A program made the position numbers and the translations under genes. DNA of 64,000 nucleotides from Cyanophora paradoxa CCMP329 (lineage: Eukaryota > Plantae > Glaucophyta), in the NCBI GenBank assembly GCA_004431415.1, contig QPMI01000522.1:62001-126000 (forward strand), read 5' to 3'. How positions within the stretch are numbered: the stretch's first letter is position 1; each line of letters opens with the position of its first letter. Shown piece after piece: positions 1 to 64,000 of this stretch. The notes below the pieces were generated by a model. That model was not told the DNA's origin and made no database searches. It saw only the letters and a list, made by a program, of their open reading frames with translations.

Positions 1-1237
1 CCGCAGGGCGCCGCCTCGATGACGCAGATTTCGAACCTCTTCGCGGACGAGGTCCTCAAGATGACCAGTGCGCCCGCCCGCCCCGAGGCCCCCCGTACCC
101 CTCTCTCCCTTCCCTCACATGCACCCCCGCCAGACCTGGAGATCGGGCTGCTTGCGCTGGAGGCTGTGATCTGCCTCCTGTCGGGCGCCGCCGCCGTCGT
201 CATCATGATCCGGTGCGGCACGGCGGGCCCGGGCCAGGGCGTAGGGCGGGGCCGGGCCTGTTCTGACCGCCGCGCGCCGCGGCCGCGTGCAGGGCCTTCA
301 ACCTGTCCATCCGGGCGACGATGATTATCTCGCTCTTCTCGTTCGGCGTCTTCTGCGCGTACTTCGTCGTGGGCATGGCGCCCGACATCTCCTGGGGCGT
401 CAAGTCGCGCATGGAGATGTACGTCCTCGTCGGCCTCGCCTCGCTCTCGGGCGGCGCCGTCCTCGCGCTCGGGCGCGGCATCCTCTCCTCCATGCTCCCC
501 GCCTCTCTCGAGTGCGAGTTCTTCGGGTACATCGGCGTCATCTACAACCTGGCTGGCCTCATCCTCCCCGGCATCAACACGGCGATCATCAACGCGACGA
601 ACAACCTCCGCCTCTGCTTCCTCGCCACCTCTGTCGCATTCACCTTCTCCGGCGTCGCCATGATGTTCGTCCACATCGAGGCCGGCGTGCAGGACGCCGC
701 CGAGGCGCGTGCCCGCCCTTTCTAACTAAACTCAACTAAAGAACTAACTAACCAACTACCGGCTAACAGGTTACCAACGACCTCGCCGACCACGGCTCGC
801 TGGAGGAGGTCATGGACGCCGTGCCGATGACCAAGTGGCTCCGCCGCCGCCGCTCGGTGCTGGTCCAGCCCCCCGGGCGCGCCGCCGCCGCCGGCGAGGA
901 GGAGGTGCCCATCCTCGCCGAGACGCCCACCACCGAGAAGTCGGCGCGGCTCAAGCCGGCGGCCGAGCCCGTCGTCGTCTACTCAGAGGCGCCGACCCTG
1001 GCCATCGACTCGCGCTCCTCCTTCGCCGCCGCCGCCGGCGGGGGCGCCCGCCGCCTCTCGGGCGCCGTCGCCTCCTCCTCCGGGGCCAGCTCGGCCGGCG
1101 TCTCCTCGCCCATGCAGCCGGCCGCCCTCGAGGCGGCCGACCGGTCCTCCCCGCCCGGCGACGGGATCGTCGCGATGGGTCCCGACGCCGACGCCCCGGC
1201 GACCCTCCTCTCCGATCCGGAGGGCACCGCCGCGTAG
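1..1237 (+). CDS. Atg22/UMF1-like major facilitator superfamily transporter, 3' part (5' end outside the window; spliced)
   Basis: Spliced exons give GAASMTQISNLFADEVLKM..LEIGLL.., several hydrophobic helices and GRGILSSMLPASLECEFFGY..LPGINTAIINATNNLR, resembling the C-terminal half of Atg22. A probable GC-AG intron (~705-769) joins to the low-complexity tail ending at TAG 1237. Confidence 0.6.
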
Positions 1238-2049
1238 GACCTCTTCAGTGGTGCGTTCTCCGAGATTGCAGTTGCGCCACATACCTTTTCTTGAGTTTGC
1301 AATGTATATCATTTTACACGCGCGTCCGGATCCTAGTTTCATTTGCCTGCTGCTATACTATACATGATAGGTCGTAGAGTACGTTTATATGCACATGTAA
1401 ACCTTACGCGTAGCTTAGTGTCGGGGTTCCGCCCCCTTAAGACTTCTCACGAATCCTGAATCATGACCCCCCTCGGAGGCGTGTACTCCTGTTGCGTCCG
1501 TTCTCCCGCAGTTCATTCCAGCAGACTCTTATTCGAGCACAGCTTCACGTATGTGCGTTAGAATTAGTTTTCTTCCGCCAGCGTATACGTAGCTGGTGCG
1601 CTTCCATTTGGTGTCAGGATCGACACACATCTTGTATGCCGTATGGCGATTTAATGAACTTCGAAAGATCCGTTCTTTTACGGTTCGGATTCCGAAGCTC
1701 CCGATATCGATCGCGATCATCGGATCAAGATACACGAGAGTCAAGACCCACCGTGGCACTGGACTAGGCCGCGATCGCGAGCGCTAGCCGGCGCCGCTGA
1801 GCGTATACGTAACTGGTTGCCCCGGCCGCGGGCCCGGCCGCCGCGGCGCGGCGCCGGCACCGGCGCGCGAGCAACCGGCCGGGCCGGGTTTGGACTTCGA
1901 ATTCATTTGCAAGTTCAATATTAAGATTAATGGTTTCGAATTCGAATTCAATGCTAGCGCTCGAATTCGAAGCTTAAGATTTGCCCAGTCCTAGCGGAGG
2001 GGTACTTGTTCGTTGTCAGCGAAGCAGCCGCCGACCGAAGCACGCGAAA

Positions 2050-3517
2050 ATGCCCGGCATCCTCGATTTCCTGAAGCCCGGCGTCGTTACCGGAGACAAC
2101 CTCATCAAGCTCCTGCGCTATGCTCAGGAGCACGAGTTCGCAATCCCCGCCGTGAACTGCACGTCCTCGAGCAACATCAATGCCGTTCTCGAGGCCGCCA
2201 AGGAGGCGAAGGCGCCCATCATGATCCAGTTCTCGAACGGCGGCGGCGCGTTCTACGCGGGCAAATCGATCACTTCTGATGGCCAGAAGGCGGCGATTCT
2301 GGGCTCCATCTCGGGCGCGCTCCACGTCCGCACGATGGCTGAGCACTACGGCGTGCCGGTTGTCCTGCACACGGACCACTGCGCGAAGAAGCTCCTCCCC
2401 TGGCTCGACGGTGTGATCGAGGCCGGTGCGTCCTCTCCGCGCGCCTCTTCTGACGTTTAGGATCGGTCATTTAGCATGTGTTTGTGGCTTCGCGCGTGCG
2501 GTCATGCGATCTGCCGCGGCGGAAGCGCCGGTGTTGCCTTTTTCCGTGCGTTGATGTCCTTTCGTCTCCTGCAGACGAGAAGTACTTCCGCGACCACGGC
2601 GAGCCCCTCTTCAGCTCTCACATGATCGATCTCTCGGAGGAGCCGCACAAGGAGAACGTCGAGATCACCGCGAAGTACCTGCAGCGCCTCAAGGCCGTCA
2701 ATGGCTTCCTCGAGATGGAGATCGGCATCACTGGCGGCGAGGAGGACGGCGTCAACAACGAGGGCATCGACAACTCTAAGCTCTACACCCAGCCCGAGGA
2801 CATTGACCTCGTGTACCGCACCCTCAACCCCATCTCCCCGGCCTTCTCGGTCGCCGCTGCTTTCGGCAACGTGCACGGCGTGTACGCCGCGGGCAACGTT
2901 AAGCTCTCGCCCGAGATCCTCGGCAACGCGCAAACCTACGTCGCTCAGAAGCACAACCTCAAGGAGAAGAAGGTCCGTCCCAGATCCTGGCCCGCCGATC
3001 ACTGCGCGCGGCCCTCGTTGAAGTTCCGGTGACGTACTCAGCCTGTTCTCTTCGTCTTCCACGGCGGCTCGGGCTCCGAGAAGGCGAAGATCCACGAGGC
3101 CATCCGGTACGCTGGTTCTTTTCCCATGTGCCGCCTGCGCTTCGCTGACGGCCCTCCTCGCAGCCACGGCGTGGTCAAGATGAACGTCGACACTGATTTG
3201 CAGTGGGCGTACTGGAACGGCATTCGCGTGCGTTAATACCGCTTTCCCGTCCCTTGCCTGTTCCTGATTGCGCCTTTCGCAGGAATTCTACGCCAAGAAG
3301 AAGGACTACCTGCAGGGCCAGCTTGGCAACCCCGAGGGCGAGGACAAGCCGAACAAGAAGTTCTACGACCCGCGCGTCTGGCTCCGCGAGGCGGAGAAGG
3401 TGCCGCCCGACCGGCGCCGCGGCGGTCTGCGCCCCGTCGCCTCACGCGGCCGCGCAGACCATGATTACCCGCGTGAAGGAGGCTCTCACCGATCTCAACT
3501 GCGTCAACCGCCTGTAA
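2050..3517 (+). CDS. FBA: Fructose-bisphosphate aldolase class II (yeast/E. coli FbaA type), 6 exons, probably cytosolic
   Basis: Motifs FAIPAVN, LHTDHCAKKLLPW, FSSHMIDLSEE, EIGITGGEEDGV, AAAFGNVHGVY, VFHGGSGS, VVKMNVDTD, PNKKFYDPRVWLR. Five GT-AG introns restore the frame. No N-terminal extension. Confidence 0.96.
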
Positions 3518-4180
3518 AGCGTGCATCATGGCATGCGGCGCACTAGCGCCCTCGGACAGGCCCAGCCGCCATTCGAAGGGCGGCGAATATGGTATGTACA
3601 GGAAAAGAAACAGTTGCAGTATCTAATTTAACGTAAAAGCCGTGTCCACGCTGTCCACGCTGCCCCTGCATGCTACCACAGCGCTCATGTGACCATCGGA
3701 TCGCATTGCATGCACTGCGGCATGCATATGCATACTATGATATGCATGTTCGAGTATTAATTTTCAGAATTTCCCGGATTGAGTCTAGATATCGATTGGC
3801 ATCATCAGTGGGTGTGCGCATATATATGCATCATGATCATAACTTAAAATTCAAAAAATAACACTAATAGTTTAATATATCAATTAATAGTTTAATATAT
3901 CAGTTGCAGGCACTGTGCTGGAGCATCACAAGAAACGCATATGGGTCTGAGCGAAGCAGATCAAATCTACCACTAGTCCTGGACCTCCCTACCCTATGCA
4001 GGTCTAAACAAATCATAGTCTACAGGGGCACGCTGACTGTTGAAAATACTTTACAGTTGCGAGAATATTAGGCGGACCATAAACCACAGTGCCTCACTCA
4101 CCGTGAAGCGGAAAAAGGAGCGCGGACCAAAAAAACACGGATCCGGCGCCCGAAAATAGGGGACCGCGCACGGCGGACCC

Positions 4181-5611
4181 TCACGCCGTCTCGCGGTGCG
4201 TTTGGGCGGCGACGGTCGCGGCCGCTTCGGAAGACGACCGCGGCGCGGCGCTGGCGCCGTCGTTGCGAGGCCCGCGGGTGCGCATGCGGGAGATCACTGC
4301 GTGCCAGGCCGCGGCGACGAGGTCGACGAGCGAGCTGCCGAGGAGCAGGGCGATCGTGCACGCCGCGATCGTGATGAGCGCCGCGCCGCCGCCCGTCTCC
4401 GACAGGAGCCCTGGCCGCGCGGAAGGTCGGAGCGGATCAGAACAGGAACAGGACGGGCGAGAACGACCCGAGCGACGCCCGGGGCGCACCGAGGCTAAAG
4501 GCGTACGCGAGGCCGTAGAAGAGGATCTGGGCGCCCGAGACGGCCAGCGCGACGCCGTTCATGAAGCGGGCGGCGTGCGGGCGCGACCAGAGGAGGTACG
4601 CGAAGAAGGCGCCCTCGACGCCGGCGCACGCGAGCGCCTGCGGGCCGGCCGCCTCCAGCGCGAACATGCACACGCACGTCACGAGGAACTTGAGGAGCCG
4701 CAGCGCTGCGCAAAGAGAATCGGCGTCAGCTAAAAGCTGAAAGCCGAAAGCTGAGGTGCGCGGGGCGCGCGTACCCCCGCAGAGGAACGCGAGGCGACGG
4801 AGGCGGAAGGGCGAGTAGACGGGGGAGAGGGCCGGCAGCAGGTCGAAGGCGCGGAGCCCGTGGCGGAGGGCGCGGGCGCGCGCCCAGCCCCGCGCCCCCG
4901 CCCCCGCCCCGCTCGCCCGACCCCGGGCCCCGAAGGCGCGGCGGCGGCGGCGGCGGCGAGGCCCGCGGGCCCGAGGGACCGCCGGGGCGGCGGCCGCTCC
5001 TCCGGGGCCGGCGGCCGACTTGGCGTCGAGCTCCTCGGCCGGGGCCACGCGGCGAGCACGGCCAGCGCCGCCGCCGAGTCGTACACGTCGGCCGCGCCGC
5101 CGTTGCCGTCCGAAACCGTCCCCTCGTCGTCCTCCGCGTCGCCGCCGCCGCCGGGCCGCCCCGCCCCGCCCTTCCCCGCCGCCTTGGGCGCCGCCGCCGC
5201 GAGCTTCAGATCCGCGAAGGCATCGGAAGAAGCGGTGGCGGTCGCCGCCGGCGGAGCAGGAGGAGGAGGGGAGGCGCGCGCCGCGCGTCGTCGTCCGAGT
5301 CTGAGGCGTCGCCTCGCTCGCCGCGGGCGCCAGGCGCCCGCCGCCGCGTCAGGGCCGCCGCGGCCGCCGCCGCCGCCTTGCGCGCGGCGCGGGCGGCACG
5401 CGAGAAGAAGTGGAGCAGCGCGCCGCGGGCGCGCCGGAGGGCGGCGGGGCCGCGGGGGCCGCCCGCCGCCTCCGCGCCCTCCTCGCCGCCCTCGCCCTCG
5501 CCGCCCACGCGGTAGCGCGAGGCGGCGCGGCCGACGAAGCGCTGCGGGTCGCGCCAGCCGCCCCACTCGTCGAGCACGGGGTGGACGGAGCGGCCCTCGG
5601 CGCGCCCCGCC

Positions 5612-5643
<32 letters not shown>

Positions 5644-8600
5644 CGTCGCGGCGAAGTCGCCGTCGGCCACGTCGCTGACGATCCAGAGGCCCAGGGCGGG
5701 GTCCTGCAGGGGGCCCAGCGCGCCCGTGACGGGGCCCAGCCGCCCCGCCCCGCCCTCCTCCTCCTCCACCGGCGCAGCGCGGGACCGGTGGAGGGGCACA
5801 GCCCCGACTGCGGCGGGAAGGTCAGGCGAGGCGATGCGGGGGCGGGGACGCGGGCTGGCGCGCACCCTCGCCCGGGGCCGGCGACGGGGCGGCGCGGCGG
5901 GTGTTCGCCACGTTCTGTGATGGGAGGTGCGGGAAGGGCGCCGGCGGCGGGGGCGGCCGCGGGCTCGGGGCCCGGGGCAGCTCCGGCAGCTTGAGGCCCG
6001 GCAGGGCAACCGCGGCCGCCACCTTGACGGCCGGCGGGGCCGGCACGCGCAGCGGGGGCGCCGGGGCGGGGCGGGGGGCGCCCGCGGCCTGCCCGCGGCC
6101 CGCTGCTCGGGGCGCCGCGCCGTTCGCCCGGCGCCTTCGGGGCGCCGACAGGCCGCGGGCGCCGCGGCCCGTCGGGCGTCCGGGGGCGAAAAGCGTCCAA
6201 AAGGACCGCCGTCGGGTCCGGGCGGCGCCCGGCGCCGCCGGGCGGTCGCCGGGCTTGGGGCGCCGACGGGCCGCGGGCGGCGGGGCCCGTCGGGCGGGTG
6301 CGGGCCGCGGGGCCCGAGCCTCGCCAGGGCGCGCACCGCCGCCCACGCCGCCGCCGCCGCCCCGTGCGCACCGGACCCGGACGCGCCCTCCTCCTCCTCC
6401 TCCTTCTCGCGGCCCTCAACGCCCTCCTCGGGGGTATCCTCCCTCGGAAGGGGCGCGGAGGGTACGACGATGCGGTCGGGCACGGGGAACGCGAGGAGGT
6501 CGACGATCTCGCCGGCCTCGTGACCCTGCGCCCCGCTGCCCGTGGAGGGGCGCGTCGTCGCGCCGCTGCCGGCCGCGCTCTCGCCGCGCGACGTGAGGAC
6601 GACGCCGTACCCATCGCCCCCGCCCCCGCCCTCCTCTGACTCGCTGCCGCTGCTGCTGTTGTCGGCCGAGCGGATCGCCGAGCCGCGCCGCACGCGGTTG
6701 GCCTCGAACGCGGTGCGTCGGAAAGGCGAAACGGCGTCGCCCCCGCGCATCGCGTCCTCGACGGGCACCGAGGTGACCGGCGGCGCCCTCGGCTTGGGCT
6801 TGGGCTTGGGATTGGGCTTGGGCGGCTCCTCCGCCGGGGGCGCCTCCCCGTCCGCCCCCTTGAGGTTCGCCCGGTCCCGGGGGGCCTCCGCCTTGCCGCT
6901 CCCGGCGCCCGCCTCGGAAGCCGCCGGCTCGCCGGCCGCCTCGCCGCCCGCCTTGTCGGGCTTCTCGCCCACCCGGTAGCGGTCCGCGACACGCGCCCAC
7001 GCGATCCGGTGCGCGCCGCCCGCGGCCGCCTTTGCCGACGCCGGCGCCGGCGCGACCTTCGCGCTCGTTTCGCCGTTCTTGCCGAGGCGCGCCTGAGGGA
7101 GGTGCCGGGGGTCAGGAGGGCGCGTGCGTGGGGCGGGCGTGCGGGCGGCTCACGAGGAGCGCTGCAACCGTCGACAAGGGGCGGCCCCGCCGGCGCCGGC
7201 GCCGGCGGCGGCGGCCTGCCGGCGGCGCCGGATGGCGAGCAGGAGGCCCTTGCCGCGCAGGCGGCGACTCAGGATCCAGACGATGCCGAGGACGTAGAGG
7301 GCGGGCCCGAGGGCGAGGAATGTCGCGGCGGCGGCGACGAGGGGGCGCGAGCCGGTGCGGAAGACGGAGGCCGCCGCGAAGCAGACGCCGGGGTAGCACG
7401 CCGAGATCGCCATCAGCTCGGGCTTGGGGAACTCCATCGCTGCGGGCCGGGCGGGCGGGCGGGCTCAGAGGGGCAGCTCAGAGGGGAAGGGAGGAGCGGC
7501 GTGCCTGGGAGGATCCCCACGCAGAAGCGCGCGAAGCCCGACTGCGGGGCGCCGGCACGCTGGCGGCGGCGCATGCGGAGGATGAGGCGGCGGGCGAGGG
7601 GCCGCGCCCCCGCGACGAAGAGGAGGACGAAGACGGAGGTGAGGACGTTGTTCGCCCAGCGCGCCGACGCCTGCCGATCCCTCGCGGCGCTGTCGCCGCC
7701 GGTGGCGGCGCGCAGGCCGCGGCGGCGGAGGCTGCGGGCGGCGGGCGGCGCGTCGCCGTCCGAGGCGCGGATCGGGCTGTCCTCGCTGGAGAGGAGGGAC
7801 CACGAGAAGGTCGACGCGAACTCGCGGTAGCCGCCGGGGAGCAGGCTCGGGTCGAACTCGTTCGTGAGGCCGACCCATCTGCGCGGCCGCCGGCGTCAGG
7901 CGCGGCGCGAGCGAGGGAGGAGGGCGGGCAGATTGGGCGGGCGGGCGGGCGCACTGGATCTGCGATAGGAGCATGAAGGCGGCGGCGGAGGCGGTGCTGG
8001 TCGTGGCTCGGACGGCGGCGGCGGAGACGGCGGCCACGGTCGAGGACGCGCCGCTGCGGGGTGGGAGCGGTCAGACGGAGAGGAAAGCACGGCGTTCCAC
8101 GGGGCTAACCTGGTGGCGACGCTCGCGGCCGTGGCCGTGCCCATCGCGGCGGCCGACAGCACGTTCGCCGTCTTGCCCAGCGGCGCCGCGAACTCGACCG
8201 TCACGTTCGACACGGCCGAGGCGCTCGCCGCCATTGGGACTGGCGTCGTTCGGTTGGCGGCGGGTGCCGCCGGCGTGGCCGAGGGCGTGCCCGAGGGAAG
8301 CGGAGATGGAGAGGCGCGGGCCCAGAACGGGCTGGGCGAGGCCGAGGGGACAGATGCCGGCATTGGAGACGCCGTGAGGTTGGAGGAGAGAGAAGGCGAA
8401 GGACTCGGCAAAGCCGAAGGGCGTGCGAGCGATGTCGGGGACGGGCTCGGCCTCCCTGTTGTAGATGGGCTGGGCGACGGGCTCGGGCTGGGCGACGGGC
8501 TCGGGCTGGGCGACGGGCTCGGGCTGGGCGACGGGCTCGGGCTGGGCGACGGGCTCGGGCTGGGCGACGGGCTCGGGCTGGGCGACGGGCTCGGGCTGGG

Positions 8601-11600
8601 CGACGGGCTCGGGCTGGGCGACGGGCTCGGGCTGGCGACGGGCTCGGGCTGGGCGACGGGCTCGGGCTGGGCGACGGGCTCGGGCTGGGCGACGGGCTCG
8701 GGCTGGGCGACGGGCTCGGGCTGGGCGACGGGCTCGGGCTGGGCGACGGCTCGGGCTGGGCGACGGGCTCGGGCTGGGCGACGGGCTCGGCTGGCGACGG
8801 CTCGGCTGGGCGACGGGCTCGGGCTAGGCGACGGGCTCGGGCTGGGCGACGGGCTCGGGCTGGCGACGGGCTCGGGCTGGGCGACGGGCTCGGGCTGGGC
8901 GACGGGCTCGGGCTGGGCGACGGGCTCGGGCTGGGCGACGGGCTCGGGCTGGGCGACAGGCTCGGGCTCGGCGTCTGCGTCGGCAACGCGCTCGGCGACG
9001 GGGTGACCCCAGAGGACGGGCTCGGGCTCGGCGTCTGCGTCGGCGACGCGCTCGGCGACGGGGTGACCCCAGAGGACGGGCTCGGGCTCGGCGTCTCCGT
9101 CGGCGACGCGCTCGGCGACGGGGTGACCCCAGATGAAGGGCTCGGGCTCGGCGTCTCCGTCGGCGACGCGCTCGGCGACGGGGTGGCCCCAAAGGACGGG
9201 CTCGGGCTCGGCGTCTGCGTCGGCGACGCGCTCGGCGACGGGGTGACCCCAGAGGACGGGCTCGGGCTCGGCGTCTCCGTCGGCGACGCGCTCGGCGACG
9301 GGGTGACCCCAGAGGAAGGGCTTGGGCTCGGCGTCTGCGTCGGCGACGCGCTCGGCGACGGGGTGACCCCAGAGGACGGGCTCGGGCTCGGCGTCTCCGT
9401 CGGCGACGCGCTCGGCGACGGGGTGACCCCAGAGGACGGGCTCGGGCTCGGCGTCTCCGTCGGCGACGCGCTCGGCGACGGGGTGACCCCAGAGGACGGG
9501 CTCGGGCTCGGCGTCTCCGTCGGCGACGCGCTCGGCGACGGGGTGACCCCAGAGGACGGGCTCGGGCTCGGCGTCTCCATCGGCGACGCGCTCGGCGACG
9601 GGGTGACCCCAGATGAAGGGCTCGGGCTCGGCGTCTCCGTCGGCGACGCGCTCGGCGACGGGGTGACCCCAAAGGACGGGCTCGGGCTCGGCGTCTGCGT
9701 CGGCGACGCGCTCGGCGACGGGGTGACCCCAAAGGACGGGCTCGGGCTCGGCGTCTGCGTCGGCGACGCGCTCGGCGAAGGGGTGACCCCAGAGGACGGG
9801 CTCGGGCTCGGCGTCTGCGTCGGCGACGCGCTCGGCGACGGGGTGACCCCAGAGGACGGGCTCGGGCTCGGCGTCTGCGTCGGCGACGCGCTCGGCGACG
9901 GGGTGACCCCAGAGGACGGGCTCGGGCTCGGCGTCTCCGTCGGCGACGCGCTCGGCGACGGGGTGACCCCAGAGGACGGGCTCGGGCTCGGCGTCTGCGT
10001 CGGCGACGCGCTCGGCGACGGGGTGACCCCAGAGGAAGGGCTCGGGCTCGGTGTCTCCGTCGGCGACGCGCTCGGCGACGGGGTGACCCCAGAGGACGGG
10101 CTCGGGCTCGGCGTCTGCGTCGGCGACGCGCTCGGCGACGGGGTGACCCCAAAGGACGGGCTCGGGCTCGGCGTCTGCGTCGGCGACGCGCTCGGCGAAG
10201 GGGTGACCCCAGAGGACGGGCTCGGGCTCGGCGTCTCCGTCGGCAACGCGCTCGGCGACGGGGTGACCCCAGAGGACGGGCTCGGGCTCGGCGTCTCCGT
10301 CGGCGACGCGCTCGGCGACGGGTGACCCAGAGGACGGGCTCGGGCTCGGCGTCTGCGTCGGCGACGCGCTCGGCGACGGGGTGACCCCAGAGGACGGGCT
10401 CGGGCTCGGCGTCTGCGTCGGCGACGCGCTCGGCGACGGGGTGACCCCAGAGGACGGGCTCGGGCTCGGCGTCTCCGTCGGCGACGCGCTCGGCGACGGG
10501 TGACCCAGAGGACGGGCTCGGGCTCGGCGTCTGCGTCGGCGACGCGCTCGGCGACGGGGTGACCCCAGAGGACGGGCTCGGGCTCGGCGTCTCCGTCGGC
10601 GACGCGCTCGGCGACGGGGTGACCCAGAGGACGGGCTCGGGCTCGGCGTCTGCGTCGGCGACGCGCTCGGCGACGGGGTGACCCAGAGGACGGGCTCGGG
10701 CTCGGCGTCTCCGTCGGCGACGCGCTCGGCGACGGGGTGACCCCAGAGGACGGGCTCGGGCTCGGCGTCTCCGTCGGCGACGCGCTCGGCGACGGGGTGA
10801 CCCCAGAGGACGGGCTCGGGCTCGGCGTCTGCGTCGGCGACGCGCTCGGCGACGGGGTGACCCCAGAGGACGGGCTCGGGCTCGGCGTCTGCGTCGGCGA
10901 CGCGCTCGGCGACGGGGTGACCCCAGAGGACGGGCTCGGGCTCGGCGTCTGCGTCGGCGACGCGCTCGGCGACGGGGTGACCCCAGAGGACGGGCTCGGG
11001 CTCGGCGTCTCCGTCGGCGACGCGCTCGGCGACGGGGTGACCCCAGAGGACGGGCTCGGGCTCGGCGTCTGCGTCGGCGACGCGCTCGGCGACGGGGTGA
11101 CCCCAGAGGAAGGGCTCGGGCTCGGTGTCTCCGTCGGCGACGCGCTCGGCGACGGGGTGACCCCAGAGGACGGGCTCGGGCTCGGCGTCTGCGTCGGCGA
11201 CGCGCTCGGCGACGGGGTGACCCCAAAGGACGGGCTCGGGCTCGGCGTCTGCGTCGGCGACGCGCTCGGCGAAGGGGTGACCCCAGAGGACGGGCTCGGG
11301 CTCGGCGTCTCCGTCGGCAACGCGCTCGGCGACGGGGTGACCCCAGAGGACGGGCTCGGGCTCGGCGTCTCCGTCGGCGACGCGCTCGGCGACGGGGTGA
11401 CCCCAGAGGACGGGCTCGGGCTCGGCGTCTGCGTCGGCGACGCGCTCGGCGACGGGGTGACCCCAGAGGACGGGCTCGGGCTCGGCGTCTGCGTCGGCGA
11501 CGCGCTCGGCGACGGGGTGACCCCAGAGGACGGGCTCGGGCTCGGCGTCTCCGTCGGCGACGCGCTCGGCGACGGGGTGACCCCAGAGGACGGGCTCGGG

Positions 11601-14600
11601 CTCGGCGTCTGCGTCGGCGACGCGCTCGGCGACGGGGTGACCCCAGAGGACGGGCTCGGGCTCGGCGTCTCCGTCGGCGACGCGCTCGGCGACGGGGTGA
11701 CCCCAGAGGACGGGCTCGGGCTCGGCGTCTGCGTCGGCGACGCGCTCGGCGACGGGGTGACCCCAGAGGACGGGCTCGGGCTCGGCGTCTCCGTCGGCGA
11801 CGCGCTCGGCGACGGGGTGACCCCAGAGGACGGGCTCGGGCTCGGCGTCTCCGTCGGCGACGCGCTCGGCGACGGGGTGACCCCAGAGGACGGGCTCGGG
11901 CTCGGCGTCTGCGTCGGCGACGCGCTCGGCGACGGGGTGACCCCAGAGGACGGGCTCGGGCTCGGCGTCTGCGTCGGCGACGCGCTCGGCGACGGGGTGA
12001 CCCCAGAGGACGGGCTCGGGCTCGGCGTCTCCGTCGGCGACGCGCTCGGCGACGGGGTGACCCCAGAGGACGGGCTCGGGCTCGGCGTCTCCGTCGGCGA
12101 CGCGCTCGGCGACGGGGTGACCCCAGAGGACGGGCTCGGGCTCGGCGTCTCCGTCGGCGACGGGCTGGGCGACGGGCTCGGGCTCGGCGTCTCCGTCGGC
12201 GACGGGCTGGGCGACGGGCTCGGGCTCGGCGTCTCCGTCGGCGACGGGCTGGGCGACGGGCTCGGCCTCGGCGTCTCCGTCGGAGACGGGCTGGGCGAAG
12301 GGCTCGGGCTCGGCGTCTCCGTCGGCGACGGGCTGGGCGACGGGCTCGGGCTCGGCATCTCCGTCGGCGACGGGCTGGGCGACGGGCTCGGGCTGGGCGA
12401 CGGGCTCGGGCTCGGCGACGGGCTCGGGCTGGGCGACGGGCTCGGGCTGGGCGACGGGCTCGGGCTGGGCGACGGGCTCGGCGTCTCCGTCGGCGACGGG
12501 CTGGGCGACGGGCTCGGGCTGGGCGACGGGCTCGGGCTAGGCGACGGGCTCGGGCTGGGCGACGGGCTCGGGCTGGGCGACGGGCTCGGGCTGGGCGACG
12601 GGCTCGGGCTGGGCGACGGGCTCGGGCTCGGCGACGGGCTCGGGCTGGGCGACGGGCTCGGGCTGGGCGACGGGCTCGGTTTGGGCGACGGGCTCGGGCT
12701 GGGCGTCTCCGTCGGCGACGGGCTGGGCGACGGGCTGGGCGACGGGCTCGGGCTCGGCGTTTCCGTCGGCGACGGGCTGGGCGACGGGCTCGGGCTGGGC
12801 GACGGGCTCGGGCTGGGCGACGGGCTCGGGCTGGGCGACGGGCTCGGGCTGGGCGACGGGCTCGGGCTGGGCGATGGGCTCGGCGTCTCCGTCGGCGACG
12901 GGCTGGGCGACGGGCTCGGCGTCTCCGTCGGCGACGGGCTGGGCGACGGGCTCGGGCTGGGCGACGGGCTCGGGCTAGGCGACGGGCTCGGGCTGGGCGA
13001 CGGGCTCGGGCTCGGCGTTTCCGTCGGCGACGGGCTGGGCGACGGGCTCGTGCTGGGCGACGGGCTCGGGCTGGGCGACGGGCTCGGGCTGGGCGACGGG
13101 CGGCTGGCGCGGCTCGGTGGCGACGGGCTCGGGCTGGGCGACGGGCTCGGGCTGGGCGACGGGCTCGGGCTGGGCGACGGGCTCGGGCTGGGCGACGGGC
13201 TCGGGCTGGGCGACGGGCTCGGGCTGGGCGACGGGCTCGGGCTGGGCGACGGGCTCGGGCTGGGCGACGGGCTCGGGCTGGGTGACGGGCTGGGAGTCGG
13301 TGTTACGGAGGAGGTTGTGAAAGTCGTGGTTGCGTTAGCGCCGTTTCCAGCGCTGTTCTGCGCCCTTACGTAGACCGTGTACGATGTGGCGGCAGACAGA
13401 CTCGTTAGAGTGTAGTTGAAGACGCCGGGGCCAAGCGAAGCGACCTGAGCCGTCCCAAGAAAGACGGTGAATCCGGTGACTGGCACGCCGCCGCTGTCCG
13501 CTGGGCTGCTCCACGAGACGCTGGCGCTTGAAGAGGAGATTCCGCTGACGGACAAGGCCGTGGGCGCCGTCGGAAGGTCGGGCGGCGTCGTGTAGGTGAT
13601 CGTACCGCTGGGGTCGCTGGCCCCGGCATCGTTACTGCAGGTCGCGTTCAGATAGTAGGTCGTGTAGCGAGTGAGGCCCGAGATGCTTCCGGTGTACACT
13701 CCGGCCGCCAGCGAGAGCGTCTGCGTGCTCCCCGACGAGCTCGTCACGTAGACCGTGCAGCCTGGGGCGGGCTCAGGGAAGCAATGGGAGGCAGATCGAG
13801 GCTCCAGGGAGCAAGCGCACCGATGGAGTTGAGGTTGCCCATGTTGGGGGCCACCGTGACTACGATGGTGGTGGGCGAGCCGCTGCCGGTCAACGACGGC
13901 GGATTGGGCTGCGGAGGGGCGGCGTCAGGCGGCGCGGCGAGGGGTGCTGCACGTGGCCGGCTAGTGTGCACGATCGGAGCTGAATGAAAGGCATGCGAGG
14001 CGGCAGCGGCGCGCACCCGCTGGACGCCGCGGGCGACCCGCACGCGGTTGCCCGCCTTCTCCGAGAAGACCAGCGTCCCGCCGTCCACCGTCGTGAGGAA
14101 CCCCGGCTGGTTGAGCCCGAGGGTGACGCCCGCCAGCGCTGCGCGATTCGGTGCGTCGGCGGGCGGACGAGGGACGCGAGTGCGACGCGAGCGCGCACCT
14201 ATTCCGTTGACGGTCGAAGAGCTCGCCGACAATAGCTCCGTGAGGGACGCGTTGCTGCAGAGACGCCACGCCGCGTAAGGCGAATGGTGCCGCTTGCCGG
14301 AAAGCAGGCAAGCTTACGTGGTGATTGTCGTATTGGCGTGCATGAGCGTGCTGTTACCTCCCGCTGCATACGAGACGATCCACAGAATGCCCCTGCGGAC
14401 GGTTTCTCGTTGGGGAGATTCCAAGAAAAGGGCGCAGGTGAGGCGGACGTGGACTGCTCAATCTCCATCGAGTAGGTGTTGGCCGAGGTCAGCTTAGCTG
14501 CGTCCGTGATCCACGTCTCCGAGAAGCCTGCAGCGGCATTGTCTGCGACCAGTTGTTTCAAGAGCGAAGCTGGTGCGTACCTGTGGCGGTGACCTTGCGA

Positions 14601-15761
14601 ATTCTATTGCATCCAGCATCGAGTACGTAAAGACGCTGCGAAAGACGGTGTGAGTGGGCTCTGGCGAGTAAGGGGCGGGCGGAGTCGATCAAATGACGTG
14701 GTACCTGTTGGGAGGCGTGCCAGGCGAGAGCCAGGAGGTTTGTAAACGTCACACTCTGCTTATTCGTGGTGCTATCAAAACAGCCCGGCGTGGTTTTTCC
14801 AGTTAACAGATTCACCGCATTGAGTGCTCCTGTGTCTTGTGAGCAGCGCCCGCGCTCGTGAGGCACCGAGCGGCCTGCGCACCGGCGCTGATCGAGCCGG
14901 ACGCGATCTGTATCATGTCCAGCACAGTGAAGATTGTGGGCAGGCCACTGATCGATTCGACCCCGATATCTGATGCCGAGTACGACACGGAGTTGCCCAG
15001 CCCCTGGGCACTCGACACCTCGGCTGCGTAACGCCAAACGGAATGAGTTAGCTGCGCTGGCGAGTCTTTCGTCCTGCAAATCCCGCACCCGTCGCCAGGT
15101 TAACGCGGCGCCACTTCCTGCTTTTCGGCTCCGAGTCGTACAGAAAGAGGAAGTCGGAGACCGAGTCGTAAAGCAGGCCCACTGGGGCGCTGAAGCTCGC
15201 CCATGTCCCGAGCCCCTCCGTAATCCCCGCGCACGAGCCGCCGGCGATCACGGTGGACGTGAGGGAGGCTTCACGAGGCGCGCAAGAAGACGTCAGAAGC
15301 GGCGCGGGGCGCGCGGGGCGCGCGGGGGATTCAGGGCGCCGACCGGCGGTGTACGTCAGCGACGTGTAGTTTCTGATGGCCCGCAGCGCGCAGTTGTCCA
15401 TGATGTAGAGCGTCGAGCGGCCAGGCGCATAGGCGGACCCTGTGGGGCGGGGTCTGGGCGAGGGCCGAAGCGGCTTCCCGCCCGGCGCTCGCACCTTGGA
15501 TGTTCGTGAAGGTGGCGGAGGAGCACACCCCGCCGGCCGTGCCTGTGGCCCCAGTTCCGCACAGCGTTCCCAGCTGGAGCACGCAGGGCAGCGCTGCGAG
15601 AGGGATCAGACGGAGCGAAAGCAGGGCCCTCCCGGAGCGAGCGGACCGCTTCCTGTACATGAGAAGGCGCCCGACACGCTAACTTGTGCACGCGTAGGGG
15701 CAATGCACAGGACCGCGAGGAGGAGGCCTAGGAGCGCGTAGACCCTGCAGCTGGAGCTCAT
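4181..15761 (-). CDS. Giant multi-exon cell-surface protein: signal peptide, NHL/beta-propeller-like region, FN3 domains, long Ser-Pro stalk, C-terminal multipass TRP-like (fungal FLC/Pkd2-type) domain
   Basis: ATG 15761 [25 protein letters not shown] (signal peptide). NHL-like strings [14 protein letters not shown] and [14 protein letters not shown]3 [53 protein letters not shown] (13320-13580). SP repeats 8465-13300. Then [23 protein letters not shown], further TM helices and [24 protein letters not shown], ending at 4181. Continuity across frameshifts is inferred. Confidence 0.65.
8465..8950 (-). repeat. 12-bp coding tandem repeat (GGGCTCGGGCTGGGCGAC type) encoding (SP)n
   Basis: Directly visible, with several single-base indels. 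Confidence 0.9.
8951..12160 (-). repeat. 60-bp coding minisatellite, about 53 copies, encoding [13 protein letters not shown](E/Q)TPSPSP
   Basis: Successive 60-nt lines are almost identical. Variants E/Q, S/F and S/L recur. 1-bp losses in G/C runs cluster at 10321-10690. Confidence 0.95.
12161..13300 (-). repeat. (SP)n / SPTETP coding repeat
   Basis: Directly visible 6/12-bp periodicity interrupted by TET codons. Confidence 0.9.
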
Positions 15762-16811
15762 CCGCCAGTGCCGGTGCCTCAGTCGGCTGCGATGTCGCAG
15801 ACTCCTCTCTTGCTGCGCTGCAAGAGAAGAGGAGGCGGCCTTCCCAGCGCGTGGCCGGGCTTCCCAGCGAGGCGCCTCCATTGTGCACCTGCGGCCTGTG
15901 GCCGCTGGCGCTCTGCTACCTTCGTCTGATATGGCTCATCGCTTCCGCACACTCCCTGCAGGTCAAGGCCGCACGGCCCTGATCCGGTCTATCTAAGTTG
16001 GAGCAGTCACTGCAGCCTAACCGGGGCTGAAGGTAGCTTGAGCGACGCTGTTGTGCTGCTTTCTATGCCAATGACCACAGCGCCCAGTGGACAGCCGGTA
16101 GAGCGCAGACACTCGCCGAGTCGGAGTTGGCAGCTCTGTGAGCCGATGTGAAATTGAAATTGCAGTTTCGCTCAGCAAGCTACGCTGTTGTGTTTGCTTC
16201 TGAATCCACGACGCTCGCCCTGCGATGTAGAGAGTTGCCTGATATGTGAATGTTATACCCGGCTCGGATGCCTTGCAGCCCTCTGAGCAGCCTTCAGTCC
16301 CTCTGAATTAAATATTCGGCACGTCGACACGCTGGCACTGCTGGCACTCGCTACTACTTGAGTCGCTAGCGCTCTCTTCGAATTAGATCTCTCGATATCG
16401 ATCTCCCACAACGCTCAAGCGGCTAGCGCTTCGAATTCAAGCGTCACGCTGCCATGGCCACGCTGACACTGTGACACACAGTGGCCCCAGCCCGGCGGGC
16501 CTGACGAACGACACGCTAGCGCTGGCAACCTGTAGCTGGCACATGCTAACATCTATAGCTAGTGGCTGGCGCCAGACCCCAGGCACGCCTCGGAACTTCG
16601 AACGTCGACCGAGTCGAAAGCGGCACAGGAACGAGCTCGAGGGGCCAGGTGTTATTATACAGAGGCCGACGGGGAATGGGAGGAAGGAGACGAGGAGTAA
16701 AGGAGCACGAAAGAGCTGGAGATGGCGCACGGAGGGGAGGAGAAGCCGTGGGGATGGGATTGCAGGTAAGGGAAGGATAAGGGGGGAGGAGCGACGAGGG
16801 AGAGGGGCGCG

Positions 16812-17996
16812 CTACTCGGTGGGCGCGGGCGGGCTAAGGAGGTTCGCTTCCTTTAGCAAAGCGTCCACCTCCGTGTGCGTCAGCATCTTGTACACGACGT
16901 CGTCGCCCTTCTTCGTCAGAGTCGAGAACTCGACTGCAAGCGAGCGGAGAACGTAAGGCACGCGCTCGATACGAACGAGACGCATAGTGCGCACGCTTCT
17001 CAGCCGTGAGGCTCGTGCTGTCCATTGTCTTGCTCATGATCTTCACGGCCAGCTGCAGTGCGTCTTTAAGGCTCATGTCCGCTTTGTAGTCCGTCCGAAG
17101 GATGGACTGCGCCGCCGAGTTGTTTGCGCCAATTGCGGTCGCCTTCCAGCCGCCGTAGTTCCCGCTGGGGTCGCTCTGGTACAGCTGGAAGCCGTAGTGC
17201 CTGTCCCAGCCACCGAAAAGGAACGACACGCCGAAAGGCCGCTGGCCTGCGTACGTGGAGTGCCAGTGGATCAGAAGCCGAGCTAGCGCACAAAGAAAAA
17301 GGAGCCGGGGCCCTAGCAACGGGGCGGAATGTGGACATGCAAAGAGTGGGCCTCCATTCAGGGGGGGAAAGCGCGTGGCGAGCGCGCATGGCTAGCTATA
17401 CGCGCCAGTAGGAAAACCCAGCAAGGCGCACCTCCGTACTGCGTGTAGCCCTGCTTGAGGTCGGACACCTGTTGCAGGAGCTGCTCGACCGGCATGGGCT
17501 CCTGATACGCGAACGTGTAGCGCTGGGCGGCGAGGCGGGAGTAGTTGACGAGGATATTGGCGTCCGAGGTGATGCCGGCGACCGCGCAAGCGATGTGCTC
17601 GTCGATCTTGTACATTTTCTCGCTGGACTTGGACGGGTCGAGCAGCGGCGAGGTGATCTTCTTCTCCGCAGCGAGCACTATGCCGTCGGTGGCGAGAATA
17701 CCAAGCGCCGCGCCCGCGTGGCTGATGGCCTCCATCGCGTACTCGACCTGGTAGAGCCGACCTGCGCGGTCATCCATTCGGGTCAATTGCGCCGCACAGG
17801 AGGGAGCCGGGCGAGCGACGGACCCTCCGGCGAGAAGATGGTCGTGCGACTGTCATATCTCCTCGCCTGTGGCACGCGGGGGGAGGCGGTCAGCGAGCGT
17901 CCAGACAGAGCCCGCACAGACGGGCGGAGGAGGCGGTCAGCGTGCAGCCGGACTCCCTGCTCAGCTGGCCGCTCAGCGCTGGAGCCCACGAACCAT
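16812..17996 (-). CDS. PSMA4: 20S proteasome subunit alpha type-4 (alpha3/Pre9), spliced
   Basis: M|[103 protein letters not shown]. The first exon ends right after the ATG. Confidence 0.95.
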
Positions 17997-18144
17997 GTTT
18001 AAGCGCGGCCTCGAAAATGGGGGTACGACGCGTCGGGAAGGGGGAGGCGACGGGCGCCGGGTAGGGGCTCAGACGAGGCTGAAAAGGTGATCGCGGGACC
18101 CTGCTGCGGCGGCTGTGCAGGCGCGACTGACAGCGCGGTTGCAG

Positions 18145-19297
18145 ATGGGACGCGTCGTTCGCGGCCAGCGTAAGGGTGCGGGCTCTATTTTCACGGTATG
18201 TGGGCCCGACCTGTCGCCACCCCGGGACCGCGCCTTGACGCGCCGCTCGCTAGGCCCACGTGCACCGGCGCGTCGGTGCTGCCAAGTTCCGGCACATCGA
18301 CTTCGCCGAGCGCAATGGCTACATCAAGGGCATCGTGAAGGAGATCATCCACGACCCCGGCCGTGGTGCTCCGCTCGCGGTCGTCCAGTTCCGCAGCCCC
18401 TACAAGTACAAGCTGGTGAAGGAGAAGTTCATCGCTGCTGAGGGCCTGCACAGCGGCCAGTTCATCTACTGCGGCAAGAAGGGTTCGCTCCCGCAGGCCG
18501 CCCGGCGCTCTAGGGCCCGTGCATGGGTTTCTTATCGTTAGCGATCACCTTAATGCACTCTTTCCTCGCCCCCGCCCGCCCGTGCTAGCTTTCTTCGCGA
18601 CTGGCGGCTGTGTGCTGACAACTTTCTCCTCTCCCGCTGCGCCCCTCCTTCCACTTCTCTCGCGCAGCGACCCTGAGCGTTGGCAACGTTCTTCCCGTCG
18701 GCCTCATGCCCGAGGGTACCATCATCTGCAACGTTGAGGCGAAGGTCGGCGACCGCGGCACCCTCGGCCGCGCGTCGGGCGACTACGCCACCATCATCGC
18801 CCACAACCCGGATGAGGGCATCACCCGCGTCAAGCTCCCGTCGGGCTCGAAGAAGGTCATCCCCTCGGGGTGCCGTGCCATGGTCGGCCTCGTCGCCGGC
18901 GGTGGCCGCATCGACAAGCCGATGCTGAAGGCCGGCCGCGCTCACTACAAGTACCGCGCCAAGCGTAACGCCTGGCCGCGCGTGCGTGGTGTGGCTATGA
19001 ACGTGCGTCCCTGCCCAGCCCAGCCCCGCCCGCCCTCCCCGCGCGCCTCCTGAGCCTTGGACGCCCCGCAGCCCGTGGACCACCCGCACGGTGGTGGTAA
19101 CCACCAGCACATTGGCCACCCGTCGACTGTCCGCCGCGACACCTCGGCTGGTGCCAAGGTCCGCCGTGCCCTCCCTCCCCTTCGGGACGCAGCTGACTCG
19201 AACCGCCTGCACCCAGGTCGGTCTCATTGCGGCTCGCCGCACTGGCCGTCTCCGCGGTACCAAGCAGGTCACCGCTGGCGGTGCCAAGGACCAGTAA
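18145..19297 (+). CDS. RPL8: 60S ribosomal protein L8 (uL2), 5 coding exons
   Basis: [51 protein letters not shown]|[29 protein letters not shown]. Confidence 0.97.
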
Positions 19298-19539
19298 GCG
19301 CTCACCCAGCGCTAGGGCGGTTGCCCGATCAGCATGCGCCCAGACGTGCCGTCCCTCCATCATTTCTGACGAATGCAAGCCTCGCATTTCTTCTATTCCC
19401 GCCGAGGGCGCCCACTGGTTTGTGCGGGGGTGGGGGCCGGGGCGGCTGGGGGTCGGGCAAAGCTGGGGATGCATGAATTCAAAGCTACACTCAATAACAT
19501 CGCGGGGAAAGGGGAAAGGGTCTGCGCGCCCGGCCGCGG

Positions 19540-21623
19540 CTACGCGCCGCGCCGCTTGGCGAGAAGTAGGGGTACCCGGAAGAGGCCGACCGAGTTGGAG
19601 GCCTTGAAGAGGACGCGGTCTCCGGGCCGGAGGAAGCCGTCGAGCGCCTCCACGAGCGCCTCGGGCTGCGGATGGCGTGTGGCGTCAGGTCGGAAGTGTT
19701 ATACGCAAGATCAAATTAAGGCTTAGAACGAGGGCCGCACGTTGTCGAAGGTGTCGGAGGGCCCGCCGTAGCCGCGGGCGAGGGCGGCGGTCTCGTCCGA
19801 GAAGAGGGCCCCGCCCTCGTCGGCCGGCTCGCGGCCCTCCGGGTCGGGCTGGAGCACGAAGAGGTGCTCGACGCCGCAGGCGGCGGCCTTGCGGCCCGTC
19901 TCCTCGTGGAGGGGCAGGGCGTGCACGCCCAGCTCGCCCATGCGCCCCAGCACCGCGATCCGCCGACCGGCCGGCTCCCACGCAGTCCCCGCCAGCAGCT
20001 CCAGTGACGCCGCCATCGACTCCGGCCCGGCGTTGTAGGACTCGTCGAGGACGAGTACCCCCCCGGGGAGCTCCGAGCGGCCGGAGCGGCCGCCGGGGAC
20101 CTGCACGTCCACGCGGCGCCCGTCCGCGAGGCCGCGCCAGTCGAGGCCCGCGAACCGGGCCACGCCGACGGCGGCGAGGAGGTTCATCGCGTTGTGGCGG
20201 CCCGCCAGCGGCATGGGCAGCCGCACGCCCTCCACCTCCACCGTGCCCGCCCCCTCGTCGAACGCGCCCCTCAGGTTCCCCGCCTCCAGCCCTGCGCCGG
20301 GCATCCGTGATCAGCGGAGGACGGGCTCTGGGAAGGACCGCGCAGCCGCCGCCCGCGCACCATAGAGGCAGGTCCTCGCGGGGTCGTCCCTCGCCCAGAC
20401 CTGAGGGGGCCGGCGTCAAGGCCATGGAGCCGGCCCGGGACCCCTTCGGATCCCGCCCCGCCCCCGCACCTCGGCGGCGCGCCGCATGAGGTACTCCTCC
20501 TCGGCGCTCAGGACGGCCACGCCCGAAGCGGGGTCAAGAGCCTCCAGCAGCTCGCACTTGGCCTGCGCGCCGCGGCGGTCGGTCGAAGTCGACCAGGCGG
20601 CGCCGCCGCCGGCGCGGGGCGGCGGGGCGGGCGGACGATGGCGATGTTCTCGCGGGAGCCCAGCCTGCCGATGTGCATCGTGCCGACGTTCGTAATGACG
20701 CCCACCGTCGGCCGCGCAACGTCAGCGAGCTCGGCGATCTCTCCCAGCGCCCGCATGCCCATCTCCACGACGGCGAACCTGCGCGGCGCGCCGCCACGGC
20801 CTCGCATTCAAATTCGCGCTCTCCTGGGCCGGCGCGCGCGAATGCTGAGGAGGGTCTCGAGCACCTGTGCGACGAATCGAGGCCGAGGAGCGTCTTAGGG
20901 ACGCCGATCTCGTTGTTGAAGTTGGCCGCGCTGCGTAGGACGGAGCCGCCGCTCAGGCTCTCCAGCACGGCGGAGACCAGCTCCTGCGTGCGGAGAGACG
21001 GATAAGCGCGAGGAAAGGAGCGCAGTGCGCAGCGCAAGGTCGCCCGCGCGCTACACGCTCGCCTTCGTGGTCGTCTTCCCGACGGAGCCCGTGATGCCTA
21101 TGACTGGGATGTCGAAGCGCTCCCGCCACCAGCGGCCGATCGCCTGATAGGCCCGGAGCGTGCTAGGGACGACGATCTGCGGCACAGGAGAGCCGTCGTC
21201 GCTGGAGACCTCCCGCTCCGTCACAGCAATCGATGCGCGGGACTTCACCGCCCCGGCCGCGAAGTTGTTCCCGTCGAAGCTGCCGCCGCGTAGAGCGACA
21301 AACAGGTTGCCGGGAACGAGCTCGCGCGTGTCCGTCGTCACGCCGGCGGCCACCGTCTTGGCGGACGCGTCCCCGAGCTGCGCGATGCGGCCGCCGGTGA
21401 CCTTGGCGAGCTCCTCGACGGAGATCTGGAACGCTCCAGGCTTGGTCGACGCCTCGACGACACCGGGGCGCGCCTCGCGGCCACCGTGCGCGGTGCGCTG
21501 CCGACGGCGCGCGACCGGGGCCGCGCACAGGCGTACGTGTCGGCGCGGCGCATCCAGGCGCTGGCCGGTGCGCCAGGAGCCCGCCGGGGGCGCCGGGACG
21601 GCCTGGAAGGCGGTCGGGTCCAT
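19540..21623 (-). CDS. murF: UDP-MurNAc-tripeptide:D-Ala-D-Ala ligase MurF with N-terminal plastid transit peptide, spliced
   Basis: [31 protein letters not shown]|EL (P-loop), [84 protein letters not shown]-terminus [10 protein letters not shown] followed by an Arg/Ala-rich extension. Confidence 0.93.
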
Positions 21624-21660
21624 CTGTACCCGTGTTTCCACACTTTCTCTGTACCCGAAA

Positions 21661-22271
21661 ATGCTGTCCGCCATCCGCCGCCTCCCCTCGGCCGCGCGCC
21701 TCTCGGCGACCCGCGCCGTTCCCGTTCGCGCGATGACCTTCGAGCACGGCTCCCGCTGTGAGTCGACCCGCCGTCGCCATCTTCTCGGCCCTTCTCTGAC
21801 GCGTCCGTGCGCGTCCCCGTCCCGCAGCTATCAAGGAGCGTGAGGCGGCCATCGAGAACCAGGTCGGCCGGTCGATGCGCCTCTGCCGGCCGCCCGCCGA
21901 TCCTTGCCGCGCAGTACTTCAACAAGGAGGAGGAGCGGACCCTCAAGAACCTCCTGAAGAAGCTTTCTCGGCCGACCGAGGTCCGTCAGCCGGCGTTGGG
22001 CTCGTCTGCCGCTTGCCCGATGGACGCCTAACGAGCCATTCGTGCTCTAGCCGGCGGCGGTGAAGGCGGAGAAGGACGAGATCGAGAACATCTTCAAGAA
22101 GCACGGCGTGAAGGCGTCGAGCTCCATCATCGATGTGCGCCGTGGCCCCGCTCCGCGCTTTCACGCGGAGTCGCTTGGCTTGCACGGCCTGTTCGCGCGG
22201 CCGCTGACGCCCGCCCCGCCCCCGCGCAGGACATCTACGCCTGGAAGCACATGCACGATGAGAAGCACTAA
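21661..22271 (+). CDS. Small mitochondrial protein, F1Fo-ATPase inhibitor (IF1)-like, 5 exons
   Basis: Splicing four GT-AG introns gives MLSAIRRLPSAARLSATRAVPVRAM (amphipathic presequence) TFEHGSRSIKEREAAIENQYFNKEEERTLKNLLKKL..DIYAWKHMHDEKH*. The core resembles the IF1 KRExAxExxYF motif. Confidence 0.65.
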
Positions 22272-22505
22272 GCGTGCCCTCGCCCGGCCGGGCCGGTGGT
22301 ACTCCTCGCCCGGCCCACTTTCAGTGTCCAGCTAGGTCGCTTTTTTCATGTGTGCCATATAACACTTTCCAGCCGTTGAACCGATGCGATGCGCGGCCGC
22401 GGCACGCGCAAATGTCTCTACCGCGCTCGCGTCCGTCCGGGCGCTGCGCCGAGTTCTTGAATCGGACGGCCACATGCACTTCATCTGCTGGAGCCCAGAG
22501 CGAGC

Positions 22506-24047
22506 CTAGAGGGTCGGAAGGTCCTTGGGGACGTAGTCCTCGCCCACCGCCGAGATGAACATGTGCTGGAGAAGGCGGATCAGCGGCCGGGCGGTCGAGA
22601 GGCGAACGGTCAGCGGGCGGGCGTGCGCACGCCGGGCTTGTGCGTAATGCAGATGTCGGTCTCTGCGCGCGCGCGGGGTTTGGATCAACGCGGCGGGAGC
22701 GGCGCTGGACGGGGCGGTGCGCACTGGCGGAGATGGCGCCGACGATGGCCGTCACGCCGCAGCACCAGAAGACGGGCACCTCGCCCGGCCGCACCGTCAC
22801 CGCGTCCCCAAAGTCCACCTGCCCCCGGCCCGTCCTTTACAGGCGAAGAAGCAGGGGGCCGGGGGCGGCCCGGCCCGGTCGGGGCTCGGGGACCTTGGCG
22901 AGGTCCTGGATGCCTATCTCGGCGGGGCTCCCGACGTGGACCTGGTCCCCCCCGTCAGAGGGCGGGCGATCTCAGCGGGCGGGGCGGGGCGGGGCGGGGC
23001 GCACGGGGCCGCCGTGGGCGGAGCTGAGCTCGGTCGTGATCTGCGGGCCCGGCCCGCTCGCCCAAGGCCGGGGCGGCCGGGGCGGCCGGGGCGGGCGGGC
23101 CGGCCGGGGCGGGCGCGCGCACCCGCGTCGCGGCCTCGACCTTCTCCGGGGCGACGGGGCGCATGGTGACGACGAGGTTGCAGTGGAAGGGCCCCGCCGA
23201 GGCACACTGCGCGCGTGGAAGCAGCGGGTCAGAGGCGGGGCCGGACGCTGCAGCTGCGGGCCAGCGGGTCGCGTGCGGGGCGGGGCGCGCGCCGGCTTGC
23301 TCGTCCGATACATGCTGACGTTCTTGCCCTCGTCTGCGAAGGCCGCCGCGAAGGTGGGTCGCGTCAGAGCGGGCGGGGAGCGCCGATGCCGATCCAGGGC
23401 GGACCGATGTTGCGGACGGGGACGCCGCCGGCCTGGAGCGCGCGCTCGAAGCTGAAGCTGCAGCCGAGGAAGAAGGACACGAAGTCGTCGCGCCACAGGT
23501 CCGCGATGTCGGTGCGCTCCTCGGCGAGCTGCGGCGAGCTCGACGAGGCGCAGCGACAGACGAGCGCGCGCTTTAAATTCCGCTCACCTCGCCGTTCCTG
23601 TAGACGTAGTACCTGAAGCACAGGGCATGAGCGCTAGCTGAGCCATGGCTAAGGCCGGGGAACCAAGCCCGCTTCGCCGCGCTCACTTTGGGATGTCGGT
23701 GCGCACATCGCCGCCGGGGCAGATCCGCGCCGGCTCGTACTGTCCCTGCGCTCGCGCGCGGAGCGCGGCTCAGCGACTCTGCGACGGCGCTGCTCGCGTG
23801 CATGTCGCGCACGGGAGGGCAGAGGTCAACTAGCGGACAGGCCGCGTAGTTCAGCCTGCAGAATTCGAGGAAGTCCTGCACTCCGCGTCAGCGGCGGGCC
23901 AGCGGAGCGCGCCGTACGCCGCACCTTGGCGACGGCCTTTGGCAGAATGACGACGTTGGTCTGCAGCGTGCCGGGGACGAGGCCACTGGTGGGGCGCTGG
24001 TGTCGACCTGCACGGATCTCCGCCCTCAGCTCGCTCTGCCCCGTCAT
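22506..24047 (-). CDS. DUF1445/UPF0317 family protein (D-glutamate cyclase-like / YcsI-like putative hydro-lyase), spliced
   Basis: [114 protein letters not shown]. Confidence 0.88.
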
Positions 24048-24226
24048 GTCTGGTGTGTGTGTGCTCGCTTTGCCCCGTCAGGCACGCCTGTGTGAGCGGC
24101 CCCGATCCACCGGGGTACACGTCCGGCGGAGCTTGCACGACCCCGGCCTGGCTGTCGTGAAGCAAGATAGAGCATCACTCGGAAGCCCGGCCGCCGCGCC
24201 ACCCTTCTCCTTCCAGCTCGAGAAGC

Positions 24227-27027
24227 ATGAAGCGGCCCGCGAGCACCAGCTTCGCCCTGGAAGTGCCGAAGCTCCCGAGGACGCCCAGCGCAGATCGGCT
24301 CAATGCGATGCGCGATACTGTGTTGGTGCGTGGTATTCGCCGCGTGTGACGCAGCCTATGCAAGTTCGCGAACCCTGCAGGCCCGCCTGCAGTCAGCCTA
24401 GCTGCTGTCAGAAGTTGAAGCCGCCACCTAGATTTAGTTTCAGGCGCTCCTGCTGACGTGTAGCGCGAGCTGACGTGCTGCTTCGTGGCTGGTGCGTTTG
24501 TCGCAGGTCCGGAGCTTGCCGCACATCAAGGACCTCTATCCCGAGACGATGCCCATGCCATCACCACTGGCAACCTCGGCTCACGGTGTCTCGGCGCCCA
24601 CCGACGGCTCTGGCGGCACGGACTGTTCGCTAACCTTCGTGCGTGCTGGACTCGGGCTGGGCGGAGCGCTGCGGCTCCTTAACGATCCGCAGGTCGAGCC
24701 CGGCACGCTTGTGCTCGCGGACATCGTGTTCCGGGAGATCGAAACTGACGAGAAGCCGCTCACGGTCTCCGGCCCCTTCTACCTGCGCGCCGGCCCTTTC
24801 GAGGAGATCTTCTGCGACCCGAAGACCGTGAAGGCGTGCATCGTCACGTGCGGAGGTTCGTGCGGCCGCCCGAGCGAAACTTCCCTACGCTCCGCCGCTC
24901 ACCTTCGTCCTCGTCCCCCCCCCCCCCCCCCCCCCCTCCCCCGGGGGCTGGCCTCCAGGACTCTGCCCCGGTGCGGCACATCGCTCCCACATACAGACGT
25001 ACACCTGATTGCTCCGATCTCTGATCCAACCCTCCCCCCGCAGGTCTCAACAACGTGCTTCCCCGCTCCCTTCGAAGCCTCCCCGCGCCGCCCGCCCGCG
25101 CGAGCTGAACGGGCCGCGCGCTCAGGTGATCCGCGAGATCGTCATGACGCTCTGGCGTGCACGTACCCGTCCACGGCGTGCCCTCCCCTTCCCCTCTCAT
25201 GCTTCTCTTCGTTCGCAGGTACAACTACGGCTGCAAGGATATCTACGGAATCCAGTACGGGTCCGCGCGCCCCTGCGGCTGCCCCTGCGGAGGCCTCTCG
25301 CCGCGCTGCACCCCGCGCCGACGGCCGCGCCGGCAGATACCGCGGCTTCTACGATCCGGCGCTGGCGATTCTGAAGCTCGACCCGACGCGCGTCTCCAAC
25401 ATTCACCACCAGGGCGGCACCATCCTCGGTCCGCCGCCCCGCCCCGCCGCCCCGCCCCGCTGCTCCGGCTTTGAGCCAAGCCCCGCCTCGCAGGCTCCTC
25501 CCGCGGTGGATTCGATAAGGAGGCCATCATCTCCAGCATCATCGACCACGGTACCCCCACCCGCCCGCCGTACCCCGGGACGCCCGCCGAGCCCGCCCCA
25601 GGGTTCAACCAGGTGTACATCGTCGGCGGCGACGGCACGCACCGGGGCGCCCAAATCATATTCGACGAGTGCTACAGCCGCGGCCACAAGGTGAAAGCGC
25701 CGCACCCCCCGTATCCGATCGCGTACTCCGGCTCGAGCGTCGGGCGGGGGGGTACAGGTGCTGGTGGCGGGCGTGCCGAAGACGATCGACAACGACATCG
25801 CGATCATCGACAAATCCTTCGGTTCGTAGTGGGGGTACCGCGCTCGGAGGGGGGTACGCGCCGACGCGCCCCGCAGGCTTCGACACGGCGGTCCAGGAGG
25901 CGACCCGCGCCATCAACAGCGCCCACGTGCGATGTACCCCCTGCACGAAGTTTTCCCCCATTCCGACGCCAGTACCCCCCAGGTCGAGGCCGAGTGCGCG
26001 CCGAACGGTATTTCCATCGTCAAGCTCATGGGCCGCAACGCCGGTACACCCCGAACGCTTGTCCACGCCGTACCCCCCTCGACCCCTGCACCCCAGGCTT
26101 CCTGGCCATGTACGCCGCCCTGGCCAGCCGCGACGTGAACGTCTGCCTCATCCCGGAGGTCCGCATCGTACCCCTGCCCCGCCCCGCAACCCCGTACCCC
26201 GGACCCGAAGCGGGGGAGTACCTGGCAGGTCAAGTTCCGCATGGAGCCGCTGTTCGCGTACCTGGAGCGGCGGATCCGCGAGCGGGGCCACGCAGTCGTG
26301 CTGGTCGCCGAGGGCGCCGGCCAGGACCTGCTCCCGGTACCCCCGTCTCTCCTTCCCCCCCCCCCCCCCCCCCCCCCCCCCGTCGACCAAGCGGGGCGCG
26401 CGCAGGCGACGGGGGCGACGGACGCGTCGGGGAACGTTCGCCTCGGGGACATCGGAGCGTTCCTCAAGAAGGAGATCGAGGGCCACTTCAAGAAGGCGAG
26501 GCCGCCGTACCCCTCCCCGCTTCGCCCCCCCCCGGCTGAGGCGTACCCTGGCCCCCAGATCAAGATGGAGAGCAACGTCAAGTACATTGACGTGCGTACC
26601 CCCTTTCCCTTCTTAGGCGTGCCGGCCGGCACGCTCGCTTACCGAACTCTCGAGCGCAGCCGACGTACATGATCCGGACGCTGCCGGCCAACGCATCGGA
26701 CACGGTGTACATCGCGCAGCTCGTCCAGAACTGCGTCCACGGCGTCATGGTGCGTGCACGTACCCCCCTCCGTTCCGCCCCTCCCCCGACTCCGGTGCAG
26801 GCGGGGTACACGGGCTTCACGGTGGGGATGATCAACTCGCGGGTGGTGTACCTTCCCTTCGAGGACATCTGCGGGCGGCCGCAGCACGTGGACCCGTCCG
26901 GGCGCATGTACCAGGTACCCCCAGAACTTCCTCCCCCCCGGCCTTCCTCCCCGCCCCTGCCCGGCTCTGCAGCTGATCCCGCGCACAGCGCCTCATCGCC
27001 TCGACGGGCCAGCCGTCGCTGTATTGA
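24227..27027 (+). CDS. PFK: ATP-dependent 6-phosphofructokinase, plant/group X type, intron-rich
   Basis: [91 protein letters not shown] together with PKTIDND is the group X ATP-PFK signature. The start at 24227 is inferred. Confidence 0.93.
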
Positions 27028-27379
27028 GCCCGGTCGCTATAGCTGTGTGTATGTGAATTGGCCAAAACGTAACCAGAAACTGCGAGTCGGCGTCCCTCTT
27101 GCATAGCAGATGCGCAGTGTTGTCATTGCCGAGTCGGCAACGACTCGAACGTGCACGCATGCGCACATCGTGGCACGAGCTCGAGGCCAGCTTGCAGACC
27201 TAGGCCTAGAGCTAGTCGACGTCGCTGATCATGAGATATATATACTATGATATGAATCCGCGATCGAAGCTAGGGCAGACGTCCACCTTCGAACTGCATG
27301 CGCAGATCCGCATGCGCCACTTATATAGCTCTCAGCTGCAGAGTCTAGATCTCTTAAAGCTTCATATATAATGATTATA

Positions 27380-27383
<4 letters not shown>

Positions 27384-27409
<26 letters not shown>
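27384..27409. repeat. (GTC)n microsatellite
   Basis: Directly visible. Confidence 0.8.
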
Positions 27410-27410
<1 letters not shown>

Positions 27411-28357
27411 TGTCCAGGCACTGTTATCGATCATGAGGCTATCGCTCTACCGGGCGCCGGCAGTCACTGAGTCACTGAGAGACAGGGCGCCGCATGAGAG
27501 AAGGGGCGCAAGGGCACGGCGGAGGGAAAGAAAGAGGCTAGGAGGGAGTCGAAGTGGGGTCGGAGGCAGGAGAAGACCCGCGAGCTGGTGATGTCGATGG
27601 ATCCAGAGAGGGCCTAAGCGCCTAAGAGAGGGCTGCGAAGCAGAAGAAAGGCCGGGCGGGGCCGGCGCCGGATCCCGGAACAGGCGGCAACGTGGCCCTG
27701 CATCTGCAGCTGCAGCTGCAGAGCACAGAGAGAGACTCTGAGACGAGGTCGATGAGACGAGGTCGAGGGCGCAAGAGCCCGACGAGGGTGCAAGGCCCCG
27801 AATATCGTAGTACGTATGAATCTCACGTGCACGAGCGCCAGGAGAGCGGGGCAAGCCTGGCAGGCCCCACATGCGCAGGAGACACACGAGGAGCCGATCG
27901 CGAATCGAGCAGGCCCTGAGGGAGCCCAAAAGCAGGGAGCCAGAAATTTGAAAGACGCAGAGACCGCGAATTCGACAAGCTCGCGATCGGCGACTCTCGA
28001 CGGCGAGCCAGAAATTCTTAATTAAAAACGCGGACACCGCACAATTTTAAAGACGCGGACACATCGCGATCGGATTCGCGCGAATTGCAAGCGGGCCAGA
28101 TCTAGAGTCGAGGGGGAAGCCGCGGGTTAACGTTGGAACAGGGCAGGTTGGCCGAAGGGTACGGAGAATCGCCTATAGCTATATAGCTATAGCTAGCTAG
28201 TCCGACGGTCGAGGGCTGACTCCCCGGCTGATCATGAGGCGAGAGTTCGAGAAGCCGGCTCGGCGCCGCGCCGCGGCGGCGGGGTGCACGTGACTGATCA
28301 TGAGCTCCCGTGAGAGGTGAGAGACTCTGCAGCTGAGCTCGAGAAGTTGTCACCAAG

Positions 28358-29075
28358 TAGGGGTGCGGCTTGCCGGCCAAAAAGTCGGCTTAAGCCAAGC
28401 CAAGCCCCGGGCGCTCACGTGCACGGTCAAGCCAAGCCAATTGCAAGCCGGCCGGCCGGCCGGCCCAAGGGCTTGGGCTCCCGGCGGGGTCAAGCCCTTG
28501 GCCGGGCTTGCGGCAAGCCTAAGGGGGGGTACCCTTCCGCAGGCCCTTGGCGCTGTGGCGAAATGCTTATATATATATTTAGCTTCGAATTCACAAAGAA
28601 ACGCATCATGTCACAAAGAAACGAGAACGCGGCCGGCTGCGGCCGTGCCGCGCATGGATGTCGATCGACGGGCCGTGCGAGCTCGAGTGCGAGCTCGAGG
28701 GGGTACGTATATACGTATACCGTATACGTATATACTATATATGATATACGTATACGTATACCGTACGTACCGTAGTACGCCGGCGTGTGCACGCGTCTGT
28801 TAATTATAATTAATGCACGTTGCCGTCGCAGGCTTATAGCTTAAGCTTCTAATCAGCTTCGATTCGAATATTAATGCGCTGCAGGCGCGCAGCTGCGTCG
28901 ACGTCCGGCACCCCCCTCCGACCCCCCCCCCCCCCCCCCCCTCCCCCTCCAGGGCTTGAGCCGGCTTGAGCCGGCCAAAAGCCGGGCAAGGGCTTGACCC
29001 CCCAGCCCGGCTCAAGGGCTTGCAATTGGCTCAAGGGCTTGCCTGCAAGCCGCAGGCCTATCACCAAGCCCACGG
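28358..29075. mobile_element. Two oppositely oriented putative DNA-transposon ends (hAT-like) with CAAGCC/GGCTTG subterminal motifs
   Basis: 28436-28522 (GCCAATTGCAAGCC..GGGGTCAAGCCCTTG..CAAGCCTA) resembles the reverse complement of 28950-29050 (CAGGGCTTG..CAAGGGCTTGACCCCC..GGCTTGCAATTGGC). No transposase seen. Confidence 0.4.
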
Positions 29076-29804
29076 GCCAAACTTGACATGTGATTTCATG
29101 CAAATCGAAAAAGGCTCATCTTGTCCCTTTCATCACGGCCGATATTTCAAGTTTCAAATCCTTTTTTCTTTCGTCCTAGATTTCTCGCTAGTGGTCGGTG
29201 CCGATTTCCGCATGCGCAACTTCAGCGCAAGCCTCAAACTGGAAGCCTACTCGCAACTTGAGTCGCAAGCGGCCGCTTAGCGGCGTAACGTCAACTGCGG
29301 TAAGCCTTTGATCATGAGAACTCTCTAGATCTTGAAGCCTTGAAGCCTTGAAGAGCTTGCGATCAAGCCGAACCGAGACGAGCCGAGCCGCTCGAGGGTA
29401 CTGCCGGCGCCAGGCTGGCACATCGCGGACGGGTCAGCAGGCCTGCATCAGGCTGCATGATATAGCAGCAGGTCCAAGCCTTGAAGAGAGCGGCCGGGCG
29501 CTAGCGCTGCATGCACTGCGGCATGCGCAGCTGGAGCCGCGGCCCGTGCATGGCCGCGGGCCGAAGGCCGCTAGTCGAGCCGGCTAGCCAGTCGGCTTGA
29601 TTAGGGCCGCATGCGGCATGCCTATATATAGCTACCGCCGCCGGTCCGGCGGTCCGAGTCCGCGTCGACGTCGACTCTGCGTCGACTTTGCGATTCCCAT
29701 GATTCATCGATATCGGATCGATCGGCGATCTTGTAACTTAGTAAGTTGACCAGGACCTGCGGCTTGCAGTCAAGCCCATGTTCATGAATCAAATAATTGC
29801 AGCT
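29044..29804 (+). repeat. Left copy of ~761-bp direct duplication flanking the retrotransposon
   Basis: Runs TGCAAGCCGCAGGCCTATC..AAATAATTGCAGCT. By eye it matches 37597-38358 except one G in a homopolymer. Confidence 0.95.
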
Positions 29805-32540
29805 ACTGAGCCTACTGATAGCCTACTGAATCGCACGGAGGACACGGAGCTGGGCAGAATCATTGGCTCGCTGAGAAACGGGGCGGCAGGGCCCTCGGGC
29901 CTCTCGAATGAAATGATTAAGATGCTGTGGAGTGACCCTGTCCTCCCCAAGAAAACGCTCGAAGAGCTGAAGAAAGCGGGCCTGGACACCTCGGCCCTCC
30001 AGTCCGAAAACAGAACGCCAACCTGCAGGCGGCTTCTACTGGTGACGGTCAACCTGATTCTAGAGCTCGGAGCTGTTCCTGAACCTCTGCTCTACGGAAA
30101 TATCTGCCTGATCCCGAAGAGCGGGGAATGGGACGGGCACCCTGACAACGTCAGACCGATAACACTGCAAGAATGCGCCCTGAAACTGGTAACAGCTCTT
30201 CTCACGGATAGACTCTCCAGGATCATCCGAAAGAACGAACTACTGAAGGGCGCAAACTACGCCTTTACACGTGGTAAATCGACGGACGAGCCGCTCTACA
30301 TGATGCGCGCATTACTTGAAGATGCGAAACAGTTCTCTAAACCGATCTACCTGCTCCTCCTTGACATCCGTCGAGCCTACGACAGCGTGAGCTGGCCCAG
30401 CATGGCGATGGCCCTCCGCCGCCTCCGCATCCCTGAGAAGTACATTCAGCTGTACGAACAGCTCACGACGCGGCGCAAGGCATCGGTCCTCACCGGGTAC
30501 GGCCCCACCGAACCGTTCGATGTCGAGTGCGGGCTTCCCCAGGGGGGTACGGAATCGCCTATCCACTGGCTCATCTTTTACGATGTCTTCCTTACGGCCC
30601 TGCGCGAAGTCAGCGCGGCGGAGGGTACAACATACCGCATGGGGCCCGGGATCGCACCTCGCCCGGCCCCCCCGCCAGCTCACCGCCTCCGGGCTCACCT
30701 CCCCGACGTTGACTCGCCAGGGCAGGCCTACGCGGACGACACCGTGCTCATCAGCTCGTCCGCGCGGGGGGTACAACTGCATGCGGACCTGGTATCGGAA
30801 TTCTTCTGGATCCACGATATCGCCCTGAACGCGAAGAAGACTGAGTTCACTTATAACAACGTATCTCCCGAGCCCAAACCGCCCCTCCTTGGCCCGCCTG
30901 GGGCTAAGGAGCGTGCGCACCACGTCCTGCCTCCGACGAAGCCCTTCAAGTTCCTGGGGTCTGGTTTACCGCGGACCTAAATTGGAGGCATCAGTTCGAA
31001 GCGGTCTACACGATGGCGCAGACCGCCTGCGCGATCCTCAAGAAAAAGAAGCTCACCGCAAAGGAAGCAGTGTACATTGTGAACAGCGTACTCATCCCGC
31101 GCATCACGTACGCCTGCAAGGTTGTCGCGTACACCGAGCGCCAGTGCGCCCAGATAGATACCCTGTGGATGACGCTAGTCAAGCATCAGGCGCGCCTCCG
31201 CCGCTCGGCGCCCAACGCCCTAATATGGAGCCGCGGATTCTATGGGCTGAAGCGCCTGGCAGACGAGCAGCTCGCCATACACGTCCTAGACGAAACAATC
31301 CGCGCGAACCACCCGACGCTTCGCCCGTATCTCCTCCACCGCGTGTTCGCGGCGCAGGAAAAGCTATGCCTTCCTCTCCCCCCGTACTGCTATCCGAACC
31401 TAGATCCAGGCCCGGCCCTCCGGCGCGATCATCTAGCCCTCGCTATAGCCCGAAATATGAATGCGGAGGGCTACATCCTCGACTCGGGAAGGTCGCACCT
31501 GACTCCGGCCCTCCCGCATCCTCGACTCGAACGAAGATTCGTCCTCACTACGCTTCTACCGCCAGCCCTCCTCCGCAGCGCCGCGCCGTTCCTGTGGGAA
31601 CACGATCTGCTGACGGCGGCGGACATCACGGGCCCGGACGGGCGCACCGTTCTGGACTGGGCGAGCCTCTGGGGCAGCGGCCGCGTCCGCCAGCGTCTCA
31701 GCCGGGCGCCGTCGTGGTTCCCAGACTTCCTCCGCGCAATCTGCGAGCCCGTCCCGCCGAGGAAGCTCCCACGCTCCCTGCGCTTCCCATGCACGTGCTC
31801 AAGCAGGGGGCGCGGCGCCAGCAGACGCTTTTCGAAGCGAACCTGATGAGCCCGCCGTACGTGGAGGGACAGTTCGCCTGGCACCCGCAGGGCTACCTGA
31901 CGCGCATCGTTAGCAAATGGGAGGAGCGCGATGAAGACGATGGGCGCCTCCGCGTGTACGTCCGCCTGGAACATTGGATCTGGCGCGACCGCACGATCCG
32001 CGACGGCGACGGGGAGGGCGCCGCCCGATTCTACAAGTGCACGATGCTCAAAGATGAGTGCGATGCGCGGTACACGACGGACGATGCGACAGCCAAGGCG
32101 GCGCGCCAGCGCTGCGACCACTCTGAGCCGGAGTCAGGCGCCTGCCAGTGGACCGAGGACTCCATCCACATTCACCCGGCCCGCCTCCTCGAGCTAATCA
32201 CCCCGGCGACCCGCACGCGGAAGCACGAACCGTACGCGGTTGTGAAGCTAGAGAGTCAGGAGTGGTGGACCGAGTTCCGCACGACGCTCTTCCTTCCTCC
32301 GTGGGAACGCGATTGGGATTACGAAGCGGATCCCTCCGCGCAGCCCCAGCCGCCGTCGGGCTACAAGCAACGCCGCCCGGGTACAGTGCCACCGCGCACC
32401 GCACCGCCTGTATACCCGGATCGCCAGCCTCTCGAGCACTTTCTCATCGACCCGGAGCCCCTAGCCGACCCGTTCTGGAACCTCGTAGCCCAGGAGCTTC
32501 GCCGCGAGGAGCTCCCCGCTGCCCGGCCCCGAGAGTGGCG

Positions 32541-33555
32541 GCGACCGATGCCAGCACAACGGGGTTCGGATCCGAGGCGGCGCTAACGGCTTACGCGGGT
32601 GTCTGGACCCGGGACCACGAGCAGAACGCGGCGCACTCCCCAGCGGATCGGCAGCGGGAAGCCCAGCGCCGCAGCGAAGGTATACAGCTGAAAAACCAGC
32701 TGCTGCGTGAAGCCGATGCATGCGCAGAAGATGACGCCCCACAGGCGGCGGCCCTGCGGGAGCTCGCCGAAGCCATCCCCACGGACGGCAGCGACTTCTT
32801 TGTCGCCCCGTGCCCGGGCACTGTCAACAACAACAAAGGCGAGCTCCTCGCCGTCCTCACGGCCTTCTTAAAGTCGCCCGAGGGCTGCACAGTTAAGACA
32901 GACAGCTCGACGGCGATGTCACTCATCCGCCGCTCTGTCCTGCACCGCGCTGACTCGACGGTCCGCAGCGGCCTTCGCACCAACTTCTCGCACCATCTGC
33001 GAGCGGCTGCAGAAGTCCATCAGCACCGCAGAGCCCTCGCCGCCGCCGCCGGAAGGCCACCCGCCGAGGTCCGCGTACAGAAGGTGAAGGCGCATCAGAA
33101 AGAGTACACTGACCGGCCTGCGCCTGTCGCCCCGGCAGAGCCCGAGACGGACAGCGATGCGGACGACTCCGGATCGTACGTGTCCTACCTCTCCGCCCCG
33201 GACGACCTCCCCCCCGAGCCCTCTGACGCCGAGCTTATCGCCAAATTCGGCGAGGGACAAGGGGTGTACGCCGGGCGCCCGAACCCGCTTTCGGGCGCTT
33301 ATAACTACCTGTCCGAGCACATCCGTGCGCGCACTGCTCACCTCCGCCGCCGCGAGACTCGACGCATTCTCCACCAGATCGAACGTCAGACCCGCAAGGC
33401 GCGCCGGGAGGAACGCCAGCGCCGTCGAGACGCGCTCGCGGCTCTCGGCCCCACGTTCCCGCCCTCGCCGGCCTCCCGATCGCCCAACGCATGGAGAGGG
33501 TACTGAATGATGCGTACGACCGGGATAACCACCGAGCCGACCGCCTCGCCGCAGC
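32541..33555 (+). other. RNase H domain of the LINE, with long insertions
   Basis: TDAS, NNNKGELLAVLTA, VKTDS, KVKAH and NHRADRLA supply the D-E-D-(H)-D catalytic set. Confidence 0.8.
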
Positions 33556-35359
33556 GGCGCTCGCCCTGCACCCCTGCGCCCCGTTCTCCAAGGCCTGCAG
33601 CGATGGCCACGGCCTCAATGCCTGGGCTGACGTCGAGAGCGCCACCTGGCAGGCAGATCCCGCAGTCGCATCCGACCCCGCCGTCTCGGCTGCCGCAAAA
33701 CGTGCATGGCTAGCACGGCGTGAGCCCCTCTTTCCCCCCGGCGGGTTCGAGTTCGTCCTCCTCTTCTCACCCCCCCGCAGGAGCCTGGAGGGGTACGACT
33801 CCAGCAGAGCGTACCGCGTCGAGTCCGACCCCCGGGCCCACGTCCGCGCCGTCTGCGAAATGCGTAACTTCGTGCGGCTGACGTCGCTTGAATCCTCGTG
33901 GCTCGGCGCCCCGGCCGACCGGGCACGGCTCGCGCGCGAATTCCGTAAGCAAGGCGCCTCCCGCGACGCGTCAGCCCCGTTCAATGCCCGCCTTGCGCAG
34001 CTCACCAAATTCAGCATGGAACTCGCGCCCCTCCTACCTGTCCGTGCCCGCGATGCCCCACACCTCTACGGCAACATCAACCCGCAAGGCCTGTGCGTAC
34101 GCCCTGGGTGCGCTCGCGTCGCCGACGCCTCCGGCGGCCCCATCCCGGCACCCCCCTGGGCACCGAGGCGCGACCCAGGAGCCGCCGCAACCGCAGACCG
34201 CGACCCCCCGCCGGCGCTCCACAGCGCGAGTCAACCCGAGACCCACGACCACGCCTTCGGCCTTTGTTCGGCATCGCAAGCGGCCCGGCTCGCTATGCAA
34301 TCCAAGATTTACAACCTCCTCCACACAACGATCACCACGCAGAGACTAAAGTCGGCCGCAACGAGGTACGAGCTCCCGGACGGCCTGAAGTCGGACGGCC
34401 TGTTCCTCCGCGACCTATTTCCCGCCTTCGCCCTCGCTGACGAACGCCGCTGGCGTCAGACCGTGCACGAACGCTCGCGACCCGGGCCTGTACCCCCCCA
34501 CCTCCGTGCCTGTCTCTACGGCTCCCCCTCCCGCTGGCTGACTCACGGACAGGCCCTTTTCACCGACCTCTCGCACGACTCGCCCCGCCTGTCCGTCCGG
34601 CTGCTCCTCCCCCGCAGTCTGGTCCCGGCCCTCGAGTACCTTCATGTTCGCGCCCCCGCTGCTCGTAAATGCGCGAACGGGATCTTTGATGTACTTGTGA
34701 CGGGGCTCCAGGAGATTTGGCAGGCGCGAAACTCGGACGTCCAAGCCTGGCAGCGCCGCTGTGGCCTCACGCGTCGGACTCTGACGGCGCCCCGACCCCC
34801 GCCAGCAACAGACCCCGCGGCCCGCCGAAGAAGCCGCCGCGCCCGGGAGACACGCCCTCAGCCGGACCCGAACCCGCAGCCCGCACCCGTAGTGCTGGTC
34901 AGTAGTATTCCGGTACCCCCAAGCGTACCGGAACGCGCCCGTCTCCAGCCGACGGCAGCGCCAGCGCGCGATGCGCACTCAGCAGTAGGCCGGTCGAGCA
35001 CAGACCGTCCAGCTTGCCCGCCCTCCCCGCCCGACGCCCATGACCTGATGAATGTCGCCGCAGACAGCCCGCACAGCCCGCCCACGAACCTCAAAGCAAC
35101 CTCGCGATCGGACGCCCCTCCCGTGAGCTCAGCCCCCAGCTTAACCCTCCACCCCCCTGAGCCCCCAGCGCCTCACCCGCCGGAGCCCCGGCACTCACCC
35201 TTGCCCGCGGCCCCGACCCGCCCGCAGCCCAGCCCGTGGCCCCCCCTGCCGCCGTCCGAAGAGGTCCGCCTAGCGTGGGCACAGACCCGACCCGGCCCGC
35301 TAAAGCCTGCGCAGGAAGTACTCCGACAGATCTCCTCGCCGCTGCTCGGTACCTCGGGC

Positions 35360-35980
35360 AGCATCAACGTCACAAGGAGATCTCTCAGTCGGCTCAATGG
35401 TGAGACCTGGTTAGACGACGAGACCGTTGTCTTCTACCTCGCCCTCCTCGCCCAACTCCCTGCCCTGGCCCGCCGTCCACTAATCTTTGACTCGCTTGAG
35501 TACCCTAACCTCTCCGCGCCAGGCCGAGGCCCCCAGCGCCTTCACAACAAGCTGGTAGCCCGCGGGGTCAGCCCGTTCGACTTCGATGTTCTGCTCTTCC
35601 CGATCCACTCACCGGGCCACTGGACCTTCGCTGCGATCCACGTACGTGACCGTCGAGCCGAACTCTATGATGCCTACAACCTGCCAAACGCAGAGTCGGC
35701 TCGAGAGAAGCTGGCCCCGATTCTCCGCTGGCTCCAGCTCGAGCGCCGGGAACGCAACCTCCCCTCAGACGACCCCACCGCCTGGCCGCTTGCATCGGCC
35801 ACCAGGTACCCCATCCCCGAACAACGGGACCGCTTCAGCTGCGGTGTAATTGTCTGTGCCCTGGCAGACGCCCTGGTCCGGGGCCAAGAAGACGCGCTCA
35901 CGGACCCCAACTCGCCCTTCGATGGCAGCAGCCGGTGCTGCGCCCACTGGCGCAGCCTCATCCTCACCCGAATCCTAGCC
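35360..35980 (+). other. Ulp1/SENP (peptidase C48) domain within the LINE polyprotein
   Basis: LSRLNGETWLDDETV, LLFPIHSPGHW (His 35618), ELYDA (Asp 35669), PEQRDRFSCGVIV (Gln 35822, Cys 35840). Confidence 0.88.
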
Positions 35981-37596
35981 ACAAGCCAACGGCCCCCAGC
36001 ACCCGGACCCGGCCCCAGAGGTCCGCCCCAGCCCCCTCCGGCTCCGGCTCCACCCCCGCCGCCGCGAGCCCCGGACCCCCCGCCCCCCCCACGCCCCGCC
36101 CCGCCCCCCGCCTCGCCTCGCCCACCTCCGACAGGCCGACCGGAGGCGACAGGCCCTTCCTCCCGACTAGGTGCCGGCACAGCTCGACCCGGTAAGGGCC
36201 GCGGCAAAGGCCGCGGCAGAGGGACGACCGTGGCGATGCGCCCCCTCCAATCCTACTTCCGGTCCGCGGTCGGTCTCTCCCCCGTTCTCCCCGGCCCCGA
36301 CTCGCAACTGCCCCCTCCCCCTCCGGACTCCCGCCGCCCCGCCCCAGCGGACCCTCCGCCACCCCCGGCCCCCTCCCCTCGCCCGCCCGACCGGCCCCTC
36401 CACCGTCCCCCGGCCCCGTCTCCCCCCCCTCCCCCCCAGCCCCCTCCCCCCCACACCCCCCAGCCTCCTCCCCCTCCCCGCAGCCCAGCCCCGCTACCCC
36501 GCCGCCTCACGCGCCGCGAGCGTGAGCTGGCCGCCCTCCGTGACTCGGCCGGCTTCACCTCCGCCCGCAACAATCTTCTTGCACGTGGAGACCGCGGAGC
36601 CCGACGTGCAGGTCCGGCTGTCCCAGCCCCTGATCCACAGGACCGCCCCCCCCCGGACCCCCCCGCCTCGGTGAACCTCTCTGACCCCCCCACACCGCCG
36701 TCACCCGTCGAACCGCAAGACCGGCCCCCGCCCCGCCAGCCCCGCGCCCCCCGCCGCCGGGCCCCCCCACCACCGCCGGCACCGCCCTCGGTCCCCGCAC
36801 CACCGCCCCCATTCGAGTTTTCCGCCCGCGCGCGCCAGCTCCACCCCGAGGCACTCCCGCCCCCAGACCGATGTCCCCTCTGCCTACACCCCTGGGCCGT
36901 CACCGCCGCCTCCACCGAGCCCCGTACCCCCTTCTCTGCCCCCAAGGTACCACCCCTGCTCCACCGCGGCGACCTCATCCAGTCCCTCCTCATCTTCGGC
37001 CTCTCCCCGCTGGGCTACAGACCCTGAGCCCAAAGTGTGCACTCCCTGCCCGCGCGCGCCGGGCTGACGCCACGCTCGCGCTTGAGAGGCCCACTCCTGG
37101 AGGAGAGCAGGCCCCTCGGGCGTGGCCTGCCTGCCCGCGCCAGGTCCGGTCCCGCCGCGCAGGTGCAGGCTGCCACGCCGCTGGCAGCCTGCAGGGCGGG
37201 ACCCGCCGCCGGATGGGGGCCCCAACCCCTCCCCCGGGGCCCCGCGCCCGGCGGCGCTCGCACCGCAGAGGCGGTGCGCAATAAATCCTCCGGGGCCCTG
37301 CCCAATAAACTCTCCGGCCCCAGCTCCCCACCCCCAACCCCACCCCCCCAATGGCCGCGCTCGCGCGGCCGCTGGGGGAGGCCCCACCGAGGGCCGCAAG
37401 AGTGGCCTTAGGGGGTAGGGCTCGCAGTAGGGAGATTCCCTCGGGGTTAGTCTAGCTGGAGACCCAATAGGGGGGAGGTAAGCTAGACTTGTCGTGTGTT
37501 TGTAGGCCTAGGCCTAGGGTAGGCAGATAGCATTAGCTGTTTGTCAACTTGGGGCACCAGTCCCCTAATACACTAGGGATTACTGAAAAAAAAAAA

Positions 37597-38358
37597 TGCA
37601 AGCCGCAGGCCTATCACCAAGCCCACGGGCCAAACTTGACATGTGATTTCATGCAAATCGAAAAAGGCTCATCTTGTCCCTTTCATCACGGCCGATATTT
37701 CAAGTTTCAAATCCTTTTTTCTTTCGTCCTAGATTTCTCGCTAGTGGTCGGTGCCGATTTCCGCATGCGCAACTTCAGCGCAAGCCTCAAACTGGAAGCC
37801 TACTCGCAACTTGAGTCGCAAGCGGCCGCTTAGCGGCGTAACGTCAACTGCGGTAAGCCTTTGATCATGAGAACTCTCTAGATCTTGAAGCCTTGAAGCC
37901 TTGAAGAGCTTGCGATCAAGCCGAACCGAGACGAGCCGAGCCGCTCGAGGGGTACTGCCGGCGCCAGGCTGGCACATCGCGGACGGGTCAGCAGGCCTGC
38001 ATCAGGCTGCATGATATAGCAGCAGGTCCAAGCCTTGAAGAGAGCGGCCGGGCGCTAGCGCTGCATGCACTGCGGCATGCGCAGCTGGAGCCGCGGCCCG
38101 TGCATGGCCGCGGGCCGAAGGCCGCTAGTCGAGCCGGCTAGCCAGTCGGCTTGATTAGGGCCGCATGCGGCATGCCTATATATAGCTACCGCCGCCGGTC
38201 CGGCGGTCCGAGTCCGCGTCGACGTCGACTCTGCGTCGACTTTGCGATTCCCATGATTCATCGATATCGGATCGATCGGCGATCTTGTAACTTAGTAAGT
38301 TGACCAGGACCTGCGGCTTGCAGTCAAGCCCATGTTCATGAATCAAATAATTGCAGCT
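37597..38358 (+). repeat. Right copy of ~761-bp direct duplication, starting immediately after the poly(A)
   Basis: Same sequence as 29044-29804 with one extra G. Confidence 0.95.
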
Positions 38359-39356
38359 TGGTATCGAGCTTTCAATGATGAGCTTTCAACTAGCTTCAAG
38401 TTGTAGCCTCCAAGATTCCCATAGCCATGGGCTATGGCCAATTGCAAGTTTTTGCAACTTCCGAGAAGTTCGAAAAAACATTCTCAGACTGCAAGCTTAA
38501 CTATTAAGTTTTATCCGATGATCGATATCGATATCGTAATTAAGTCCGTTACGTATATACGTATACGTATATATACGTAAATGAGTTAAAATATAACACA
38601 TCGATATCCGTTGATCTATTTTAAAGAATTAAAGATCATCGGATCTATTTTGCAAGCTTCCGGATCATGATCATGATGCATCCGATTCAGAATGTTGAAT
38701 TTCAGACCCAAGTATAATTTCAGATCTTATTTTTGTTTTCTACCGACGTAAAGTATATACGTATGTATATAACGTTAAGTTCGTCGTTAACCCATGGCCA
38801 ACTTGCCAAGTTGCCAGGGCAACTGCACTGTCACAGACTCACAGTGTTAGTAGTCTCAGACTCTCAGAGTCTCAGATCTAGAGTCTCAGAGTCTGTTACT
38901 AAAGTTACTGCAGTGCAGGCTGTGCAGTCACTGAGTGTGCACTGTGCAGCCACTGCCCACTGGGCCACTGTCACAGTGTGCAGGCACTGCGGCAGGCAGC
39001 ACCGTGGCACTGCGCATGCGGCAGTCTGCACTGACTCTCAGAGTCTGCAGCCTGCACAGTAGGGCCACTGTACTACTGTGACTGTACAGTGTAGGGGCTG
39101 CATATGCATGCACTGGCCGCAGCATGCATGCATATGCCATGATGCAGCCTGGCAGGCTGCAGCCTCTCACTGAGTCACTGAGTCAGAGTCTCAGAGAGTG
39201 TGCCAGCGCTAGCCTGCGCATGCCGCAGTCTCCAGGCCCGCAGACTGCCCGCAGTGCAGCCTGGCAGCCTGAGGTACCGGACTACTACCGGTATACTACC
39301 GTAGTACTAGTATGATAGTATAATGATACTATGAATATATGATACGTTCTATTACG

Positions 39357-39943
39357 TACCGTGTATTAGTCGGCGTGTAACACTTAAATATGACGGCATC
39401 TGTGATGTCGTTTATAAAACCTGGACTCCCTAAAAAGCTTGCGTGAAATGACTTCAAATGAGACGCTCCCAAATTACGTGAATTTATGTCGCTACAAAAA
39501 TTCGAGGTTTGTATCAATTGCAAAATGTATGGGGCGCGGTAATTTTGTATGGCGCCCAGGAATTATGGCGCTTCCAAATTATGTCGTTATAGCAAAATTT
39601 CGGAGACATAATTTGGGGATGACATAATAACGTGCGCGTCGACGTCATTTAATGCGCCAGTAATTAATGCGTTTTTGGACCCGGCCGCGGCCCGCGGACC
39701 CCTATATGGCTATTAATCATAGTAATGCGGCACCGAATTAATGCGTTTTGCAGCTTTTGGGCTGCGGTAGGGGGGTACATACAGCAGTTTCTTAGCGTTT
39801 CGATAATGAATCGATATTAATTACTGCGGTCCCAAATTAATGCGTTTTAAATTTGCCAGCGGAAAACGCATTAATTTGGGACCGCATTACTTACTAAGTT
39901 AAGTGCGCGCATAACTTAAGTGTTACACCGAACTTACACGGTA
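39357..39943. mobile_element. Non-autonomous TIR element (pogo/Tc1-mariner-like MITE)
   Basis: Left end TACCGTGTATTAGTCGGCGTGTAACACTTAAATATG. The right end reverse-complements to TACCGTGTAAGTTCGGTGTAACACTTAAGTTATG. TA at both ends; AT-rich interior. Confidence 0.65.
39721..39891. mobile_element. Small nested MITE / foldback with ~29-bp TIRs
   Basis: AGTAATGCGGCACCGAATTAATGCGTTTT ... AAAACGCATTAATTTGGGACCGCATTACT, plus an internal extra copy at 39825-39848. Confidence 0.6.
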
Positions 39944-40738
39944 TAGTAACGTCAGTTACGTCACACAGGCTGTGACACAGCTCGATCACAGATTCCCGGA
40001 GTCCCGAGTCCGCGCGCGGCGCGCGCGCGCGGCGGGCCGATGATCGCGGACGTCCGACGGTCCGCGGCGACTCGATCGTCGAGTCGACTCGGCGAACTTC
40101 GGCCCGGGAAATGCCGGCGATTCAATGATTTGGCCGAGCCGCCGGGCCGCGCGCCGCCACGGCCCACGGGCCACGGTCCACGGACCACGGACCACCGTGG
40201 CACGGTCCACGGTGTGCCGCCGGGTGTGCGCGGCCGCCGGGCCGGGCCCGGCCGGCCCGTCAGCCTCACTGACTACTGACACTGAGACAGTGAGACTGTG
40301 TGTGACTGAGTCACGTCTCCCTCAGACAGAGTCAGACTAAGGCCTAGGGGCCAGGCTAGGGCCCTCAGACTGGGCCTCAGTGCCACGGTGAGCCGTCGCT
40401 GGGTCACGGCGTGCCGCACTGCGGGCCTGCGGCAGTGCGCGCGGAATCCGAGAGAGTCCGTGCGGCCAGGCCGGCTTGCAATTGGCGGGAGTTCGTCTCG
40501 CCGTATACGTATACGTAATACGTATACGTGAGCGTGCGTACTACCGGTACGTATACCGCAGCATTCAATGATTACCGCTAGCCGCTGAGCGCTATCGTTT
40601 ACCTTATATACGTACATATAGGCCTACGTACACTTTTACGTATACGCGTACATCAAGCTGCAGCGCATTGCTGATTATCGACCGCCAGCTGCAGTACTAG
40701 TGCATTGCTGATTATGAGGTCCTAATCTCAGAATTCGA

Positions 40739-43700
40739 ATGGCGGCGCGCATGCGCACTTGCAAGCGAGGACGACGTGCCCCCGGCCGCGGAGGGGCGGG
40801 GCCGGCCGTCGGCACAGCGGCGTCTGTCTGTGTTGCCAAGAGGCTGCTGCCCCTATCGATCCTGGCCATAATCATTCTGCAGCTGGCTGCGGTGGCCCAT
40901 GGCCATGGCCAGTCGTCGCCGGACTCGCTTCTTCGCGGGAAACGGGCACAGTCGAGTGCAGATTCCAGGCCTAGGGCTCCTGGCAGTGGCCCAGCCGCAG
41001 AGCCCGGTCACGGAAGGCCTAGGCCCCTCCCGCCGTCCGTAACTCCTGCACTTGTCTCCTGATTGCGTTTTTAGCTCGTGATCATTTATATGCATGCGCA
41101 TGCGCAGGTTCAAGGCCTCGCGGCACGGCAAGGCAGGGCATGACGGGGAAGGGCACCGGCTCCCGAGGCAGGAGGCTGCGGATCCCAGCCGTCACGGAGC
41201 GAAGGTGTGCACGCGTGTTTTTGCGCGCGCGGGTCGGAGCTCGAGGCCGCGGGCCGTATGCATTTCAGAACTTGTCTTACTTGTTTGTTGAATTCGGCAG
41301 ATATTCCTGCAGTCCCATACGCTTGACACGTCGAAGCTCAAACCGATGCAGCGTCATGCGGTGGAACGTGCGGGCGGCCGCGGGTCCGCGCGAGCTCAGC
41401 CGCACAAGCTGAAGGACTCGCCGACGACGCGTGCGATGTTGCAAACGGCCGATTCGCCGCCGCGCCGCTACGCCTCTTTCGTGCGTGCAATTCAAGCCTT
41501 TCCCGACGCATATGCATATGCGTTATATTAATTCCTGCTTTTTATGGTAAGACTTATGAGGGCCGGGCCTGGGTTGCAGGTCCACCTGCGATCGGCGCTG
41601 ACGGTCGCCGTCAAGCGGGAGCTGCTGGACTGCGTTGGCCCGGCGGCGGCGCTCGACAATTTCGTCCCGCACCGCACCTACATCCTGCTGCTCGACCTCG
41701 CGAGCGCCGAGCGCGTTCGGTCCGTCCGTTCCCGATCGCGGCGTCCGAAGTTCTCTCGGGCCTTTATATATATGCAGCTCATATAATTAAAACTAGCAGC
41801 TCTATGCATATGGGCCCCTATATGCAAGCTCTACGGGCCTCTAGATAATTAGCTTATGACAACTAAAACCTCGCGCAGGACACAGTGCTCACATGTAGTA
41901 GATTGGGTGGACGTGGTCGCCCCCGCTCAGAAGGTCCGCCCGCGCTCCTCACCTGCTTTTGCTTCTTGGTGCCGTTCTGCTTCAAGTCGTAGCCTGTAAA
42001 GTTATTCGGCGCGCGCACACACAGCTGCGCGACGACCTGTACCTCGCTGTGCGTCTGGAGATTTCCTTTGCCGGGGCGCTGGACAGTGAAGCTTTCACAG
42101 TCCTGCTCGGTGCTCTCCGACAGGCCGCTGCGCATTCATTCAAGACATTCGGGCCTCATTCAACTTGACTGATTTTCGAATGGTGGCGCAGGAGAGTGGG
42201 AAGCGGAGGCGCGCCGCCTGTCCGGCCGCGCGGATGCGGCACTCGTCGTTCGGGAAGCCATCGAAGGGCGGACGTACGTCCTCGAGTTTCCCGGAGACGT
42301 GCACCCCGTGGATCTCGCCGACTTCATCGCTGAAACGGTGCAAACCAAAACTCGCGACTCCGCGGCCGGATCCGTACATACCGGCACATTTTTTACCGGT
42401 CTGTTTTGTTTCACAGCCGGAAGTCATGCACGTCGGTCGCGGGGCTGAAGCGGAGCCCTCGAATTACCACGCGACTCGAATTCTGCAGACTGGCCGAGAC
42501 GGCCCCAACGATGCGCCGTTCAGCCAGACTCTGGGCCTCACAGGAGCAGGAGAGATCGTCACCGTTGTAGGTTCGCCATGAATTCTCGAAAAACCGTGGG
42601 CCGGGCCCGACGTGCAACCTCTGCACTCGCCCTCATGATCAGGCGTATAATACAGCATTTTTGCGCAGACTCACCAGTGGATCCGGATCATTGCTACTTG
42701 TATGCAAGCGGTTTTTTCCCTTTTTCTTCGCTTCAAATCCTTCTTCGTTCCTTTCTGGAGCGCCCGCGCGCGGAATCAGCACTCCGAAACAATATTAATG
42801 TACAAACTCAAACCCATCTACTATTATTGCATTATTGCATTATTGCATATGATTTCGCACTATTCGCTTTTTTGCCTTCTGTGAAAGTAATATTAATTAT
42901 AATATTTACGCCTCTCCCAGTGTCGACCACTCTCAGCGAGTGAACCTCGGCGTGGCTCGCGACGCGCATGTTGCCAACCTCACAGAACGCAAGCTCGTTG
43001 GAAATGTAGGCAGTTTGCATTCTCAAACTGGATCTTTTCCCGAATACTGATGCAGTGTCTCGAAAGATGCATCTCTGGAGCGATTTCAGCAATACGGATG
43101 TGCGCACGGACCGGAATTGATATACAATAAGAATACAAAGCCCCTCTCCAGCCCCCCCCCCCCCCCCCACCCCTCCCCCCCCTAACCCCTAACCCCCTCC
43201 CCCACCCCCCGAGCTCCCCCACCCGCTTTTTTCTGCTTCTTCCCCTCCCGGCCCTGCTGATCATGATTATGACTGCTGTTCCCTCTCCCGCAGACATCGC
43301 AGAATCCCCACTACGCGCATGGTACTCATGTGCGCAAATGCATGCGGGCTTCAAAATTTTAATAACGAGCTCGCAAGCTGAGCTGCACCTGAGCATTCAG
43401 AGACTGATTATAAGCAGGTTGCTGGTACAGTAGCGGGGAGCGTCTCTGCGAACTGGCCAAACAGCGGTGACCGCGATGGCATGGTGCGTATACTTAATGC
43501 GCGAGATCTAGAGTGGTTCATGATCAGAACAGCTGATCATGATTGCAAAACTAAAACCGCAGAATGTGCACAAAGGCGTGGCCCCAGACGCGCGCATTTT
43601 CGCCATCAATGTGCAAAGCGCCACTGGATTTGTCCGTTCTTTGATTGATTCAATCTAATTTAAATCAATCTATTGGTGGCCTAATGCGAGCGGTGCCAGG

Positions 43701-46700
43701 CTCCACCCATTGATACCTACACGCTTCTTATTCAAGATTCGTTCAAGGCCGGGGCTCGGGTGCGAGCCTGCGACAAGCATGCTTATACAATCCACTGGAG
43801 CTCGCTTTCATTTCAGCTTACTTTCATCGATGTCGTCGCAGATTCACACCAACTCCGTGCGCGATCATTGCTTGATGTTGATGTCGACCGCGATTGCACG
43901 CCTCGCGCATGAACAGTTATTTTGCTGATATCAACCTCTGTGCATTTGGCAGTGGGGCTGCGCCCTCGGTTCCCAAGCTCCAACGGCGTGCAACTACTAT
44001 AGCGGATGGAGCCACTACTTCGATATGTCAGTAAAAGACTGCGGACTTAATACTAGTAAATGCAAATTCATCAAATCACATTATCAACGCAACGAACAGG
44101 GGCACTTGGGAGCTCAAGCAGCTTCTCGTGCTTTCTGCTGCGTGAGCTACTCTTTGCTTGGGTTTGCTTTACTTGCATTTGATTTACAAACTACGCACTG
44201 CGGCAGCGGAAACGACGGAAGCAGAAGTGCGCGAAGAATATGATCTACAAATAATAACTTTGATAATAAGAAAAAAAGACGCTTTACCAACATTCTTCGC
44301 ATTGTTATTCTTGCGCCATTCTTGCAATTTATTTTTGGCTCCGGCAGACATTGATGGCTTGGTCGTGTCACCAGGTCCGGTGTTTGCAATCTTGCGTTTG
44401 AATTGCAATTTGTACTTGTCTTCTTCCCTCACATTCTCGCTACACGCTGCAGGGGTTTCCAAAAACATGTGCACTCGTAGTCTGGCATCTCGAATTTCGA
44501 TCATCTAGATCTATGCATATGATTTGTTTCCACTCACTGCGTTTTGTGGCCCGCAGCCTCACAGTAGGCGCCTCGTCGAATACCCAGAACTCGTGGCGAA
44601 GCGCTCTATTCTATTCAGGGAGCGACACGGGCTGGCATTATTGGTCCTCAAGAATCAATTCCTACCAGGTCCGGAGCCTGTTTCTCTAAGCCTGCGATAG
44701 TAGCTCGTTCATTGACGAGAGCGTGGATATGAGCGCAGGCGTGGTGTTTAAACAGCACGGGATTAGTAACAAGCGAAGGCGCAACCACGACAACGCTCCC
44801 TTGCGAATGCACTCAGATGAGCGAGTCCGACTGCAGCCTTCTGTCGATCGACTCCGCAACCTGCACCGAACTCACAAGGCCAATGCCGACGTCGACGAAT
44901 CACCGGTGTACTGGAAGCGACGTCGACAGGCTCGGGTGGTGGAAATACTGCTGTCCGGCAGAGGTGGGAGACAATGCATGGAGGCCGAAATACGTGAGCG
45001 TTCCGTTCGCTCTAGATCTATAGCTAAGAGTCCACTTTCGTCCACTATAGATTTAAGAGCCTTATTGCATTCAAAGTCATATATATATAACTTGACATTT
45101 GATTCTAAACGTGCGCAGAATATGCCAAATGCAGAGGTCTCGCTGATTTGCAACAATTCTCTGATTTCCTTGGTCGCTTAACTGCTCAAACAGGAAAATG
45201 TGGCTGACTTTAGCTCTTGGGGTCCAGCTTTCGACGGCCGCATCAAGTGCGATTCCGCTCAATCTAAATAAATATCTAAATGAAGAGAAGTGCGCGTAAA
45301 CCATCTCGAATTCTGTCACGCAGACCCGACATCGTGGCTCCGGGGCAAATGATAGTGAGCGCCAGCTCTGACAACTCGCGCGACTCCAGACAGTGCAGCC
45401 CAGGTACTCATGATTAGCTGCAGAGAACTCACCGTACAAACAGACGCACGCATAAGTTCATTTTACATATGTCGCGCAGTCGGACAGGATGGGCCCGGAA
45501 AGCCAGCCCTTAGGGTGATGCAGGGGACCTCGATGGCTACTCCCGCCGTGGCCGGTCTCGCGGCGCTTGTGCGGCAGTATTACAGGGAGGGCCGCTACGC
45601 GGACGGCACCGTAAACGCAACTGCGGCAATCACCCCTTCTGGATCCCTCGTCAAAGTGAGCGGACCTTGTTCCCCGTTTAACGCACTATTCTCTGTGGTG
45701 TAATTATTATTTGTCTTCTTACTACCTTGGGGATTCAGGCCACGATCATCAACTCGGCCAGGGCGCTAACCGGAAAGCTGCTGCTGAACGACTCGTCCAA
45801 CTACCTTTCGCTCCCAACATCCGTGCCAAACAAGCTCCAGGGCTTCGGCAGGCCTCAACTGGACCGAGCCCTGCGCCGCTCTGACCAGGGCACCAGCTTC
45901 GGGAACTTCGTGTGAGTGTTTATGGAATTTTTTGTGTACCGGGGGATTTTGACGCTTGATGGGGCAGGTTTCACGAGCGATACATGACGCTCGCAGACGT
46001 CGGCACGGTTCACTCGTACACCCTGACAATGGACAACATGTCTGTCCCGCTTATCATCACGATGACGTACGCGGACTACCCGGCTTCCACGAGCGCCGCT
46101 CTAGCGCTCGTCATAGACGTCGATCTGTGGGTGGAGAACGCGGCCGGAACCGTGATCTACGCGAACGGCGGGTCTTCATTCGACCGCCTGAATAACGTGG
46201 AGAAGATATACATTCCTCCGGCGAGCTTGACGGCGTCGATGACGATGAAAGTAAAACTCTACAGCTGGGGCGCCGCATCGACAGACTGTACGCGATCCTG
46301 ATGTATATCTATAGCTAATTCAAATTTGGCTGTCGAGATTTAGATTTGACTTGGCTCGCAGATCCGCTGCTCTACTCTCTCGTGGCCACTGGAGGCTTCC
46401 GCGAAACTACGCCGACGACTGTTTCCGATTATTCTGCAGCGTGGTGCAGCGGCGAAAACGTGCCAGCGGTCGCACCGGGCGCTTATGTGGAAGGATCAAC
46501 GACCACAAGGTCCAACCTGTTTAATCTGTACGTATCGAGCAGCCCGGATGCGTTATTCAGCTTCACAGCTCCTTCGGATGGGTCAGCGGTTCCAAGCTCA
46601 ATCAGTATTGATCATGAACGCTAATTTCCAACGCACGTGCACAGGACTTTGACAGTTTCCACATGCTCTGCAAAAACGAATTTCACGGCAATGCCTCATG

Positions 46701-49700
46701 TGCTGGGGGCGTCCTACACGTCCGCATGCGAAAAGGGGCTACCTACGTGGACAATCGAGAGAACGGACAAAACATCTGCACCGTACATCTACACCTGTAC
46801 ATTGCCACCGGTACCGTCGAACTACGGAGTCGTCTCCGTTTCTCTGAAAGCTGGGGACAGAAGGCTTGTTGCGATTGAAGGTACGCACGTGCACTAACGA
46901 TAAATTCATCCTTTCACATCGAATGATGTGCGCCAAACCTACATGTACAATAGCTGAATCGGAGTGCAGGATACACTGGCAGTCTTTCTGGTGATTTCGG
47001 CGCAACGTTCCAATTCAGCCCGTCGACGACACCAAGTCCCAGTCCAACGCCCAGCCCGTCGCCGAGCCCGAGCCCATCGCCGAGCCCAAGCCCGTCCCCG
47101 AGCCCCAGCCCGTCGCCAAGCCCGAGCCCGTCGCCCACCGAGACGCCGAGCCCCAGCCCGTCGCCAAGCCCGTCGCCCACCGAGACGCCGAGCCCCAGCC
47201 CGTCGCCCACCGAGACGCCGAGCCCCAGCCCGTCGCCCACCGAGACGCCGAGCCCGAGCCCGTCGCCCACCGAGACACCAAGCCCCAGCCCGTCGCCCAC
47301 CGAGACGCCGAGCCCGAGCCCGTCGCCCACCGAGACGCCGAGCCCGAGCCCGTCGCCCACCGAGACGCCGAGCCCGAGCCCGTCGCCCACCGAGACGCCG
47401 AGCCCCAGCCCGTCGCCCACCGAGACGCCGAGCCCGAGCCCGTCGCCCACCGAGACGCCGAGCCCGAGCCCGTCGCCCACCGAGACGCCGAGCCCGAGCC
47501 CGTCGCCCACCGAGACGCCGAGCCCCAGCCCGTCGCCCACCGAGACGCCGAGCCCGAGCCCGTCGCCCACCGAGACGCCGAGCCCGAGCCCGTCGCCCAC
47601 CGAGACGCCGAGCCCGAGCCCGTCGCCCACCGAGACGCCGAGCCGAGCCATCGCCCACCGAGACGCCGAGCCCCAGCCCGTCGCCCACCGAGACGCCGAG
47701 CCCGAGCCCGTCGCCCACCGAGACGCCGAGCCCGAGCCCATCGCCCACCGAGACGCCGAGCCCCAGCCCGTCGCCCACCGAGACGCCGAGCCCCAGCCCG
47801 TCGCCCACCGACGTCGACGAGACGCCGAGCCCGAGCCCGTCGCCCGCGGACGAGACGCCGAGTCCGAGCCCGTCGCCTGCGGACGAGACACCGAGCCCGA
47901 GCCCATCGCCTGCGGACGAGACGCCGAGCCCGAGCCCGTCGCCTGCGGACGAGACGCCGAGCCCGAGCCCGTCGCCTGCGGACGAGACGCCGAGCCCGAG
48001 CCCGTCGCCTGCGGACGAGACGCCGAGCCCGAGCCCGTCGCCTGCGGACGAGACGCCGAGCCCGAGCCCGTCGCCTGCGGACGAGACACCGAGCCCGAGC
48101 CCGTCGCCCACCAACGAGACCCGTAGCCCGAGCCCGTCGCCTGCGGACGAGACGCCCAGCCCAAGCCCGTCGCCTGCGGACGAGATGCCGAGCCCGAGCC
48201 CATCGCCCGCGGACGCGACGCCGAGCCCGAGCCCGTCGCCTGCGGACGAGACGCCCAGCCCGAGCCCGTCGCCTGCGGACGAGACGCCGAGCCCCAGCCC
48301 GTCGCCTGCGGACGAGACGCCGAGCCCCAGCCCGTCGCCCGTGGACGAGACGCCGAGTCCGAGCCCGTCGCCTGCGGACGAGACGCCCAGCCCGAGCCCG
48401 TCGCCTGCGGACGAGACACCGAGCCCGAGCCCGTCGCCCGCGGACGAGACGCCGAGCCCGAGCCCGTCGCCTGCGGACGAGACACCGAGCCCGAGCCCGT
48501 CGCCTGCGGACGAGACGCCCAGCCCAAGCCCGTCGCCCACCGAGACGCCGAGCCCGAGCCCGTCCCCCACCGAGACGCCGAGCCCGAGCCCGTCACCTGC
48601 GGACGAGACGCCGAGCCCGAGCCCGTCGCCCGTGGACGTGACGCCGAGCCCGAGCCCGTCGCCTGCGGACGAGACGCCGAGCCCAAGCCCGTCGCCCACC
48701 AACGAGACGCCGAGCCCGAGCCCGTCGCCTGCGGACGAGACGCCGAGCCCGAGCCCGTCGCCCACCAACGAGACGCCGAGCCCGAGCCCGTCGCCCGCCG
48801 ACGAGACGCCGAGCCCGAGCCCGTTGCCTGCGGACGAGACGCCCAGCCCGAGCCCGTCGCCTGCGGACGAGACGCCCAGCCCGAGCCCATCGCCTGTGGA
48901 CGAGACGCCGAGCCCCAGCCCGTCGACCATGGAGACGCCCAGCCCGAGCCCGTCGCCCACCGAGACGCCGAGCCCGAGCCCGTCCACCACCGAGACGCCA
49001 AGCCCCAGCCCTTCGCCCGCGGACGAGACGCCGAGCCCGAGCCCGTCGCCCGCGGACGCGACGCCGAGCCCGAGCCCGTCGCGTGCGGACGAGACGCCGA
49101 GCCCGAGCCCGTCGCCTGCCGACGAGACGCCGAGCCCGAGCCCGTCGCCCACCGACGTCGACGAGACGCCGAGCCCGAGCCAGTCGCCCGCAGACGAGAT
49201 GCCGAGCCCGAGCCCGTCGCCTGCGGACGAGACGCCGAGCCCGAGCCCGTCGCCTGCGGACGAGACGCCGAGCCCAAGCCCGTCGCCCACCGACGAGACG
49301 CCGAGCCCAAGCCCGTCGCCCACCGCAGGGGAGCCGACGGCGACCCCGTCGCCCAGCGCGAGCCCCGCCACGCCCACAGCGGCCGGGCCGACGGCGACCC
49401 CGTCGCCCAGCGCAAGCCCCGACACGCCCACCGCAGCCGAGCCGACGGCGACCCCGTCGCCCAGCGCGAGCCCCGACACGCCCACCGCAGCCGAGCCGAC
49501 GGCGACCCCGTCGCCCAGCGCGAGCCCCGACACGCCCACAGCGGCCGGGCCGACGGCGACCCCGTCGCCCAGCGCAAGCCCCGACACGCCGGTGGTGGCC
49601 GAGCCGACGGCGACCCCGTCGCCCAGCGCCAGCCCCGACACGCCGGTGGTGGCCGAGCCGACGGCAACCCCGTCGCCCAGCGCAAGCCCCGACACGCCGG

Positions 49701-52700
49701 TGGTGGCCGAGCCGACGGCGACCCCGTCGCCCAGCGCGAGCCCCGACACGCCCGCAGCAGCCGGGCCGACGGCGACCCCGTCGCCCAGCGCAAGCCCCGA
49801 CACGCCCGCAGCAGCCGGGCCGACGGCGACGCCGTCGCCCAGCGCGAGCCCCGACACGCCCGCAGCAGCCGGGCCGATGGCGACGCCGTCGCCCAGCGCG
49901 AGCCCCGACACGCCCGCAGCAGCCGGCCGACGGCGACGCCGTCGCCCAGCGCAAGCCCCGACACGCCCGCAGCAGCCGGGCCGACGGCGACGCCGTCGCC
50001 CAGCGCGAGCCCGGACACGCCCGCAGCAGCCGGGCCGACGGCGACGCCGTCGCCCAGCGCAAGCCCCGACACGCCCGCAGCAGCCGGGCCGACGGCGACG
50101 CCGTCGCCCAGCGCGAGCCCGACACGCCCGCAGCAGCCGGGCCGACGGCGACGCCGTCGCCCAGCGCGAGCCCCGACACGCCCGCAGCAGCCGGCCGACG
50201 GCGACGCCGTCGCCCAGCGCAAGCCCCGACACGCCCGCAGCAGCCGGGCCGACGGCGACGCCGTCGCCCAGCGCGAGCCCGTCGCCGAGCCCGTCGCCCC
50301 GCCCGAGCCCGTCCCCAAGCCCATCCTCGACCCCGACGCCGAGTCCAACGCCCGAGCTGTACACGATTGCCGCACCGACGGTGACATCGCCTTCAGTGGG
50401 GGCGACCGGTGTACCGCGGTCCGTGTCCGGGGAGGTGATAGTGGCCTTAACGATCCCCGCCGGAGCGACTTCTGTTCAAGTTACCTGCAAGCCACTCGGT
50501 GGGGCCGACATGGATCCTCGTGTTCTTTCAATCACAAACACCGCTCAAACAACAGCACAAATCAACGTGCATTGCTGCATTGTTCTCCTTTGTATGTCAG
50601 AAGCCCTAAATGCGTTGCGCACGCCAGGTTCTGGTCGAGGCTGGGAAGCAGTACGACTGCCGCACAACCGTGAGCAACAGCCGCGGGTCGTCGCCTGAGG
50701 TTTCCTTCTACTTTACAACGCGGGCTGGCCCCGCGCTCCCACAAGTTGCTGTCCCCGACCTCGACGTGAGCGGCGCCAGCGTCGCCAGCCGCGATGTGGA
50801 CGGCAGAGCGCTCTTCCAAGTCAGAGCGCTGGCGTCGGATTCGGTCACGTCGGCAACCGTCACGTGCAAGGCGACGACAGCCGTCGTCGGGGTAGTTGAT
50901 CCGGACCCTGTGACAGCTGCTGCAACATCGACGGAGATGAACTTGCTTGTGCGCACGAGTGCTTCAATTTCTTGCACAAATAATTATATAATATTTTTGC
51001 CTTTCCTCAATCTGTCCAATTCTAACGCTGAACGGTCTTGTCTTCGTCAGATCCCGCTCGCTTCGGGGACGGAATACGCATGCCGGGCTTCCACGGCAAA
51101 CGCCGCCGGCACGTCGCTGGAGGCGACGCGCACGTTCTCGACGCGCGCCGGCCCCGCCGTCCCGCGCATCACGGCGCCCGCCGCGGACGGAGACGTCGAC
51201 GTGGAGCGCGACGCGCAGGGCCGCGTTTCGGTCGTGCTTGCCGCGCTCGCGATCGACAAGATCACGAGCGCCTCCGTCACGTGCCGGGCGACCGTCGATG
51301 GCGCGGTCGACCTCGGCACGGTCCAAGTCACCGGCCTCTCCTCCCCCACGAGCGTCTCGATCTTGGTGCGCTACGTATACGTGCGGGCAGTTCAAGAATT
51401 TGATTTAATGATGCGCTGCTCTCCGCAGGTTCCGCTCGAGGCGCTCACGGGCTACGAGTGCCGAGCCACAACGGCGAACGCGGGCGGAGCGTCCTCCGTC
51501 GCCAGGCGCACCTTCCTCACCAAGAAGGGACCCGCGCCGATCGTCGCATCTTCGAGCAAGGCCACCGGAGCCGGCCTCTGCGCTTTCCAGACTGTCGACT
51601 CGGTCGTCCAGCTCACTGTCCAGGCCGTGGATTCGGAGGGCGTCAATGTGGTCGGGAGGAACCCCGGCACACTCACTGCTCGCGTGCGCATTTTATCTTC
51701 GTCTGTTCTGAAATCTTCAGCTCAACTACAATTAACTTTGATCGATCTTCGCCCGCGCAGCTTGTGTCTCTCACGGCTTCTGACCCCACTGACCCAACCG
51801 GCTCTCTGAGCTTCTATGGCGCGACTCCTGCGGCGGACACCGCTGCTGCTCCCCGCGTGATCAACAATCTGGACGGTGCGCATGCGGAATAACTTCCAAC
51901 GCTCTTTAATTTAGGTGCTGAGATGGATGATTCATTGCAGGGACGTTCACCGTCGAGTATTCGGTCCCTCCACGCCGAGGCACCTACGAGCTTCACCTCG
52001 AGCTGGCGACGGATGCCGCGGCTCGCTCGGGCGCCATCTCGGGATCGCCGTTCCGCGTGTTCGCCCTCCCGTCCGCCCAGACGACCGCGAGCATCGAGAA
52101 GCTCCCTGCAACCTCGAAGGCGCTCGCCAAGTACCCGCTCGGCTTCTTTGCCGCGTATCGCGACAAGTGCGTATCGAATTAAAAAGCACATTTGGAATCT
52201 TCCGCTTTGCCTGAATACAGGGCAGGAACGGAAACTTCATGGGCTCTCTCCCCGCCGGAGTCGACGGGTCCACGTGCGCTGCCGCCGCCACGCTCCGCGC
52301 GGCATCGGCGCCAGCGAGCCCGATCTCCATCCAAGTCTCCGGCGGAACGCTCGGAACCGATTACACGCTCCAAACGTTCGCGGGGACGTACGCCGCGAGC
52401 GGGAACTGGTCGGACAGCATCGCTCTCACGGCGCAGTCGCCGCGGACGCTGACGGTCACTGCGAGCGCCGCGGGGTCCACCGTGTACACGGCGACGGTGA
52501 CGGCCGTCTCTGCGGACGTGAGCCTCGCCACCTCGGGCGTCGCCGGCGCCGTGTGCAAGGCGTACACGGCCGGGACGACGTTCACCGCTCGCGTCGAGCT
52601 GAAGGACGTGCAAGGGAAGCTGGTGGGCGCCGGAGGCAGCAACGTCTCCGTCACCGCCGCCTACCTCGGCCCATCGTCCACGGCCCCGAACACGTGCGAG

Positions 52701-55700
52701 CGCTTGTTAATTCATTGATTATTAACTATTCGTGACTTCAAGCTGCTCTGGCGCAGCGGGGCGATCGCGTCTCCCACACTGGACCCGTCCTTCAGAGTGC
52801 TCGTCAACCCGAGCGTGGAGGACGCGCGCGCGGCGTCCGCCTCCGTGCGCAGCAACGACGACGGGACCTACGTGGCCAACATTCTCGCCATCAAGGCCGG
52901 CTACTACAGGCTCGCCGTCCTCGTCGATGGGAAGGCCGTTGCCGGCAACGGAGCCGTCTTCTTCGTCTACCCCGGTGCGAGCATCTTCTAGTTCTTCCGA
53001 TGGCAGGCTCATGGCCAATGCTGATTTCGTCGCTTGCAGGTGCCCCCGCCGCCGCTCCCTCCGCCACCTACCCCGGCACGCAAGCGAGCGGGCTGGAGTG
53101 GCTGTCGGCGTCCTCGTCCCTTGCGAGCGACCCCGTGCGAGCGTACGTCGCCGCCCGCGACGAGCTCGGCAACCTTGTGTCCACTTCCGCGTACTACGAC
53201 GGCCTCCCGGAGCCTGCGATGCCGGACACGATCGCGGCGAGCCTCGGCTTCACGGCTGCTCTCGATGCGACCGCCGCCTCGACATGCCGAGATCTCACCA
53301 TGCCAGCGCCGTGGGCCGCGACGGTGCACGGCCGCGGGGTTTTCAACGCATTTGTTTTATTTGCTAACGGAATCTGCAGACCATTGCTCTGACAGGCACC
53401 GTGACGACAACTACCCAAACGGTTCGCTTGCAATGCAATATTGTTTAATGCGATCCAATATATCTCTGTTTTACGGCGCATTCAATTCATTGATATTGAC
53501 GGCCCGAGAGCAGGCGGCGGGCTCGACCGCTTCATCGATCTCCATCAAGAGCTCGGCAGAGAGCGCGGCTGTCCGCGGCATCTACACGCTCGAGCTCTCG
53601 ATCTGCTCGGCCGGCCTGCACTCTCTGCAGGCGTCGCAGGCGTCGGCGGCCATGGGGAAGGCTTTCGCGCTGTCCGTCAGGCCGAACGTGCTGTCGGGCG
53701 TCGCTGGCCAGACCATCGCGGAGACCGTCGCCGATCTCTTGCCCGCGGAAGCAAGCAACTCGCTCCGCGTGACCGGAATGGACGTCTGCGGAAACGTCGT
53801 CGACTTCGACCAGGCGCCCAACAACGCGTTCAACTTCGCGTTCGCGGACGGAGTGGCGAGGCTGCCAATGTTCGCGGACTTCGTCGTCAGCGGTGGCAGC
53901 ACGCCGCTCTGCTCCTACGTCGTCTACCGCGGCCTCACAGGCTGCTTCCGCTCTTTCACCGTGCGTGCTTCAATAAACAGTTTGCATAATCTAATCATGA
54001 CTCTGCTCTAACGCGCGCGCCGCTGGCAGGTCGAGCGCGTCACCGGCACGGCCGGCACGGTCGTCCTCTCGTACCAGCTCTTCGCGTCGGGCAAGGGGAC
54101 GATCCGCCTCTTCGTCAACCGCAACCAGGAGACCTTCGTCCAGGGGGCCCGCCTCGTCGGGTCCGGGACCCCCGCGGCGACCCTCGCCGTGGAGCGAACG
54201 CCCAAAGAAGCTATCAAACTGAACAGCGCCCGCTTCTCGGACGAGGTGCGACCCTAGATCTCGCTGCTGTCTAATGTCTATCGGTTGCGTGCGTCATATA
54301 ATCTGATCGACTTATTTGCAGGGCAACGCCGTGCTCATCACGCTCAGCGAGCCCTCCGACATGCTGCAGACCTACATTACGTCTTCGGGCGCCATCGTGA
54401 ACGCGCAGGGGTACGCAAGGGCGCGGGCAATCTTCGCAAACGGCGACGCCCTGTTCGGGCCGGGTGAGATTCGAATTCGTATTAGACTGCAAACAGACTG
54501 CCTTGCAAACACTAACGTTAACCGTTTTTTTCAGACTCATACTGTTCTTTCCGCGATGCGTCGACGCTCGAGGTGACTATCAGCGGGGCCAAGGAAGACT
54601 CCATCCCGAACCTTGTCAAGATTGGCACCACTGTGTCGATTGCTGCCGGCGGCGCTTCGATCTTCAACGCGTGCGCTGATTTCTTCTTTCACTTTGCAAT
54701 TGGCAGCTTCACTGATTGCGGTTTGGGCATGCAATGCCGTTCATCTTCGCAGCATCGGAAATTCGGCGCCCATTCCCAACACGGTTGCGGTCCTCGTTCA
54801 GGCGCCGGCCAACCCGCCGAAGCCGGTCGTCACTCTCTCGGGAGACAAGGAGGTCGGCAAGTGCGACGTTGCCGAGTATGTCGCCGGAGTCAGCACCGGC
54901 GGCTGCGGGAGACCCCTTAGCTTCTCGTGGGTCATGACGAGCGCCGATGGCTCTGTCACAGTTGGTTCGTCCGACCCTGCACGGCGTGCCCGCAGCTTTT
55001 ACGTGTAGATTATATATTTAACGCCCGAACTCCCTGCAGACGCCAGCAAGTACTCGAAAGACACCCCGCCGTTCCTGTTCGTCAAGAGCTCTCAGAGCGG
55101 GGCCGGGCCCGCCGCTGGAGATTACGTCATCACGGTGGTCGGCACGAACTTCCTCGGCCAGTCCAGCGAACCCGCGCGCGCCCCGGTGCGTTTGCACGAC
55201 GCCTTGAAATTATATCAGTTTTGCGCGCAATTCACCGCGTCCTTGGCTCGCTCGCGCAGTTGAAAATCTCGGCCGGGGATCCTCCGCGCATCGTTATCGC
55301 GGAGGGCGCGCAGCTCACGACGAAGAAGGCCTCTCGCATGACCATGAACGCGCGGGCTTCCTTCAGCAGCTGCGTCGGCGGCGCAGGTGCGCGTGTTCGA
55401 ATTCGAAGCCGCGTGTGCTGTGCGCCCGCGCGCATTATAGAACTAATGGCCCGCGTCGATTTCAGCCGAGGCACTCGTCTTCAAATGGTTTGTTGACGGA
55501 GTGCTTCAATCCGAGAGCGGGCCGTCGTTTGCGGTCGGTCCGGGCGGAAAAGTCCTTGAGGTGCGCTCGCGTGACCGGGACTGCTCTGATTGGATTATGA
55601 TTGCAAGTTTCTCTGTGCGCAGCCCAACACGGCCGATAAGCCGACGTACACGATTACTGTAGAGGGGGCTTTCGCGACCAACCCAGATCAAAAGAACAGC

Positions 55701-58700
55701 TTCAGCGCAACCCTTACGGTTGTCCCGTCTGCTCTCGTCGCAAGCGCCCAGTCTTTCTCGAGCAAGACCTCTAGTGCGCAATTGAAATTTTTCGATCGGC
55801 ATCCATCTATTTTCGCACCTCATTCGCGCTGCTTGCAGCGTTCGCGCCCGACGATCTGGCGCTGACGAGCACCATTGGGTCCACCGCGGGCCTCCTCCTC
55901 GATGCGACGGCGTCGTTCGATCCGGACAACGTCATCGCTGCCGGCGGCTTCGATGATAAGCTTCAGGTGCCCCAATAATTCATCGGTGCATTTTGGTGCA
56001 TTTGGTGACGCAGCCTTCCTCCGCTCGCAGTGCAAGTGGTCTGTCGCTAGCGGCTCTCCTGCGGAGTCGCTTCCGAAGGACGCCAGCCTGCACCTCGCGG
56101 CGGGGGCGGCAGTCTCCCTTGAGCAGAACGGGTGCCGGGTCAAGATTGCAAGCGGCTCGCTCAAGGCGGACCCGACGATGCCCACGAAACCGTGCGTGAT
56201 TCCCATGATTCCATTAAAATGAATCCAAGCTGCAACTGTCGGCGAACTAAAAGCTATGCCTCCCTCAGGTTTACGTTCGTCGTCGAGGTCACCCGGAGCG
56301 ACGGCATCAACCGCGCCGCACAGAAGGCGTCGATATCCGTCCTCGTCGTGCAGTACTCGCCCCCGACCGTATCGATCTCGGTAAACGCCGAGCACCTGCA
56401 TCTGGAAGATAGCGCAAACGTTGCGGACTGATCTCATTCCTTCGCGCCTGGCAGATCAAGGACCGGCCTGCGACGTCGCGGCGCGTGAACGCGAACCAGG
56501 ACATCGTGCTCGTGGCCGCCCTCGGCGCGCCCGGCGACGTCGACGCCGCGGAGTTCGCGACGAACGGCGCGGCCGCCTACAGGCTCGCGTACCGGTGGTC
56601 GGTGTCCAGCGCGGCGACACTCGACCTTGAGAACACGGAGGTCGTGCCGAGCAGGTCGGCGCTAATGTTTTGCATCGAATTTCGGTTCAGTTCGACTCAC
56701 GAGCTCGCGTCTGCAGCACCGACACGAACCTCGTCCTCCGGAAGAACCTCCTCCGCTCCGGGCAGGACTACACGTTCGTCCTCTCCGTCACGATGGCGGT
56801 CGCGGGCGAGACGCGCAAGGCGGCCGGCGAGATCACCGTCTCCGTCAACCGCCCGCCCGCCTCGGGCAGCTGCACGCTGCGCAACAAGGACGGCAAAGAC
56901 GCCATCCGCGAGCAGCAGCGGGACCCGGCTCAGCAGATCCTGGCGCTCACCGAGGAGTACCGCCTCCTCTGCAGCGACTGGGTCACGTCCTCGAACCCGC
57001 TCTCGTACCGCTTCACGGTCGCCGAGGAGGGCGGCACCGAAGAGCAGACCCTCCGCGACTTCGCCGGCGACTCGACGCTGCCCCGGCTCCGGATCGCCTC
57101 CGCAAAGAGTCCGTTTAATTTCTCATTATATTGTATCGTCGTATTACGTTTTGTTTAAGTGCGCGCAGGCAAGCTGTTCTTCCGCGCTTATATTAAGGAC
57201 GCGGAGAACGCCGTGACGACGTTCCAGACGGACGCCTTCACAGTGACGGACGCGCTGGCGAACCTGAACGCGGAGCAGGCGGCGGCGCTCATCGACGAGA
57301 GCACGCGGGCGCAGATCGACAAGTGCCTCCTCGCGCGCGACTACGTCTGCGCGTTCGGCGGCATGGCGACGGCGTCGAGCTCCGCCCTGTCCCAGTCCTC
57401 CTCGACGGGGGCGCGGCGCCGGCTGCAGCTGCTCTCGAGCAGCTCGAGCCGCCGCCTCTCGGCCGCCAGCCCGGCCCTCCTCCAAATTCAGGTATTCTTT
57501 TGTACTTTTTCGAACAATTACGTCGTTACTTAACTCCGCTTCGCAGGTGAACGCGCTTCGCAGCGCGATCCAGGCGGTGGAGAGCGCGTCGTACGCGCCG
57601 ATGGCGGTCGCGGCGGCCTCGAGCCAGCTGGCGACCGTCCTCAGCGCCTCGTTCGTCGCCGACTACGCCCCCGCGGACCTTCGCGACGCCATCGGACTCG
57701 CGTCGAACCTGTCGGCGGCGTACGTGCGCGACTGCGCCGTGTACGACAGCGCGACGGACAGCGTCGTGCGCGACCTCGTGCGGGCGTCGCTGAACGCCTT
57801 CAGCAACGACGAGGCCATCAACGGCACGTCGCACGCCGAGCTCCGCCGCCTCGTCTCGCAGCTCGGCCGCCGCTCCCTCGAGTGCGGCCGCTGCGCCTCC
57901 AGCGCGGCCAACTGGACCTCGCCCGTCGCCTCGTACGCCGCGCCGGAGGCTGCGCGCGGCGACGCCGAGCTGCTCCCCATCCAGCTCTGCGTCTCCCGCA
58001 CGCTCCGCTTCCCGCCGCAGACGGTCGCCTTCGCTGGCTACGGCGCGCGCGTCGGCCTGCCGTCCAGCTTCGCCCTCTCCGTCCTCGGCAACGACACGAC
58101 GGACAGCGCCCTCGACGTCGTCGCATTCCGCCTGCCCTCCGTCGTCTACGGGCGCTCCGAGCGGTGCGCGAATTTTTGCATTATATGCAACCATGTTTCA
58201 GCGGCGTGACGTCGGCGGTTTTGCAGGTTTGCGTCCGACGTGGTCCAGCTTGCCGTGTACAAGAGCCGGTGCGGCGCGAGCTGCAGCACGCTGCCCGCCG
58301 ACAACCTCGAGCAACCGGTCTCCTTCGCCGACTTCGTGCCGGCCGCCGCCGCCTTCGACACCCTTTCCGAGCGGAGTGAGAGCGTCTTCTTCCCTTCGCA
58401 ATTTTCTTCTTCTGAAGTACATGCGCAGTTTCGCTCTCCCGCTTCAACGCGACCGCCGCGTCCTGGACGGAGGCGGCCCCGGGGGCCATCGCGCTGCGCT
58501 CGCCCGACGGGCGCTACGCGAGCGCCGCCCGCTCGCTGATCCCGGCCGGCGGGGCACCGCGCGCCTTTGTCGACCTCGCGAACGTCGTCCGCACGCGGCC
58601 GGAGTCGCGCAACGCGTCTGCACGGGCGACGCTGTCCGTCGATTTCCCCTTCTACGCCGCGAGCTCCGCCAGCGGCGGGAACGCGACGGCGGCTTCCGTC

Positions 58701-60674
58701 TTCGCCAGCGGCCCCAGCGGTAGCGAGGCGGCCCTCGTGACGGCGCTCGCGGCCCGCATCCGGTCCCGCGCGGCGGCCGTCGGCGCCGCGGCGGCCCTCG
58801 TGGCGGACTTCGACGAGGCCCTTCAGCTCGCCGTCGAGTCGGGCGCGGTCGCCGCGTCCGCGCCCAACTCCGTCGAGGGCGTCGCCGTCACGTTCTCGTT
58901 CTTCGGCGTCGCCAACGCGCGCTCGGCGCGGCCGTCGGCGGCGCAGCTGCGCGACTTCGTCTACGCGGAGGCGGTCCTCCGCGGGCTCGACCTCTCCGCC
59001 CTCGACCCGCAGCTCGTCGGGGGCGTGCCCCTCCAGCTCGACGGCCAGCGCATCCGCAGGGTGCGATATTGTGTTGATTACAAGCGAGTTTCGCAAGCAT
59101 ATGCGAATTTCGCGCGAATTCGCAGCCCGGGACGCCAGGCGTCGGCGGCTTCCGCAACGACACGCACGGGCCCCTCGCCGTCGTCCTCAGCTTCCCGGAG
59201 ACGGCCGCCACGCTCGAGGAGTTCACCGCCATGTACCCGACTTCCAGCACCGCGGCCGGAAACCCGCGCCTCGCCCGCGGGCTCCTCAAGGCGCGAAACC
59301 GCGCCCTTTGTTTCTATCATATTATTAGCTCTTTTGCTGATTTCTCCGCTCGGTCGTGTTTAGGCTGTCCGCGAATCGGTGAACGGCACCGTCTTCGGGG
59401 ACGCTCTGCAATCCGCCCTCGATCTTCAGGTCCACAAAGCTTAATGACATCGCTTGCACTTGCCTTCAGACCGCTGAGCGTCGGCGGCAGGTTGCCTACA
59501 CGCGGTCCGAGCGGGGCTCCATCGTGAGCACCTTCCAGCTCTACCGCGCGATCCCCGCCCTGCCCGCCGCGGACGGCGGCTTCGCGCTGTCCTCGGCGGG
59601 CGCCGGGGCGGAGCCCATCGCGCGCGCCCTGGTGTTCGCCTCGCTCCGCGGGGGCCTGTCGCTGCCCCTCGCCAACGGCAAGACCCTGCACTCGGGCGTC
59701 GTTCGCTCGGTCGGGAGCGGGGTCGCCGGACTCGCGTCGCTTGTCGTCGACATTCACGTGCGTGGCGACCGACGATTACTTAGCTGCGCGTTACTTGTCT
59801 CACAAACATTGCAGCGCGAGCTGTCGGCCGGCGAGGCGTCCGGATCCGTTCCGGCGGGCGCGCCGCTCCTGAACTTCACGGTCCGCGTGGAGAACGCGGC
59901 CGGCTCCCTCGAGGCGTGGGTGCGCGAGAACTACGACGCGCTGCCCGAGGGCGCCCGCGACGACTTCTGGCGCCTCGCCCTCCACGGCCTCCTCCGCCGC
60001 CTCGACCCGCGCGCCTCCCTCGCCGGCCTCTCCTTCCCCGGCCGGGGCGCCTTCGCCGACGGCGTCTCCAACGGGACGGCCGCGAGGCGGTTCCTGCGGC
60101 AGCTCGGCGTCGCCCCGTCCGTCGACATCACGGCGTCGTACCGCGGCAACTCGTCCGTGCTCGGGAGCGGCTCCGGCTTCTCCCGCAACAGTGCGTTCAG
60201 AAAATGGAGGATATCTAAACCAAATACTGCAATATAAATTGAACACTCGCCTCTGCGCGCGCAGGCTCGTTCTGCGGGCAGGCCTACTCGCTCATGACGC
60301 CGACCGGCGCCGCCAGCGCCTCGCCGCGCTGCACCGACACGGGCCTGGCCTCCCTGCCCCGCCCCGCGGCCGGCGCCGGCGCCGGCGCCGGCTCGGCGTT
60401 CAACCCGTGGGAGGGCGGCGCCGCGCCGTCGGCGCCGGCCTCGTCGCACCAGACGAGCACGACGGCGATCCTCGCCGGCGTCTTCGGCTGTGTCGGCTTC
60501 GTCGCCCTCGTCGCGGGCGCCGTCTTCGTCGTGAAGTGGCGGCGCGGCCGGGATCAGGCGCAGGGCGCCCCCGGCGCGAGCTTCAGCTCCAGCCGCCCGT
60601 ACAACGTCGGAATGCCCACGCAGCCGTGGGGCCCGCGGCCGCAGCCGAGGGAGACCCACTTCGTTCTCGTGTGA
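40739..60674 (+). CDS. Giant type I membrane subtilisin-like serine protease (S8, KP-43/TagA-like) with Ser/Pro/Thr stalk, FN3/Ig-like repeats, REJ (PKD1-like) domain and one C-terminal TM helix; many introns
   Basis: Signal [32 protein letters not shown]|DSP (Asp); HGTH|VAGTVAG (His 43318); SAAGNDG; FSSWGP; [12 protein letters not shown] (Ser 45530); PSGSLVKATIINSA; QGFGRPQL; NNVEKI. REJ-like [80 protein letters not shown]; stop at 60674. Confidence 0.75.
47050..50345 (+). repeat. Compound coding tandem repeat: 30-bp [10 protein letters not shown], 33-bp [11 protein letters not shown] and 57-bp [18 protein letters not shown]-type units
   Basis: Three successive arrays directly visible, with 1-bp indels at ~47643 and 49925-50195. 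Confidence 0.93.
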
Positions 60675-60770
60675 GCGCGATTCGCGATCGTCGACGTCGG
60701 AATAAATTTATATTGTGCTACAAATGCAGGCTTCAGCCGATTCTTTTGTTGTAATGTTATATATGCTAGC

Positions 60771-63435
60771 GCTGCTAGGGAGGATTCCGGTACCCCGGAA
60801 AATTGCGCGAAGGCCCGCGAGCGAGTAAGCCGGCGCAGTGGGGCTTCCCCAACGAGGGTGCCTGCTAGCACTGCACGTGGCCGGTCCCAAAACTCGCGGC
60901 GCCGACGCCCAACGACCAGCACGGCCCGAACGCGCAAAGTAGGTCCGCCGGGCGGGCAACGACAGCCGCAGCGACACCACAGACATCTCGAAGAGCAGCT
61001 GCGCCCCTGTTGGCGCCGCGACTCGCGCCAGCTCCCGCGGTAACGTGTTTAAACGGGCCGGTCCCCGCCGCCTTCTCCTGCCACTCCGAGCGCGCCCGAG
61101 AGACGCCCCACAACATCTAGAGCCAACATACGCCCGTTTAAGCTCCCGTCCTCGCTCCGCCCGCCTTCCGCCAACGCATGCCACCCGCGCATGCGCGGCT
61201 CGCCTGAGCCCACGCCCACAGCGCACGACGCACAACTCGACTCGACTCCGCGCAGTCGGACGCGTGGCTCCGCCAACGCACCCGGCTCCGCTGCCGCCGA
61301 TCATGCGGGACCCTCCCCGCGCCCGTCGCTCACGCCCTCCGCCCGCGCCCCTCCTCTATGAACTCTGACGCCGGACCCGTACGGCCACAGAGCACGCCGG
61401 CGCCGGCGGCCCGTGCGCGGGCCGCCCGCGCCAGCACGACACTCAAGAACCACGGGCCGCGTCCCCCCGCTCACTTGGCTCTCCGTGACGCGTGCGCGAC
61501 GCTCGCAGGCCTCTGGCGGGACGCGGAGCAAGCGCCCCAAGACGCGGCAGTGGACAGAGCCCCGAGCTGTGATGCCGCCTCTGCTGGCGCCGCTGGCGCC
61601 TATGCAAATCGTTCCCCTGGCGCCGCTGGCGCCGGCATGCAAGCCGACGTCCCCTACGTCTACCCGGGCGCATGAGCACTCAAACGCTCGCCCAGCTACC
61701 ACCGCGGGGTCTGAGCCAGACGGCGCTCGCCTGCCTCAGGGCCCGGCCTCGCCGGGACCCGCCCTCGTGGGGTCCGAGCCTGATGGCGCTCGCCCACTAT
61801 CGGACCCGGAATCCCCGGGCTCCGTCGAAGACTTCCCAGCGGCGGGCAGTGCGTCCCGGCGGTCGCTGCCAGGCCCGCGCCGCCCGCCCCTCATGCCCGC
61901 CGGCCCTCCCCCACGAGGCGACCGGTCCCCTGCACACCCCCGCGATGCAAGCCTCCTATACGGTCGGCGAGCTTGAGGGGCGCCTGCGATATCGATATAC
62001 ACACGAATAAGTCGGCCCCCGTCTGCTTTAGGAGGCCCTTAAAAGCTTGGCCCCCTAGTGGAGCGATTCGAAAGATTTTAACTGCACGAGGGAGCTGGGC
62101 ACCCTCGCTCGAGCTCGAACTTGCATGCAAATCTCTCAGAGTCTAAACGTTTAACAAGAGAACCAGGACAGGGTCCGCGTACGGTATATATATACTGCAT
62201 GCGTACAAGCGCATAGCTAGCTATATAGGCCCTTGAGCTCATGATCATTTGCATATATATAGCTATAGGGGGCGGCCCCGACTCGGTGGCCCTCGAGGCC
62301 ACCAAGAACAGCAAGAAGATCTCGATCCCGGGAGCACCGCATCAACTACCCCGACGGGGTGGCCGCGCGTCCTACCGCCCCGGCCACTCGACGGGGGCGC
62401 GCCGGCTCAACCGCCTCAGCGCCCTTAACGAGGACAAGACCCCCGAGGAGGCCGCCCAGCTCGCGGCGGACATCGCCGCCCAGTCCCACAAGCGCGCGAT
62501 CGAGCGCTTCGGCCCCGACGCCGTCAAGAAGCGCGAGGGCGGTGCCGCCGCCCCGCCCCGCCGCCGCGGCCGCCGCGGCCGCCCCCGCTGCTGCCGCCAA
62601 CGCCGCCACCGCTGCCGCTGCTGCCGCCGCCGCCGCTGCCGCCGCCGTCGCCGCCGCCGCCGCCCGGCACCGGCCGCCGCCCCGCGCCCGCCCCGGGCCC
62701 GGCCCCGCCCCCGGCCCTGGGCCGGCCACCATCTCGCTTACCAACTACCAGGCGGCCCAGCGCGTGCTCGCCGAGCTCACCTGGGCCCTCGGGGCCCCGC
62801 CGCCATCGAGGCCCTCCTGGCCGGCCGCCGGGCGGCCGCCGCCGACAACGCGGCAGCGTAGAAATTTCCTCTCTCGGCACTTTTACCCTTTCGGCCCCGA
62901 TTTCTTTCTCTTTCCTCTCTCTACAATTTGCGGTAGCATGACTGCCGAAGAAAGGGGCCTTGTGACAAGCCCGCCGCCCTCCTCTCTGAGTTAGATAGCT
63001 CCATGAAGCAATGACACCCCCTACCCGCCCTCGCATTAAGCCTTGCCCGCCTACGGGTTCGCCCCACCTCCCTAAGCATCTCTCCGGCCCGGACGCTTGC
63101 GACAGACTAGCTCCACGGCCTGCGCCCCGCCACGCCCTCTGTCCCTGACCCTCCTAGGGTGCCCACCCCGCCCGCCACCGCCGTCCCCGCGGCCGCGGCA
63201 TACCGATAAAGCCCCTACCCGGCCCACACCCACCCGCGCCCCACACGCAATAAAAATCGGGGGCGCGCCCGCTACCCTAGCCCGCGCCGCTCCCCTCCCC
63301 CCTCCCTCCCCGCCCCGCTCTCCCCTGACTGATAAGCTTGGCCCCCATGGCGCCACGACTCCCAACTGTACGTCTACACTCACACCTACGACCCCCTCCC
63401 ACGCCTCCCCCCACAAGAGAAACGCTCAGCTGTAG
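60771..63435 (+). other. Intronless C-rich region with Pro/Ala-rich ORF fragments; possible decayed retroelement or orphan gene
   Basis: Composition resembles the LINE at 29.8-37.6 kb. It has internal short direct repeats (GSEPDGAR twice) and no recognisable domain. Confidence 0.25.
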
Positions 63436-64000
63436 CGTCGAGGCGCCTATCCCTGTGTTCCGGCCTCAGGTTATGCTCTGACCCAGAGTTCGGCCTATTC
63501 CGAACCGGTAGTGCGTACGATGATGTTACTGAACAAATACAATCGCCACCGCCCTTGATATGGGCTTTGTGAAAAAAATGCTAGCGCTGCTATTGCAGTC
63601 AGCTGCAGATCTATTAATATTAGGGTATATACATGTACATGTGCGAGCACGCACGTGTATGCACCGAGCTGAAAAGCTTGCGCATGCAATCGTCTTCAAA
63701 ATTTCTCGCAGTCTTCAATTTTCGCTAACATTGAGATCAGCTGTAGATTGCAATTAATATCATAGCGTTGGTAGTAGTGAAGGCAGGTACTAATTTGTTG
63801 TGCAGTATGCACAGAGCCACGGCGCCGGCATGCGCAAGTCCATAGAAGCAAATTCGCATGCATAGTGGCCTAGTAGTACCGTATACGTAGTACTAGTTTT
63901 CAAGTAGCGATTTCGAATTTCGTGTGTTGGCCAATGGCGCAGTTCAACGGTTTCAAATAAGTCATATGTGTGTGCAGTCATTTGTGTTCTCCGAATAAAA

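Follow-up and report, generated by a model that had tools for sequence, protein, structure and literature searches.

A young LINE family of the glaucophyte Cyanophora paradoxa encodes a SENP/Ulp1-type protease domain near the C terminus of its polyprotein

Does the Ulp1-like protease frame at this locus of Cyanophora paradoxa belong to a LINE retrotransposon, and if so, what might the protease do for the element? Within the window, meaning the whole 64-kb stretch of contig QPMI01000522.1 that was analyzed, positions 33491 to 37027 had been given a preliminary description as a LINE whose C48 (Ulp1/SUMO protease) domain follows reverse transcriptase (RT), RNase H, and a zinc finger in one open frame. 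Transposons are known to carry proteases that act on ubiquitin-like (UBL) modifiers: Ulp1 in MULE, Ginger, and NeSL elements, OTU in Helitrons, and Josephin in Dualen. To our knowledge, function has been demonstrated for none of these transposon-encoded enzymes. All coordinates below are window positions on the + strand.

The locus holds a 7,793-bp, 5'-truncated insert (29804 to 37596) between two copies of a target site duplication (TSD) of ~760 bp (29044 to 29803 and 37597 to 38357), which match except for one G-homopolymer indel. TSD identity ends exactly at the 5' junction of the LINE, the insertion site is otherwise unique sequence, and the window contains this single LINE copy. The 5' end of the insert falls within the region upstream of the RT. 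At the other end, the 3' untranslated region and tail (37285 to 37596) finish in A11 at 37586 to 37596, 3' of every LINE domain including C48, just as the preliminary description had placed them; the terminus, TTACTG(A)n, is common to a metagenomic relative, P0010/L001 (ENA ERZ27275054, contig k141_121716). The RT itself (30111 to 30962, YADD at 30729) was matched by Pfam RVT_1 with an E value of 9.9e-26. The insert thus combines an RT with truncation at the 5' end, an A-rich tail at the 3' end, and a flanking TSD, all hallmarks of a LINE, and the earlier identification of the element as a LINE is upheld. It is near certain that 29804 to 37596 arose when a member of an active Cyanophora paradoxa LINE family with a single ORF inserted recently, in 5'-truncated form. 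Insertion occurred by target-primed reverse transcription, primed from an A tail, and a second-strand break ~760 bp away from the first-strand break accounts for the ~760-bp TSD.

The open frame at the center of the preliminary description (33491 to 37027, 1178 aa) was confirmed. Shuffling the stretch 500 times with its composition preserved never produced an open frame of at least 1178 codons (mean, 308; maximum, 638), so the frame exceeds a mere side effect of 70 to 80% GC. Rather than starting at the ATG at 33491, the frame continues the RT-RNase H ORF. Comparison with the gene model P0002 placed four frame changes between the RT and the 33491 frame, all at G/C homopolymers. Short-read contigs from DNA runs of the same organism carry one additional base at each site (30955, 31785, 32526, and 33446), and therefore the family ORF runs unbroken from RT to C48, across RNase H and CCHC. 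The frameshifts resemble long-read assembly errors at homopolymers, and the frameshift-corrected protein that had been called for is probably unneeded. Short-read contigs also add a C at 36888 that, if real, shifts the stop from 37027 to 37284, and contig comparison gave further indels in the tail region at 36329, 36336, and 36341. The single frame from the end of RNase H through zinc finger and linker to C48 stands as described, but 33491 is not its start, and 37027 may not be its stop. Separately, spurious long frames arise on both strands of this GC-rich DNA.

By phmmer against the PDB, the RT matched the RTs of R2 and L1 ORF2p at a similar distance to both (E = 5e-13 to 1e-9). The thumb/post-RT region (30956 to 31785), which lies in another frame of the window (homopolymer indel), gave phmmer matches to the corresponding region of ~60 related LINE ORFs. 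The RNase H-like domain (32532 to 33140) contains a ~60-aa insertion and reached 23.1 bits with Pfam RNase_H, below the 25.8 cut-off, but its D, E, D, H and final E-x-x-D line up with the strong RNase H domains of relatives; the RNase H call is borne out by these catalytic residues and not by the profile. The LINE C-terminal domain (33728 to 34771) was matched by tblastn to P0010 residues 2948 to 3300 (E = 1.6e-11). It comprises a CCHC finger at 34094 to 34267 (CVRPGC at 34094 to 34111, ETHDHAFGLC at 34238 to 34267) and an IWxxR(C/N) helix at 34712 to 34732 (EIWQARN), so both the zinc finger and the EIWxxRN motif are where they had been reported. In an alignment of 17 such domains (A4; the query and 16 relatives), the only invariant residues were C, C, E, H, C, W, and R.

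By RT, the LINEs closest to this family have an APE-RT-RNase H-CCHC architecture, and an Exo_endo_phos domain is found at the N terminus of P0010, P0013, P0016, P0027, P0029, P0045, P0064, and a Cyanophora sister family, P0015. The Cyanophora LINE likewise has RNase H after its RT and a CCHC domain toward the C terminus; this copy is truncated upstream of the RT, and an APE is predicted for the family from its relatives. The polyprotein order of the family is, near certainly, (putative APE, as in relatives)-RT-RNase H-CCHC domain-Pro-rich linker-C48-Pro/Arg-rich tail.

A similar order occurs in the Dualen/RandI LINEs of Chlamydomonas, which are described as APE-RT-RNase H-RLE elements with a cysteine protease of Josephin-like type at the end (PMC8557442, PMC9977147). 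Could the Cyanophora element be a member of that clade in which Ulp1 has replaced the Josephin-like protease? The order RT-RNase H-CCHC domain-cysteine protease is the same except for the RLE, and Dualen-4b_cRei insertions typically have very long TSDs (median, 900 bp; PMC9977147). Moreover, the AF2 model of the CCHC domain (pLDDT 72) aligned best with the C-terminal ZnF/RLE parts of R2Tg (Z = 10.1) and R2Bm (Z = 8.8), albeit with poor rmsd. The C-terminal domain of human L1 ORF2p is nearly as good a match, however (Z = 7.8). Foldseek of the model against the PDB gave nothing at an E value of ≤0.001, and phmmer of the CCHC region against the PDB gave no match. The 17 aligned domains contain no conserved PD-(D/E)xK residues, and the all-helical model has no beta-sheet core and no such fold. 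Because no restriction-like endonuclease was found, and with no Josephin match, we reject a Dualen identity as very unlikely.

The protease domain lies at 35342 to 35920, after a Pro-rich linker (34823 to 35341; aa 445 to 620, without homology matches) whose 26% Pro agrees with the earlier report. C48 proteases are recognized by His, Asp, and Cys, with an oxyanion Gln, in order, and by two Trp that form a Gly-Gly tunnel. Pfam PF02902 (Peptidase_C48) matched aa 640 to 804 with an E value of 2.6e-10 (40.9 bits; cut-off, 20.7), and phmmer against the PDB matched the catalytic domain of human SENP1 over its full length (E = 6.7e-18; query 18 to 210, chain 25 to 211). Over 193 aligned residues, Trp640, His710, Trp711, Asp727, Gln778, and Cys784 line up with SENP1, in the motifs ETWLDDE (35402 to 35422), GHWTF (35615 to 35629), LYDAYN (35663 to 35680), and EQRDRFSCG (35819 to 35845). 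The Atlas feature search with C48 returned Peptidase_C48 clusters only (score, 0.96), and no protease family other than Peptidase_C48, Josephin included, was matched by Pfam. A single-sequence AF2 model of the domain had a pLDDT of 48.9. Judged by its sequence, the domain is a complete SENP/Ulp1-type, SUMO-protease-like C48 domain with an intact catalytic set, as had been claimed. It is followed by a Pro/Arg-rich C-terminal tail (35993 to 37284, 34% Pro; stop at 37027 in the window).

If the C48 frame were a fragment of an adjacent host Ulp1 gene, or a chance frame of the kind that arises on both strands of GC-rich DNA, it would lie outside the LINE. It sits instead inside the pair of TSD copies, 5' of the A tail; multicopy contigs contain it, as do gene models located on other contigs; its full-length SENP match is highly significant; and the shuffled sequences all fell short of the frame length seen here. 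These results refute that reading, to which we give practically no chance. The family is multicopy, with copies about 99.8% identical: a contig from run X3 had a word depth of ~590, with 8 differing positions in 4,077 bp, and the X3 multicopy contig runs 4,346 bp further 5' than 30940. Several gene models from other copies (EukProt Cyanophora_paradoxa accessions) hold C48; among the EukProt models P0001 to P0008, several are mis-spliced pieces of the LINE. Since C48 is in frame within a TSD-flanked insert and present in both the high-depth multicopy contigs and the other-copy models, it belongs to the element, as had been proposed, and is not a one-off capture.

A family-wide domain could still be a neutral passenger: a host SENP fragment, acquired not long ago through an event such as 3' transduction or template switching, that persists only because the family is young. 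The near identity of the copies fits this, and in so young a family intact catalytic residues say little on selection. A protease is absent from most of the related APE-RT-RNase H-CCHC LINEs and is therefore dispensable for the clade. C48 also scores higher with SENP1 (68 bits) than with the C48 of P0010 (31 bits), as would fit a fairly recent cellular capture. RNA points the same way. Contigs at least 99% identical to the LINE occur in runs X15 and X17, with GT..AG joints on the + strand; that these runs are RNA is a guess, on which the family is probably transcribed, with cryptic splicing. Two of the sense splices (35641 to 35694 and 35802 to 35865) would remove the catalytic Asp, Gln, and Cys.

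Against a passenger, substitutions among copies are biased to synonymous sites. The contig variant lists gave 16 synonymous versus 8 nonsynonymous changes up to the end of C48 and only 7 versus 4 inside C48 alone; in the tail, at 36043 to 36211, 5 of 5 were synonymous, and the sole indel within the domain is 6 nt, in frame. Furthermore, P0010, whose RT is the closest outside Cyanophora (43 to 45% identical), retains a C48 with the catalytic set. P0010 encodes 3,720 aa in one ORF, with APE, RT, and an RNase H-like region, and shares the CCHC C-terminal domain and the TTACTG plus A-rich 3' end. Its C48 is detectably similar to that of Cyanophora, with His, Asp, Gln, and Cys aligned, but had no match to any SENP by phmmer against the PDB, which hints at a shared, old acquisition. 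Unlike the Cyanophora LINE, P0010 carries a pair of C48-like regions, of which the first is degenerate and without His. The pair, only ~25% identical to the Cyanophora C48, is placed after RNase H but before the CCHC domain. Word-indexed protein searches (CCHC plus C48, C48 in a long ORF, or C48 alone) recovered same-family Cyanophora gene models only and were uninformative on the source of the domain. On balance, we regard a neutral passenger as unlikely.

What, then, might the protease do? The preliminary description had offered two candidate functions, removal of SUMO silencing marks and processing of the element's own polyprotein. Clan-CE proteases of adenovirus, poxviruses, and ASFV process viral polyproteins, and C48 might likewise cut the giant LINE polyprotein in cis, for example to free a core of RT, RNase H, and CCHC from the Pro-rich tail. 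Like that of P0010, the ORF has great length, and Pro-rich linkers flank the protease on both sides. A protease retargeted to non-UBL sites should, however, be much farther from SENP1/2 than this domain, with its E value of 7e-18 and both tunnel Trp; Pfam found neither a ubiquitin-like fold nor a SUMO-like C-terminal motif in the ORF; and related LINEs of similar length do without a protease. We consider processing in cis distinctly improbable. Our preferred reading, rated at nearly even odds, is that the domain would be a catalytically competent deSUMOylase acting in trans. Moving in cis with the LINE ribonucleoprotein, it may strip SUMO off host proteins, either SUMO-dependent silencing factors or repair and replication factors at the integration site, and SUMO removal would favor expression or integration of the LINE. 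As a whole, the explanation that combines LINE identity, insertion, and the deSUMOylase role has a probability of roughly 0.55 in our estimate.

No APE/RNase H-type LINE with a C-terminal Ulp1 was found in a search of published papers. The earlier view of this arrangement as undescribed holds to that extent, but the idea has precedent in the Josephin-like domain of Dualen and the Ulp1 of NeSL/Utopia. C48 in a LINE, in the same frame as the RT/RNase H/zinc-finger tail, is a new position and a new host element for known transposon cargo. The finding places a high-quality SENP-like domain in a young, multicopy, apparently transcribed family of a culturable alga, so that the purpose of a transposon deSUMOylase becomes testable by enzyme assay with a catalytic mutant.

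A broader and more tentative possibility, which we think somewhat doubtful, is that a glaucophyte-associated clade of APE-type LINEs keeps a SENP-like deSUMOylase as a working module that would counter SUMO-dependent silencing or remodel SUMO-controlled repair where the element integrates, with TSDs of hundreds of bp and no RLE. The module would occupy two polyprotein positions: after CCHC in the Cyanophora family, but before CCHC in P0010, where a pseudo-protease is paired with a protease. Giant Dualen TSDs have been suggested to need two endonucleases (PMC9977147), a suggestion on which a ~760-bp TSD from a LINE without detectable RLE bears; if the clade is real, giant TSDs would not need the dual nucleases of Dualen.

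The Cyanophora LINE can be set beside other known systems. It shares with Dualen a giant single ORF with RT, RNase H, a CCHC-containing C-terminal region, and then a papain-like cysteine protease of a class acting on ubiquitin-like modifiers, and in both the TSDs span hundreds of bp (a median of 900 bp in Dualen-4b and ~760 bp in this insertion). They differ in that the protease is C48 rather than Josephin-like, in the RLE, which was not detected here, and in the host, a glaucophyte rather than a chlorophyte. Disruption of protein degradation has been proposed as a role of the Josephin-like domain of Dualen (PMC8557442). NeSL/Utopia elements likewise include an Ulp1-like C48 protease in a non-LTR ORF, but theirs is N-terminal, with an RLE, no APE, RNase H absent or upstream of RT, and target-specific integration (PMC4640811). 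In the Cyanophora LINE, C48 instead follows RNase H and CCHC on the C-terminal side, the nearest relatives carry APE, no RLE was found, and insertion was into unique sequence with a 760-bp TSD; membership in NeSL/Utopia was rejected. Ulp1 is also fused to the transposases of Ginger1, Mutator-like, and other DNA transposons, where a role for Ulp1 or OTU in ubiquitin/SUMO control of transposition or repair was proposed earlier (PMC2836005). The catalytic domain is again C-terminal to the main enzyme, and the same hypotheses of SUMO and DNA repair control apply, but those are class II cut-and-paste elements and not retrotransposons. Unlike cellular SENPs, the Cyanophora domain is embedded in a retrotransposon polyprotein without N-terminal targeting regions, but it resembles SENP1 and SENP2, of the Ulp1 branch, over the full-length catalytic domain, with the triad, the oxyanion Gln, and both tunnel Trp conserved.

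The open frame at 33491-37027 (+) encodes 1178 residues. Long spurious frames are common in this stretch, where GC content is 66 to 80%; a frame of 1178 codons was not found in any of 500 shuffles of the stretch (mean of 308, maximum of 638). The preliminary description had read from this frame a zinc finger, an EIW motif, a Pro-rich linker, and the motifs of a C48 (Ulp1/SENP-type) protease, and inspection confirmed the frame and all of these features where it had placed them. The CCHC finger consists of CVRPGC (34094-34111, +) and ETHDHAFGLC (34238-34267, +), EIWQARN lies at 34712-34732 (+), and the linker between the CCHC domain and C48 is 26% Pro. The C48 residues are Trp640 in ETWLDDE, His710 and Trp711 in GHWTF, Asp727 in LYDAYN, and Gln778 and Cys784 in EQRDRFSCG. 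The assignment held when the ORF was compared with Pfam, where PF02902 (Peptidase_C48) matched residues 640 to 804 (E value of 2.6e-10, 40.9 bits against a cutoff of 20.7). A sequence search of the PDB covered the catalytic domain of human SENP1 in full (E value of 6.7e-18), followed by matches to SENP2, SENP5, and yeast Ulp1, and the catalytic and tunnel residues lined up with those of SENP1. A protein language model search returned Peptidase_C48 clusters only.

The insertion that carries this frame is bounded by a long direct repeat. The segment 29044-29803 is repeated at 37597-38357 with a single G homopolymer as the sole difference, and identity of the duplicated flanks stops exactly at the LINE start on the left and resumes exactly past an A11 run (37586-37596) on the right. 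Because this identity bounds the LINE and the A11 run, the insert is 29804-37596 (7,793 bp) with a target site duplication of ∼760 bp. The “RT ORF” opens with an ATG at 29778, inside duplicated host DNA. The RT (+; YADD at 30729, RVT_1 E value of 1e-25) is followed by a thumb region (+) and then by an RNase H-like domain with a ∼60-residue insertion, which scored 23.1 bits in Pfam, under the threshold, and whose D, E, D, H, and D residues correspond in alignment to those of relatives with a strong RNase H domain. After this come, 5′ to 3′, the CCHC C-terminal domain, the Pro-rich linker, C48, a Pro/Arg-rich tail, and a ∼0.3-kb 3′ untranslated region. The start of the window copy lies ∼70 residues before the RT core, and the copy is therefore 5′ truncated and without any endonuclease. 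Upstream of the insertion and outside the element, an intron-containing, phosphofructokinase-like host gene lies at ∼24500-27100 (+), recognized from motifs in ORF fragments such as IVGGDGT and GYTGFTVG, and the intergenic DNA contains simple repeats, (TCG)n and a long C run, at 27350-27410 and 28900-28940.

The coding sequence in the window switches frame four times between the RT and the 1178-residue ORF. P0002, a gene model from another copy, crosses the two sharpest of these junctions without a break. Short-read contigs of the organism, from two DNA runs, contain one extra base at 30955, 31785, 32526, and 33446, exactly the four switch points, and further single extra bases at 35132/35151/35161, 36329/36336/36341, and 36888; each trio keeps the frame. 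All 11 extra-base sites are G or C homopolymers. The Cyanophora paradoxa genome is a PacBio RSII assembly in which repeats received limited correction by short reads (PMC6704402). These sites are probably assembly undercalls, residual long-read indel errors in repeats that introduce false frameshifts into the LINE. On this reading, the family, and probably the window copy, has one continuous ORF from the RT to the tail, and with the extra C at 36888 included, the stop would be at 37284 instead of 37027.

An exhaustive HMMER search with the RT as the query found 84 RT representatives at an E value of ≤1e-30. The long relatives share the order APE (Exo_endo_phos), RT, RNase H, and ∼300 to 400 further residues, and P0015, from a Cyanophora sister family with an RT ∼54% identical, has APE at its start. 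The C-terminal residues of the relatives align with the window CCHC domain, with invariant C..C..E..H..C and IWxxR(C), and no conserved PD-(D/E)xK residues were found in this alignment. An AF2 model of the domain built on the alignment (pLDDT of 72) is helical except for the zinc knuckle. Foldseek returned no significant match to this model, and its closest neighbors by exhaustive structural alignment were the C-terminal regions of R2Tg (Z score of 10.1), R2Bm (8.8), and human L1 ORF2p (7.8), with the next at 5.4. From the absence of PD-(D/E)xK, the helical model, and these R2 and L1 neighbors, we identify the CCHC domain as the zinc-binding C-terminal domain common to non-LTR RTs, and nothing in it points to an active restriction-like nuclease. 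We therefore rejected Dualen/RandI identity, as that clade, whose protease is Josephin-like, requires a restriction-like endonuclease (RLE) (PMC8557442, PMC9977147). NeSL/Utopia identity was also rejected, as Ulp1 is N-terminal there and accompanied by an RLE (PMC4640811). Target site duplications of the ∼760-bp class are on record for Dualen-4b of Chlamydomonas, where they were ascribed to dual endonucleases (PMC9977147); the duplication here (29044-29803/37597-38357) was generated by a LINE without a detectable RLE. Descent of the element from Dualen is very improbable. By architecture, the element probably belongs with the APE-type, RNase H-bearing LINEs.

All eight word-index homologs are EukProt C. 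paradoxa gene models from other copies (P0001 to P0008), near-identical to the window where aligned and chopped by predicted introns. C48 belongs to the family rather than to one copy, as several of these models contain a C48 segment. A contig from sequencing run X3 (word depth of ∼590) shows 8 differences to the window over 4,077 bp and reaches 4,346 bp past 30940 on the 5′ side, which puts the length of a full element at about 11 kb or more. Over 35813-35962, both DNA runs contain two contig populations, one of which is the window sequence, while the second has nine substitutions, five of them synonymous, plus a 6-nt insertion at 35876 that keeps the frame and lies directly behind the catalytic Cys. 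The two populations indicate that there are at least two subfamilies. Variation was read from assembled contigs rather than individual copies, and a single genomic copy was read directly. In these contigs, and in small numbers, among-copy substitutions were 16 synonymous versus 8 nonsynonymous through the end of C48, 7 versus 4 inside C48, and, over the first 80 tail residues, 5 versus 0, all five at 36043-36211.

Contigs of two runs guessed to be RNA match the element at 99% identity or more, and the family is probably transcribed. These contigs contain short GT..AG joints (+) at 33944-34001, 34106-34178, 34363-34458, 34645-34712, 35641-35694, and 35802-35865, and CT..AC joints, an antisense signature, in the RT region at 30974-31055, 31590-31647, and 31776-31842; none of them was found in the DNA runs. 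The sense splices would cause a frameshift within the CCHC domain and the loss of the C48 catalytic residues Asp, Gln, and Cys, and the frame collinear with SENP1 is the unspliced one. The joints look like cryptic splicing of LINE RNA, those of the CT..AC type possibly marking spliced antisense transcripts. Such splicing accounts for the odd EukProt models: P0001 to P0008 follow the guessed-RNA splices, and pieces of the LINE are thereby annotated as genes.

Among the best 150 RT representatives, C48 was detectable in P0010 only. This 3,720-residue ORF spans an 11.9-kb ENA metagenome contig (L001), and its RT, 43 to 45% identical to that of the Cyanophora element, is the closest outside Cyanophora. 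The ORF runs from APE through RT and an RNase H-like region to a degenerate C48-like segment with the His replaced (residues 2239 to 2355), then to a second C48 with GHW, YDG, and QQRNTCG (residues about 2520 to 2730), and then to the same prefinger and CCHC domain as in Cyanophora (residues 2948 to 3300, E value of 1.6e-11). C48 is thus found in the two closest lineages but at different positions in the polyprotein. The Cyanophora C48 scored 68 bits against SENP1 and 31 bits against the P0010 C48; the latter found no SENP in the PDB, although it does match the Cyanophora C48. This pattern of similarity would fit one old acquisition followed by fast divergence and relocation, and also two acquisitions. 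Both elements end in TTACTG and an A-rich run (window 37570-37596, L001 11840-11863), and this shared terminus may be a conserved signal by which the RT recognizes the 3′ end. Past C48, the Cyanophora tail contains a basic GKGRGKGRGRG run and then MRPLQSYF (36191-36259), resembling the PCNA-interacting (PIP-box-like) xxxLxxYF motif, and the P0010 tail contains SRSLLEYF and RKTITAFF (residues ∼3360 to 3370 and ∼3543 to 3552); as short candidate motifs, these are a weak lead.

The LINE polyprotein contains a SENP-type domain that looks intact, and the family is young, multicopy, and probably transcribed. The domain most likely recognizes SUMO, because the full SENP1/2 catalytic domain signature is kept, including the Gly-Gly tunnel. 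Self-processing of the LINE polyprotein by C48, one of two roles offered in the preliminary description, is unlikely, and it is rather unlikely that C48 is a neutral recent passenger. We prefer, with a probability of about 45 to 50%, a trans-acting deSUMOylase directed against host silencing or repair factors. As LINE proteins work in cis, on the RNP of their own element, the protease would be carried to the integration site.

The Cyanophora genome paper reports LINEs as a percentage only (PMC6704402). An APE/RNase H-type LINE with a C-terminal Ulp1 was not found in the full-text literature searched. In that literature, Ulp1 is known from NeSL/Utopia and DNA transposons, and Josephin is known from Dualen. 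A role similar to the deSUMOylase activity preferred here was suggested earlier for transposase-fused Ulp1/OTU (PMC2836005) and for the Josephin-like domain of Dualen (PMC8557442).
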